The notes under the pieces: model-generated | What the model was told of the DNA's origin: nothing | The model's database searches: none | What the model saw: only the letters and a program-made list of their open reading frames with translations | Part shown: piece by piece, positions 1 to 38,983 of the stretch | Layout of the letters: every line of letters starts with the position of its first letter | How positions within the stretch are numbered: position 1 is the first letter of the stretch | Assembly: GCA_944324875.1 (NCBI GenBank) | Contig: CALUXZ010000001.1 | Location: forward strand, 1 to 38,983 | DNA: 38,983 nt | Direction: 5' to 3' | Source of the DNA: Candidatus Gastranaerophilales bacterium | Lineage (GTDB): Bacteria > Cyanobacteriota > Vampirovibrionia > Gastranaerophilales > Gastranaerophilaceae | Position numbers and translations under genes: made by a program

Positions 1-22
1 TTTTTTATGTAATTTATTTATG

Positions 23-59
23 AGTCTCGGGTGTTGCTTGAGGCTTTCTTTTTATTTTT
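23..59 (+). terminator. putative rho-independent terminator of a + strand gene ending upstream of the window
   Basis: Imperfect stem AGTCTCGG / TTGAGGCT (Watson-Crick plus G-U pairs), 7-nt loop, followed by TTTCTTTTTATTTTT. Confidence 0.4.
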
Positions 60-277
60 ATTATAATTTCAAAAAATTCAAAAGAAAAGCTGCAAACCCC
101 TTCACAGCAAGAATTTGACCTATTGCTTGATATCACTTTTTATCACTTTTTGTCTTTTAAAAGGGCTAAAATATTTAACAGGATTATTTTCTGCAAAAAC
201 AAAAAAACAAATATTTAAAATTTTTTTTACAAAACAGGAAACCCTTACAAGTCAAAAGTGTCATTTGTTACAAATGT

Positions 278-856
278 TTACGCTTCAGGATAAAATGTGG
301 GTATAAAAAAATTAGTGCAAACCTTTTTCTTGCTGGTTTCCGAACTGTAATATATCAGGTCGTTAATTGCTTGACCTAAATTAAATGAATAATAAGGACT
401 TGATGGTTCTACATAATATCCTCTTAAAAATTTTTGACCGTTAATATCTTCCACAATATTCTTATTTGCTATAGGTTGTAGGCTAATTTTATCTATCTTA
501 AATCCATTTTTTATCTTGGCAATTATATCGCATTTATATTGGCTTACTCTTTTATCATAATACTTTTCATCTACATTTTGACTTCTTGGCTCGTAACCTA
601 TTTTAGAGCAAAGCCTTTTTGTAGAAAGTCCAAAAGGCTTTTTAATTTTTTCTTTTTGCGTTCTATTATTTATCAGAGCTTGAATTAAATCAATTTCTTT
701 TGGTTCCAATTCTATAATAACTGAATAAAAAGATATAACCCTATCATTTTTAAATATAATAAGTGGATACTGGTAACATAAGAAAATGTATTCTGTCATA
801 TCTTGCAATACATTTCCTATGGGAGTATCTATCAAACAACATTTTTTCAAATTCAT
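278..856 (-). CDS. hypothetical protein, possible OmpR/PhoB-type winged-helix (trans_reg_C-like) DNA-binding protein
   Basis: 192-aa ORF co-oriented downstream of the WYL gene. 'IELEPKEIDLIQALINN ... YDKRVSQYKCDIIAKIKNGF' resembles by eye the wHTH pattern 'LTxxEfxLLxxL ... vDvhIsrLRkKl'. Nothing else recognised. Confidence 0.5.
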   Translation of the reverse strand: MNLKKCCLIDTPIGNVLQDMTEYIFLCYQYPLIIFKNDRVISFYSVIIELEPKEIDLIQALINNRTQKEKIKKPFGLSTKRLCSKIGYEPRSQNVDEKYYDKRVSQYKCDIIAKIKNGFKIDKISLQPIANKNIVEDINGQKFLRGYYVEPSSPYYSFNLGQAINDLIYYSSETSKKKVCTNFFIPTFYPEA

Positions 857-963
857 AGTGCAATAGTAACATGAAAAATAGTATTTTCAGAATATAATCA
901 AATAATTTCTTTAGGCTTCTTTTAATAATTTATATTAAAATGCTATTAAAAATTTATTCAGCT

Positions 964-1959
964 TTATTCTGATAACCTCTCATTAAATAACTGATTATTC
1001 AAAACATCTTTTAAATAAGTTTTATAGTATTCTTTTAATTTAAGCGGTCTTTTGATTTTTACATCACAACCCCATTTAAAAAGTTCTTGGCATATTGCAT
1101 AAGTTCCACCTGATATGAATCTAACTTCTACATTGCCATTTTCAAGTAGTTTCATCTTCTGTGTCTGGTGAAAATGATAATTAAGCACATCTTCTGCAAT
1201 AGCTTTATCAAATTCCAGTGTTATATTTAAAGGCTTTTCCTGATAAACCCCGAATGAATTGTTACAATAATCTGTTAGAGAAAACTTTTCATCTTTTTCA
1301 AAATACTCATCTAAAATTGTGAGGTTTATGATTTTATCAACTTTATATTGTCTTAATGCATTTACATATTCATTAAATCCAACAAGATAATATTTATCTG
1401 CAATAACCAATCCGTAAGGGTTTAGAGTAATTGTTTTTATTACATCATTGATTGGGTAATCAAAACGCACCATTTTAAATGCAAGCATAGCATTTCTTAG
1501 CTGTTCCAATATTTTTGGCTCTGCTTTTACTCGAGAATATTGCCTTACTGCAAAACCTTCTGATTCCATAATTGCAGAAATATCAGCATCAAGAGATTGC
1601 ATATTTTTTTGTGGAGTTAAGGCTTTAATTTTTGCGATTAACTCATCTATTTCTTTTTTTCGCTTGGCATCATTTGATAACCCCTTTAAATATTCAAGAT
1701 TAGCAAAATCATTTGCAGAAAAAGAAATAAGCATATTTGCAGTTCCTTTCACAAATCTCCAACGTTTTGTTTTATCTGGAGTTGGCACTTCTTCAATTTT
1801 TTCAGGGAATAGGTCAAATAAAAGGGCTTTCATTCTTTCGGCAGAACGTCTTGAACATTCAAAATGCTCTTTTATATCATTTATACTTAGACCACAATAG
1901 CTATTCTGAAACATCATAGCTAGTTCTATTATCTGTTCAGCTTTTGTTAATCTTGACAT
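964..1959 (-). CDS. HTH-WYL-WCX transcriptional regulator (YafY/BrxR/CapW-like architecture)
   Basis: N-terminal HTH ('LSINDIKEHFECSRRSAERMKALL'). Central WYL-type segment 'ITLNPYGLVIADKYYLVGFNEYVNALRQYKVDKIINLTILDEYF'. C-terminal WCX-like 'FKWGCDVKIKRPLKLKEYY'. Confidence 0.85.
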   Translation of the reverse strand: MSRLTKAEQIIELAMMFQNSYCGLSINDIKEHFECSRRSAERMKALLFDLFPEKIEEVPTPDKTKRWRFVKGTANMLISFSANDFANLEYLKGLSNDAKRKKEIDELIAKIKALTPQKNMQSLDADISAIMESEGFAVRQYSRVKAEPKILEQLRNAMLAFKMVRFDYPINDVIKTITLNPYGLVIADKYYLVGFNEYVNALRQYKVDKIINLTILDEYFEKDEKFSLTDYCNNSFGVYQEKPLNITLEFDKAIAEDVLNYHFHQTQKMKLLENGNVEVRFISGGTYAICQELFKWGCDVKIKRPLKLKEYYKTYLKDVLNNQLFNERLSE

Positions 1960-1988
1960 ATTTATGTATCCATTTCTTTATAATAAAT

Positions 1989-2022
1989 AATACGACACAA
2001 CTATGTCAAATTGTGTCGTATT
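1989..2022 (-). promoter_or_regulatory. perfect 12-bp inverted repeat (AATACGACACAA N10 TTGTGTCGTATT): attenuator/terminator or operator between nuclease and WYL genes
   Basis: Arms at 1989-2000 and 2011-2022 are exact reverse complements. The loop contains the nuclease stop codon (2006-2008). On the minus strand the hairpin is followed by ATTTATTAT. It lies 29 nt upstream of the WYL ATG (1959). Confidence 0.6.
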
Positions 2023-3124
2023 TACTAACTAAATTTTCTATAAGAGGTTCCAAATCCTTAATTGCCTTTTTGATGCTAGATTGAATTTCTTCATTTGTTT
2101 TATGTCTACATTCAATTTCTATATAATCACATTTTTCATTCTTTTCATTTTTTAGAGAAATTGCTTTCCAATCCTTATAAATGAATAGTTTTAAACTGTT
2201 TTTATATTCAAGCATATAAAATAAACTATGCTTTGTAAGCTTGTTATTCCATAACAGATGGTCTTGTTGCATTCTTTTTGTTATAAATCTAACGCCTGCA
2301 CCTGTATTATCGTCATATCCAAATTTATCCCTATCATCATTTATCAAGTTATCATCTTCATTTACAACTGATTTCATAATGTTATATATATCGGTTTGGA
2401 ATTCTCTTTCAAACTCTTTTAAAGCCTCGTAGACTTCTTTGTGTTCATCATATATTTTTCGGCATTCCTTTTTAATGCTTTCTTCTAACATAGAATATTT
2501 CTCCTTTAAAATTAAACTATATTGCTTTATTATTTCCAATTCAATTTTATTATCGGGTTTATTATTTATGATATTTTTTAAAATGGCGTAAACTTCTCTA
2601 TATGTAATTGGATAATAATCTTTTAAAGCTCCGTTTAAAGTTTTCTCATCCGGCATTTCAATATCTAAAAATACAAAGTATTTATTTGGTATATTTTTAT
2701 AATTTTTGCTTGAATATATAAAATCCTTATAATGTTTACATTGTTCATCATGTTCACAAGAGCCATACTTGTTTTCAATAGCACACAAGAAATTTTTACC
2801 TGTAATTAAGATATCAATTCTTCTGTTTTTATTAGTTAAAACCTCTGTTTCAACATTTACAAATTCTTCTTCACTCCAATCAATATCGGCGTACGATTTG
2901 AAAAACTCTTTAATAAATTCATATCCTAAATTATGAGTTTCTTCAGGATTTAAAAGCCAAGCCAAAAAGTTAGAGTGACGTATTTCATAGTTATCTAACT
3001 TTAAAACTTTAAAAATATTGAATTTGTTTTTATTGGTTTGTTCTATCTTTAATATGCTATTTTGCAATTTTTGGATTATTTTATCATCAGTAAATTTTTG
3101 AAATTGTTCATTTTGAATTTGCAT
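2006..3124 (-). CDS. PD-(D/E)xK nuclease family protein with uncharacterised C-terminal half
   Basis: 'HSNFLAWLLNPEE' motif typical of PD-(D/E)xK family proteins. Catalytic core 'RRIDILITGKNFLCAIENKY' (D104 ... E117-x-K119). AAGGG RBS. Residues ~180-372 have no recognisable motif. Confidence 0.8.
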   Translation of the reverse strand: MQIQNEQFQKFTDDKIIQKLQNSILKIEQTNKNKFNIFKVLKLDNYEIRHSNFLAWLLNPEETHNLGYEFIKEFFKSYADIDWSEEEFVNVETEVLTNKNRRIDILITGKNFLCAIENKYGSCEHDEQCKHYKDFIYSSKNYKNIPNKYFVFLDIEMPDEKTLNGALKDYYPITYREVYAILKNIINNKPDNKIELEIIKQYSLILKEKYSMLEESIKKECRKIYDEHKEVYEALKEFEREFQTDIYNIMKSVVNEDDNLINDDRDKFGYDDNTGAGVRFITKRMQQDHLLWNNKLTKHSLFYMLEYKNSLKLFIYKDWKAISLKNEKNEKCDYIEIECRHKTNEEIQSSIKKAIKDLEPLIENLVSKYDTI

Positions 3125-3136
3125 ATTTTGCCCTTT

Positions 3137-3337
3137 TTATTTTGCGTATGATGTACCTACTTTTACCCCTTTTTCATTGTATATCCATATTTGAGTACCA
3201 TATTGAACACTTACTGTTGTAGATGTAAATCCGATAAGTTTTCCGCTTGAAATGCATATTGTTTTTATAACTCTGCCTTTTTCATCATAAAGCCAAATAT
3301 GTTTTCCGGCTTTTTCTACTACATTTGCTATTGCCAT
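3137..3337 (-). CDS. 66-aa internally duplicated small protein (two IW(L/I)Y(D/N)EKG units), first gene of the nuclease unit
   Basis: ATG at 3337 is preceded by AAGGAG with a 6-nt spacer; the track's TTG start at 3364 would include this RBS. The stop is 12 nt before the nuclease start. Internal repeat GKHIWLYDEKGRVI / GTQIWIYNEKGVKV. Confidence 0.7.
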   Translation of the reverse strand: MAIANVVEKAGKHIWLYDEKGRVIKTICISSGKLIGFTSTTVSVQYGTQIWIYNEKGVKVGTSYAK

Positions 3338-3410
3338 AATTAGCTCCTTTCTTTGTAACAACACTATAGCATATCAGTCCGTCAGAATTTGTCGTAACAA
3401 AATTTATAAC

Positions 3411-3425
3411 TAGACTTTAAGTCTA
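3411..3425. promoter_or_regulatory. palindromic operator-like site TAGACTT-T-AAGTCTA in the divergent promoter region (small protein/nuclease vs XRE gene)
   Basis: Perfect 7-bp arms around one central base, with an extra TAGAC half-site at 3429-3433. It overlaps a weak -35 (TTAAGT, 3417-3422) spaced 17 nt from TATTAT (3440-3445). Confidence 0.45.
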
Positions 3426-3459
3426 TACTAGACCGAGAGTATTATAGCACAATGTTGAT

Positions 3460-3675
3460 ATGGCAGACGAATTATGCATAAAATTTGCAAATAATGTTAA
3501 GAAATATAGAGAATTAAAAGGCTATAATAAAGGCAAAATGTCTGAATTGGTTGGTTGTGATTTGTCATACATTGGTAAAATTGAACGAGCTGAGAAATAT
3601 CCTAACCTTAAAATGATTTTTAAAATAGCAGATGCGCTTGAAATCCCTGTAAAAGATTTGTTTGATTTTGAATAA
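3460..3675 (+). CDS. XRE-family helix-turn-helix transcriptional regulator
   Basis: 71 aa. 'MSELVGCDLSYIGKIERAEKYPNLKMIFKIADALEIPVKDLF' matches the HTH_3 (Cro/C1) pattern. No Shine-Dalgarno in the ~14 nt between the -10-like element and the ATG. Confidence 0.85.
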   Translation: MADELCIKFANNVKKYRELKGYNKGKMSELVGCDLSYIGKIERAEKYPNLKMIFKIADALEIPVKDLFDFE

Positions 3676-3700
3676 TACACAATTATATTTTGTATTATTC
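3670..3700. promoter_or_regulatory. box pair A: GAATAATACACAAT-tat-ATTTTGTATTATTC (two inverted 14-bp boxes)
   Basis: Box1 at 3670-3683 and box2 at 3687-3700 are 13/14 complementary with a 3-nt spacer. The pair overlaps the XRE stop codon (3673-3675). Confidence 0.6.
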
Positions 3701-3777
3701 AGTGAAATTATGTGAAAAATTACCCTAATTAAATTTCAATATCATTGTAAATGCTCGTAAATATTAAGGTGTACATA

Positions 3778-3820
3778 GAATAATACATAATTTATAATTT
3801 AAATATATTGTGTATTATTG
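3778..3820. promoter_or_regulatory. box pair B: GAATAATACATAAT-N15-ATTGTGTATTATTG (two inverted 14-bp boxes) immediately upstream of the recombinase gene
   Basis: Box3 at 3778-3791 and box4 at 3807-3820. Box4 (3807-3819) is the exact 13-bp reverse complement of box1 (3671-3683). Confidence 0.6.
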
Positions 3821-3847
3821 ATTATGACTGAATTTGAGGTATTTATT

Positions 3848-4411
3848 ATGGAATTTGTACAACCAATTAGAAATTTAAAACAGATTGAAACAATCAAAAA
3901 GCTTTTAAAGCAACAAAATCTAAGAGATTATTGCTTGTTTGTTCTTGGGATTAATTCAGGCTTAAGAATAAGCGATTTGTTGAAATTGCAAGTAGTTGAT
4001 GTAATTGAAAATGGTAAGATAAAAGATAGGATTAGGCTTCGAGAGAAAAAGACAAATAAATTTAAAGATTTTCCACTGTCTGAAAAAACTAAGCAAGCAA
4101 TAAAAGAATATTTAAAAACAAGAAATTATAAAGAAAATGAGCCTTTATTCATATCAAGAAAGAATAAAGGCTTTTTATTGCGACAACAAGCATATAAAAT
4201 TATTAATGATGTTGCAAAATCTGTCGGCATAAAAGAAAAAATCGGTACTCATACTCTAAGAAAGACTTTTGGTTATCACGCATATAATAATGGCTACGAC
4301 ATAGCAATCATTCAAAAGCTATTCAATCATTCTTCGACTGCCGTAACCTTACGCTATATAGGAATCACACAAGATGAAATGGATGATGTGTATTTGAGTT
4401 TAGATTTGTAA
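3848..4411 (+). CDS. small tyrosine recombinase / site-specific integrase (FimB/FimE-size, ~187 aa)
   Basis: Catalytic signature: R in 'GLRISDLLKL', 'HTLRKTFGYH' (HxxR), and Tyr in 'TAVTLRYIG'. ATG 3848 has GAGG 8 nt upstream. The track's TTG at 3818 lies inside box4. Confidence 0.85.
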   Translation: MEFVQPIRNLKQIETIKKLLKQQNLRDYCLFVLGINSGLRISDLLKLQVVDVIENGKIKDRIRLREKKTNKFKDFPLSEKTKQAIKEYLKTRNYKENEPLFISRKNKGFLLRQQAYKIINDVAKSVGIKEKIGTHTLRKTFGYHAYNNGYDIAIIQKLFNHSSTAVTLRYIGITQDEMDDVYLSLDL

Positions 4412-4756
4412 GTTATATGTATTTGGAATTTTAAGCTTTATAGGTGATGAGTAAATTTTTTGTATATTTAAGTCTTGAATTGTATTAAAAAGATTTTTTC
4501 TTGGCAATAAAATGCTAATATTATCAATTATAAAGAAGTCATAATTTGCATATTTTTCATATAAAACAACGCTGCCTAAAATATCAATCTCATTAACCAA
4601 ATCTTCACTATCTACATAAATTGCATTGTCTAACAATTTACAAATTTCTTTCAACATAGTTGTTTTACCACTTCCATTATCGCCACATATACAAACATTA
4701 GATTTTTCTGATTTGTCTATTATGTCTTTTACTAGTTCTGAAATCCTTTTATCCAT
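4400..4756 (-). CDS. 118-aa mini P-loop protein (Walker A and Walker B-like only)
   Basis: 'CICGDNGSGKTTMLKE' Walker A and 'YDFFIIDNIS' Walker B-like. Too short for a complete NTPase fold. Its 3' end overlaps the recombinase 3' end by 12 nt (convergent). Confidence 0.6.
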   Translation of the reverse strand: MDKRISELVKDIIDKSEKSNVCICGDNGSGKTTMLKEICKLLDNAIYVDSEDLVNEIDILGSVVLYEKYANYDFFIIDNISILLPRKNLFNTIQDLNIQKIYSSPIKLKIPNTYNLQI

Positions 4757-4800
4757 TAATATTTCTCTCTTTTTATTACATTTACACTTAATTATTTTTG

Positions 4801-5064
4801 CTATAAGTTGTGCCTGTTATCTGAAATTTCTAATTCAATTTCAAATAATATCAACTTTAAAATTAATGTTAAACCTTTATGGTCAATGTTTTTTAGCCTG
4901 TAGCTAATATCAATACCTACGGCTAAAAATCCATAATCTAAACTGTTTTTATAACATTGTATCCTTAATGACATGCCTTTAAATTTCAGAAAATGATATT
5001 TAATAAATAATATTGAAAGTTCGTTATTAAATTTTATTTGAAAATTTTTGATTTTATCTTGCAT
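4801..5064 (-). CDS. hypothetical 87-aa protein
   Basis: GGAGG RBS 4 nt upstream of the ATG. Sits between the MTase-like and P-loop genes on the same strand. No motif recognised. Confidence 0.5.
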   Translation of the reverse strand: MQDKIKNFQIKFNNELSILFIKYHFLKFKGMSLRIQCYKNSLDYGFLAVGIDISYRLKNIDHKGLTLILKLILFEIELEISDNRHNL

Positions 5065-5098
5065 AAGACCTCCATTTTAATTATGAGTAATAAGCACG

Positions 5099-5836
5099 TC
5101 AATAAGTGTCATTTGAGCAAATTGTGAATAAACTTAATTGCTTATTAGTCTGTTTAATATTCAATTCTACTTGTTTTTTATTGTATTGCTTCAATTTCCA
5201 TTCAAAACAATTCACAAAATAAAGAGGGGTATAAAATACTCTTTGAAATTTCAAAGCTAAGCTATCGCCTAGCATCACTCTTGCAGGGATTCCATACAAT
5301 GAAAGCTGTATGTATGACATCATAAAACACATCTCATCAATATCTATAACTTCAACAAAAAGTTGTTGTTGATAATTGTAGCCATTATTTTTCATTGTTT
5401 CTGCAAATGCAATAATCATTCCAGAGCTTCCACAACATGGATCTGAAAGTGTTATAAAATCGTTAGTTTTCAGTTTTGTTTCAACTTCAATGAAATTTAT
5501 TTCGGCCATCATTTTACTCACTGAATAAGGTGTAAAGAACTGCCCAGTAGCGACATTGCCCAAATTCAATTTCATATACACACTACCTAAAAAATCTTGA
5601 TGTTTATCTTCTAATGCTATAACTAAAAGAGCAAGCAGTTTTGAAAATTTTTCTGCTTGCTCTTTTGTGTATTTATTAGCTATTTCTAAATATTTTCTTT
5701 CAATTTCTTGACTTCGATAAAATGGTTGTGCTATTGCATAAGTACTTAATTTCAAAAAGTCTTGAAATATATTTTCAACCCGTTCTGTGGGTGCTAAATT
5801 TTGAAGGTTTAAAATAAATTCTTTTAAATAGTCCAT
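5099..5836 (-). CDS. N6-adenine DNA methyltransferase-like protein, truncated, with degenerate catalytic motif IV (TPLY instead of NPPY/F)
   Basis: 'GQFFTPYSVSKMMAEI' (motif X-like) and 'LSDPCCGSSGMIIAF' (motif I, SAM binding). '...IQLSLYGIPARVMLGDSLA' matches the HsdM-like pattern. The position where 'kfDvVlxNPPF' is expected reads 'KFQRVFYTPLYF' (nt 5219-5230). Only ~40 aa follow. GAGGT RBS. Confidence 0.7.
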   Translation of the reverse strand: MDYLKEFILNLQNLAPTERVENIFQDFLKLSTYAIAQPFYRSQEIERKYLEIANKYTKEQAEKFSKLLALLVIALEDKHQDFLGSVYMKLNLGNVATGQFFTPYSVSKMMAEINFIEVETKLKTNDFITLSDPCCGSSGMIIAFAETMKNNGYNYQQQLFVEVIDIDEMCFMMSYIQLSLYGIPARVMLGDSLALKFQRVFYTPLYFVNCFEWKLKQYNKKQVELNIKQTNKQLSLFTICSNDTY

Positions 5837-6447
5837 AATCTTACCTCGTTTATCCTAGAATAATTCTGATTAAGTTGAAATTGATTTTATATATAAATAT
5901 ATTTAAAGCACAATTTTCGTTTAATCAGATACAATCTGAATTGAGTATACTAAAATTTGTAACTCAAAACGGCTAAAAAGAGAGCTATTACTCCATTTTA
6001 ACCATTTTTATTATTATAAAATAAATAAATTTAGTCGCAAACCATTGATATATAGGCTTATTTACCGGACTTACTTCAAAAAATACACTTCTAATGTTTC
6101 TATATATTTTGTCATAAGCGCATTATAGTATAAATATTGTAATAATATTAAATATAGAAAATTACAAAAAGATTACAACAAAGATATCAATAATAGTTAA
6201 ATTTCAAGACCATCTTTATCTTTTGTAATTTTGTAACTATAAAAATCTTAAAAAATAAAAAATATTAATTTTGATAAATTGATGCTTAGCAATGTTTGCA
6301 CCGTTTGTTTATCAATATTTATTATGATATTTTGCTCAAATTCTTTATTTGAGTAAAAACATCCAAGTTGATAACATTAGTTATTTCTTTGTAAAATTCA
6401 TTTATGAAAAGTTCCAATGTCGTACAATGAGGGGAGTTTTTTATTGG

Positions 6448-6480
6448 AAAGGCTGTTTTTAATGACAGCCTTTTTATATT
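6448..6480 (+). terminator. orphan rho-independent terminator-like hairpin
   Basis: AAAGGCTGT (6448-6456) / ACAGCCTTT (6465-6473) form a perfect 9-bp stem with an 8-nt loop, then TTTTTATATT. No annotated + strand gene lies upstream. Confidence 0.5.
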
Positions 6481-6630
6481 TATTTTATCTTTACTATAAT
6501 AATCAACCATGTGTTTCATTAGCAGGAAATATCATCAACAAGCAAACAAGCCTATGAAAATAATATTTAAATTTTATTGCAAAACACAGCCAAAAACTGT
6601 ATTATTAAATTTTACTGACGGAGTTTCATT

Positions 6631-7200
6631 ATGAAGAAAATTTATTTATTAATAGCATTGTTAACGCTATGTATAAGTCAAGCAAATGCGCAGGTATTTA
6701 AAGGAAGAGCACTGGAAGAAATTTCAACAAAAAATCCGAGTGAAACAATCAGCGTAAAAGCAATTGACGATTTAAAACTTGAAAACGGCATTATTATTGA
6801 AAAAAAATCCATTATTACAGGCAAAATGACAGAGGTTACATCACCGGAAAAATTTCATAAGAATGCAAGTTTTACATTTATCCCCACGCAATACACTGAT
6901 CCAAACGGTATAACACATAAAATTGAAACAGAAGTAAAAGCGACATACAGGCAAAAATTAAAACCGGACTTTAAACACTCGGAAATAAGTTTTGGAATGA
7001 GCAGCGACGGTAAAGATCCCCTAAACTCTGCTTTTATATTTTCCCCTTCATATATTTCAAACACAAAAAAAATTATTCACGGTGAAGGAAAAGACGTCTG
7101 GGAAGACTACAAGAACAGAAACACGCCTTGGGGAAAGGGTGAGGAAATAAGTATTAAAACAAATGAGGTTATATACTTTAATTTTCCTGATGTCGAATAA
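6631..7200 (+). CDS. secreted hypothetical protein
   Basis: Signal peptide 'MKKIYLLIALLTLCISQANA|QV'. GGAG RBS 8 nt upstream. No catalytic motif recognised. Confidence 0.65.
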   Translation: MKKIYLLIALLTLCISQANAQVFKGRALEEISTKNPSETISVKAIDDLKLENGIIIEKKSIITGKMTEVTSPEKFHKNASFTFIPTQYTDPNGITHKIETEVKATYRQKLKPDFKHSEISFGMSSDGKDPLNSAFIFSPSYISNTKKIIHGEGKDVWEDYKNRNTPWGKGEEISIKTNEVIYFNFPDVE

Positions 7201-7216
7201 AAATTAAAATAACAAA

Positions 7217-7245
7217 TTGACTTTTAAAACATTTTTGCATATAAA
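7217..7245 (+). promoter_or_regulatory. sigma70-type promoter for the small peptide/MATE operon
   Basis: TTGACT (7217-7222), 17-nt spacer, TATAAA (7240-7245), 26 nt upstream of ATG 7272. Confidence 0.6.
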
Positions 7246-7271
7246 TATTTCGATAAAAGATAGGATAAAAA

Positions 7272-7526
7272 ATGTTTAAAAAAATATTAGGAGTAATTAT
7301 TTGCCTTTCAATAACATCTGTTTATTTAAGCGCAAATGCACATGGATTTAGCTGGTTTGGTTTAAGAAACAACGACACGGAAATTTTTATTGGCAACACA
7401 ACACACCCTGAGCCACCGCCACCACCCCACAAACATCATCCGAAAAAACACAAACCAAAACCAAAAAAACACAAACCGCCAAAAAAAGACCCGAAACATT
7501 GTAAGTTTTTTTGGTGGTGCAAATAA
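7272..7526 (+). CDS. secreted 84-aa precursor with Pro/Lys/His-rich cationic tail ending in CKFFWWCK
   Basis: Signal peptide 'MFKKILGVIICLSITSVYLSANA|HG'. Low-complexity 'HPEPPPPPHKHHPKKHKPKPKKHKPPKKDPKH' followed by a Cys-x5-Cys aromatic loop. The stop is 3 nt before the MATE ATG. Confidence 0.6.
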   Translation: MFKKILGVIICLSITSVYLSANAHGFSWFGLRNNDTEIFIGNTTHPEPPPPPHKHHPKKHKPKPKKHKPPKKDPKHCKFFWWCK

Positions 7527-7529
7527 AAA

Positions 7530-8906
7530 ATGATAAAAGATTTAACTAAAGGGGAGCCGTTAAAACTAATATTGTTATTTTCGGTGCCACTTCTGATAGG
7601 AAATATTTTTCAACAACTTTACAACATTGCAGACTTAGTTATCGTCGGCAGATTATTGGGTGTAGAGGCATTTGCCTCTGTAGGTGCTGTTGCGCCTTTA
7701 TTTTTTTTGATAACCTTCATTATAGTAGGTTTAACAAACGGTTTTGCCGTTATTACAGGGCAAAGATTTGGAGCAAAAGATACACAAGGTGTTAAAAATT
7801 CCGTTGTAATATCAACCATACTAAGCACTGTTGCAACCCTATTTTTTACAATAATTTGTTCAATTTTAATGCACCCTGTCCTATATATACTAAATGTACC
7901 GCAGAATATTTATGTAAATGCATATTGGTATATAGAAATAGTTGTAATAGGTTTGATTACGGCAACATTTTACAATTTACTTGCAAGCATTATAAGAGCA
8001 TTGGGAGATAGTAAAACTCCTTTGTATTTCTTAATAATAGCCTCGATAGTAAATATTTTTCTTGCACTTGCATTTATTGAAATTTTTAAAATGGGAGTAG
8101 CAGGTTCAGCAGTCGCCGTTGTGCTTTCACAGGGAATTTCGGTTATATTGTGCTTATTTTATGTAAAGAAAAAATTTCCAATACTGCATCTTAGAAAACA
8201 TGACTGGCTGATAAAATTTGACAAAAACTTTTATACATCCGCACTGGAACATTTGCGAGTAGGAATACCAATGTCGGTTCAATTTTCGATAATTGGCTTA
8301 GGTGTAATAGTAATACAAAGTGTATGTAATTCATTCGGCTCCAATGTTATAGCCGCAGTTACGGCTGCCCTCAGAATAGAACAAATTGCGACACTGCCTA
8401 TGGTATCCTTTGGGGTTGCGCTGGCATCATTTGTTGCACAAAACTTTGGTGCAAAAAAATTCAGAAGAATAAGGACAGGGGTAATTCATACCTCAATATT
8501 AAGCATAGCATTAAGCATTATAATGGCAATCATAATGCGCTTTTGGGGTGCAGACATTATAAGAGAGTTTATAGGCAGTGCAACAATTGAAATAATTGAA
8601 ATTGCACATCAATATCTTTTAATAAGCACTTTTTTCTATATTTTCCTTTCTCAAATATTTATATACAGAAATGCACTGCAAGGCATGGGGGAAGTTATTT
8701 TTCCACTGCTAGCAAGTATTGCGGAACTTCTAATGCGTGGTTTTGCCGCAGTTTATTTAGCAATAAAATTTGGCTATATCGGCATGTTTTACTCGGGTCC
8801 CATTGCCTGGGTAAGTGCGTGTATTGTACTTTCATTTGGTTACTTCAGAAGCATAAAACCAATTGTTTACAAAATTAAAGAACAAATCGCTCTTACAAAA
8901 GCCTAA
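7530..8906 (+). CDS. MATE family efflux transporter
   Basis: 458 aa, ~12 predicted TM segments. The N-terminus 'LILLFSVPLLIGNIFQQLYNIADLVIVGRLLG' is typical of MATE/NorM-like proteins. Confidence 0.85.
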   Translation: MIKDLTKGEPLKLILLFSVPLLIGNIFQQLYNIADLVIVGRLLGVEAFASVGAVAPLFFLITFIIVGLTNGFAVITGQRFGAKDTQGVKNSVVISTILSTVATLFFTIICSILMHPVLYILNVPQNIYVNAYWYIEIVVIGLITATFYNLLASIIRALGDSKTPLYFLIIASIVNIFLALAFIEIFKMGVAGSAVAVVLSQGISVILCLFYVKKKFPILHLRKHDWLIKFDKNFYTSALEHLRVGIPMSVQFSIIGLGVIVIQSVCNSFGSNVIAAVTAALRIEQIATLPMVSFGVALASFVAQNFGAKKFRRIRTGVIHTSILSIALSIIMAIIMRFWGADIIREFIGSATIEIIEIAHQYLLISTFFYIFLSQIFIYRNALQGMGEVIFPLLASIAELLMRGFAAVYLAIKFGYIGMFYSGPIAWVSACIVLSFGYFRSIKPIVYKIKEQIALTKA

Positions 8907-8908
8907 AG

Positions 8909-9490
8909 TTATTTGTTACGCTTATAAAAAATAAAACCACATGTTAATAAAAATAAAAATGCAAAAAATCCGACAATATATACTATTTTTTTAATTGATA
9001 TCTTATTAGAATTTTTCTTAATATCTTGTTTAACTAATATTTCATCAGAAATATTAGTTGACACTTGAGAATTTACATAAGATTTATGCAAAGGTTTATC
9101 TGCAAGTTTCATGTCTTTCTTATTTTCGGGAAGTAGATTATAATCAAAAATAAAATCAATGCTTATTTCATTAATACCTGAAATCTTGTCCGGAAATGGC
9201 TCAAGAGGAGAGGAATTATTAACAACCTGAAGTGCAAGTTTATTCATGTTCTCAGGACAATCAGAAGCCAAAATTTTGGCATTAGAAATATCTCCTGTAT
9301 TTTTAATATTAAAAAACAAATTAATTTTACACTCTTTGTTATGTCTGTTAAGCCCTTGTGCATTGTACCAAGAAGCCTTGATGTCTTTTTCAATCTTTTG
9401 TAAATAAGGTTTCCATACATCAGCATTGTCAATAGCAAAAACAGATGACGGAAATAGAATTAATATAAAAAGACAAAAGAATAATCTCAT
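8909..9490 (-). CDS. envelope protein with TonB/TolA C-terminal-like domain and C-terminal TM anchor
   Basis: N-terminal signal sequence. 'WKPYLQKIEKDIKASW ... INLFFNIKNTGDISNAKILASDCPENMNKLALQVVNNSSPLEPFP' resembles the TolA/TonB C-terminal pattern. C-terminal hydrophobic helix. Confidence 0.4.
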   Translation of the reverse strand: MRLFFCLFILILFPSSVFAIDNADVWKPYLQKIEKDIKASWYNAQGLNRHNKECKINLFFNIKNTGDISNAKILASDCPENMNKLALQVVNNSSPLEPFPDKISGINEISIDFIFDYNLLPENKKDMKLADKPLHKSYVNSQVSTNISDEILVKQDIKKNSNKISIKKIVYIVGFFAFLFLLTCGFIFYKRNK

Positions 9491-9555
9491 AATGAAAATA
9501 TAGCATTATTTTTAATTAATTCAAAATTGTAAAATTTTTATGATAATATAATTTT

Positions 9556-10392
9556 ATGCTTAGTGGGCCATTTTTAGAAAAAAATTTTATAGGTGCAACT
9601 GATGATTTCAAATCTTCAAAAATTGTCATGCTTGGTATGCCCTTTGACGGAACATGCACAAATCGCCCTGGTGCTCGTTTTGCCCCTCAACAAATAAGGG
9701 TTGAAAGTGTTGGTATAGAAGAATATTCTACTTATTTTAATACTAATCTTTCTGATTTATTATTTTTTGATGCAGGCGAGTTAGAATTGCCCTTTGGTGC
9801 ACCAAAAAAAGCTCTTGAAATAATAGAAAAAAATACGGATGAAATATACTCTGCAGATAAAAAAATACTGGGCATCGGAGGCGAACATCTTGTAACACTG
9901 GGCACAATAAAAGGCGTCTTAAAACACTATAGCAATATTGCAGTTGTACATTTTGATGCACATACGGACTTAAGAGAGCAGTATCTCGGAATAGAATTGA
10001 CTCACTCGGGTGTTATGTTGCAAATTGCAAAACTTATTGGTTTTGAAAACATAATGCAGATTGGAATTCGCTCGGGTGAAAAAGAAGAATTTGAGTTAAT
10101 GAAAAAATACTCTACACAAGCCTTTAAGCCAAGCGAACTTGAGAGATTCAAAAATAAAAAAATATTTGTCACCATTGATCTTGATGTGCTTGATCCCTCA
10201 ATTATGAGCGGAACAGGTACTCCGGAAGCAGGCGGTCTTACTTACAAAGAGCTTATGAGTTGGGTAACGGAACTAAAAAAATATAATATTATAGGTGCCG
10301 ATGTAGTTGAACTTGCTCCGGATTTGGATATAACAAAAGTATCTACCGCAACAGCTTGTAAACTTATAAGAGAAGTTTTAAACATTCTCTAG
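9556..10392 (+). CDS. speB: agmatinase (arginase/ureohydrolase family)
   Basis: Mn-binding motifs 'GGEHLVT', 'VHFDAHTDLR' and 'TIDLDVLDPS'. Confidence 0.85.
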   Translation: MLSGPFLEKNFIGATDDFKSSKIVMLGMPFDGTCTNRPGARFAPQQIRVESVGIEEYSTYFNTNLSDLLFFDAGELELPFGAPKKALEIIEKNTDEIYSADKKILGIGGEHLVTLGTIKGVLKHYSNIAVVHFDAHTDLREQYLGIELTHSGVMLQIAKLIGFENIMQIGIRSGEKEEFELMKKYSTQAFKPSELERFKNKKIFVTIDLDVLDPSIMSGTGTPEAGGLTYKELMSWVTELKKYNIIGADVVELAPDLDITKVSTATACKLIREVLNIL

Positions 10393-10912
10393 TTTTATCT
10401 TCCAAATCTTTTAAGGTTGCATTATTAACAATTACGCAATCACTCTTTTTGATTTTAATATCTTCGTCCTGTTGAGAATTTAACCTTAATAATGCATATT
10501 CTTTATCGTACCCGTTTCTTGCAATCAGTCTGCTTAATCTTAGATTATAAGGTGCACTCACAAAAACAATTTTATCAAACAGCTTGTCAAAACCGGATTC
10601 AAAAAGTTGAGGAACTGCAACAAAAAGAATGGAAGAATTAGGGTTATTGCAAAAAAAATCCAGTATTTTATCTTTAACAAGAGGATGTAAAATGTTCTCT
10701 AGCTGCTTAAGCTTCGCATTATCTTCAAATACTATGCTTGATAAGATTTTTCTGTCATTTGTACCAAAAAGGCGCACAATTTCTTCATTATTTTCAAGTA
10801 ATTTATGTGCGCACTCATCTGTGTCAAAAACTTTATAGCCTATGTTTGTAAGAATTTTTTGTACTTCAGACTTACCTGAAGCAATATTACCCGTTAAAGC
10901 AACCTTAATCAT
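10364..10912 (-). CDS. coaE: dephospho-CoA kinase
   Basis: 'IKVALTGNIASGKSEV' P-loop at the N-terminus; ~180 aa, typical CoaE length and layout. Confidence 0.8.
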   Translation of the reverse strand: MIKVALTGNIASGKSEVQKILTNIGYKVFDTDECAHKLLENNEEIVRLFGTNDRKILSSIVFEDNAKLKQLENILHPLVKDKILDFFCNNPNSSILFVAVPQLFESGFDKLFDKIVFVSAPYNLRLSRLIARNGYDKEYALLRLNSQQDEDIKIKKSDCVIVNNATLKDLEDKTRECLKLLL

Positions 10913-10938
10913 GACTTTATTTTACTTCAAAATCGTAG

Positions 10939-10967
10939 TATAATCCATAATGATTAATATGGAGGAG
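10939..10967 (+). promoter_or_regulatory. -10 box and RBS of the BI-1 family gene
   Basis: Consensus TATAAT at 10939-10944 (weak -35) and GGAGGAG RBS at 10961-10967, 5 nt before ATG 10973. Confidence 0.45.
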
Positions 10968-10972
10968 TAAAA

Positions 10973-11704
10973 ATGACATCAAATCCTATGACTCAAGGCA
11001 AAATCTATGATGGTGCCGTACTTGACGGACAACCCATGACTATATCAGGTGCGGTTAATAAAACTATTTTGCTTTTGTTAATTACTTTTGCCGTTGCAGC
11101 GTTCAGTTGGGTGCAAGCATTCAGCGGCTATATGGATAAAGTAATATTGCTTATGTGGGGCGGGATAATTGCAGGGTTGATACTCGCAATTATTATGCGA
11201 TTTAAACCGCAAAATGCAAAAATACTTTCAATTGCTTATGCCGTTTGCGAAGGGCTTGCAATTGGCGGTATTTCTGCAATGTATGAAATGCAACTTAAAG
11301 GTATTGTTGCCAATGCCGCATTAATAACTTTTCTTACTTTATTTATAATGCTAATTTTATACAAAATAGGCGTTATAAAAGCAACAGAAACCTTTAAGAA
11401 AGTCATATTTACCGCAACATTTTCAATTATGATATTTTATCTGGTAAGTATCGTAATAAGCTTTTTTAATCCAAATTTCATTACCGTATGGAACAGTGGC
11501 CCGTTGGGAATTGGGTTAAGTGTTATATTCTGCGCTGTTGCAGCATTAAATTTTATTCTTGACTTCAACTTTATTGAAGAAGGTGCACAAAAATTGGCAC
11601 CGAAATATTTTGAGTGGTTCGGCGCATTTTCACTGTTAGTAACAATTGTCTGGTTATATCTTGAACTGTTAAGGCTGCTTGCACAGCTGAGCAGAAATCG
11701 CTAG
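10973..11704 (+). CDS. Bax inhibitor-1/YccA family membrane protein
   Basis: 243 aa, 7 hydrophobic segments. The N-terminal 'SNPM...' leader and overall layout are typical of BI-1/YccA-like proteins. Confidence 0.7.
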   Translation: MTSNPMTQGKIYDGAVLDGQPMTISGAVNKTILLLLITFAVAAFSWVQAFSGYMDKVILLMWGGIIAGLILAIIMRFKPQNAKILSIAYAVCEGLAIGGISAMYEMQLKGIVANAALITFLTLFIMLILYKIGVIKATETFKKVIFTATFSIMIFYLVSIVISFFNPNFITVWNSGPLGIGLSVIFCAVAALNFILDFNFIEEGAQKLAPKYFEWFGAFSLLVTIVWLYLELLRLLAQLSRNR

Positions 11705-11707
11705 TAA

Positions 11708-14047
11708 ATGAACTATAAAAAAATAGTACAAAAAGAAATACCTGAAATAAACAAGGAGTTTGCCGACTATATCGGCGACTCTTTGCTGTCTGAATTGCTT
11801 GCCTTAAGGGGTATAAATACTATTGAACAGGCAAAAGAGTTTTTAAACCATGAAAATGCACAATTAAGTTCTTTGGATGTCTTTACACAAGGCGAAAAAG
11901 CACTAAACAGAATTTTAAAAGCAATTAACAACAAAGAAAAAATACTTGTATGGGGTGACTTTGATGCAGACGGTGTAACATCAAGCGCACTAATGTACAA
12001 AACGCTTAAAAAACTTCAGGCAAATTTTGAAATTTTTATACCGGACAGAGAAAAACACGGTCATGGTATAAATTCAAAAAAAGCCTTAGAACTAATTTCA
12101 AAACAAAAAATAAAAGTACTAATTACTGTTGACTGCGGAATTTCAAATGCAAAAGAAATTAAACTCATAAAATCACTGGGTGTAGATGTTATAATTACCG
12201 ACCATCATAAATTGGACGGTGAAACACCCGATGCATTTGCGATATTAAACCCTCAAGCACCAAATTCGCTTTGCGAAGATTTAAAAATAGCTCAAATTGA
12301 AAATTTGTGCAGGCTTGCAGGCGTTGGTGTAGCTTATAAATTAGCTCTTGCATTGCTTAATAAAAAGCAAGACGACGAACTTCTAACGCTTGCTTGCGTT
12401 GGCACAATATCCGATGTTGTCCCTCTTTTGGGTGAAAACAGAACCATTGTTGCAAAAGGCTTAAAATTAATTAATCAAAAATACCATAAAGGCATTGCAA
12501 AGTTGTTTGAAAATAACGGCAGAGAAAATATAACAAGCAATGACATAGCTTTTGTTTTAACACCAAGAATTAATGCCGTTGGCAGACTTAGTACACCTGA
12601 TTTAGCGTTCAATTTTTTAATTGAAGAAAACGACAATGCACTTGATTTTATAATTGAAAAATTAGATAACTTTAATAAAATAAGACAAAGTTTATGCGAA
12701 AATATATATCTTGAAGCCAATCAAATGGTACAAGAATCAAAACAAGACTCCGCAATAATTTTATACAATAAGGACTGGCATTTAGGGATAATAGGTATTG
12801 TTGCATCAAAAATACTTGAAGATAACTATAAACCCGTATTTATGATGACTTGCGATAACAACAATATTGGCAGATGTTCAATTCGCTCAACAGAAAACTA
12901 CAATGTGTATGAGATTTTAAAGAATAATGCCGATTTATTTTTAGGTTACGGCGGACATACGCTTGCAGGGGGCTTTTCATTCGACATAAATATACATTCT
13001 TTTGAAGAAATCAAGTCCGCAATACTAAAAACAATTGAAGAAATTGCGCCGACAGTCAAAACCAAAGATTACATTGAAGCGGATAAGTTTCTTGAAACGG
13101 AAGAAATAACTAAAGAATTAATTGACAAAATAAACATTCTGGAGCCTTGCGGACAAAATAATCCCTCGCCTGTTTTTGCAATAAAAAATGCAACACTTGA
13201 AAATATACGCATAATTGGCAAAAATTCAAATCACCTTAAAATAATTTGTCAAAAGGATGGACAAAATTTTGAATGTGTAAAATGGAACGAAAATTCCTTT
13301 GATATACCCATAAAAACTGCTCTGGATTTAGCCTTTTCACCAAGATTAAATATTTTCAACGGAGAAGAAAATATACAGCTTGAAATTATAGATGCGTATA
13401 ATGAACAAATTTGCACAAATAAAAATAAGATTAAAATTTATGACCACAGAAAAAAAGACGGGATACTTGCCCAAATATGCGAATATCTAAATAAGAACGG
13501 CTTAGATATAACCGTTTGGGCAAAAAACATTAAAACTCTTGAAACATTGGAAAAATATCCTGAAATTAAAAATAAAATATACAAAGACAACGATAAGCAT
13601 AACTCCATAATGCTTTTTGACTATCCGTCAAACCTCGAAGAATTTGAAACAATTTTAAAAAAAATAAGACCAAAAAAAATTCATATAATGAATGACAATT
13701 TTAATGAAAATATTGAACAATCCATAAAAATACTTTCCGGCATGCTAAAATTTTCCCATAACCATAAAAACGGCGAAATTGACATTTCAAAATTATCTCT
13801 TGCTTGTGGCACAAGTGAAACATTTATTCAACTTGCACTTGAAATACTGGAACAAATAGGGGCTATAGAAATTTTAGATGTTGATAAAATAAGATATATT
13901 GAACCTGCAGATATAAATAAGATGAAAAACCAAACGCTTTATGAAATTTTATGTGATGAATTTACAAAAATATTGGATTTCAAAAAACATCTTGCCGAGG
14001 ATGACCTCGACAAGATGTATGAAATTATTAATGGTTGTTTAATTTAA
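11708..14047 (+). CDS. recJ: single-stranded-DNA-specific exonuclease RecJ
   Basis: DHH family motifs 'WGDFDADGVTS', 'ITVDCG', 'IITDHHK' and 'GYGGHTLAGGFS'. Confidence 0.9.
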   Translation: MNYKKIVQKEIPEINKEFADYIGDSLLSELLALRGINTIEQAKEFLNHENAQLSSLDVFTQGEKALNRILKAINNKEKILVWGDFDADGVTSSALMYKTLKKLQANFEIFIPDREKHGHGINSKKALELISKQKIKVLITVDCGISNAKEIKLIKSLGVDVIITDHHKLDGETPDAFAILNPQAPNSLCEDLKIAQIENLCRLAGVGVAYKLALALLNKKQDDELLTLACVGTISDVVPLLGENRTIVAKGLKLINQKYHKGIAKLFENNGRENITSNDIAFVLTPRINAVGRLSTPDLAFNFLIEENDNALDFIIEKLDNFNKIRQSLCENIYLEANQMVQESKQDSAIILYNKDWHLGIIGIVASKILEDNYKPVFMMTCDNNNIGRCSIRSTENYNVYEILKNNADLFLGYGGHTLAGGFSFDINIHSFEEIKSAILKTIEEIAPTVKTKDYIEADKFLETEEITKELIDKINILEPCGQNNPSPVFAIKNATLENIRIIGKNSNHLKIICQKDGQNFECVKWNENSFDIPIKTALDLAFSPRLNIFNGEENIQLEIIDAYNEQICTNKNKIKIYDHRKKDGILAQICEYLNKNGLDITVWAKNIKTLETLEKYPEIKNKIYKDNDKHNSIMLFDYPSNLEEFETILKKIRPKKIHIMNDNFNENIEQSIKILSGMLKFSHNHKNGEIDISKLSLACGTSETFIQLALEILEQIGAIEILDVDKIRYIEPADINKMKNQTLYEILCDEFTKILDFKKHLAEDDLDKMYEIINGCLI

Positions 14048-14458
14048 CTATTTAGCCGATTGTTCATCAAAACTGGAATTAATATATTTTTTAGACTTTT
14101 CAATATTCTTTAGTTTCTTTTTTGTTTGACTAACATTCTTCTTTAAGTCTTTAATCTCGGCTGAAATTTGGTCTTCTTTTGTTTGAGCAGCAGTTAATAG
14201 CGAATTATAATTTATCAACTGCTCACGAATTTCTGCTGATGCATCATCAAGATTCGTAATTGCTTTTTTAAAGCTTTCTTCTTGAATAGTACCTGTGACT
14301 GTTGCTGTTTTTGCAGCAGGAGCAACGTCACCTACAGGTTCAAGGTTGATTTTTTGAACTTCTTCAACTGTGTCCATAGATTGAAAAACAGCATCTTGAG
14401 CGTAAGAAACGCAACTAAGTGCCATAAATGCCGATAATGCCAATACAATTTTTTTCAT
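14048..14458 (-). CDS. secreted coiled-coil hypothetical protein
   Basis: Signal peptide 'MKKIVLALSAFMALSCVSYA|QD'. The rest is charged and heptad-like. Confidence 0.55.
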   Translation of the reverse strand: MKKIVLALSAFMALSCVSYAQDAVFQSMDTVEEVQKINLEPVGDVAPAAKTATVTGTIQEESFKKAITNLDDASAEIREQLINYNSLLTAAQTKEDQISAEIKDLKKNVSQTKKKLKNIEKSKKYINSSFDEQSAK

Positions 14459-14540
14459 ATTCCACTTCTCCTTATTTTTATATTTTAACCCCGAAACAAC
14501 CTATGTGCAAGGTATTACAGATAAAAATCAATCAAATATA

Positions 14541-14568
14541 TTATTAAAAGGGGTATACCCCCATTTTT
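14541..14568 (-). terminator. rho-independent terminator after the ferredoxin gene (A-tract/T-tract flanked, potentially bidirectional)
   Basis: GGGG-TATA-CCCC hairpin (14550-14562), flanked by TTTTAATAA on the minus strand and ATTTTTTT on the plus strand. Confidence 0.6.
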
Positions 14569-14751
14569 TTAGATATCTTCAACCCATATTGCATTAACTG
14601 GACAAATTAGTGCCGCATCAATGCAGTCTTGTTCATTACCCTTAATTTTTGACTCATCAACATGCGCTATATTATCTACATGGAAAACTTCGGGGTTAAT
14701 TGCTTCACATGCGCCACATGCCGTGCAGCCATCCATTATTGAAACTATCAT
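14569..14751 (-). CDS. small ferredoxin
   Basis: 'CTACGACEAINPE ... CIDAALICPVNAI' Cys clusters. ATG 14751 is preceded by AAGGAG; the track's GTG at 14769 includes that RBS. Confidence 0.8.
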   Translation of the reverse strand: MIVSIMDGCTACGACEAINPEVFHVDNIAHVDESKIKGNEQDCIDAALICPVNAIWVEDI

Positions 14752-14813
14752 TTTATATCTCCTTGTCACTCAATGTCACAAGTTATATTAAAATATAATT
14801 TATAAGTATTGTA

Positions 14814-15143
14814 CTACCCGATTGGGTGTAAATTTTGTTTATTCAAATATCTGCTACACTGCTCAATACGATTATAACCAAGCATTATGCCAAGAATAAA
14901 ATCTTCATGCGGACTTAGTTTTGACAAATCTTTTTGAATTAAGCCTTTTGCAAGCTCGACACAAACATTATTACCAAAAAAGATATTTATCTTATTATTA
15001 ACTTTTTGCAAACAATAAAAAAGATTATTTTTAATGATTTTATCAATACATTTGTCTGCCATATTTATTGGAACAGTAACTAAGGCCAAGGGTTTTGTAC
15101 CTTTTTTTATTTCATAAATATAAGTACTTATTACACTATCCAT
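14814..15143 (-). CDS. DUF2023-like protein
   Basis: 'IYEIKKGTKPLALVTV' and 'HEDFILGIMLGYNRIEQCSRYL' resemble, from memory, the DUF2023 pattern (iYEykKGlR.L.L.T ... eDFiLG.LLGY...QC.RY). ATG 15143 is preceded by AAGGAGAG. Confidence 0.55.
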   Translation of the reverse strand: MDSVISTYIYEIKKGTKPLALVTVPINMADKCIDKIIKNNLFYCLQKVNNKINIFFGNNVCVELAKGLIQKDLSKLSPHEDFILGIMLGYNRIEQCSRYLNKQNLHPIG

Positions 15144-15192
15144 AAAACTCTCCTTAAACAGATAAGACTGCAAAAAGGAGTTTTTGTTTCAT

Positions 15193-16599
15193 TTAATGTC
15201 TTTTTAAAATCCTTAAACCGGCTTTAAAATAGTTTTTAAACTGCACAAATGAACGTATCGAAAGAAGCATTTTAAAAATATATGATGGGCGCAAATAATA
15301 ACGCCTAACAAGTTGCTTATGCAGTTCAAAGATATCCTGCATGCTTAAACTGTGAGTCCTTACACTTGGGTAATAATAAGGCTTGTCATAATTTAGCTCG
15401 CCTAAAGAGTTATTTTCAACATAATCGTAAAAACGTGTGCCGACAAGTGCTGCAGCAGTATAAAAGCTTACATATTCAGTGTTTAATGATTTTGCAAAGT
15501 CTAAAGTTTGCTCTACGGTTTCACGTGTTTCCCATGGTAAACCGATAACATAATATGCATAAATCTGAATTCCGTATTTTTTAAACGATTTTACTGTTTT
15601 TTTTACTTGATTAAGAGTAATTTTTTTACCCATTTTATCCAACATATACTGAGAGCCGCTTTCAATACCAATTGAAACCAGTCTGCAACCTGCTTTTTTC
15701 ATAAGCTTGATTGTTTCAATATCTGCACTGTCAGCACGAGTATTGGTAGAAAAGGTTATCTTAAGTTTTGATTCAATTATCTTTAAACAAAGTTCTCTAA
15801 CCCAATCTTTATCTAAATTAAAAATGTCAGACCAGAAAATAAAGTTCTTGATATCATATTTTTCAACACACTCTTTAATCTCACCAATAATATTTTCAGG
15901 ACTTCTTTTTCTTACAACTCGACCATTTAAGGGTGTGGCAAGACAGAAAAAACAATGATAAGGGCAGCCCCTTGAGACTTTAATAACAGCTTGTTTTTGC
16001 CCATTATCAGGTCTTATATACAAAGAATTGTCTATTAAATCTCTTGCAGGATAAGGAAGTAAATCCAAATTATCATTAAAAGGACGTTTTTGTGTTTCTA
16101 TTATCTCGACATCATCTCGATAACAAATACCGTTAATTTCAGACAGATGTAATCCATTCAGTATTTCACCAAAAGTAAGCTCACATTCGGAACACAACGC
16201 AATATCTATAAAATCATGAGTCTGCATTGTTTCCTTTGCAAGAAAAGAGAAATGGGCTCCCTTAGCAATTGTCACAATAGAATCACCAAATAAATCTTTT
16301 GCAATATTTAAAGCTCTTAAATCATTCTCAAGTGTTGGCGTTGCGGCATTTACAAGAATATACTCGGGTTGCATTGCAACTAAATCTGCCTCAAATTTTT
16401 CAAAATCCTCACCAAAAAACGAGTAATCTCGAACAATGGGTTCAAAACCCTTTTGTCTGGCAATTGAAGCCAAATACAACAAGTCAGTCGGAGGCAGCGG
16501 AGGAATAACTATTAAATCATCAGTAGGCTGCTGACATCTGTCTTCCCTGTTCATAACAGGAGAAGGAGGATAAATTAAATATATTTTCTTGTTTTTCAT
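15193..16599 (-). CDS. B12-binding domain-containing (class B) radical SAM protein
   Basis: The N-terminal Rossmann-like domain has cobalamin-binding-domain layout. 'SRGCPYHCFFCLA' is a CxxxCxxC radical SAM cluster. 4-nt overlap (ATGA) with the upstream SDR gene. Confidence 0.8.
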   Translation of the reverse strand: MKNKKIYLIYPPSPVMNREDRCQQPTDDLIVIPPLPPTDLLYLASIARQKGFEPIVRDYSFFGEDFEKFEADLVAMQPEYILVNAATPTLENDLRALNIAKDLFGDSIVTIAKGAHFSFLAKETMQTHDFIDIALCSECELTFGEILNGLHLSEINGICYRDDVEIIETQKRPFNDNLDLLPYPARDLIDNSLYIRPDNGQKQAVIKVSRGCPYHCFFCLATPLNGRVVRKRSPENIIGEIKECVEKYDIKNFIFWSDIFNLDKDWVRELCLKIIESKLKITFSTNTRADSADIETIKLMKKAGCRLVSIGIESGSQYMLDKMGKKITLNQVKKTVKSFKKYGIQIYAYYVIGLPWETRETVEQTLDFAKSLNTEYVSFYTAAALVGTRFYDYVENNSLGELNYDKPYYYPSVRTHSLSMQDIFELHKQLVRRYYLRPSYIFKMLLSIRSFVQFKNYFKAGLRILKRH

Positions 16600-17396
16600 C
16601 TTGATTTCAACTTCAAAGCTGTTCTTACTATCTTATTTACCAAAGACTCACTTAAAAACTTGGAAGCAAATGCGCACAAATGAGCATCAAATCCAACATT
16701 TATAATGGGCTTTGGATTTTTTGAACAAATTGCATTATAAACGGCTCTACCGACATAGTAAGGTTCAAGAGCATCCCGAGAATTTTTCTTTGCATTTTCA
16801 AGCATATACATACCTATTTTTTCATATTTCCCTTTGAAACCCTCAAAATTATTCTTGTTTTGCTCAATGCTATCTGTCCAGAATTTTGTTTTAATTGCCC
16901 CCGGACGAACAGAAACGTATTTTATACCCGATTCGTTTGAAAAAGCTCTCAATAAAACATCGGCAGCAGCTTTGGAGAGGCAATAAGGCGATAGAAAAGG
17001 GTAAACACCGTATGTTGCCATTGAGCTTATATTGATAATCCGACCTTCAATATCTAATTGGGAAGAAAAATATTTTATAATTTTTAACAAACCAAAAAGA
17101 TTAACATCCAATTGGCGCCTTAATTCGTTTTCTTCAAGAAACTCGACAGGCGAGGCGACAACACAGCCTGCATTGTTAACTATAGCATGAAATTTTATAT
17201 CTTTTATTTCATTTTTAAGTATTTCAAATGAAGAGTTAGAACATACATCAAGTGAATATTTAAAAAGATTATTATGTTCAAGCTCAATTTTGCTTCTTGA
17301 GGTTACATACACATTATAACCGCCTTTAAGCATAAGCTTTATGGCTTCTAATCCTATTTGTGAGCTACCCGCAATTACTAAAACATTCTTATTCAT
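16596..17396 (-). CDS. short-chain dehydrogenase/reductase (SDR)
   Basis: 'VLVIAGSSQIGLEA' nucleotide-binding glycine motif, 'NNAG', and catalytic 'YCLSKAA' (YxxxK). Confidence 0.8.
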   Translation of the reverse strand: MNKNVLVIAGSSQIGLEAIKLMLKGGYNVYVTSRSKIELEHNNLFKYSLDVCSNSSFEILKNEIKDIKFHAIVNNAGCVVASPVEFLEENELRRQLDVNLFGLLKIIKYFSSQLDIEGRIINISSMATYGVYPFLSPYCLSKAAADVLLRAFSNESGIKYVSVRPGAIKTKFWTDSIEQNKNNFEGFKGKYEKIGMYMLENAKKNSRDALEPYYVGRAVYNAICSKNPKPIINVGFDAHLCAFASKFLSESLVNKIVRTALKLKSR

Positions 17397-17479
17397 AAAA
17401 TTTATATATCATAAATTCGTTATAAATACCATTGCTTAACAATTTTGACCAAACGGGTAATATATGTTAAAAAAAGTGT

Positions 17480-18418
17480 ATGTTTGAAAATTTAGATATA
17501 ATAACAATTGGAGAAGGTTTAGTTGAACTTTCAAGCAATACTTCGCTAAAGTTTGCACAAATCTTTGATAAATATTACGGAGGAGATTCTCTCGGAACGG
17601 CAATTGCAGCCCTTAGATGCGGTTCAAGTGCAGGCTATATAACAAAGCTTGGAAATGACAGTTTTTGTGAATACTTGCTTGATGCTTGGGATTCGGAAGG
17701 ACTGGATGTATCGCAGATTAAGCTGTCACAAGGACAAAACGGACTATATTTTGTAGGCAAAAAAGAAAACAAAAGCGATTTTGTTTTCTACAGAAGAAAA
17801 ACCGCAGCAATGAATTTATGCATTGATGATATTAATTTTAACTATATAAAAAATGCAAAATGCGTTTATGCCACAGGTTTTGTGCAATCGCTTTCACTGA
17901 GTGTAAGAGAAGTTGTCAGAGAAATTTTTAAATTTGCAAAAGAAAACAATATACCCGTTGCTTATGATCCGAATTTTTCGGCAAAAATTAGTACTCCCGA
18001 GGAGGCAAAAGAATATTTTAATGAAGTAAGCAAATATGTTGATATAATGTTTTTAAATACAAAATCTGATACACAGGCTCTTTTTGATACAACAAGTATT
18101 GATAAAGTACAAAAAATACTTGCAGATTGCACAATAAACATTAATATCATCAGGGAACACAAAAACGGACTACATGTTACCAATACAGCTAATTACGGCT
18201 TTGTCGAATACAAACATATACCCATTATAGATGCTACGGGGTGGGAAGCTGCATTTAACGGAGCATTTTTAAACTACTTTTTAAAAGGTTATGATACAAT
18301 AACATGTGCAAAGTTAGCAAATGCACTTTCTTTATTGCAAATACGCAATGTTGGAGCAATAAAATCAATACCGAACAGAATAGATACAGAAAAATTATAT
18401 AAAGAAATTTATGGCTAA
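17480..18418 (+). CDS. PfkB-family carbohydrate kinase homologue (KdgK-like) with degenerate GAGD motif
   Basis: 'IGEGLVEL', 'YYGGDSLGTAIAA' and 'AYDPNFS' fit PfkB/KdgK. The signature 'DTxAAGDxF' reads 'DATGWEAAF' (nt 18230-18256). Confidence 0.7.
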   Translation: MFENLDIITIGEGLVELSSNTSLKFAQIFDKYYGGDSLGTAIAALRCGSSAGYITKLGNDSFCEYLLDAWDSEGLDVSQIKLSQGQNGLYFVGKKENKSDFVFYRRKTAAMNLCIDDINFNYIKNAKCVYATGFVQSLSLSVREVVREIFKFAKENNIPVAYDPNFSAKISTPEEAKEYFNEVSKYVDIMFLNTKSDTQALFDTTSIDKVQKILADCTININIIREHKNGLHVTNTANYGFVEYKHIPIIDATGWEAAFNGAFLNYFLKGYDTITCAKLANALSLLQIRNVGAIKSIPNRIDTEKLYKEIYG

Positions 18419-19421
18419 AAAAGTACTTATATCAGGTTACATAGGATTTTCAAACTTTGGTGACGATGTTATTTTTGCAATGCTGACAAGACATCTGAAA
18501 GCAAAGGGGTTTCAGGTTTGTGCGCTGTCATCCAACCCTACAAAAACAAAAAAACAGTTTAAAGTAGACACTGCAAATTACAAAAATCCCTTTGAAATAA
18601 TAAGGCAAATTGCAAAATGTAACTACCTTATAAGCGGTGGCGGCAGTCTTTTACAAAACTCTACAAGCAATAAAAGCCTTTTATATTACATTTTAATAAT
18701 ATTAATAGCAAAACTCTTATTTAAAAAGGTAATAATTTTTGCACAAGGCATTGGACCCATTCAAGGAAAATTCTGGCAGTCGTTAACAAGAATTACTCTT
18801 TCCCTTTGCAATCTTATTACCGTTAGGGATTCTCAAAGTTATAAGTTATTAGCTAAATGGAAAATTAAATCCAGATTTGTGCAAGACCCTGCATGGGATA
18901 TACCGGTTTTACCAAGAGAAAACAATGGCTATGTGGGCATACAACTAAGAAATTATGCAAATATGCATCCTGATTTCATAAAAGTATTTGTGAAATACAT
19001 TGGACTTTATTTTTCAGACAGAAAAATAAAGATTTTTTCCTTCCAAAACCCTCAAGATTTAAATATTTGCTACCAATTTGAAAAAGAATTAAAACTGCAA
19101 TGGCCCGAGATTAAGTATGAAATATGCACGGATAATTCAATAAAATCAATTGTTTCAGAATTTTCTCATCTGGACAGGCTCTTTGCAATGCGCTTCCATG
19201 CTTGTCTTTTAGGATTAAAATATGGAATAAAAGTTTTTGCACTCCCGTATGACATAAAGGTAGACTATCTTTGCAAAGAATTTAACCTGCAAAATATCGA
19301 TGTAACAATAAAACCCGACGGCTACAATGAAAAATTTTCAGAATTTATGCAAGAAAATAAAGAAAATGAAAATGAGCATATAAAATTTGACTGGAGCGCA
19401 ATAGATAAATACATGGCATAA
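18411..19421 (+). CDS. csaB: polysaccharide pyruvyl transferase CsaB-like
   Basis: 'KVLISGYIGFSNFGDDVIFAML' and 'ISGGGSLLQNSTS' are typical of CsaB/pyruvyl transferases. Confidence 0.7.
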   Translation: MAKKVLISGYIGFSNFGDDVIFAMLTRHLKAKGFQVCALSSNPTKTKKQFKVDTANYKNPFEIIRQIAKCNYLISGGGSLLQNSTSNKSLLYYILIILIAKLLFKKVIIFAQGIGPIQGKFWQSLTRITLSLCNLITVRDSQSYKLLAKWKIKSRFVQDPAWDIPVLPRENNGYVGIQLRNYANMHPDFIKVFVKYIGLYFSDRKIKIFSFQNPQDLNICYQFEKELKLQWPEIKYEICTDNSIKSIVSEFSHLDRLFAMRFHACLLGLKYGIKVFALPYDIKVDYLCKEFNLQNIDVTIKPDGYNEKFSEFMQENKENENEHIKFDWSAIDKYMA

Positions 19422-19454
19422 AATTATATACAGACAAACAAAGAGAGGAAATTT

Positions 19455-20684
19455 ATGCTTATCCCAAGCATTGACTTAATGAATTCAAAAGCAGTACAAC
19501 TAAAACAAGGTAAGGAAAAAGTCCTTGAACGAGAGGATGTGTTAGAGCTTGCAAAATATTATGCAAGATTTGGTGAAATTGCAGTAATAGATTTAGATGC
19601 GGCTACAAATACAGGAAAAAATAATGAAGAACTGATTGCAAAAATATGCAAAATTGCGCCTTGTCGTGTTGGCGGTGGAATTAGAGATATCGAAAAAGCA
19701 AAAAGAATGCTTGCTTTGGGTGCAAAAAAAATTATTATCGGTACCGCAGCAAACGAAGAATTTTTGTCAAAATTGCCAAAAGACAAAATTATTGTCGCCA
19801 TAGATTCGAAATTTGGAAAAATTACTCTTGAAGGCTGGCAAAAAGATACTCAAATTAAAACAGAAGAATATGTAAAACGTTTTGAAAACTATTGCAGCGG
19901 TTTTTTGTATACTATAGTAGAAAAAGAAGGAATGCTTGCAGGCACAAATATAGAAGCTTTTAAACAAATAAGAGAAATAACAAAAAAACCTATTGTAGCC
20001 GCAGGCGGCATAACTTCAATTGATGAAATTAAGGAACTTGAAAAATTAAATATATCATCACAACTCGGTATGTCTATATATACGGGTAAAATTAATCCCG
20101 TGGAAGCATTTATTGAGCTCATAGATTTTGAAAAATGTAACGGGCTTGTCCCGACAATAGTTCAAGATGTAAAAACTAAACAGGTTCTAATGCTAGCCTA
20201 TTCAAACAAAGAGTCACTTAGAAAATCTTTAACCGAAGGTAAAGCTACATATTTCAGTCGCTCCCGAAATGAACTTTGGACAAAAGGTGAAACTAGCGGA
20301 AATACACAAGAATTAGTAAATGCAAAATTTGACTGTGATGCGGACAGCATACTATTCAAAGTAAATCAAAAAGGTAACGCATGTCATTTAAACAGATTTA
20401 GCTGTTTTGAGGACAAAGAATTCTGTATAAATGAACTTTACGACCTTATTGTTGACAGAAAAGAAAAAATGCCTGAAAAATCATACACAACTAAGCTTTT
20501 TAAAGATGAATTCTACCTAAAAAGAAAGATTATGGAAGAAGCATTTGAAAGCGTAAATTTTGAACAGGGTGATGGACTAAGCTGGGAATCAGCAGATTTA
20601 ATGTACCACCTGCTTGTATTTATGGCAATGCACAATGTGTCATTTGACGATTTAGTAAATAATCTATCTTCAAGGACAAAATAA
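19455..20684 (+). CDS. hisA/hisIE: fused HisA-like (beta/alpha)8 isomerase + phosphoribosyl-AMP cyclohydrolase (HisI) + phosphoribosyl-ATP pyrophosphatase (HisE)
   Basis: N-terminus: 'LIPSIDLMNSKAVQLKQGK', 'VIDLDAA', 'VGGGIRD', 'VAAGGITS' (HisA/HisF fold). Middle: 'LVPTIVQDVKTKQVLMLAYSN ... YFSRSRNELWTKGETSGN ... DCDADSILF' (HisI). C-terminus: 'SYTTKLF ... MYHLLVFM' (HisE). Confidence 0.8.
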   Translation: MLIPSIDLMNSKAVQLKQGKEKVLEREDVLELAKYYARFGEIAVIDLDAATNTGKNNEELIAKICKIAPCRVGGGIRDIEKAKRMLALGAKKIIIGTAANEEFLSKLPKDKIIVAIDSKFGKITLEGWQKDTQIKTEEYVKRFENYCSGFLYTIVEKEGMLAGTNIEAFKQIREITKKPIVAAGGITSIDEIKELEKLNISSQLGMSIYTGKINPVEAFIELIDFEKCNGLVPTIVQDVKTKQVLMLAYSNKESLRKSLTEGKATYFSRSRNELWTKGETSGNTQELVNAKFDCDADSILFKVNQKGNACHLNRFSCFEDKEFCINELYDLIVDRKEKMPEKSYTTKLFKDEFYLKRKIMEEAFESVNFEQGDGLSWESADLMYHLLVFMAMHNVSFDDLVNNLSSRTK

Positions 20685-21958
20685 TGAAAATAATAGAGTC
20701 AAAAGAAATTATAAATAATCCTAACCATGAATTTTATAAGACAATCTTTCTTGAAAATCTGGAAAATGTAACAAGTATAATTGAAGATGTTAAAAAAGCA
20801 GGCGATAATGCGATTATTAAATACTCAAAAGAATTTGGTGACGGGGATTTTAAAAGTGAAAAAGATTTTATTGTAACCGACGAAGAAATAGACAAAGCAT
20901 TCAATTTAACCTCACAAAAGACTGTAAATGCGCTTGAAGAATGTATAAAAAATATCACGGAATTTGCAAAAGAGCAGTTAAATTGCATTAAAAATCTTGA
21001 TATAAATATCAATGGGTCACACTTGGGTCATAGAATAATACCAATAGAAAAAGTATTATGTTATGTTCCAGGAGGTAACTACCCTCTGCCATCATCTGCT
21101 CTAATGACTACAATACCCGCAAAAGTAGCAGGTGTTAAACATATTGCGCTTACATCGCCTAAAATAAAGCCTCAAACTATTGTTGCAGCAAAGCTAAGCG
21201 GTGCAGACAAAATATACAGACTTGGCGGGGTACAGGCAATAGGCGCATTTGCCTATGGAACAGAAAGTATTGCCGCAGTTGATAAAATAGTGGGTCCGGG
21301 AAACAAATATGTTACTTACGCAAAAAAATATGTCTATGGCAAATGCTCAATAGATTTTCTTGCAGGACCATCAGAGGTTTTAATTATTGCAGATGACAAT
21401 CAAGATCCAAAACTTGTAAGTGCTGATATTCTTGCGCAATGCGAACATGACAAAGATGCACGGGGTTATTTAATTTGTTATAGTGAAACATTTGCAAAAA
21501 AAGTAATTCAATGTGCAAAACAACAGCTTGAATCATTAAAAACAAAAGACATTGCGGAAATTTCGTTTCAAAATTCAACTGCCGTGATTGTCAATAATAT
21601 TGATGAAGCCATTGAAATTTCAAATTTAAGAGCACCTGAACATCTGGAATTAATGTTTAATGATGCACAAGAATTATCGAAAAAATTTAAAAACTATGGC
21701 TCGCTTTTTATAGGCAGCAATTGCGCAGAAGTATTTGGCGACTATTGCTCCGGCACAAATCATGTCTTACCGACAAATTCGGCATCAAGATACACAGGAG
21801 GTTTAAGTGTATTTGATTTTATAAAAATACAAACCTTTCAAATGCTTACAAAAGAATACTCGCAAAAACTTTCGCAATATGCAAGTGAAATTGCTTGTCA
21901 AGAAGGACTTATGGCACACAAACTTGCAAGTGACTTAAGGGGTAAATATGAGATTTGA
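20684..21958 (+). CDS. hisD: histidinol dehydrogenase
   Basis: 'AGPSEVLIIAD', 'ILAQCEHD' and 'GDYCSGTNHVLPT' motifs. The start overlaps the hisIE stop by 1 nt (TAATG). Confidence 0.9.
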   Translation: MKIIESKEIINNPNHEFYKTIFLENLENVTSIIEDVKKAGDNAIIKYSKEFGDGDFKSEKDFIVTDEEIDKAFNLTSQKTVNALEECIKNITEFAKEQLNCIKNLDININGSHLGHRIIPIEKVLCYVPGGNYPLPSSALMTTIPAKVAGVKHIALTSPKIKPQTIVAAKLSGADKIYRLGGVQAIGAFAYGTESIAAVDKIVGPGNKYVTYAKKYVYGKCSIDFLAGPSEVLIIADDNQDPKLVSADILAQCEHDKDARGYLICYSETFAKKVIQCAKQQLESLKTKDIAEISFQNSTAVIVNNIDEAIEISNLRAPEHLELMFNDAQELSKKFKNYGSLFIGSNCAEVFGDYCSGTNHVLPTNSASRYTGGLSVFDFIKIQTFQMLTKEYSQKLSQYASEIACQEGLMAHKLASDLRGKYEI

Positions 21959-22610
21959 ATATAAAAAAAATGAAAGAGTACAAATAAGGGTATTTTCTTT
22001 CCTTGCGGCAATGTTATTTAAACTTAAAGAATTTACATATTGGTGTAAAAATGTAAATTATCCGAAAGAACCGTGCATTTTTGCACTTTGGCATGCACAC
22101 CAATGTGGGCTTTATTCGCTAGAAGGACGAAACAAAACAAATGTAATGATAAGCAGATCAAAAGACGGAGAAATCATTGCCCGTGCCGCAGAAATTATGG
22201 GGTTAAAAACAGTGAGAGGTTCAATCACAAGAGGCGGAGCAAGTGCGACACTCGAACTTGTTGAAAGAATCAAACATGGTGATAATGGTGCAATCACTGT
22301 CGATGGCCCTAAGGGTCCCAACAGGGTTGTTAAAAAGGGAATTATTGAAATAGCAAAAATTACAGGTGTGCCAATTGTGCCAATTACTTGGTATTCCCCT
22401 TCGAAAGGATATATTAAACTAAAAACATGGGATGAATTCAGGTTTCCTCTATTTTGCCGAAAAATGATTATGTATTATGGCGAACCAATTTATGTTAATC
22501 CGAACGCAGATGAACAAGAAATAGAAGCTAAAAGAAAATTGCTTGAAGATAGAATGAAGGAGCAGTATGAAATGGTAAAAAGAGATTTTAAAAAATTGAT
22601 AAAAGACTAA
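21948..22610 (+). CDS. DUF374 (lysophospholipid acyltransferase-like) protein
   Basis: 'FALWHAHQ ... MISRSKDGEIIARAAEIMGLKTVRGSITRGGASA ... ITVDGPKGP' matches the DUF374 pattern. Confidence 0.7.
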   Translation: MRFEYKKNERVQIRVFSFLAAMLFKLKEFTYWCKNVNYPKEPCIFALWHAHQCGLYSLEGRNKTNVMISRSKDGEIIARAAEIMGLKTVRGSITRGGASATLELVERIKHGDNGAITVDGPKGPNRVVKKGIIEIAKITGVPIVPITWYSPSKGYIKLKTWDEFRFPLFCRKMIMYYGEPIYVNPNADEQEIEAKRKLLEDRMKEQYEMVKRDFKKLIKD

Positions 22611-23740
22611 GCATTCTGCATTTTCTTTACAAATTCCGGTATTTTATATGCTTCAGCAGTACCAACAATAATTCTCCAGCTTGGCAATGCCTGCTGAAGT
22701 TCGTCTTTTAAATCAGCTAAAAGCCCCGGAATGATTATAATTTTATTTTTTACTTTATCTAAAATATTACTTGCGCTCACGACTTTAGAAGCGATTTCTG
22801 CAGTGATTTTCTGAGCAGACCAAGCTGTAAGTACACTCATGCCGTCACTGGGTGTTATAACAAGATACGAACCACATTTAAGAGAAGAAAGCTCGTTTGC
22901 TACTGCAAAATAACTGAGCGCAAAATTTGTAGTTAGAAAAACAAGTGCATTTTCATCAGGATTGTTGAACTCGTACACTTTGGATTCAACTTGCAGCGGC
23001 TTTTGAGGATCGGTGTATATATTTAATCTTAATGTAATTAAACTTGCAAATAAAGCTTCACTAAATTCTTCAAAAATAATCATGTTTGCGTACTTGCAAA
23101 CAAGCGAAGAAGCAATTGCGCATAGAGAGCAAAAATCAGAACCGCAAAGTTTAATAAATGTAGGATTTGAAAACTCCTCATTTCTATCCACAATTGCACA
23201 AGTTCGTATTTTAATCAATTGCGATACTGTTTGCTGTAAATTAGTGTACTCAACTTTGTAAAGTTTAGCCAAAAAATCATCATTTATGATTTCTATTCCC
23301 TTATCTTTTAACAAAGAAACTGCATCATCTATTGGATTTTTAAAGTAAACAGCATCAATGTGATATTTTTTACCTATACACTCAAACTGAAATTCCAGAA
23401 TTCGTTTAAGTTTTTGTTTATAATCAGGCGATTGCGAATCAAGTTCAACTGCAAACACACAAGGGTTTACAAAGGTTTTTTCATGTCGATACAAAACTGT
23501 TTCGCCACCAACTTTTAAATGTCCGAGCGTAACCACTTTTTGCTGAACTTTTTTATTATGTTCAAGTTTTTCAATTAACTCATCAGGCAAAAAAGGGCAC
23601 TTTGATGGCGCATCTTGGCCTTTTGAGAGTTTAATTGCAAACATCATACACGTAGGGCAACCGCATTTTTTACAGTTTGCATTAGTATCACGTTTGCCTG
23701 CCGGCAAAAATTTAAAAATATCCATTGCACCTAACGACAT
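22607..23740 (-). CDS. corrinoid iron-sulfur protein large subunit-like (AcsC/CdhE-like)
   Basis: The N-terminus 'MDIFKFLP...NCKKCGCPTCMMFAIKLSKG...SKCPF' parallels the AcsC [4Fe-4S] domain (Cx2Cx4C...C). 'VGGETVLYRHEKTF' is present. C-terminal 'IIIIPGLLADLKDEL...WRIIVGTAEAYKIPEF' is like the B12-binding domain. Confidence 0.7.
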   Translation of the reverse strand: MSLGAMDIFKFLPAGKRDTNANCKKCGCPTCMMFAIKLSKGQDAPSKCPFLPDELIEKLEHNKKVQQKVVTLGHLKVGGETVLYRHEKTFVNPCVFAVELDSQSPDYKQKLKRILEFQFECIGKKYHIDAVYFKNPIDDAVSLLKDKGIEIINDDFLAKLYKVEYTNLQQTVSQLIKIRTCAIVDRNEEFSNPTFIKLCGSDFCSLCAIASSLVCKYANMIIFEEFSEALFASLITLRLNIYTDPQKPLQVESKVYEFNNPDENALVFLTTNFALSYFAVANELSSLKCGSYLVITPSDGMSVLTAWSAQKITAEIASKVVSASNILDKVKNKIIIIPGLLADLKDELQQALPSWRIIVGTAEAYKIPEFVKKMQNA

Positions 23741-24591
23741 AACACCTCACAAAATTGCTGCTTAACGGTATGAAGTGCATCAGGATGCCAACATACAACG
23801 ATATTTGCACCTGCTACAACTAAAGAGGAAGCAGTTGAAATTTCCCACATTTTTGCACGAGTAACCAAATCACCCCAAGAAGGTTCAAAATCATTGCTTT
23901 TTGACTCTTTTGCTTTGTAAGACTCTTCACCCGCATAAACTATAATGGGCATATTCAACATATTATCGCCCGAATTTCTTGCAAGACAAATGCGCTCTAT
24001 TATACTGTAGCCGTAATCAATTCCATATCCAATGCATCCCATATCAGGGTCTATTAAAATCTGCTCAGGTGATAACCCTGTATCAATAGAAAGTATATTA
24101 AGTTCTTTTGTTAAATTAATGTCAATAGGAGTTCTTAAGACAAAAGTATGGTTAAACTTTGAATTAGATGTTAACTTTAATAAATCTTGATAATTTGCAG
24201 CCTGCACTGGTGAAATTATAAGCTCTCTATCAATAACATCAACAAGCGCATTCAAAATTTCAACATCCCAGTTTGCATGGGAGCTAAGTTTAATCATAAT
24301 TTTAATTTTAGAATTAACTAAAATTTTTTTTAAAATATTACGATATTTTTTCAAAAGTTCAGATTTTTTATTCTCCTCCGGTTCTTGAGAATTAAAATAG
24401 ACACTGACAAACTCAGCACCAAGCTCAAGTGCTTTATTCTGAACAGCAACAAACCAATCTATTGTATCGTTGATAACTGTTCCCCAGTAGTCTTTAAGAA
24501 CGGGCGAATAGCTCTCATTAACTTCTATTGGAAACTCAAGCCCAAAGACGGGACAAGGCATGAACTTGGAATTTAAATTAAAATTAAACAC
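23731..24591 (-). CDS. corrinoid iron-sulfur protein small subunit-like (AcsD/CdhD-like); start uncertain (GTG 24591 or ATG 24561)
   Basis: 'IDPDMGCIGYGIDYGYSIIERICLA...GDNMLNMPII' and 'WGD...RAKMWEISTASSLVVAGANIVVCWHP' match the AcsD/CdhD TIM-barrel pattern. 10-nt overlap with the AcsC-like gene. Confidence 0.7.
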   Translation of the reverse strand: MFNFNLNSKFMPCPVFGLEFPIEVNESYSPVLKDYWGTVINDTIDWFVAVQNKALELGAEFVSVYFNSQEPEENKKSELLKKYRNILKKILVNSKIKIMIKLSSHANWDVEILNALVDVIDRELIISPVQAANYQDLLKLTSNSKFNHTFVLRTPIDINLTKELNILSIDTGLSPEQILIDPDMGCIGYGIDYGYSIIERICLARNSGDNMLNMPIIVYAGEESYKAKESKSNDFEPSWGDLVTRAKMWEISTASSLVVAGANIVVCWHPDALHTVKQQFCEVLCR

Positions 24592-26487
24592 TTATGCTTG
24601 CTGACCTCTCTGTTCGATAATTTTATTCATAATTTCACTAAATTCCGCTTCGTCGAGTGTTTCTCGCTCCAATAATTCTTTTGCAATTTTTCTAAGCATA
24701 TCTTCATTTTCAGTTAACATTTGCTTAGCAATATTATATCTTTCATCAACAATTCTTTTTACTTCTTTATCGATATCAGCCGCAATTTCTTCACTAAAAT
24801 CACGTTGATGCCCAAAATCACGACCCATAAAAACATGTTCCTGGCTTGTGCCATAAGCCAAATTTCCCATTTTTTCGGACATACCGTAAACGGTAACCAT
24901 TTTGCGAGCAAGGGCAGAAACCTTTTCCAAATCATTTTGCGCACCTGTTGTTATGGAATCAGGTCCGTAAATCAATTCTTCAGCCACTCTGCCGCCAAGT
25001 ATCATGGTAATTCTATCTAAAAGTTGAGATTTTTTTAATGTTAAATGGTCTTTTTCAGGCAATACTGTTGTAATGCCAAGCGCCATACCACGTGGTATTA
25101 TTGAAACTTTATGCAAAGGATCGCAATCTTTTAAAAGCCTTGCAAGTAAAGCATGTCCAACTTCATGGTATGCAGTATTTTCTTTTTCTTCATCAGAAAT
25201 TATGCGTGATTTTTTCTCAGGACCTGCCATAACCTTGTCAATAGCTTCTTCTATATGCTCCATTGATATTTCGTTTTTATCATATCTGGCACTTAAAAGC
25301 GCAGCTTCATTCAAAAGATTTTGCAAATCAGCACCTGTAAAACCTGGGGTACGTTTAGCAAGAACTTTTAAATCAACATCTGATGCCAAAGGCTTGTTTT
25401 TAGCGTGCACAGCAAGGATTTGCTCACGTCCGAGTATATCGGGTCTGTTAATTATAATTTGCCTGTCAAATCTTCCCGGTCGCAATAATGCGTTATCAAG
25501 GATGTCAGGACGGTTAGTTGCGGCTAAAACAATAATATTTACATTTTCATCAAATCCATCCATTTCAACAAGCAACTGGTTTAGCGTTTGCTCACGCTCG
25601 TCATGACCGCCACCCATACCTGCGCCACGTTGTCTGCCCACAGCATCAATTTCATCAATAAATATTATGCATGGTTGGTGTTTTTTTGCTTGCTCAAATA
25701 AATCTCTAACACGAGAAGCGCCAACACCAACAAACATTTCAACAAAATCAGAACCTGAAATTGAAAAGAAAGGTACACCCGCTTCGCCTGCTACAGCTTT
25801 TGCCATAAGCGTTTTACCTGTTCCGGGGACACCGACCAAAAGTACACCTTTTGGAATTTTGGCTCCAAGTTTTGTATATTTATCGCCATTTTTAAGAAAA
25901 TCAACTATTTCTTCTAGCTCTTGCTTTTCTTCATCTATGCCTGCAACATCCTTAAATGTAACTTTAACTTTATTTTCTTGCATCATTTTTGCACGGGATT
26001 TCCCAAAGTTCATGGCAGCCGAACCACCTTGTTGAATGCCACGTAACAAAAGAATTATCAAACCAATAAAAAATATAGGCACCAACAAAGAGCCGATTGT
26101 GCCAAGAACAGAACCTTCTTGTGGTTTTTTAACATTTATTTCAACATTATTTTGTTCTAACACAGACAACAAATTCGGGTCGTTTTCGGGTATCTGAATT
26201 TTATACTGAAAAGTTGCACTTTGATTTACATTTGAAAGCCCGACGATATCCGTCTTGGGCGTTGCAGGTTTACTTTCAGTTTTTTTAGTATCATCTTTGG
26301 GAACTGCAATTACAAGATTTTTTGAAATTGTTACACTTTCAATTTGTCCCGCTTTTACTTTATCTAAAAATTGAGAATAAGAAAGTTCACCGCTTGTTGT
26401 AGTTGGACCTGCAAAGGCAACAACCGCAAGCAATACTACTATTATACCAACAATAATATAAACTCCTAAAGATTGATTTTTGTTCAT
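24592..26487 (-). CDS. ftsH: ATP-dependent zinc metalloprotease FtsH
   Basis: N-terminal TM segments, Walker A 'GVPGTGKTL', Walker B 'IIFIDEIDA', SRH '[19 protein letters not shown]', and Zn site 'HEVGHAL'. Confidence 0.95.
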
Positions 26488-26561
26488 TTTTACCCCTGTA
26501 ATAAATATTTTCTGTTGCCATTATATCAAAAGAATAATAAAATGTTAATCAGGAATATATT

Positions 26562-27077
26562 ATGTCAAAAGCTTATCTGTCACTGGGATCAAATTTAGGC
26601 GACCGCCTGTCGAATATTCAACAGGCGGTAAGACTTTTAACAAGCGATAATAATATAGAGCTTTTGCGTGCTTCATCTTTCTATGAAACTCAACCTTGGG
26701 GCTTAAGTTCGCAAAACTGGTTTATTAATGCTGCAATTGCAATAAAAACAGAGCTTTCTCCTATTGAGCTTTTAAGGGTATGTCAAGATATCGAAGCAAA
26801 ACTTGGCAGAATAAGAGAAGGTAAACCAAAATGGAGTGAAAGAGTTATAGATATTGATATATTATTTTACGACAATTTAGTTTTCAAGAATGAGATTCTT
26901 GAAATACCTCACAAATATGTGCACTTGAGAGCATTCGCACTTGTACCGATGATAGAGGTTAATGCCGATTATTCACACCCAATTTTTAACAAAACAATAA
27001 TTCAAATGCATGAAGAACTTGAAAATCCTGAAGATGTATTTTTGTACGGCACAGTACTTCCGGAAGCAAACAAATGA
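26562..27077 (+). CDS. folK: 2-amino-4-hydroxy-6-hydroxymethyldihydropteridine diphosphokinase
   Basis: 'AYLSLGSNLGDR', 'YETQPWG' and 'RVIDIDILFY' HPPK motifs. Confidence 0.85.
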   Translation: MSKAYLSLGSNLGDRLSNIQQAVRLLTSDNNIELLRASSFYETQPWGLSSQNWFINAAIAIKTELSPIELLRVCQDIEAKLGRIREGKPKWSERVIDIDILFYDNLVFKNEILEIPHKYVHLRAFALVPMIEVNADYSHPIFNKTIIQMHEELENPEDVFLYGTVLPEANK

Positions 27078-28141
27078 AAAAGATAGCCATAGTCGGAGGC
27101 GGGCCTGCCGGTATATACTGTGCACTACAATTGCAAGCTTGCAACAATTTAGAAATTCATATATTTGAAAAAAACACGCCTTTAAACACTCTTTTGCCAA
27201 CAGGTGGGGGTAGATGTAACTTAACACATTTTGCGCAGGATATTAAAGAACTTGCAAGCAACTATCCTCGTGGTGAAAAATTTCTTTACTCCGTTTTTTC
27301 AAATCACTTTATATGTGACACTCTTGATTTTTTTAAAAAAATCGGCATTAAAACATATATGCAAAATGACTTACGATATTTTCCCATCTCAAACAGCGCA
27401 AAAGATATGCGAATAAAAATGCTTGCAGCACTTGCCAAAGCAAGGATAATTAAAAAGAAAATAAAAAGGCTTGATGAACTAAAAGATTACAACACCATTG
27501 TTCTTGCTACAGGCTCTAAAGGCGGTTATAATCTGGCATGTGAGGCAGGGCATACAATAATAAAGCCAAAACCTGCTTTATGTGGTTTAAAACTTAGCGA
27601 AAACAGCCCGAAATACCCTCAAGGGGTTGTTTTAAAAACAGAACAAGGCGAAATTTTATTCACTAAAGATGGAATATCGGGTCCGCTTATTTACAAAATA
27701 TCGTCCATTAATGCAAGAAAAGATTTTCCATACGAAATAGAAATACCACTGATAAATCACGAGAAACTTTTTGAAGCAGTAAAAGAAAGCCCAAAGAAAA
27801 GTTTTGGTAACGTTGTATCTGGTTTTATACCAAAATCTTTAGCACAAGTTATTCTCAAAAATTACGGTAAAAAATGCGCAAATATAAGCAAAACGGAAAT
27901 ACTAGAACTTGTAAAGATAACCTTTAATGTAGTTTCAACCGACAACAAAGGAGAAATTGTGACCTCAGGCGGTGTAGATTTAAAGGAAATTACAAACTTA
28001 TGTCAGTCGAAAATAAATCCCAAATTATTTTTCTGTGGAGAAATAATGGATATTGACGGATTTTGCGGCGGGTACAATTTGCAAAACTGTTGGAGTAGTG
28101 CTTATTGTGCTGCAAAGGGAATTAGAACATACCTTTTTTAG
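27074..28141 (+). CDS. HI0933/BaiN-like NAD(P)/FAD-dependent oxidoreductase (short form)
   Basis: 'KIAIVGGGPAGIYCA' dinucleotide motif, 'GGGRCNLTH', and C-terminal 'GEIMDIDGFCGGYNLQ'. Confidence 0.7.
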   Translation: MKKIAIVGGGPAGIYCALQLQACNNLEIHIFEKNTPLNTLLPTGGGRCNLTHFAQDIKELASNYPRGEKFLYSVFSNHFICDTLDFFKKIGIKTYMQNDLRYFPISNSAKDMRIKMLAALAKARIIKKKIKRLDELKDYNTIVLATGSKGGYNLACEAGHTIIKPKPALCGLKLSENSPKYPQGVVLKTEQGEILFTKDGISGPLIYKISSINARKDFPYEIEIPLINHEKLFEAVKESPKKSFGNVVSGFIPKSLAQVILKNYGKKCANISKTEILELVKITFNVVSTDNKGEIVTSGGVDLKEITNLCQSKINPKLFFCGEIMDIDGFCGGYNLQNCWSSAYCAAKGIRTYLF

Positions 28142-29081
28142 CAAAAAGAGCAGCCGCAAGAACAGAGGCCAAACCCGAGATAAATATTACAATGATAAAA
28201 CCAAACTGATGTGCAGCAAAAGGCAGATGGACATTCATACCCCAAAAACTTGCAAACATAGTGGGTATGGCAAGAATTATCGTAATAGATGTTAAAAATT
28301 TCATCACAATGTTTAAGTTATTTGAGATAATTGAAGCAAAGGCATCCATCATATTTTCGAGAATGTTTCTGTGCATTTCAACCATTTCTAATGCCTGCTT
28401 ATTCTCAATAATTACATCTTCAAGTAAATCAATGTCATCTTCATTAAATTTTAAAGGCGTTATAAAAGTAGATTTTGTAAGACGCATTATTTTTTGCAAG
28501 ACTATATAATTATCTTTTAATGCGGTTGTAAAATATACCAAAGATTTTTGAGCTTCAAACAATTGAAAAAGAGCCTTATTTTTCATTGTTCTTCTTAAAT
28601 CATCCTCAATCTTATCAGTTTGCTTATTTATAAAATTTAAGTATCTCAGGTAATATTTTGTAGAGCGGAAAAGAATATTTAACAAAAATCTTGTTTTATT
28701 TCTTGTATCAAAAAAACTTGCCGTTTCTTTATTAAAAGAACTTATAATTCTGTTTTCCTTAGAACAAACCGTAATAAAACTTGTAGGAGTGAATATAATA
28801 CCTAATGGCAAGGTATCAAATGCACCTTCATCCTCCATTACGGGTATATTTGTAATGATTAACAAATGTCCGTCTTCATATTCCATACGTGAACGCTCAT
28901 CTACGTCAAGAGAATTTCTTAAAAAACTCTCATCTAAATTCAAAACAAGGGAAACTTTTTGAATTTCTTCATAAGTGGGGTCAATTAAATTAAACCAAGA
29001 ACCGCACTGTGCCTCTGATATACTTAGTTCGACAAGCTCATTATTATCTTGTGTTTTTAAAATCTCTATCATCCGAACCAA
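28122..29081 (-). CDS. corA: CorA-family magnesium/cobalt transporter; start uncertain (TTG 29081 or ATG 29072)
   Basis: 'FWGMNV' GMN signature before the last TM helix; two C-terminal TM segments; ~315 aa. Confidence 0.85.
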   Translation of the reverse strand: MVRMIEILKTQDNNELVELSISEAQCGSWFNLIDPTYEEIQKVSLVLNLDESFLRNSLDVDERSRMEYEDGHLLIITNIPVMEDEGAFDTLPLGIIFTPTSFITVCSKENRIISSFNKETASFFDTRNKTRFLLNILFRSTKYYLRYLNFINKQTDKIEDDLRRTMKNKALFQLFEAQKSLVYFTTALKDNYIVLQKIMRLTKSTFITPLKFNEDDIDLLEDVIIENKQALEMVEMHRNILENMMDAFASIISNNLNIVMKFLTSITIILAIPTMFASFWGMNVHLPFAAHQFGFIIVIFISGLASVLAAALFAKKGMF

Positions 29082-29123
29082 ATCCGCTATCTTGCCACAA
29101 CTAAATTAAACTACACAAAAAAA

Positions 29124-29744
29124 CTATTGTAAAGCCTTTGAAAAACTGCCAAGCATTTTTTCAAAACTTTCAATGCTAAAACCAACAACGTTTAAGTAAT
29201 CACCGTCAATTTTTTGAATAAAAGAGGCTTTGGGAGGGTTAAAAAAATTATCTTCGCTAATAAAATCCTGTATACCGTAACTGCCTGCTTTGTCCATAGG
29301 ATTTTTGTTCTTAATATAATTAATAATTTCATCATCGTAAATTTCTCTAAAAGTAACTTTTGTTAAAGTAAAATCAGTAACTGATTTTAAACTTTTAGCA
29401 TCAACTAAGCTAATAGAAGTGACTACATCATGTGAGTTTGCACTAAGATTTTTAAGCATAAAAACAGCCTCGTTGAAATTTCGAGGCTTGTTTAACAAAC
29501 ACACACTATCGAGGATTACCATGGTGTCGGCACCGATAACCACTGCGTCACTCTGAATTCGTTGAGCAACGTCTAGTGCCTTACCCAATGAATTCTTTTT
29601 TATATTTTCATACGAAAATGTCTCAAATTTTTCTTCCTTATAAAACGATTTTACAATTTCAAATTCATACCCGTAACGCAAAAGTATTTCTTTACGCCTT
29701 GGTGAATTTGAAGCCAGTATTATTTTTTTTGCAAAATTTTTCAT
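29124..29744 (-). CDS. maf: Maf-like nucleoside triphosphate pyrophosphatase
   Basis: 'KIILASNSPRRKEIL', 'VIGADTMV' and 'DKAGSYGIQ' motifs. The ATG at 29744 is preferred over the upstream start. Confidence 0.85.
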   Translation of the reverse strand: MKNFAKKIILASNSPRRKEILLRYGYEFEIVKSFYKEEKFETFSYENIKKNSLGKALDVAQRIQSDAVVIGADTMVILDSVCLLNKPRNFNEAVFMLKNLSANSHDVVTSISLVDAKSLKSVTDFTLTKVTFREIYDDEIINYIKNKNPMDKAGSYGIQDFISEDNFFNPPKASFIQKIDGDYLNVVGFSIESFEKMLGSFSKALQ

Positions 29745-29763
29745 TTTGCAATTATAACACAAA

Positions 29764-30030
29764 CTATTTTACAGCTTGAGCCGGTTTTTTAATTTTAATA
29801 TTTCTTGATTTACGATATTGAATATTTAAAGAAATGGCTTTTATGCAAGTTGATTTTAATTGTTGCTGAATATTTAATGTATTCATTTGAATCATTGCAT
29901 AATCGTTCATAGCATCAAGCATTTTTTGCGGATCAATCATTGATGTTTGAATAACAGGGTTATCAACCTTTAAACCTTGATATTTTTTTACTAAAAGTAC
30001 ATCAATTTTATCCTTAGCGCCTATAGCCAT
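29764..30030 (-). CDS. hypothetical 88-aa protein with basic C-terminal tail
   Basis: GGGAGAAG RBS upstream of the ATG. The stop is 19 nt before the maf start. No motif recognised. Confidence 0.5.
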   Translation of the reverse strand: MAIGAKDKIDVLLVKKYQGLKVDNPVIQTSMIDPQKMLDAMNDYAMIQMNTLNIQQQLKSTCIKAISLNIQYRKSRNIKIKKPAQAVK

Positions 30031-30129
30031 TTTCTTCTCCCTATAATTTTTAAATCCCGTTTCCTATATTTTAATAAAGTATTTTATGAAGAAGAAATTG
30101 CGAAATAAGAATAATTTGCTTAACAAAAG

Positions 30130-31317
30130 TTAACAATTAACTTCAGACTCAAAAAGTTCTTTTAAATCCTTTGTTATACCGAAAAGACCGGTTAAAAAAG
30201 CAATTGAGCTCATTATTATAAGAATTTTATCCACGCCAAAATACTGACCAATAAATCCCATAGGGGCAAGGAATAAAGCACCCAAACCCCAGCTAAAACC
30301 TTGCATAATACCGGATATTACACCTTTATTTTTACTTACCAGTTTTTGCGCACTTACCAGTGTAACTGATACGGAAAGAAGTATGAAAAAGCCAGTAATT
30401 ATAAACAATACAGCTGACAAATAAGGTAATATATCTAATACATACAACGTTAAAAGAGTAAGAGGCAAGATAGAACAGAAAGAAAATCTTATAACATTTG
30501 TGCCACCAATTTTTTCTTCAAGCTTGGGGCTAATCATTGTTGCAATCCCGCTTATGGTAAAAAATAAGGTAACAACAAGACCAATTTGGTTTAAATTAAA
30601 ACCGTTATTTTCTAACAAAAATGGCATATAAGTACCAAAACTTATGCTAACTCCCGATTTTACAACAGAAATAAGCACAAGTCCCAGAATAACTTTAGAA
30701 CTTAAAATTTCCTTCATTATAGGCAGAAATTTTTCTTTTCTTTGGCATACAGTTTCCGCAGGAATTTTTGGAACGACAAAATAGATTAACAATGCAGTTA
30801 ATATCCCGGGAATAGAAAATAACAGCAGGGAGTTTTCTCCAAAGGCAGCAAGGGCGGCAGATGAACAAACAGGACCAATTGCATAACCTATGGTTCCTAA
30901 ACCCAGAAATATGCCCATATACTTTGAAAGTTTAGGGTTATTATAACAAAAAGTATTAACAAGACAGGTAACTTGAGGATGATAAAAAGCATTGCCACAC
31001 ATACCAAATACCAAAAATAAAGCTAAAAATTTTGCAGAGTTTGAAACTACTGTTAAGGGTATAAAAACTGAAGCCATAACAAGACCCCAAAACATAAAAG
31101 TTCTGTGCTTGAGTTTATCAGAAATATACCCAAAAACAGGCTGTAACATAGAAGATAGCATGTGCCCAAAAGCAATAATTGTACTTATAAAAGAAAGTGA
31201 AATGCCTAATTTAGCCGTAATAGCAGGATACAACGGCACAAGAATTGAAGCATACCAATCTACCATAAAATGTCCGCTGCATAATCCGACGATTGCTTTT
31301 TTATCTGCATTTTTCAT
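30130..31317 (-). CDS. MFS transporter
   Basis: 395 aa, ~12 hydrophobic segments, 6+6 layout with a central loop 'QRKEKFLPIMKE'. Confidence 0.75.
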   Translation of the reverse strand: MKNADKKAIVGLCSGHFMVDWYASILVPLYPAITAKLGISLSFISTIIAFGHMLSSMLQPVFGYISDKLKHRTFMFWGLVMASVFIPLTVVSNSAKFLALFLVFGMCGNAFYHPQVTCLVNTFCYNNPKLSKYMGIFLGLGTIGYAIGPVCSSAALAAFGENSLLLFSIPGILTALLIYFVVPKIPAETVCQRKEKFLPIMKEILSSKVILGLVLISVVKSGVSISFGTYMPFLLENNGFNLNQIGLVVTLFFTISGIATMISPKLEEKIGGTNVIRFSFCSILPLTLLTLYVLDILPYLSAVLFIITGFFILLSVSVTLVSAQKLVSKNKGVISGIMQGFSWGLGALFLAPMGFIGQYFGVDKILIIMSSIAFLTGLFGITKDLKELFESEVNC

Positions 31318-31335
31318 TGTTGCTAATACCTTCTC

Positions 31336-32841
31336 TTAGTGTCTAAAGTGTCTAATCCCCGTTATAGCCATGACAAGACCCATTTTATCAGCAGTTTCAA
31401 TTACCTCTTTATCTTTAATTGAACCCGCCGGCTGAATAATTGCAGCAATTCTATTTTGTGCTGCCAAATGAATATTATCTATTGCAGGGAAAAAACCATC
31501 GCTTGCAAGAATTGCATCTTTTGGAGAATCACAAACACGATTTATAGCAATTTCAACAGCACCGACCCTGCTTGTTTGTCCGCCACAAATACCTAAAGTG
31601 CGTAAATCTTTAGCAACAACTATACCGTTAGATTTAACATGTTTTGCAATTTTAAATGCAAACACCATATCTTCGATTTGTTCTTGTGTGGGCTTTTGTT
31701 TTGTAACAATCTTAAATTTATCGGGATCAAGCTCAAGTGTATCTTTTTCCTGAACAAGTACGCCAAAGGGAGTTAATTTAACCTCTTGTGGTACAAAATT
31801 TGTATATTTTTCGTAAGGCGTATTTATTTTTATAACCCTCAATTTTTCCTTTGTTTTTAATATCTCAAGCGCGGCTTGCGAATAAGATGGCGCAATGACT
31901 ATTTCTAAAAACATAGACGTTAAATGCTTAGCAACAGTATCATCTATTTCTTTTGTAAAGGCAACTATTCCGCCAAAAGCACTTAAGGGGTCGCAATCCA
32001 GCGCTTTTTTCCAAGCATCTTCAATGCTTTTACCCAGAGCAACCCCGCATGGGTTTGTATGTTTTACAATAACACAACAATTTACATCAAAAAACTCTGC
32101 AGCAATATTAACTGCAGCAGTTGCATCCAGTATATTGTTATAAGACATTTCTTTACCGTTTAAAATTTCATAGTCCAGCTGCTTATCATACGAATACAAA
32201 GCAGCCTTTTGGTGAGGATTTTCGCCATATCTTAAATCATTTATTTTATTTAAATATAAAGCCTTTATATCATTTAAAGAATTACTCTCCTGTATGCCAA
32301 AATTATAAGAAAGCTCTTCTAATATTGTATAATCATACTCGGAAGTTTTTTCAAAAACCTTTAGGGCAAGCTTCTGTCTTGTAATTTCATCAATATTGTC
32401 AAAATCAAGGTTATAATCGCAAATATCACAAATAGCAGTAACATTTTTATAATTTTTTGCACCTGCACGCAAAAGCGCAACACCTCCAATGTCAATATTT
32501 TTTAAAAGCGTATCAATATCAGTATTTTTGCCTTTATACTCCTCAAATGGGTATAAATTAACAACAACAAGCGAAAAGGGTTCACTATCCAAAGTTTTTA
32601 TCTCATCTTCATTTGCAAGGATTGGAGCAAAAATTTTAGGATGCAAAGATTTCACTTTGCCGTTTAAAAGTTCGCTAAAACCTGTAATAGTTGAACTTTC
32701 TAGAGCATTTATACCATTATCAATTAAAACCTTGCATGTATTACCTGTTGAGACAATTTCCCATCCATTGCAGACCAGCTTTTTTGCAAGTTCAACAATT
32801 CCGGTTTTGTCAAATACGCTTATATATGCTCGTTTTTTCAT
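31336..32841 (-). CDS. purH: bifunctional AICAR transformylase / IMP cyclohydrolase
   Basis: 'KKRAYISVFDKTG', 'STGNT' and C-terminal 'AMAITGIRHFRH'. ATG 32841 is preceded by GAGGA. Confidence 0.9.
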   Translation of the reverse strand: MKKRAYISVFDKTGIVELAKKLVCNGWEIVSTGNTCKVLIDNGINALESSTITGFSELLNGKVKSLHPKIFAPILANEDEIKTLDSEPFSLVVVNLYPFEEYKGKNTDIDTLLKNIDIGGVALLRAGAKNYKNVTAICDICDYNLDFDNIDEITRQKLALKVFEKTSEYDYTILEELSYNFGIQESNSLNDIKALYLNKINDLRYGENPHQKAALYSYDKQLDYEILNGKEMSYNNILDATAAVNIAAEFFDVNCCVIVKHTNPCGVALGKSIEDAWKKALDCDPLSAFGGIVAFTKEIDDTVAKHLTSMFLEIVIAPSYSQAALEILKTKEKLRVIKINTPYEKYTNFVPQEVKLTPFGVLVQEKDTLELDPDKFKIVTKQKPTQEQIEDMVFAFKIAKHVKSNGIVVAKDLRTLGICGGQTSRVGAVEIAINRVCDSPKDAILASDGFFPAIDNIHLAAQNRIAAIIQPAGSIKDKEVIETADKMGLVMAITGIRHFRH

Positions 32842-32894
32842 AAAATCCTCACTCAAATCTACGCAAGAATTTTAGCACAAGCATTTTAAATATT

Positions 32895-33095
32895 CTAGCC
32901 GCCGCCACAAAAAGTTGCTACTTCGATATTATCGCCATTTTTTAGAATTTCATTGCTGAAATTTTCTTTGTAAACTATATTCATATTTTTTTCAACAACG
33001 AAAAACTTCGGCAACTCCATATTGCTTAAAAGCTTATCCAGAGTTGTATTTTCAGGAATTTCTTTTTTAATACCATTAAGAATTATTTGAACCAT
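32895..33095 (-). CDS. thiS: ThiS/MoaD-like sulfur carrier protein; start ambiguous (33095, 33101 or 33110)
   Basis: 66 aa from 'MVQIILNG', ending '...GDNIEVATFCGGG' (C-terminal Gly-Gly). Overlaps the surE 3' end in another frame. Confidence 0.65.
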   Translation of the reverse strand: MVQIILNGIKKEIPENTTLDKLLSNMELPKFFVVEKNMNIVYKENFSNEILKNGDNIEVATFCGGG

Positions 33096-33888
33096 AGCCA
33101 TACCAGTCACAAATACCGTCTTTACAAAATTCTTTTTCCAAATCTGCCATAATACTTTTGTGAGTCATCTCAAAAGTAACAGGCGTAATTGAAATTCTAT
33201 TTGCACGAACTGCGCTTATATCAGTACCATCTTCCTCGTGTTTTGTTGTAAGCTCACCAGCCATCCAATAGTACACTTTACCTCTTGGGTCAATGCGCTT
33301 TTCGTAACTGTCAGTAAACATTTTTGTACCAAGTTTAGTTATTTCAACACCTGCAATATCATCTTCTTCAAGAGCGGGAGTGTTAATATTTAATATTGTT
33401 TTTTTCGGAAAATTAATTTTTTGAATTTTAGGCAAGAACTTTGCAATAAAATCCGCAGTAACATCAAAATACAGGGGGTCAGATGTCATACTTGCAAGAG
33501 ATACTGCAATGCTTGGATAATCAAGCATTGCTCCTTCCATTGCACAACTTACCGTACCTGAATACAAAATATCAGTACCTAAGTTTGGTCCATGGTTAAT
33601 GCCTGAAATTACAATATTAGGCAATTCGCCCTGCTCTAAAACAGCGCAAATACCAAGTTTTATACAGTCCCCTGGGGTACCTGATGTGACCCAAACTCTT
33701 TTTGCGCCAAACTGCGATTCGAGCTCCTCGACTCTCAAGGGCGTATGCAATGTAAGAGAATGACCCGCCGCACTTCTTTCCCTATCAGGTGCTACAACAT
33801 ATACATCATGTTCTTTAGATAATCTTGTTATTAAGGCTTTTATACCGGTTGCCGCTATTCCGTCATCATTAGAAATTAAAATTCGCAT
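33076..33888 (-). CDS. surE: 5'/3'-nucleotidase SurE
   Basis: 'MRILISNDDGI' N-terminus, 'GINHGPNLG' and 'YSGTV'. ATG 33888 is preceded by AGGTGGA. Confidence 0.9.
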   Translation of the reverse strand: MRILISNDDGIAATGIKALITRLSKEHDVYVVAPDRERSAAGHSLTLHTPLRVEELESQFGAKRVWVTSGTPGDCIKLGICAVLEQGELPNIVISGINHGPNLGTDILYSGTVSCAMEGAMLDYPSIAVSLASMTSDPLYFDVTADFIAKFLPKIQKINFPKKTILNINTPALEEDDIAGVEITKLGTKMFTDSYEKRIDPRGKVYYWMAGELTTKHEEDGTDISAVRANRISITPVTFEMTHKSIMADLEKEFCKDGICDWYGYGSNNS

Positions 33889-34000
33889 AAATCCACCTAG
33901 ATAAACTGTCAATAAATTTAATTATAGCATAATTATTAACAAATTTGCCAAAACTCTTTACAGATTATAAAATTTTATTAGATGGATTAAGGGTGAACCT

Positions 34001-34921
34001 ATGAAAAAAGCTTATAATGCTTTTAGTGATTATTTAAAAGAAAAATTTGGTCAAAAAGTTTATAAAATAACTATTGATGCCGGTTTCTCCTGTCCAAACA
34101 GAGATGGCACAATATCAAGTGGCGGCTGTATATTTTGCGATGAATCGGGAAGTTTTTCAAAGGCACATTCAAACGAACTTGATATAAAAAATCAAATCAA
34201 AACCGGAATTAAAACACTAAATGAACGTTTTGGCGCACAAAAGTTTCTGGCATACTTTCAGGCCTTTACAAATACATATGCCCCCGTTGAAAAACTAAAA
34301 AAAATTTATGATGCAGCTTTTTGCGATGACAGAGTTCTTGGTATTTCAATAGGTACACGCCCTGACTGCGTTGATGAGAAAAAACTTGATTTGATTGCAA
34401 CATACAAAAACCCTTGGCTTGAGCTTGGTTTGCAAAGTACACACAATGAAACGCTTAAAAAAATTAATCGAGGGCACGACTACGAATGTTTTTTAAAGGC
34501 TTATAAACTTGCTAAAGCAAGAAATATTAACGTCTGCGTACACATGGTATTAGGATTTAAAAATGAAACGCAAGAAATGATGTTAAAAAGTGCTAAAAGA
34601 CTTGCCGCACTTAAAATAGACGGTATAAAGCTTCACATGCTGACAGTGCTTGAAGATGCGCCGCTTGCAAAAATATATAAAGAAAAACCTTTTGAATTAC
34701 TTACTATGCAGGAATATTGCGAAATTGTATGCGATTTTTTAGAACTTTTACCACCCGAAACAACTATTCACAGGCTTGCAGGCAGTGGTTATTCAAAAAC
34801 ACTTATTGCACCAAAATGGGTAAATAACAAATTTGAAACACTAAATTTAATTGATAAAATTTTTGAGAAAAGAAAAACAAAACAAGGCATTAAACATTAC
34901 AAAAACGAGTGCGTGAATTAA
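34001..34921 (+). CDS. TIGR01212-family radical SAM protein (YhcC-like)
   Basis: 'KITIDAGFSCPNRDGTISSGGCIFCDESGS' is characteristic of this family. Confidence 0.8.
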   Translation: MKKAYNAFSDYLKEKFGQKVYKITIDAGFSCPNRDGTISSGGCIFCDESGSFSKAHSNELDIKNQIKTGIKTLNERFGAQKFLAYFQAFTNTYAPVEKLKKIYDAAFCDDRVLGISIGTRPDCVDEKKLDLIATYKNPWLELGLQSTHNETLKKINRGHDYECFLKAYKLAKARNINVCVHMVLGFKNETQEMMLKSAKRLAALKIDGIKLHMLTVLEDAPLAKIYKEKPFELLTMQEYCEIVCDFLELLPPETTIHRLAGSGYSKTLIAPKWVNNKFETLNLIDKIFEKRKTKQGIKHYKNECVN

Positions 34922-34935
34922 GATACGAAAATCAA

Positions 34936-34965
34936 AAAGAGCCTAGCGCACGGGCTCTTTTTTAT
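34936..34965 (+). terminator. rho-independent terminator
   Basis: AAAGAGCC (34936-34943) / GGCTCTTT (34953-34960) stem, 9-nt loop, T-run to ~34964. Confidence 0.75.
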
Positions 34966-35023
34966 AGCAATTTTTTTAGTTCAGCAGTTTTATATTACTG
35001 TACAAAAAAGCTTAAGTCAAAAA

Positions 35024-35962
35024 ATGAATATAAATTTTAATGCAAATCTAAAAAATCATCCATCAAACAAAGAAAGAAATAAAGGTATAATCACAAGCTT
35101 ATTTGCAAGCGCAATAATAGGCGAAGCGGGAAACCAAATAAATACAAGGCTGCTAAACCCAAAAATCAAAAAGCTGGCTTCATCCGTAAGTGAAGAAGAA
35201 AAAATATTACTGAAAGATGCATTCAAATCCGCATATAAAAACAATAATCTAGCAAAAAAAGGTGTCAAAATATTATTTATAACTAAGGAAAATTTAGACA
35301 AAACGGCAGATAAACTCACAGATGCTTTATTGAACACAAAATTGGTAAAAGTTCTTAAAAAAATCATAGATAAAGATGCCTTAACTATTGGAATTAAGGG
35401 AAAATATATAAATATATTAAATTCTGTAATGGAAGGTGAAAATGCATTTTACTACTCAACGATAAATGGCATTATGCTTTCAGGAGAAAACAAAGGGGCA
35501 CAGCTTGCCAGTTTCCATGAAATGGGGCATGCGCTAAATCACAATTGCGGAAAATTAAGTAAAGTACTGCAGAATGTAAGAACTCCTATTGGAAAGATTG
35601 CTCCAACAGTAATTTTAATAAGCGCACTTGGTTTAAAAAACAAAAAAAACGAAATAGATGAAAACGGTCAAAAGAAAACAGGTTTAAGGCAATTTATAAA
35701 AAATAACGCAGGGTCACTTATAGCTTTAACACAATTGCCGGCAGTGCTGGAAGAAGGAATTGCAAGCTTAAAAGGGCAAAAAATGGCAAAACAGGTTCTT
35801 GTAAATTCACCCGGGCTTTTGAAAAAAATAAGGTTAACCAATTTTACCGGATTTGCAACGTATTTAATGAGAACAGCAACTTTAATAGCCTTAACCGAAG
35901 GGGCAATAAAAATTAAAGATGATATTCAAACTAAATACGAACAAAAAATAACAACTAGTTGA
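35024..35962 (+). CDS. putative membrane zinc metallopeptidase, distantly YugP-like (HExxH)
   Basis: 'SFHEMGHALNH' HExxH motif and a later 'LTQLPAVLEEGIAS' resembling YugP 'LPVEfdAS'. ~160-aa Lys-rich N-terminal region of unknown nature. Confidence 0.45.
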   Translation: MNINFNANLKNHPSNKERNKGIITSLFASAIIGEAGNQINTRLLNPKIKKLASSVSEEEKILLKDAFKSAYKNNNLAKKGVKILFITKENLDKTADKLTDALLNTKLVKVLKKIIDKDALTIGIKGKYINILNSVMEGENAFYYSTINGIMLSGENKGAQLASFHEMGHALNHNCGKLSKVLQNVRTPIGKIAPTVILISALGLKNKKNEIDENGQKKTGLRQFIKNNAGSLIALTQLPAVLEEGIASLKGQKMAKQVLVNSPGLLKKIRLTNFTGFATYLMRTATLIALTEGAIKIKDDIQTKYEQKITTS

Positions 35963-35967
35963 TTGCC

Positions 35968-38796
35968 TTATACCTTACCTTTACCACAGCATTTTTTGTA
36001 TTTTAGACCGCTACCGCAGGGGCATAAATCGTTTCTGCCTACCTTTGGCATATCTTCCTGAGGTTGCTCATCTACATAATTGGGTGTTGAATTTTTAAGT
36101 GCACGTGTAAGCTCTGTTTCACGCTCAAAATCTTCATCCATAAATGGAATATCCTCAAGAGCATTTTGATTTTCATCGATAATTTGAATACCAAAGCGAG
36201 CTCTAAACAAGTGTCTTACTGTTTCCGATTGGATATCCGACATCATGGCATTAAATAAATTGAATGCTTCTTTTTTATACTCAATAAGAGGATCTTTTTG
36301 CCCGTAAGCTACAAGTCCGATAGAATCTTTAAGTGCATCGATATTATTTAAATGGTCAATCCATTTTGAATCAATAACCTGTAAAAGAATATCACGCTCC
36401 AGCGTTCTCATAACATTATTGTCAGAAAACGCCTCTTGTTTTGGGGTATCGGGCGAACCATAACGTGCCATAACATCGTTAAAGCCTTCAACAGATGTTT
36501 CTTCCATGGTTTTATATGCTTGATTGACAAGGTTTTTAAGATAATCAGACATATCTTGGTATCTTTTTTCCATTAAATCTTCCAGGGTAACATCACTCAA
36601 TTGAGGGAATACTGAATGAATTTCATTTGTTAGCATTTTAATGTCATCTTTAACATACTCTGCAGGTGGCATATCAGGTGATATATACTGTTTTAAGATT
36701 TTATCTACTTCAAGGTTAATCATATAATCAATATCAGATTTTAAGCTCTTTGAAGCAAGAACCTTGCGCCTTTGAATATAAAATTTCTCTCTTTGAATGT
36801 TGATAACATCATCGTATTCAAGAACACTTTTTCTTATATCAAAATGATAAGTTTCCACTTTCTTTTGAGCTGACTCGATTTGACGGGTAATAAGCGGGTT
36901 TTCAATCGCCATATCTTCTTCAATATTAAGCATATTCATAAGAGCAGAAATTTTATCTCCGCCAAAAATCCTCATTAAATCATCTTCTAATGATAAGAAA
37001 AATTTAGTAGACCCCGGATCGCCTTGGCGGGCTGCACGACCTCTTAATTGGTTGTCAATACGCCTTGATTCGTGCCGTTCTGTACCAATTACGTGCAAAC
37101 CACCCAGAGACACAACTTTAGCGTGTTCTTCTTCAGTTATTTTTCTTGCTTTTGCAAGTGCAGCTTCTTTTTGGGCTTCATAATCAGGCGAATCAACAGT
37201 TACACCCATTTTATCCAGTTCTTCTTTTGCAAGATACTCAGGATTACCGCCGAGCAAAATATCAGTACCACGACCTGCCATATTTGTTGCAATTGTAACG
37301 GCATTTACTCTGCCTGCCTGCGCAATAATATAAGCTTCACGCTCATGGGCTTTAGCATTTAAGACATTGTGCTTAATGCCACGTCTTTTTAAAATTGCAG
37401 ATAAATATTCCGATTTTTCAATACTTATTGTACCAACAAGAGTTGGTCTGCCCATTTTTGCCATTTTCTCTATTTCATCGGCAACTTTTTGATATTTCAT
37501 TTCCTTTGTTTTGTAAATTACATCAGGATAATTAATTCTAATATCGGGTTTATTTGTTGGTATTTCTGTACAGGGAAGATTATAAATCTTGCCAAACTCG
37601 GCTTCTTCTGTCATTGCAGTACCTGTCATGCCTGAAAGCTTAGGATAAAGTCTAAATAAATTTTGGAAAGTAATGCTTGCTAAAGTCTGCGTTTCGTCTT
37701 GAATGGGTACACCTTCTTTTGCCTCAATTGCTTGGTGTAAACCTTCACTCCAGCGTCTGCCTTCCATAATACGACCTGTAAACTCATCAACAATCATTAC
37801 TTCGTTATTTTTTACAACGTAATCAGTGTCTTTAATAAAAAGCTCTTTAGCTTTTAGTGCTTGCAAAAGATGGTGGGCGTATTGAGTTTGCATATCAAAC
37901 AAATCAGTTACACCTAAAAGCTCACATGCCTTATCTATACCATCTTCAGTTAGAATAATATTTTTATTTTTCTCATCAACTTCGTAATGTTCAACTTTAT
38001 TCAATTGTGGTGCAATTTGTGCCATCAATTTGTACGTTTGAGCTGATTTTTCAAGGCGCCCTGAAATAATTAACGGCGTTCTTGCCTCATCAATTAAAAT
38101 ACTGTCAACTTCATCAATAATAGCGTAATTATAAGGTCTTTGAACAAGTGCTTCAAGCGAGGAGGACATATTATCACGCAAATAATCAAAACCAAATTCA
38201 TTATTTGTACCATAAGTTATATCACAAGCATAAGCAGCTTTTTTTGACTCAAAATCATTGTGTCCGGAACCTTGAGATAGTATAACGCCGACAGACAAAC
38301 CTAAAAATTCATAGATTTTACCCATCCAGTCCCTATCACGTTTTGCAAGGTAATCGTTAACCGTAATTATATGAACACCCTTGCCTGTAAGAGCATTTAA
38401 ATAAGCAGGCAAAGTTGCAACAAGGGTTTTGCCTTCACCTGTTCTCATTTGTGCAATATGACCGTTATGCAAAAATATACCGCCAATTAACTGCACATCA
38501 AAGTGGCGCATGTTTAAAACTCTTTTACCTGCTTCACGAACAGTTGCAAAGGCTTCAGGTAAAATTGAATCCAGAGCTGCTTTTTCCAATTCTCTATCTT
38601 TTTTAAAATCACTTGAAGTTTCACGCTTGGATAAAATTTCTTTAAATTCAGCAGTTTTTGCTTTCAGTTCATCGTCAGTAAGTTTAGAAAACTCCTCCTC
38701 AAGAGCGTTTATATGCTCGACAATCGGCATAATTTTATTTATTTTACGCTCATTTGGATCTTTAAAAATTTTTAAAAGAATATTAACTAAACTCAT
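35968..38796 (-). CDS. secA: preprotein translocase ATPase SecA
   Basis: 'MRTGEGKTL' Walker A, 'DEVDSILIDEARTPLIIS', 'TNMAGRGTDI' and C-terminal zinc-binding 'CPCGSGLKYKKCCG'. Confidence 0.95.
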   Translation of the reverse strand: MSLVNILLKIFKDPNERKINKIMPIVEHINALEEEFSKLTDDELKAKTAEFKEILSKRETSSDFKKDRELEKAALDSILPEAFATVREAGKRVLNMRHFDVQLIGGIFLHNGHIAQMRTGEGKTLVATLPAYLNALTGKGVHIITVNDYLAKRDRDWMGKIYEFLGLSVGVILSQGSGHNDFESKKAAYACDITYGTNNEFGFDYLRDNMSSSLEALVQRPYNYAIIDEVDSILIDEARTPLIISGRLEKSAQTYKLMAQIAPQLNKVEHYEVDEKNKNIILTEDGIDKACELLGVTDLFDMQTQYAHHLLQALKAKELFIKDTDYVVKNNEVMIVDEFTGRIMEGRRWSEGLHQAIEAKEGVPIQDETQTLASITFQNLFRLYPKLSGMTGTAMTEEAEFGKIYNLPCTEIPTNKPDIRINYPDVIYKTKEMKYQKVADEIEKMAKMGRPTLVGTISIEKSEYLSAILKRRGIKHNVLNAKAHEREAYIIAQAGRVNAVTIATNMAGRGTDILLGGNPEYLAKEELDKMGVTVDSPDYEAQKEAALAKARKITEEEHAKVVSLGGLHVIGTERHESRRIDNQLRGRAARQGDPGSTKFFLSLEDDLMRIFGGDKISALMNMLNIEEDMAIENPLITRQIESAQKKVETYHFDIRKSVLEYDDVINIQREKFYIQRRKVLASKSLKSDIDYMINLEVDKILKQYISPDMPPAEYVKDDIKMLTNEIHSVFPQLSDVTLEDLMEKRYQDMSDYLKNLVNQAYKTMEETSVEGFNDVMARYGSPDTPKQEAFSDNNVMRTLERDILLQVIDSKWIDHLNNIDALKDSIGLVAYGQKDPLIEYKKEAFNLFNAMMSDIQSETVRHLFRARFGIQIIDENQNALEDIPFMDEDFERETELTRALKNSTPNYVDEQPQEDMPKVGRNDLCPCGSGLKYKKCCGKGKV

Positions 38797-38865
38797 TAAA
38801 CTCTCCTGAATTTCTCCCTTTAAATAAATACTATCACAAAAACATAAAAAATATTTATTGTGCCT

Positions 38866-38893
38866 TTGACTAATAATTTTTATTCGATAGAAT
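38866..38893 (+). promoter_or_regulatory. sigma70-type promoter for the partial gene at the right edge
   Basis: TTGACT (38866-38871), 16-nt spacer, TAGAAT (38888-38893). Confidence 0.5.
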
Positions 38894-38926
38894 AAGCATA
38901 GTAATCATTTTGGAGAGGAGAATATT

Positions 38927-38983
38927 TTGGAACATTTACATGCTCTAACAGACCAAAATGCCGTAATAATATCAGCTTCCATT
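38927..38983 (+). CDS. 5' end of an unidentified gene (runs off the window)
   Basis: GGAGAGGAG RBS (38912-38920), then TTG at 38927. Open frame '(M)EHLHALTDQNAVIISASI' to the window end. Confidence 0.3.
   Translation, partial: MEHLHALTDQNAVIISASI

Follow-up and report, generated by a model that had tools for sequence, protein, structure and literature searches.

The window, that is, the whole stretch of 38,983 nucleotides of DNA that was analysed, contains three genes transcribed in the same direction that code for a 66-aa repeat protein, a PD-(D/E)xK nuclease and a WYL-domain transcription factor (Table 1). This small-nuclease-WYL module is real and conserved and does not reflect chance, since an identical gene order recurs in independent contigs. 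Judging from sequence, we give an about even chance (probability roughly 0.5) to the module being a mobile nuclease cassette, induced by ssDNA, controlled by the WYL protein and probably defensive; the defence role of the module is one that we infer.

Table 1. Coordinates of genes and regulatory elements in and around the small-nuclease-WYL module.
Feature	Position	Strand	Remarks
orf192, 192 aa	278..856	minus	3' of the WYL gene; in no family library; membership of the module doubtful
wHTH-WYL-WCX transcription factor gene, 331 aa	964..1959	minus	Pfam WYL and WCX; DriD type by sequence
-10 hexamer TATTAT, putative WYL promoter	1987..1992	minus	8 nt after box 2001-2021
Stem-loop of 12-14 bp with T-rich tail	1989..2022	minus	encloses the WYL-gene box
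DriD-type box ATACGACACAATTTGACATAG	2001..2021	minus	5' of the WYL gene; overlaps the nuclease stop codon
PD-(D/E)xK nuclease gene, 372 aa	2006..3124	minus	PDDEXK_4 match N-terminal, PDC-S26 match full-length
66-aa repeat protein gene	3137..3337	minus	operon gene 1; two units of ~33 aa, predicted all-beta
Putative extended -10, TGC TATAGT	3363..3371	minus	8 nt 3' of the operon box
DriD-type box TTACGACAAATTCTGACGGAC (CGAC-N7-GACG)	3377..3397	minus	promoter of the small-nuclease operon
Inverted repeats GTCTA-N3-TAGAC-N5-GTCTA	3411..3433		flanked by the XRE promoter and the WYL box
Conserved block GTGCTATAATA	3440..3450		on the plus strand, TATTAT 14 nt 5' of the XRE ATG
XRE/HTH_3 gene, 71 aa	3460..3675	plus	divergent from the nuclease operon; C-protein-like; conserved neighbour

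A first-pass annotation of this DNA had described four co-oriented minus-strand genes running from 3337 to 278, and the four open reading frames were confirmed at the positions listed in Table 1. In the mechanical list of open reading frames the small gene was extended upstream to a GTG at 3364; its start was assigned to the ATG at 3337, because every homologue begins with MAIAN at that point. The strong ribosome binding site ascribed to this gene was located as AAAGGAG at 3350-3344, 6 nt 5' of the ATG, and the gap of 12 nt to the nuclease gene was also correct (stop codon TAA at 3139-3137, nuclease ATG at 3124); wherever the two genes are paired in related loci, 12-18 nt separate them. The fourth gene, orf192, matched no family in any profile library searched. 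It had been counted in the gene set and is present here, but it is kept in only one related locus (L006), where its sole homologue, 40% identical, occupies the equivalent position; L069 has an unrelated 201-aa gene in its place. The AT-rich island proposed for the region is real but modest, with a GC content of 26-30% over positions 1-7000 and of 29-38% in the remaining window.

The nuclease matched Pfam family PDDEXK_4 (PF14281) over residues 35-202 (E 3.7e-29; 102.4 bits, gathering cutoff 22.3). The intact PD-(D/E)xK core claimed for it was borne out: D104, E117 and K119, together with the block HSNFLAWLL, are invariant in an alignment of 30 sequences with identities down to 38%; the nucleotide positions given for the catalytic residues were right (codon 104 at 2815-2813, codon 119 at 2770-2768); and an AF2 model (pLDDT 86) assigned the three residues to strands E102-108 and E112-118 of the central sheet. 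The protein also matched the PADLOC profile PDLC04972 (PDC-S26) across its full length, residues 7-360 of 372 aligning with positions 10-354 of 397 (E 1.2e-45), and, with this one included, 12 PDC-S26 HMMs in all. According to these matches, the nuclease is already known as an unvalidated single-gene phage-defence candidate. No validation of PDC-S26 as defence was found in the literature searched, in which a pipolin study merely lists it among detected systems, nor was functional evidence found there for any part of the module. The earlier view that the genes correspond to no named system needs amending with respect to the nuclease. The organisation of the operon and the WYL gene falls outside the PADLOC definition: PDC-S26 is by definition one gene, whereas in the window it follows the gene of a repeat protein in a two-gene operon and has a dedicated WYL regulator. 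The C-terminal half of the nuclease, in which nothing had been recognised and for which a structure search had been advised, is subfamily-specific and common to 65 of 120 homologues. Foldseek searches with the model aligned the nuclease core alone, both with PDB nucleases (E>=3e-3) and with a 200-aa phage PD-(D/E)xK protein (E 1e-11).

The HTH-WYL-WCX architecture attributed to the regulator was confirmed, Pfam WYL scoring 34.4 bits (cutoff 21.8) and WCX 23.8 bits, just below its cutoff of 23.9. In a phmmer comparison with all PDB chains (E<=1), residues 3-314 of the regulator aligned with residues 22-335 of DriD (8tp8/9pfq) in a full-length match (E 2.8e-31); the remaining matches were DriD fragments followed by PafC at E 0.25, and no match to BrxR or CapW was obtained in this search. 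The comparison with defence-linked WYL switches made at first holds in that the protein is a WYL regulator, but its kinship is with DriD (E 3e-31) and not detectably with BrxR or CapW at E<=1. Residues R37 and R41 of DriD read the CGxC half-site (PMC10853764), and R38 and R42 of the regulator align with them, the recognition helix being RRSAERM in the regulator and RRTAERM in DriD. Regarding the ssDNA pocket, Y168, Y191, R203, Y205 and K206 correspond to Y168, Y192, R204, W206 and R207 of DriD, whereas DriD S172, R178 and R189 are replaced by D, I and D, with K175 and K189 adjacent, so that five of the eight ssDNA-contact positions are conserved or conservatively replaced and three differ. On the basis of these alignments, the regulator is a DriD-type dimeric transcription factor. 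Members of the DriD-like class are ssDNA-activated activators of DNA-damage responses.

DriD from Caulobacter crescentus activates recA, recJ, dnaG, bapE and didA and has the consensus site ATACGAC-N7-GTCGTAT (PMC10853764); in DriD-dependent promoters this site lies across the -35 position with a constant spacing to the -10 (PMC13004042). The two boxes of the module share with DriD targets the form CGxC-N7-GxCG with an AT-rich spacer. The sequence TACGAC-N7-GAC occurs at two sites in 39 kb against 0.04 expected, both on the operon strand, and the operon box is the sole exact match to CGNC-N7-GNCG inside the module. This box is conserved in L001, L002, L003, L036 and L069. Reading of the operon promoter sequence revealed no -35 hexamer at a usable distance, and TGn plus TAnnnT was found at the same offset from the box in all six aligned loci. 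The WYL-gene boxes of L001, L002, L003, L006 and L007 are likewise followed by 8 nt and then by TATTAT, TATAAT or TAAAAT, and the arrangement box-8 nt-hexamer is kept across these five loci, L036 and L069, every operon and WYL promoter inspected conforming to it. In 389 kb of WYL-linked loci, box, spacing and TAnnnT were found together 48 times, compared with 6.7+-3.0 in shuffled sequences, many of the matches lying no more than ~60 nt 5' of what looks like a start codon. In the didA and CCNA_03891 promoters, as printed, box, 8 nt and hexamer have an equal offset. The boxes of the module thus appear to cover the -35 position with a constant spacing to the -10, as at DriD promoters. The regulator most likely binds both the operon and the WYL-gene boxes, a prediction based on the conservation of the base-reading residues and on boxes that match, are positionally fixed and are conserved. 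At the level of sequence, WYL control of the module has direct support from these two predicted sites, which keep a fixed -10 distance across loci.

The perfect 12-bp hairpin noted earlier between the nuclease and regulator genes is present as a stem-loop of 12-14 bp, but it also encloses the putative promoter box of the regulator itself. A terminator scan of 2022-1989 gave 14 pairs with a T-rich tail (MFE -19.3 kcal/mol), and the nuclease stop codon falls within the hairpin. In L003 the stem is kept through paired changes (ACACAA/TTGTGT to ACCCAA/TTGGGT), and in L001 a different stem surrounds the WYL-gene box. The stem-loop looks like the terminator of the small-nuclease operon.

Searches with the small protein gave no Pfam, NCBIfam or PADLOC family match at E<=0.1. 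Homology nevertheless places it in a large uncharacterised family, with 655 cluster representatives at E<=1e-3 in an exhaustive search; 14 of 60 members have a weak match to the Pfam RHS repeat, and variants with three repeats exist. The AF2 monomer (pLDDT 93) has seven strands in two 33-aa repeats and, as predicted, would look like a pair of beta-propeller blades: the best Foldseek matches were two-bladed fragments from oligomeric beta-propellers (6r5x, 6r5y, 2yms), with 6r5x at E 0.018 and TM 0.65, but at E ~0.02, with identities of 16-18% and with a 33-residue blade that is unusually short. The linkage of small gene and nuclease, which we checked in related loci, is supported by the conserved gap, but most PDDEXK_4 loci have no small gene, among them such close loci as L004, L005 and L009.

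The order small-nuclease-WYL was found in the window and in no fewer than six related loci that are independent of one another (L001, L002, L003, L006, L007, L069/L070), mostly Melainabacteria MAGs. The co-occurrence of nuclease and WYL genes that had been put forward for checking was observed, with the two genes within 500 bp, in 14 loci out of 56, which represent several phyla, but other loci were without it. Across related loci the regulators are 65-89% identical, compared with 31-48% for the nucleases and 33-50% for the small proteins of those loci. In L069 the module is 89-95% identical and its flank is different, and L073 carries an 83%-identical nuclease with neither the small gene nor the WYL gene. 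An enrichment of defence genes among the neighbours had been suggested as a check, and type I R-M, ParE, reverse transcriptase and HerA genes were present, but the neighbourhoods are mixed and also include housekeeping genes and damage-response-like genes. DnaB_C/KaiC-like ATPases, SMC_N, SprT-like and UvrD proteins are encoded in the neighbourhoods or behind boxes, and other box cargo comprises a reverse transcriptase, ankyrin repeats, an ADP-ribosylglycohydrolase and an FtsZ-like protein. L056 carries WYL, nuclease and Cas4-like nuclease genes in that order. In weighing the cassette reading, we counted for it, besides the DriD match, the boxes and the gene linkage, the PDC-S26 match, the fast effectors, the low GC, the R-M/ParE/RT/HerA neighbours, the L069 flank and a recJ gene that lies in the window without a box, and against it the partly conserved pocket, the extended -10 of the operon, the frequent lack of the small gene, the solitary nuclease of L073, the mixed neighbourhoods and the damage-response-like genes.

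Divergent from the operon lies the XRE gene, whose product matched HTH_3 (E 7e-11), the PADLOC Control_protein model (E 1.4e-10) and HTH_VI (E 1e-12). XRE proteins 56-83% identical occur in L001, L002, L003, L036 and L069, in each case divergent from the box promoter; in L069 the gene heads a type I R-M operon (hsdR-hsdM). A GACT-TAA-AGTC sequence inside the repeats at 3411-3433 is conserved in the six-locus alignment and presumably corresponds to the C-box motif of controller proteins, which GACT-N3-AGTC resembles. The block at 3440-3450 is the likely XRE promoter, which would leave a very short leader. The protein is thus similar to R-M controller (C) proteins in its small size, its HTH_3 domain and its match to the Control_protein HMM, and in having C-box-like repeats just 5' of its own, nearly leaderless gene, but differs from them in that it is divergent from the nuclease and not co-transcribed with it, lacks a partner methylase and precedes hsdR-hsdM in L069. 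It had been included in the cassette as a repressor; as a neighbour it is conserved and may act as a second regulator of the cassette, but it resembles an R-M controller. The recombinase, included in the same way, is present here but accompanies the module in only two related loci. As for the proposed absence of an active cognate methyltransferase, ORF and profile searches detected no methylase with motif IV near the XRE and nuclease genes, but the 245-aa methylase-like protein is not an obvious fragment, being a full-length member of the phage family phrog_5696.

From these data, the following mechanism can be proposed. A WYL dimer would bind the 21-bp boxes, which are centred ~31 bp 5' of two predicted transcription starts, one for the bicistronic small-protein/nuclease operon and one for the WYL gene itself. 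Phage replication or DNA breakage produces ssDNA, which the WYL domain may sense by analogy with DriD, PafBC, SiwR and CapW, and the ssDNA-bound protein would then switch the operon on. Activation is likelier than derepression in view of the kinship with the DriD family, the location of the box at the -35 place and the lack of a usable -35. The induced nuclease would cut DNA through a D104/E117/K119 metal site, so that either the invader is destroyed or the infected cell is killed, the choice of substrate probably depending on its variable C-terminal half. The co-translated 66-aa protein, with its predicted beta-propeller-like blades, is probably oligomeric and, as a stoichiometric partner, probably gates the nuclease or directs it to its target, and the C-protein-like XRE might provide a further level of regulation. 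A broader and distinctly more tentative idea is that the module belongs to a hitherto undescribed class of mobile islands acting as an ssDNA alarm, in which a DriD-like WYL activator and box promoters serve interchangeable effectors, the 66-aa protein being an oligomeric propeller that gates the nuclease. Of the cassettes observed behind such boxes, one would pair the PDC-S26 nuclease with its ring-forming mini-propeller and another a KaiC-like ATPase with a reverse transcriptase, whilst others encode a tubulin-like protein, an ADP-ribosylglycohydrolase or ankyrin proteins.

The cassette proposed resembles several known systems in part. DriD, too, has a box beside its own gene, but the Caulobacter box drives a divergent operon whereas the box in the window points toward the WYL gene, and DriD is a chromosomal master regulator with dispersed damage-response targets whereas the regulator described here rides a low-GC island with its putative target operon. 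Similarly to BrxR (BREX) and CapW (CBASS), it is a wHTH-WYL-WCX protein that adjoins a defence-like effector, and ssDNA, the signal shown for CapW (PMC11662680), is the likely signal in the window cassette; however, BrxR and CapW are repressors, the promoter architecture of the window points to activation, and the effector is a lone nuclease with a small partner. BapE, a damage-induced Caulobacter endonuclease, is encoded behind a DriD box (PMC13004042), as the nuclease is behind a DriD-type box, but neither a small partner nor an island context has been reported for BapE.

Other explanations were weighed against the cassette. The same cassette and inducer could operate with the WYL protein as a BrxR/CapW-like repressor, its box blocking RNA polymerase until ssDNA releases it. 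WYL regulators tied to defence systems have so far all been repressors (PMC10853764; PMC11662680), and the extended -10 (TGn) at the operon promoter of every locus can work without a -35 and so could fire without an activator, which would allow for repression. In addition, the WYL-gene box of the window holds TTGACA with TATTAT 18 nt 3'; that arrangement is, however, unconserved in other loci, where box-8 nt-hexamer is what is conserved. Together with a box position and spacing that copy DriD-dependent promoters, and with kinship to the activator class and not detectably to BrxR or CapW, this leaves repression as a possible but doubtful version. We consider it rather unlikely that the module belongs to a DNA-damage response, with the regulator as the DriD/PafBC-like protein of the lineage and the nuclease as a repair or apoptosis-like enzyme comparable to BapE. 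The nearest characterised relative, DriD, does activate such a response, and the many box promoters of related loci, the DnaB_C/KaiC-like ATPases, SMC_N fragment and FtsZ-like protein behind them, the SprT-like and UvrD neighbours and the gene order of L056 would all fit. Nevertheless, the module is patchy, horizontally transferred and low in GC, with R-M/ParE/RT flanks, it has decayed in L073, its effectors evolve far faster than the regulators, the remaining box cargo (reverse transcriptase, ankyrin repeats, ADP-ribosylglycohydrolase) is conflict-like, and recJ, although present in the window, has no box.

A toxin-antitoxin or addiction pair, in which the upstream small protein would neutralise a toxic nuclease and stabilise the island, is improbable. 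Its layout is typical, with the small gene directly 5' at 12-18 nt, and relatives of the small protein reside on small plasmids and adjoin other hydrolases (MBL/beta-CASP enzymes and a metallophosphoesterase). However, an inducer-dependent operon does not fit an addiction design; moreover, the small protein is predicted to be all-beta with no DNA-binding fold, AF2, Foldseek and Pfam/NCBIfam/PADLOC searches (E<=0.1) detected no type II antitoxin fold in it, and many intact family nucleases, the one persisting alone in L073 among them, do without it. Slightly less probable still is a restriction enzyme, orphan or modification-dependent and type IV-like, controlled by the XRE protein with the WYL gene incidental. 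The Control_protein match (E 1e-10), the conserved C-box-like repeats adjoining the XRE gene, a variable nuclease C-terminal domain that could read DNA and the lack of an evident active cognate methylase would agree with it, but the divergent XRE gene is not co-transcribed with the nuclease and heads type I R-M in L069, and the WYL boxes and linkage are conserved far beyond the XRE-bearing loci.

To our knowledge, regulators of the DriD/PafBC class have been described solely in chromosomal damage responses. The cassette would join defence-type WYL switches to this class, as a mobile, fast-evolving candidate defence nuclease with recognisable boxes, and the readable cis code of box, 8 nt and -10 could serve to find targets of such regulators in uncultured gut bacteria. 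A construct of the three genes offers a concrete means of testing PDC-S26, and the family of ~65-aa proteins (655 clusters) gains a possible function. Finally, the cassette allows a direct test of whether an ssDNA-induced nuclease would serve immunity or damage-triggered cell death.

The four co-oriented ORFs that the first-pass annotation had placed on the minus strand were confirmed (see the table). For the small gene, the ATG at 3337 was taken as the start instead of the upstream GTG given by a mechanical ORF list, since it is preceded by AAAGGAG at 3350–3344, the ribosome-binding site already noticed, and all homologues share the N-terminus MAIAN. The TAA of this gene lies 12 nt before the ATG of the nuclease, as previously stated. 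The proposed AT-rich island was confirmed, though as a modest one: GC content is 26–30% in the first 7 kb, versus 29–38% elsewhere in the window. An Rfam search of 1–7000 gave no credible match.

Features of the minus-strand module and its DriD-type boxes
Feature	Coordinates	Strand	Remarks
orf192	278–856	-	ORF
WYL regulator, 331 aa	964–1959	-	WYL + WCX domains
Nuclease, 372 aa	2006–3124	-	Pfam PDDEXK_4
Small gene, 66 aa	3137–3337	-	start = ATG at 3337
Box 1	3396–3381, inside TTACGACAAATTCTGACGGAC	- (operon strand)	upstream of small gene
Box 2	2020–2005, inside ATACGACACAATTTGACATAG	- (operon strand)	upstream of WYL gene

The regulator contains both domains expected from its earlier description as an HTH-WYL-WCX protein, WCX scoring marginally below the cutoff. 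Its closest solved relatives are structures of DriD, the ssDNA-sensing WYL activator of Caulobacter (8tp8; 9pfq/9pfv/9pga), matched over the full length (E 3e-31), and the next one is PafC (E 0.25). The BREX and CBASS repressors BrxR and CapW, cited earlier as examples of WYL switches, were absent from the PDB matches, and the window regulator has no detectable likeness to them. DriD recognizes ATACGAC-N7-GTCGTAT, with R37 and R41 reading the CGxC half-sites, and is switched on by ssDNA held in its WYL domain (PMC10853764). Both arginines are retained in the window regulator (RRSAERM versus RRTAERM in DriD), and five of eight DriD ssDNA contacts are conserved or conservatively replaced. On full-length homology, recognition helix and boxes, it is a DriD-type WYL factor, its ssDNA pocket being partly conserved.

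DriD-type boxes (TACGAC-N7-GAC) occur exactly twice in the 39-kb window, versus 0.04 expected, both on the operon strand; when the full palindrome was scanned for with up to three mismatches, only these two sites had two or fewer. Each 21-mer is followed after exactly 8 nt by a -10 hexamer (TGC-TATAGT for the operon, TATTAT for the WYL gene), and no -35 was found at a usable distance before either box-linked -10. This layout is kept before the operon in six loci from other genomes or contigs (L001, L002, L003, L036, L007, and L069) and before WYL genes in five (L001, L002, L003, L006, and L007). In the window plus 23 WYL-linked loci (24 sequences), the box with this spacing and TAnnnT occurred 48 times, versus 6.7±3.0 in shuffles, and an apparent start codon followed many of the matches within about 60 nt. 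Promoters that depend on DriD carry the site at the -35 position, a constant distance from the -10, and lack a -35 (PMC13004042); the didA and CCNA_03891 promoters (sequences in PMC13004042) show the same box, 8 nt and hexamer offset, although this hexamer may not be the authors' -10. The hairpin previously noted before the WYL gene was recovered in a terminator scan as a 14-pair stem-loop with a T-rich tail (2022–1989). It encloses box 2, and the hairpin is therefore terminator-like in structure and also the promoter box of the regulator itself. Its stem is retained in L003 via paired substitutions, and in L001 a different stem is formed around the box. The regulatory region is ~71% conserved, and the first gene behind it is the small gene, a PDDEXK_4 paralogue (L036) or an unknown 379-aa gene (L001).

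The closest relatives of the module were mostly found in gut Melainabacteria/Gastranaerophilales MAGs. The predicted linkage was borne out, the order small gene, nuclease, WYL gene recurring in L001, L002, L003, L006, and L007, and near-identically in L069/L070; the small-nuclease pair is also present on two short contigs (L071 and L072). Chance juxtaposition of these genes is excluded by the box statistics and by recurrence in independent contigs. The genes have diverged at unequal rates: identity to the window in related loci except L069 is 66–74% for WYL, 56–82% for XRE (the divergent 71-aa HTH_3 protein), 31–48% for the nuclease, and 33–50% for the small protein. In L069, the respective values are 89, 83, 91, and 95%, and this 89–95% identical module has a different flank, with hsdM-hsdR behind XRE and, further out, genes for ParE and a reverse transcriptase. 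L073 (7732–9720) carries a lone nuclease (389 aa, 83% identical) preceded by an apparently degraded ORF, with a decayed box and hairpin copy downstream; the small and WYL genes are lost, and it looks like a cassette in decay. Two neighbours were discounted as integral parts of the cassette: the one related locus with orf192 is L006, and those with the recombinase are just L003 and L036. The XRE neighbour is conserved. The L003 contig, recorded as a Methanobacteriaceae archaeon, has the module, XRE and recombinase genes that are ~79–87% identical to those of the window, and a fragment of a bacterial DNA polymerase III alpha; it is probably mis-binned.

The PD-(D/E)xK core of the nuclease was confirmed by clear membership of PDDEXK_4 (E 3.7e-29), with D104, E117, K119, and the HSNFLAWLL block invariant in an alignment of 30 homologues (identity down to 38%). 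It also matches twelve PADLOC models of PDC-S26, an unvalidated single-gene phage-defence candidate (best over residues 7–360, E 1e-45), and is a member of both families by HMM. These matches mean that the gene had already been named as a defence candidate, so the view that no named system applies fails for the nuclease; it holds for the whole combination, undescribed in the literature searched. No test of PDC-S26 was found in that literature; a pipolins paper names it as one of the systems detected. An AF2 model (pLDDT 86) shows the core followed by a helical segment, a beta domain and a long terminal helix. Foldseek aligned the core alone (PDB nucleases at E≥3e-3; a 200-aa phage PD-(D/E)xK protein at E 1e-11), in keeping with the C-terminal half having gone unrecognized, and searching PDB with a sequence profile from the nuclease alignment brought up nothing but noise. 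The C-terminal half is common to only 65 of 120 homologues and is therefore a variable module. IMG/VR scans gave no relatives of the nuclease or the small protein, and PHROGs no informative match for these or orf192.

One genome per species was scanned, and 57 loci were found. Linkage across phyla held for the regulator, a WYL-family gene lying within 500 bp of the nuclease in 14 of 56 loci, and within 10 kb in 24 of 56 by iterated profile, but not for the small gene, restricted to the closest clade. Organisms with WYL-linked nucleases include Bacteroidota, Lysobacter, Deferribacteraceae, Clostridia, gut Alphaproteobacteria, and Limosilactobacillus. Type I R-M, HerA, PD-Lambda-5 and IetA-like genes are present in the neighbourhoods, but so are housekeeping genes. 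PADLOC on partner ORFs of related operons yielded nothing beyond Cas4-like (L056), a distant PDC-S26 paralogue (L001), and IetA-like (L038).

The small protein consists of two ~33-aa repeats (three in relatives). An exhaustive profile search gave 655 cluster representatives, mostly of 60–70 aa, some carrying linkers and transmembrane tails; in P0133, P0135, P0146, P0155, P0174, and P0270, low-complexity linkers lead to C-terminal transmembrane segments. No curated family matches the small protein, and the RHS repeat was weakly matched by 14 of 60 family members. Its confident AF2 model (pLDDT 93) is all-beta with seven strands, best matched in PDB by two-bladed fragments from which 8-bladed propellers assemble (6r5x; TM 0.65, E 0.018). 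The broad alignment was too divergent for deriving a search pattern. Where present in the nuclease family, the small gene is always 12–18 nt upstream of the nuclease; its confinement to the closest clade led us to reject it as a general PDDEXK_4 partner. Searches with the small protein also found it in plasmid, phage and metagenome loci in contexts other than PDDEXK_4 nucleases. Relatives lie directly upstream of or adjoining MBL-fold/beta-CASP hydrolases in L062 (Thermus plasmid pHC11, 4001–5798) and L061 (a Rhizobium plasmid), and between a metallophosphoesterase and a 522-aa protein of unknown kind in L068 (3357–6027). The family may partner various hydrolases. In two high-GC metagenome contigs (L064 ~3377; L066 ~2734), a small-protein homologue is preceded, at a distance of 223 nt, by a perfect CGAC-N7-GTCG box + 8 nt + TATCCT, and the family may elsewhere also be part of DriD-like regulons.

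A second conserved block, GTCTA-N3-TAGAC-N5-GTCTA, separates the box from the divergent XRE gene and includes GACT-N3-AGTC, the C-box consensus. XRE matches PADLOC controller-protein models (E 1e-10), and with this block it resembles an R-M C-protein with its C-box. The cassette does not form a canonical C-protein/R-M unit. Beyond it, the recombinase (3818–4411, plus strand) is a 197-aa tyrosine recombinase without N-terminal domain, resembling Xer recombinases and FimB/FimE-type invertases; copies 84–87% identical adjoin XRE in L003 and L036, and no convincing inverted repeats were found at its flanks. Two minus-strand ORFs between it and a methylase-like gene, a 118-aa P-loop fragment with only Walker A (4400–4756) and an 87-aa ORF (4801–5064) whose 100-aa homologue in L001 (2462–2764) is 40% identical, look like remnants of another system. 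The 245-aa N6_Mtase-like protein (5099–5836, minus strand) has SAM motif I (DPCCGSSG) and lacks the NPPF/NPPY motif IV; it matches phage family phrog_5696 over the full length (E 1e-76), which speaks against an evident truncated pseudogene. L069 has a copy with 54% identity close to the module, and a partial one adjoins the L036 recombinase. Just outside the low-GC region, an 84-aa ORF (7272–7526, plus strand) begins in the manner of a signal peptide and has a tail extremely rich in Pro, Lys and His (HPEPPPPPHKHHPKKHKPKPKKHKPPKKDPKH...).

In related loci, boxes also precede genes for a DnaB_C/KaiC-like ATPase with a reverse transcriptase, an FtsZ-like protein, an ADP-ribosylglycohydrolase, an SMC_N fragment, a WG-repeat protein, an AAA ATPase, and an ankyrin protein. 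In L007 (2177–4026, minus strand), divergent from the small-nuclease operon, a box promoter precedes the DnaB_C/KaiC-like ATPase (313 aa) and then a 288-aa reverse transcriptase, possibly a second ssDNA-induced effector pair. L054 (1–14181) has seven DriD-type box promoters in 14 kb around two WYL genes, preceding, among others, an ADP-ribosylglycohydrolase, an FtsZ/tubulin-like protein, an SMC_N fragment, and a DnaB_C-like ATPase, apparently a clustered regulon.

Beside the observed homologies, boxes with conserved spacing, gene linkage and unequal divergence, we infer a mechanism. A WYL dimer would bind the boxes with ssDNA as its signal, and would activate rather than repress the operon, at about 60:40, since the operon's extended -10 could permit basal firing. 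The induced nuclease would cut invader or host DNA, and the small protein would oligomerise and partner the nuclease; we judged the two not to be a typical toxin-antitoxin pair. Counted for a defence role were the PDC-S26 status, mobility, low GC, the R-M, ParE and reverse transcriptase neighbours, fast effector evolution, module decay in L073, and the lack of any DriD-type box before or anywhere near recJ (11708–14047, plus strand), a DriD target in Caulobacter. Counted for a DNA-damage response were the regulator's relationship to DriD and the occurrence of several repair-like genes behind boxes or close to them. The defence and damage-response readings are compatible; Caulobacter has a DriD-activated endonuclease, BapE (PMC13004042).

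The cassette, built around a PDC-S26 nuclease, is predicted to work like a DriD-controlled operon. Its combination of this nuclease with a WYL factor of the activator class, a readable box code and a putative small partner resembling a propeller would be new within the literature searched.
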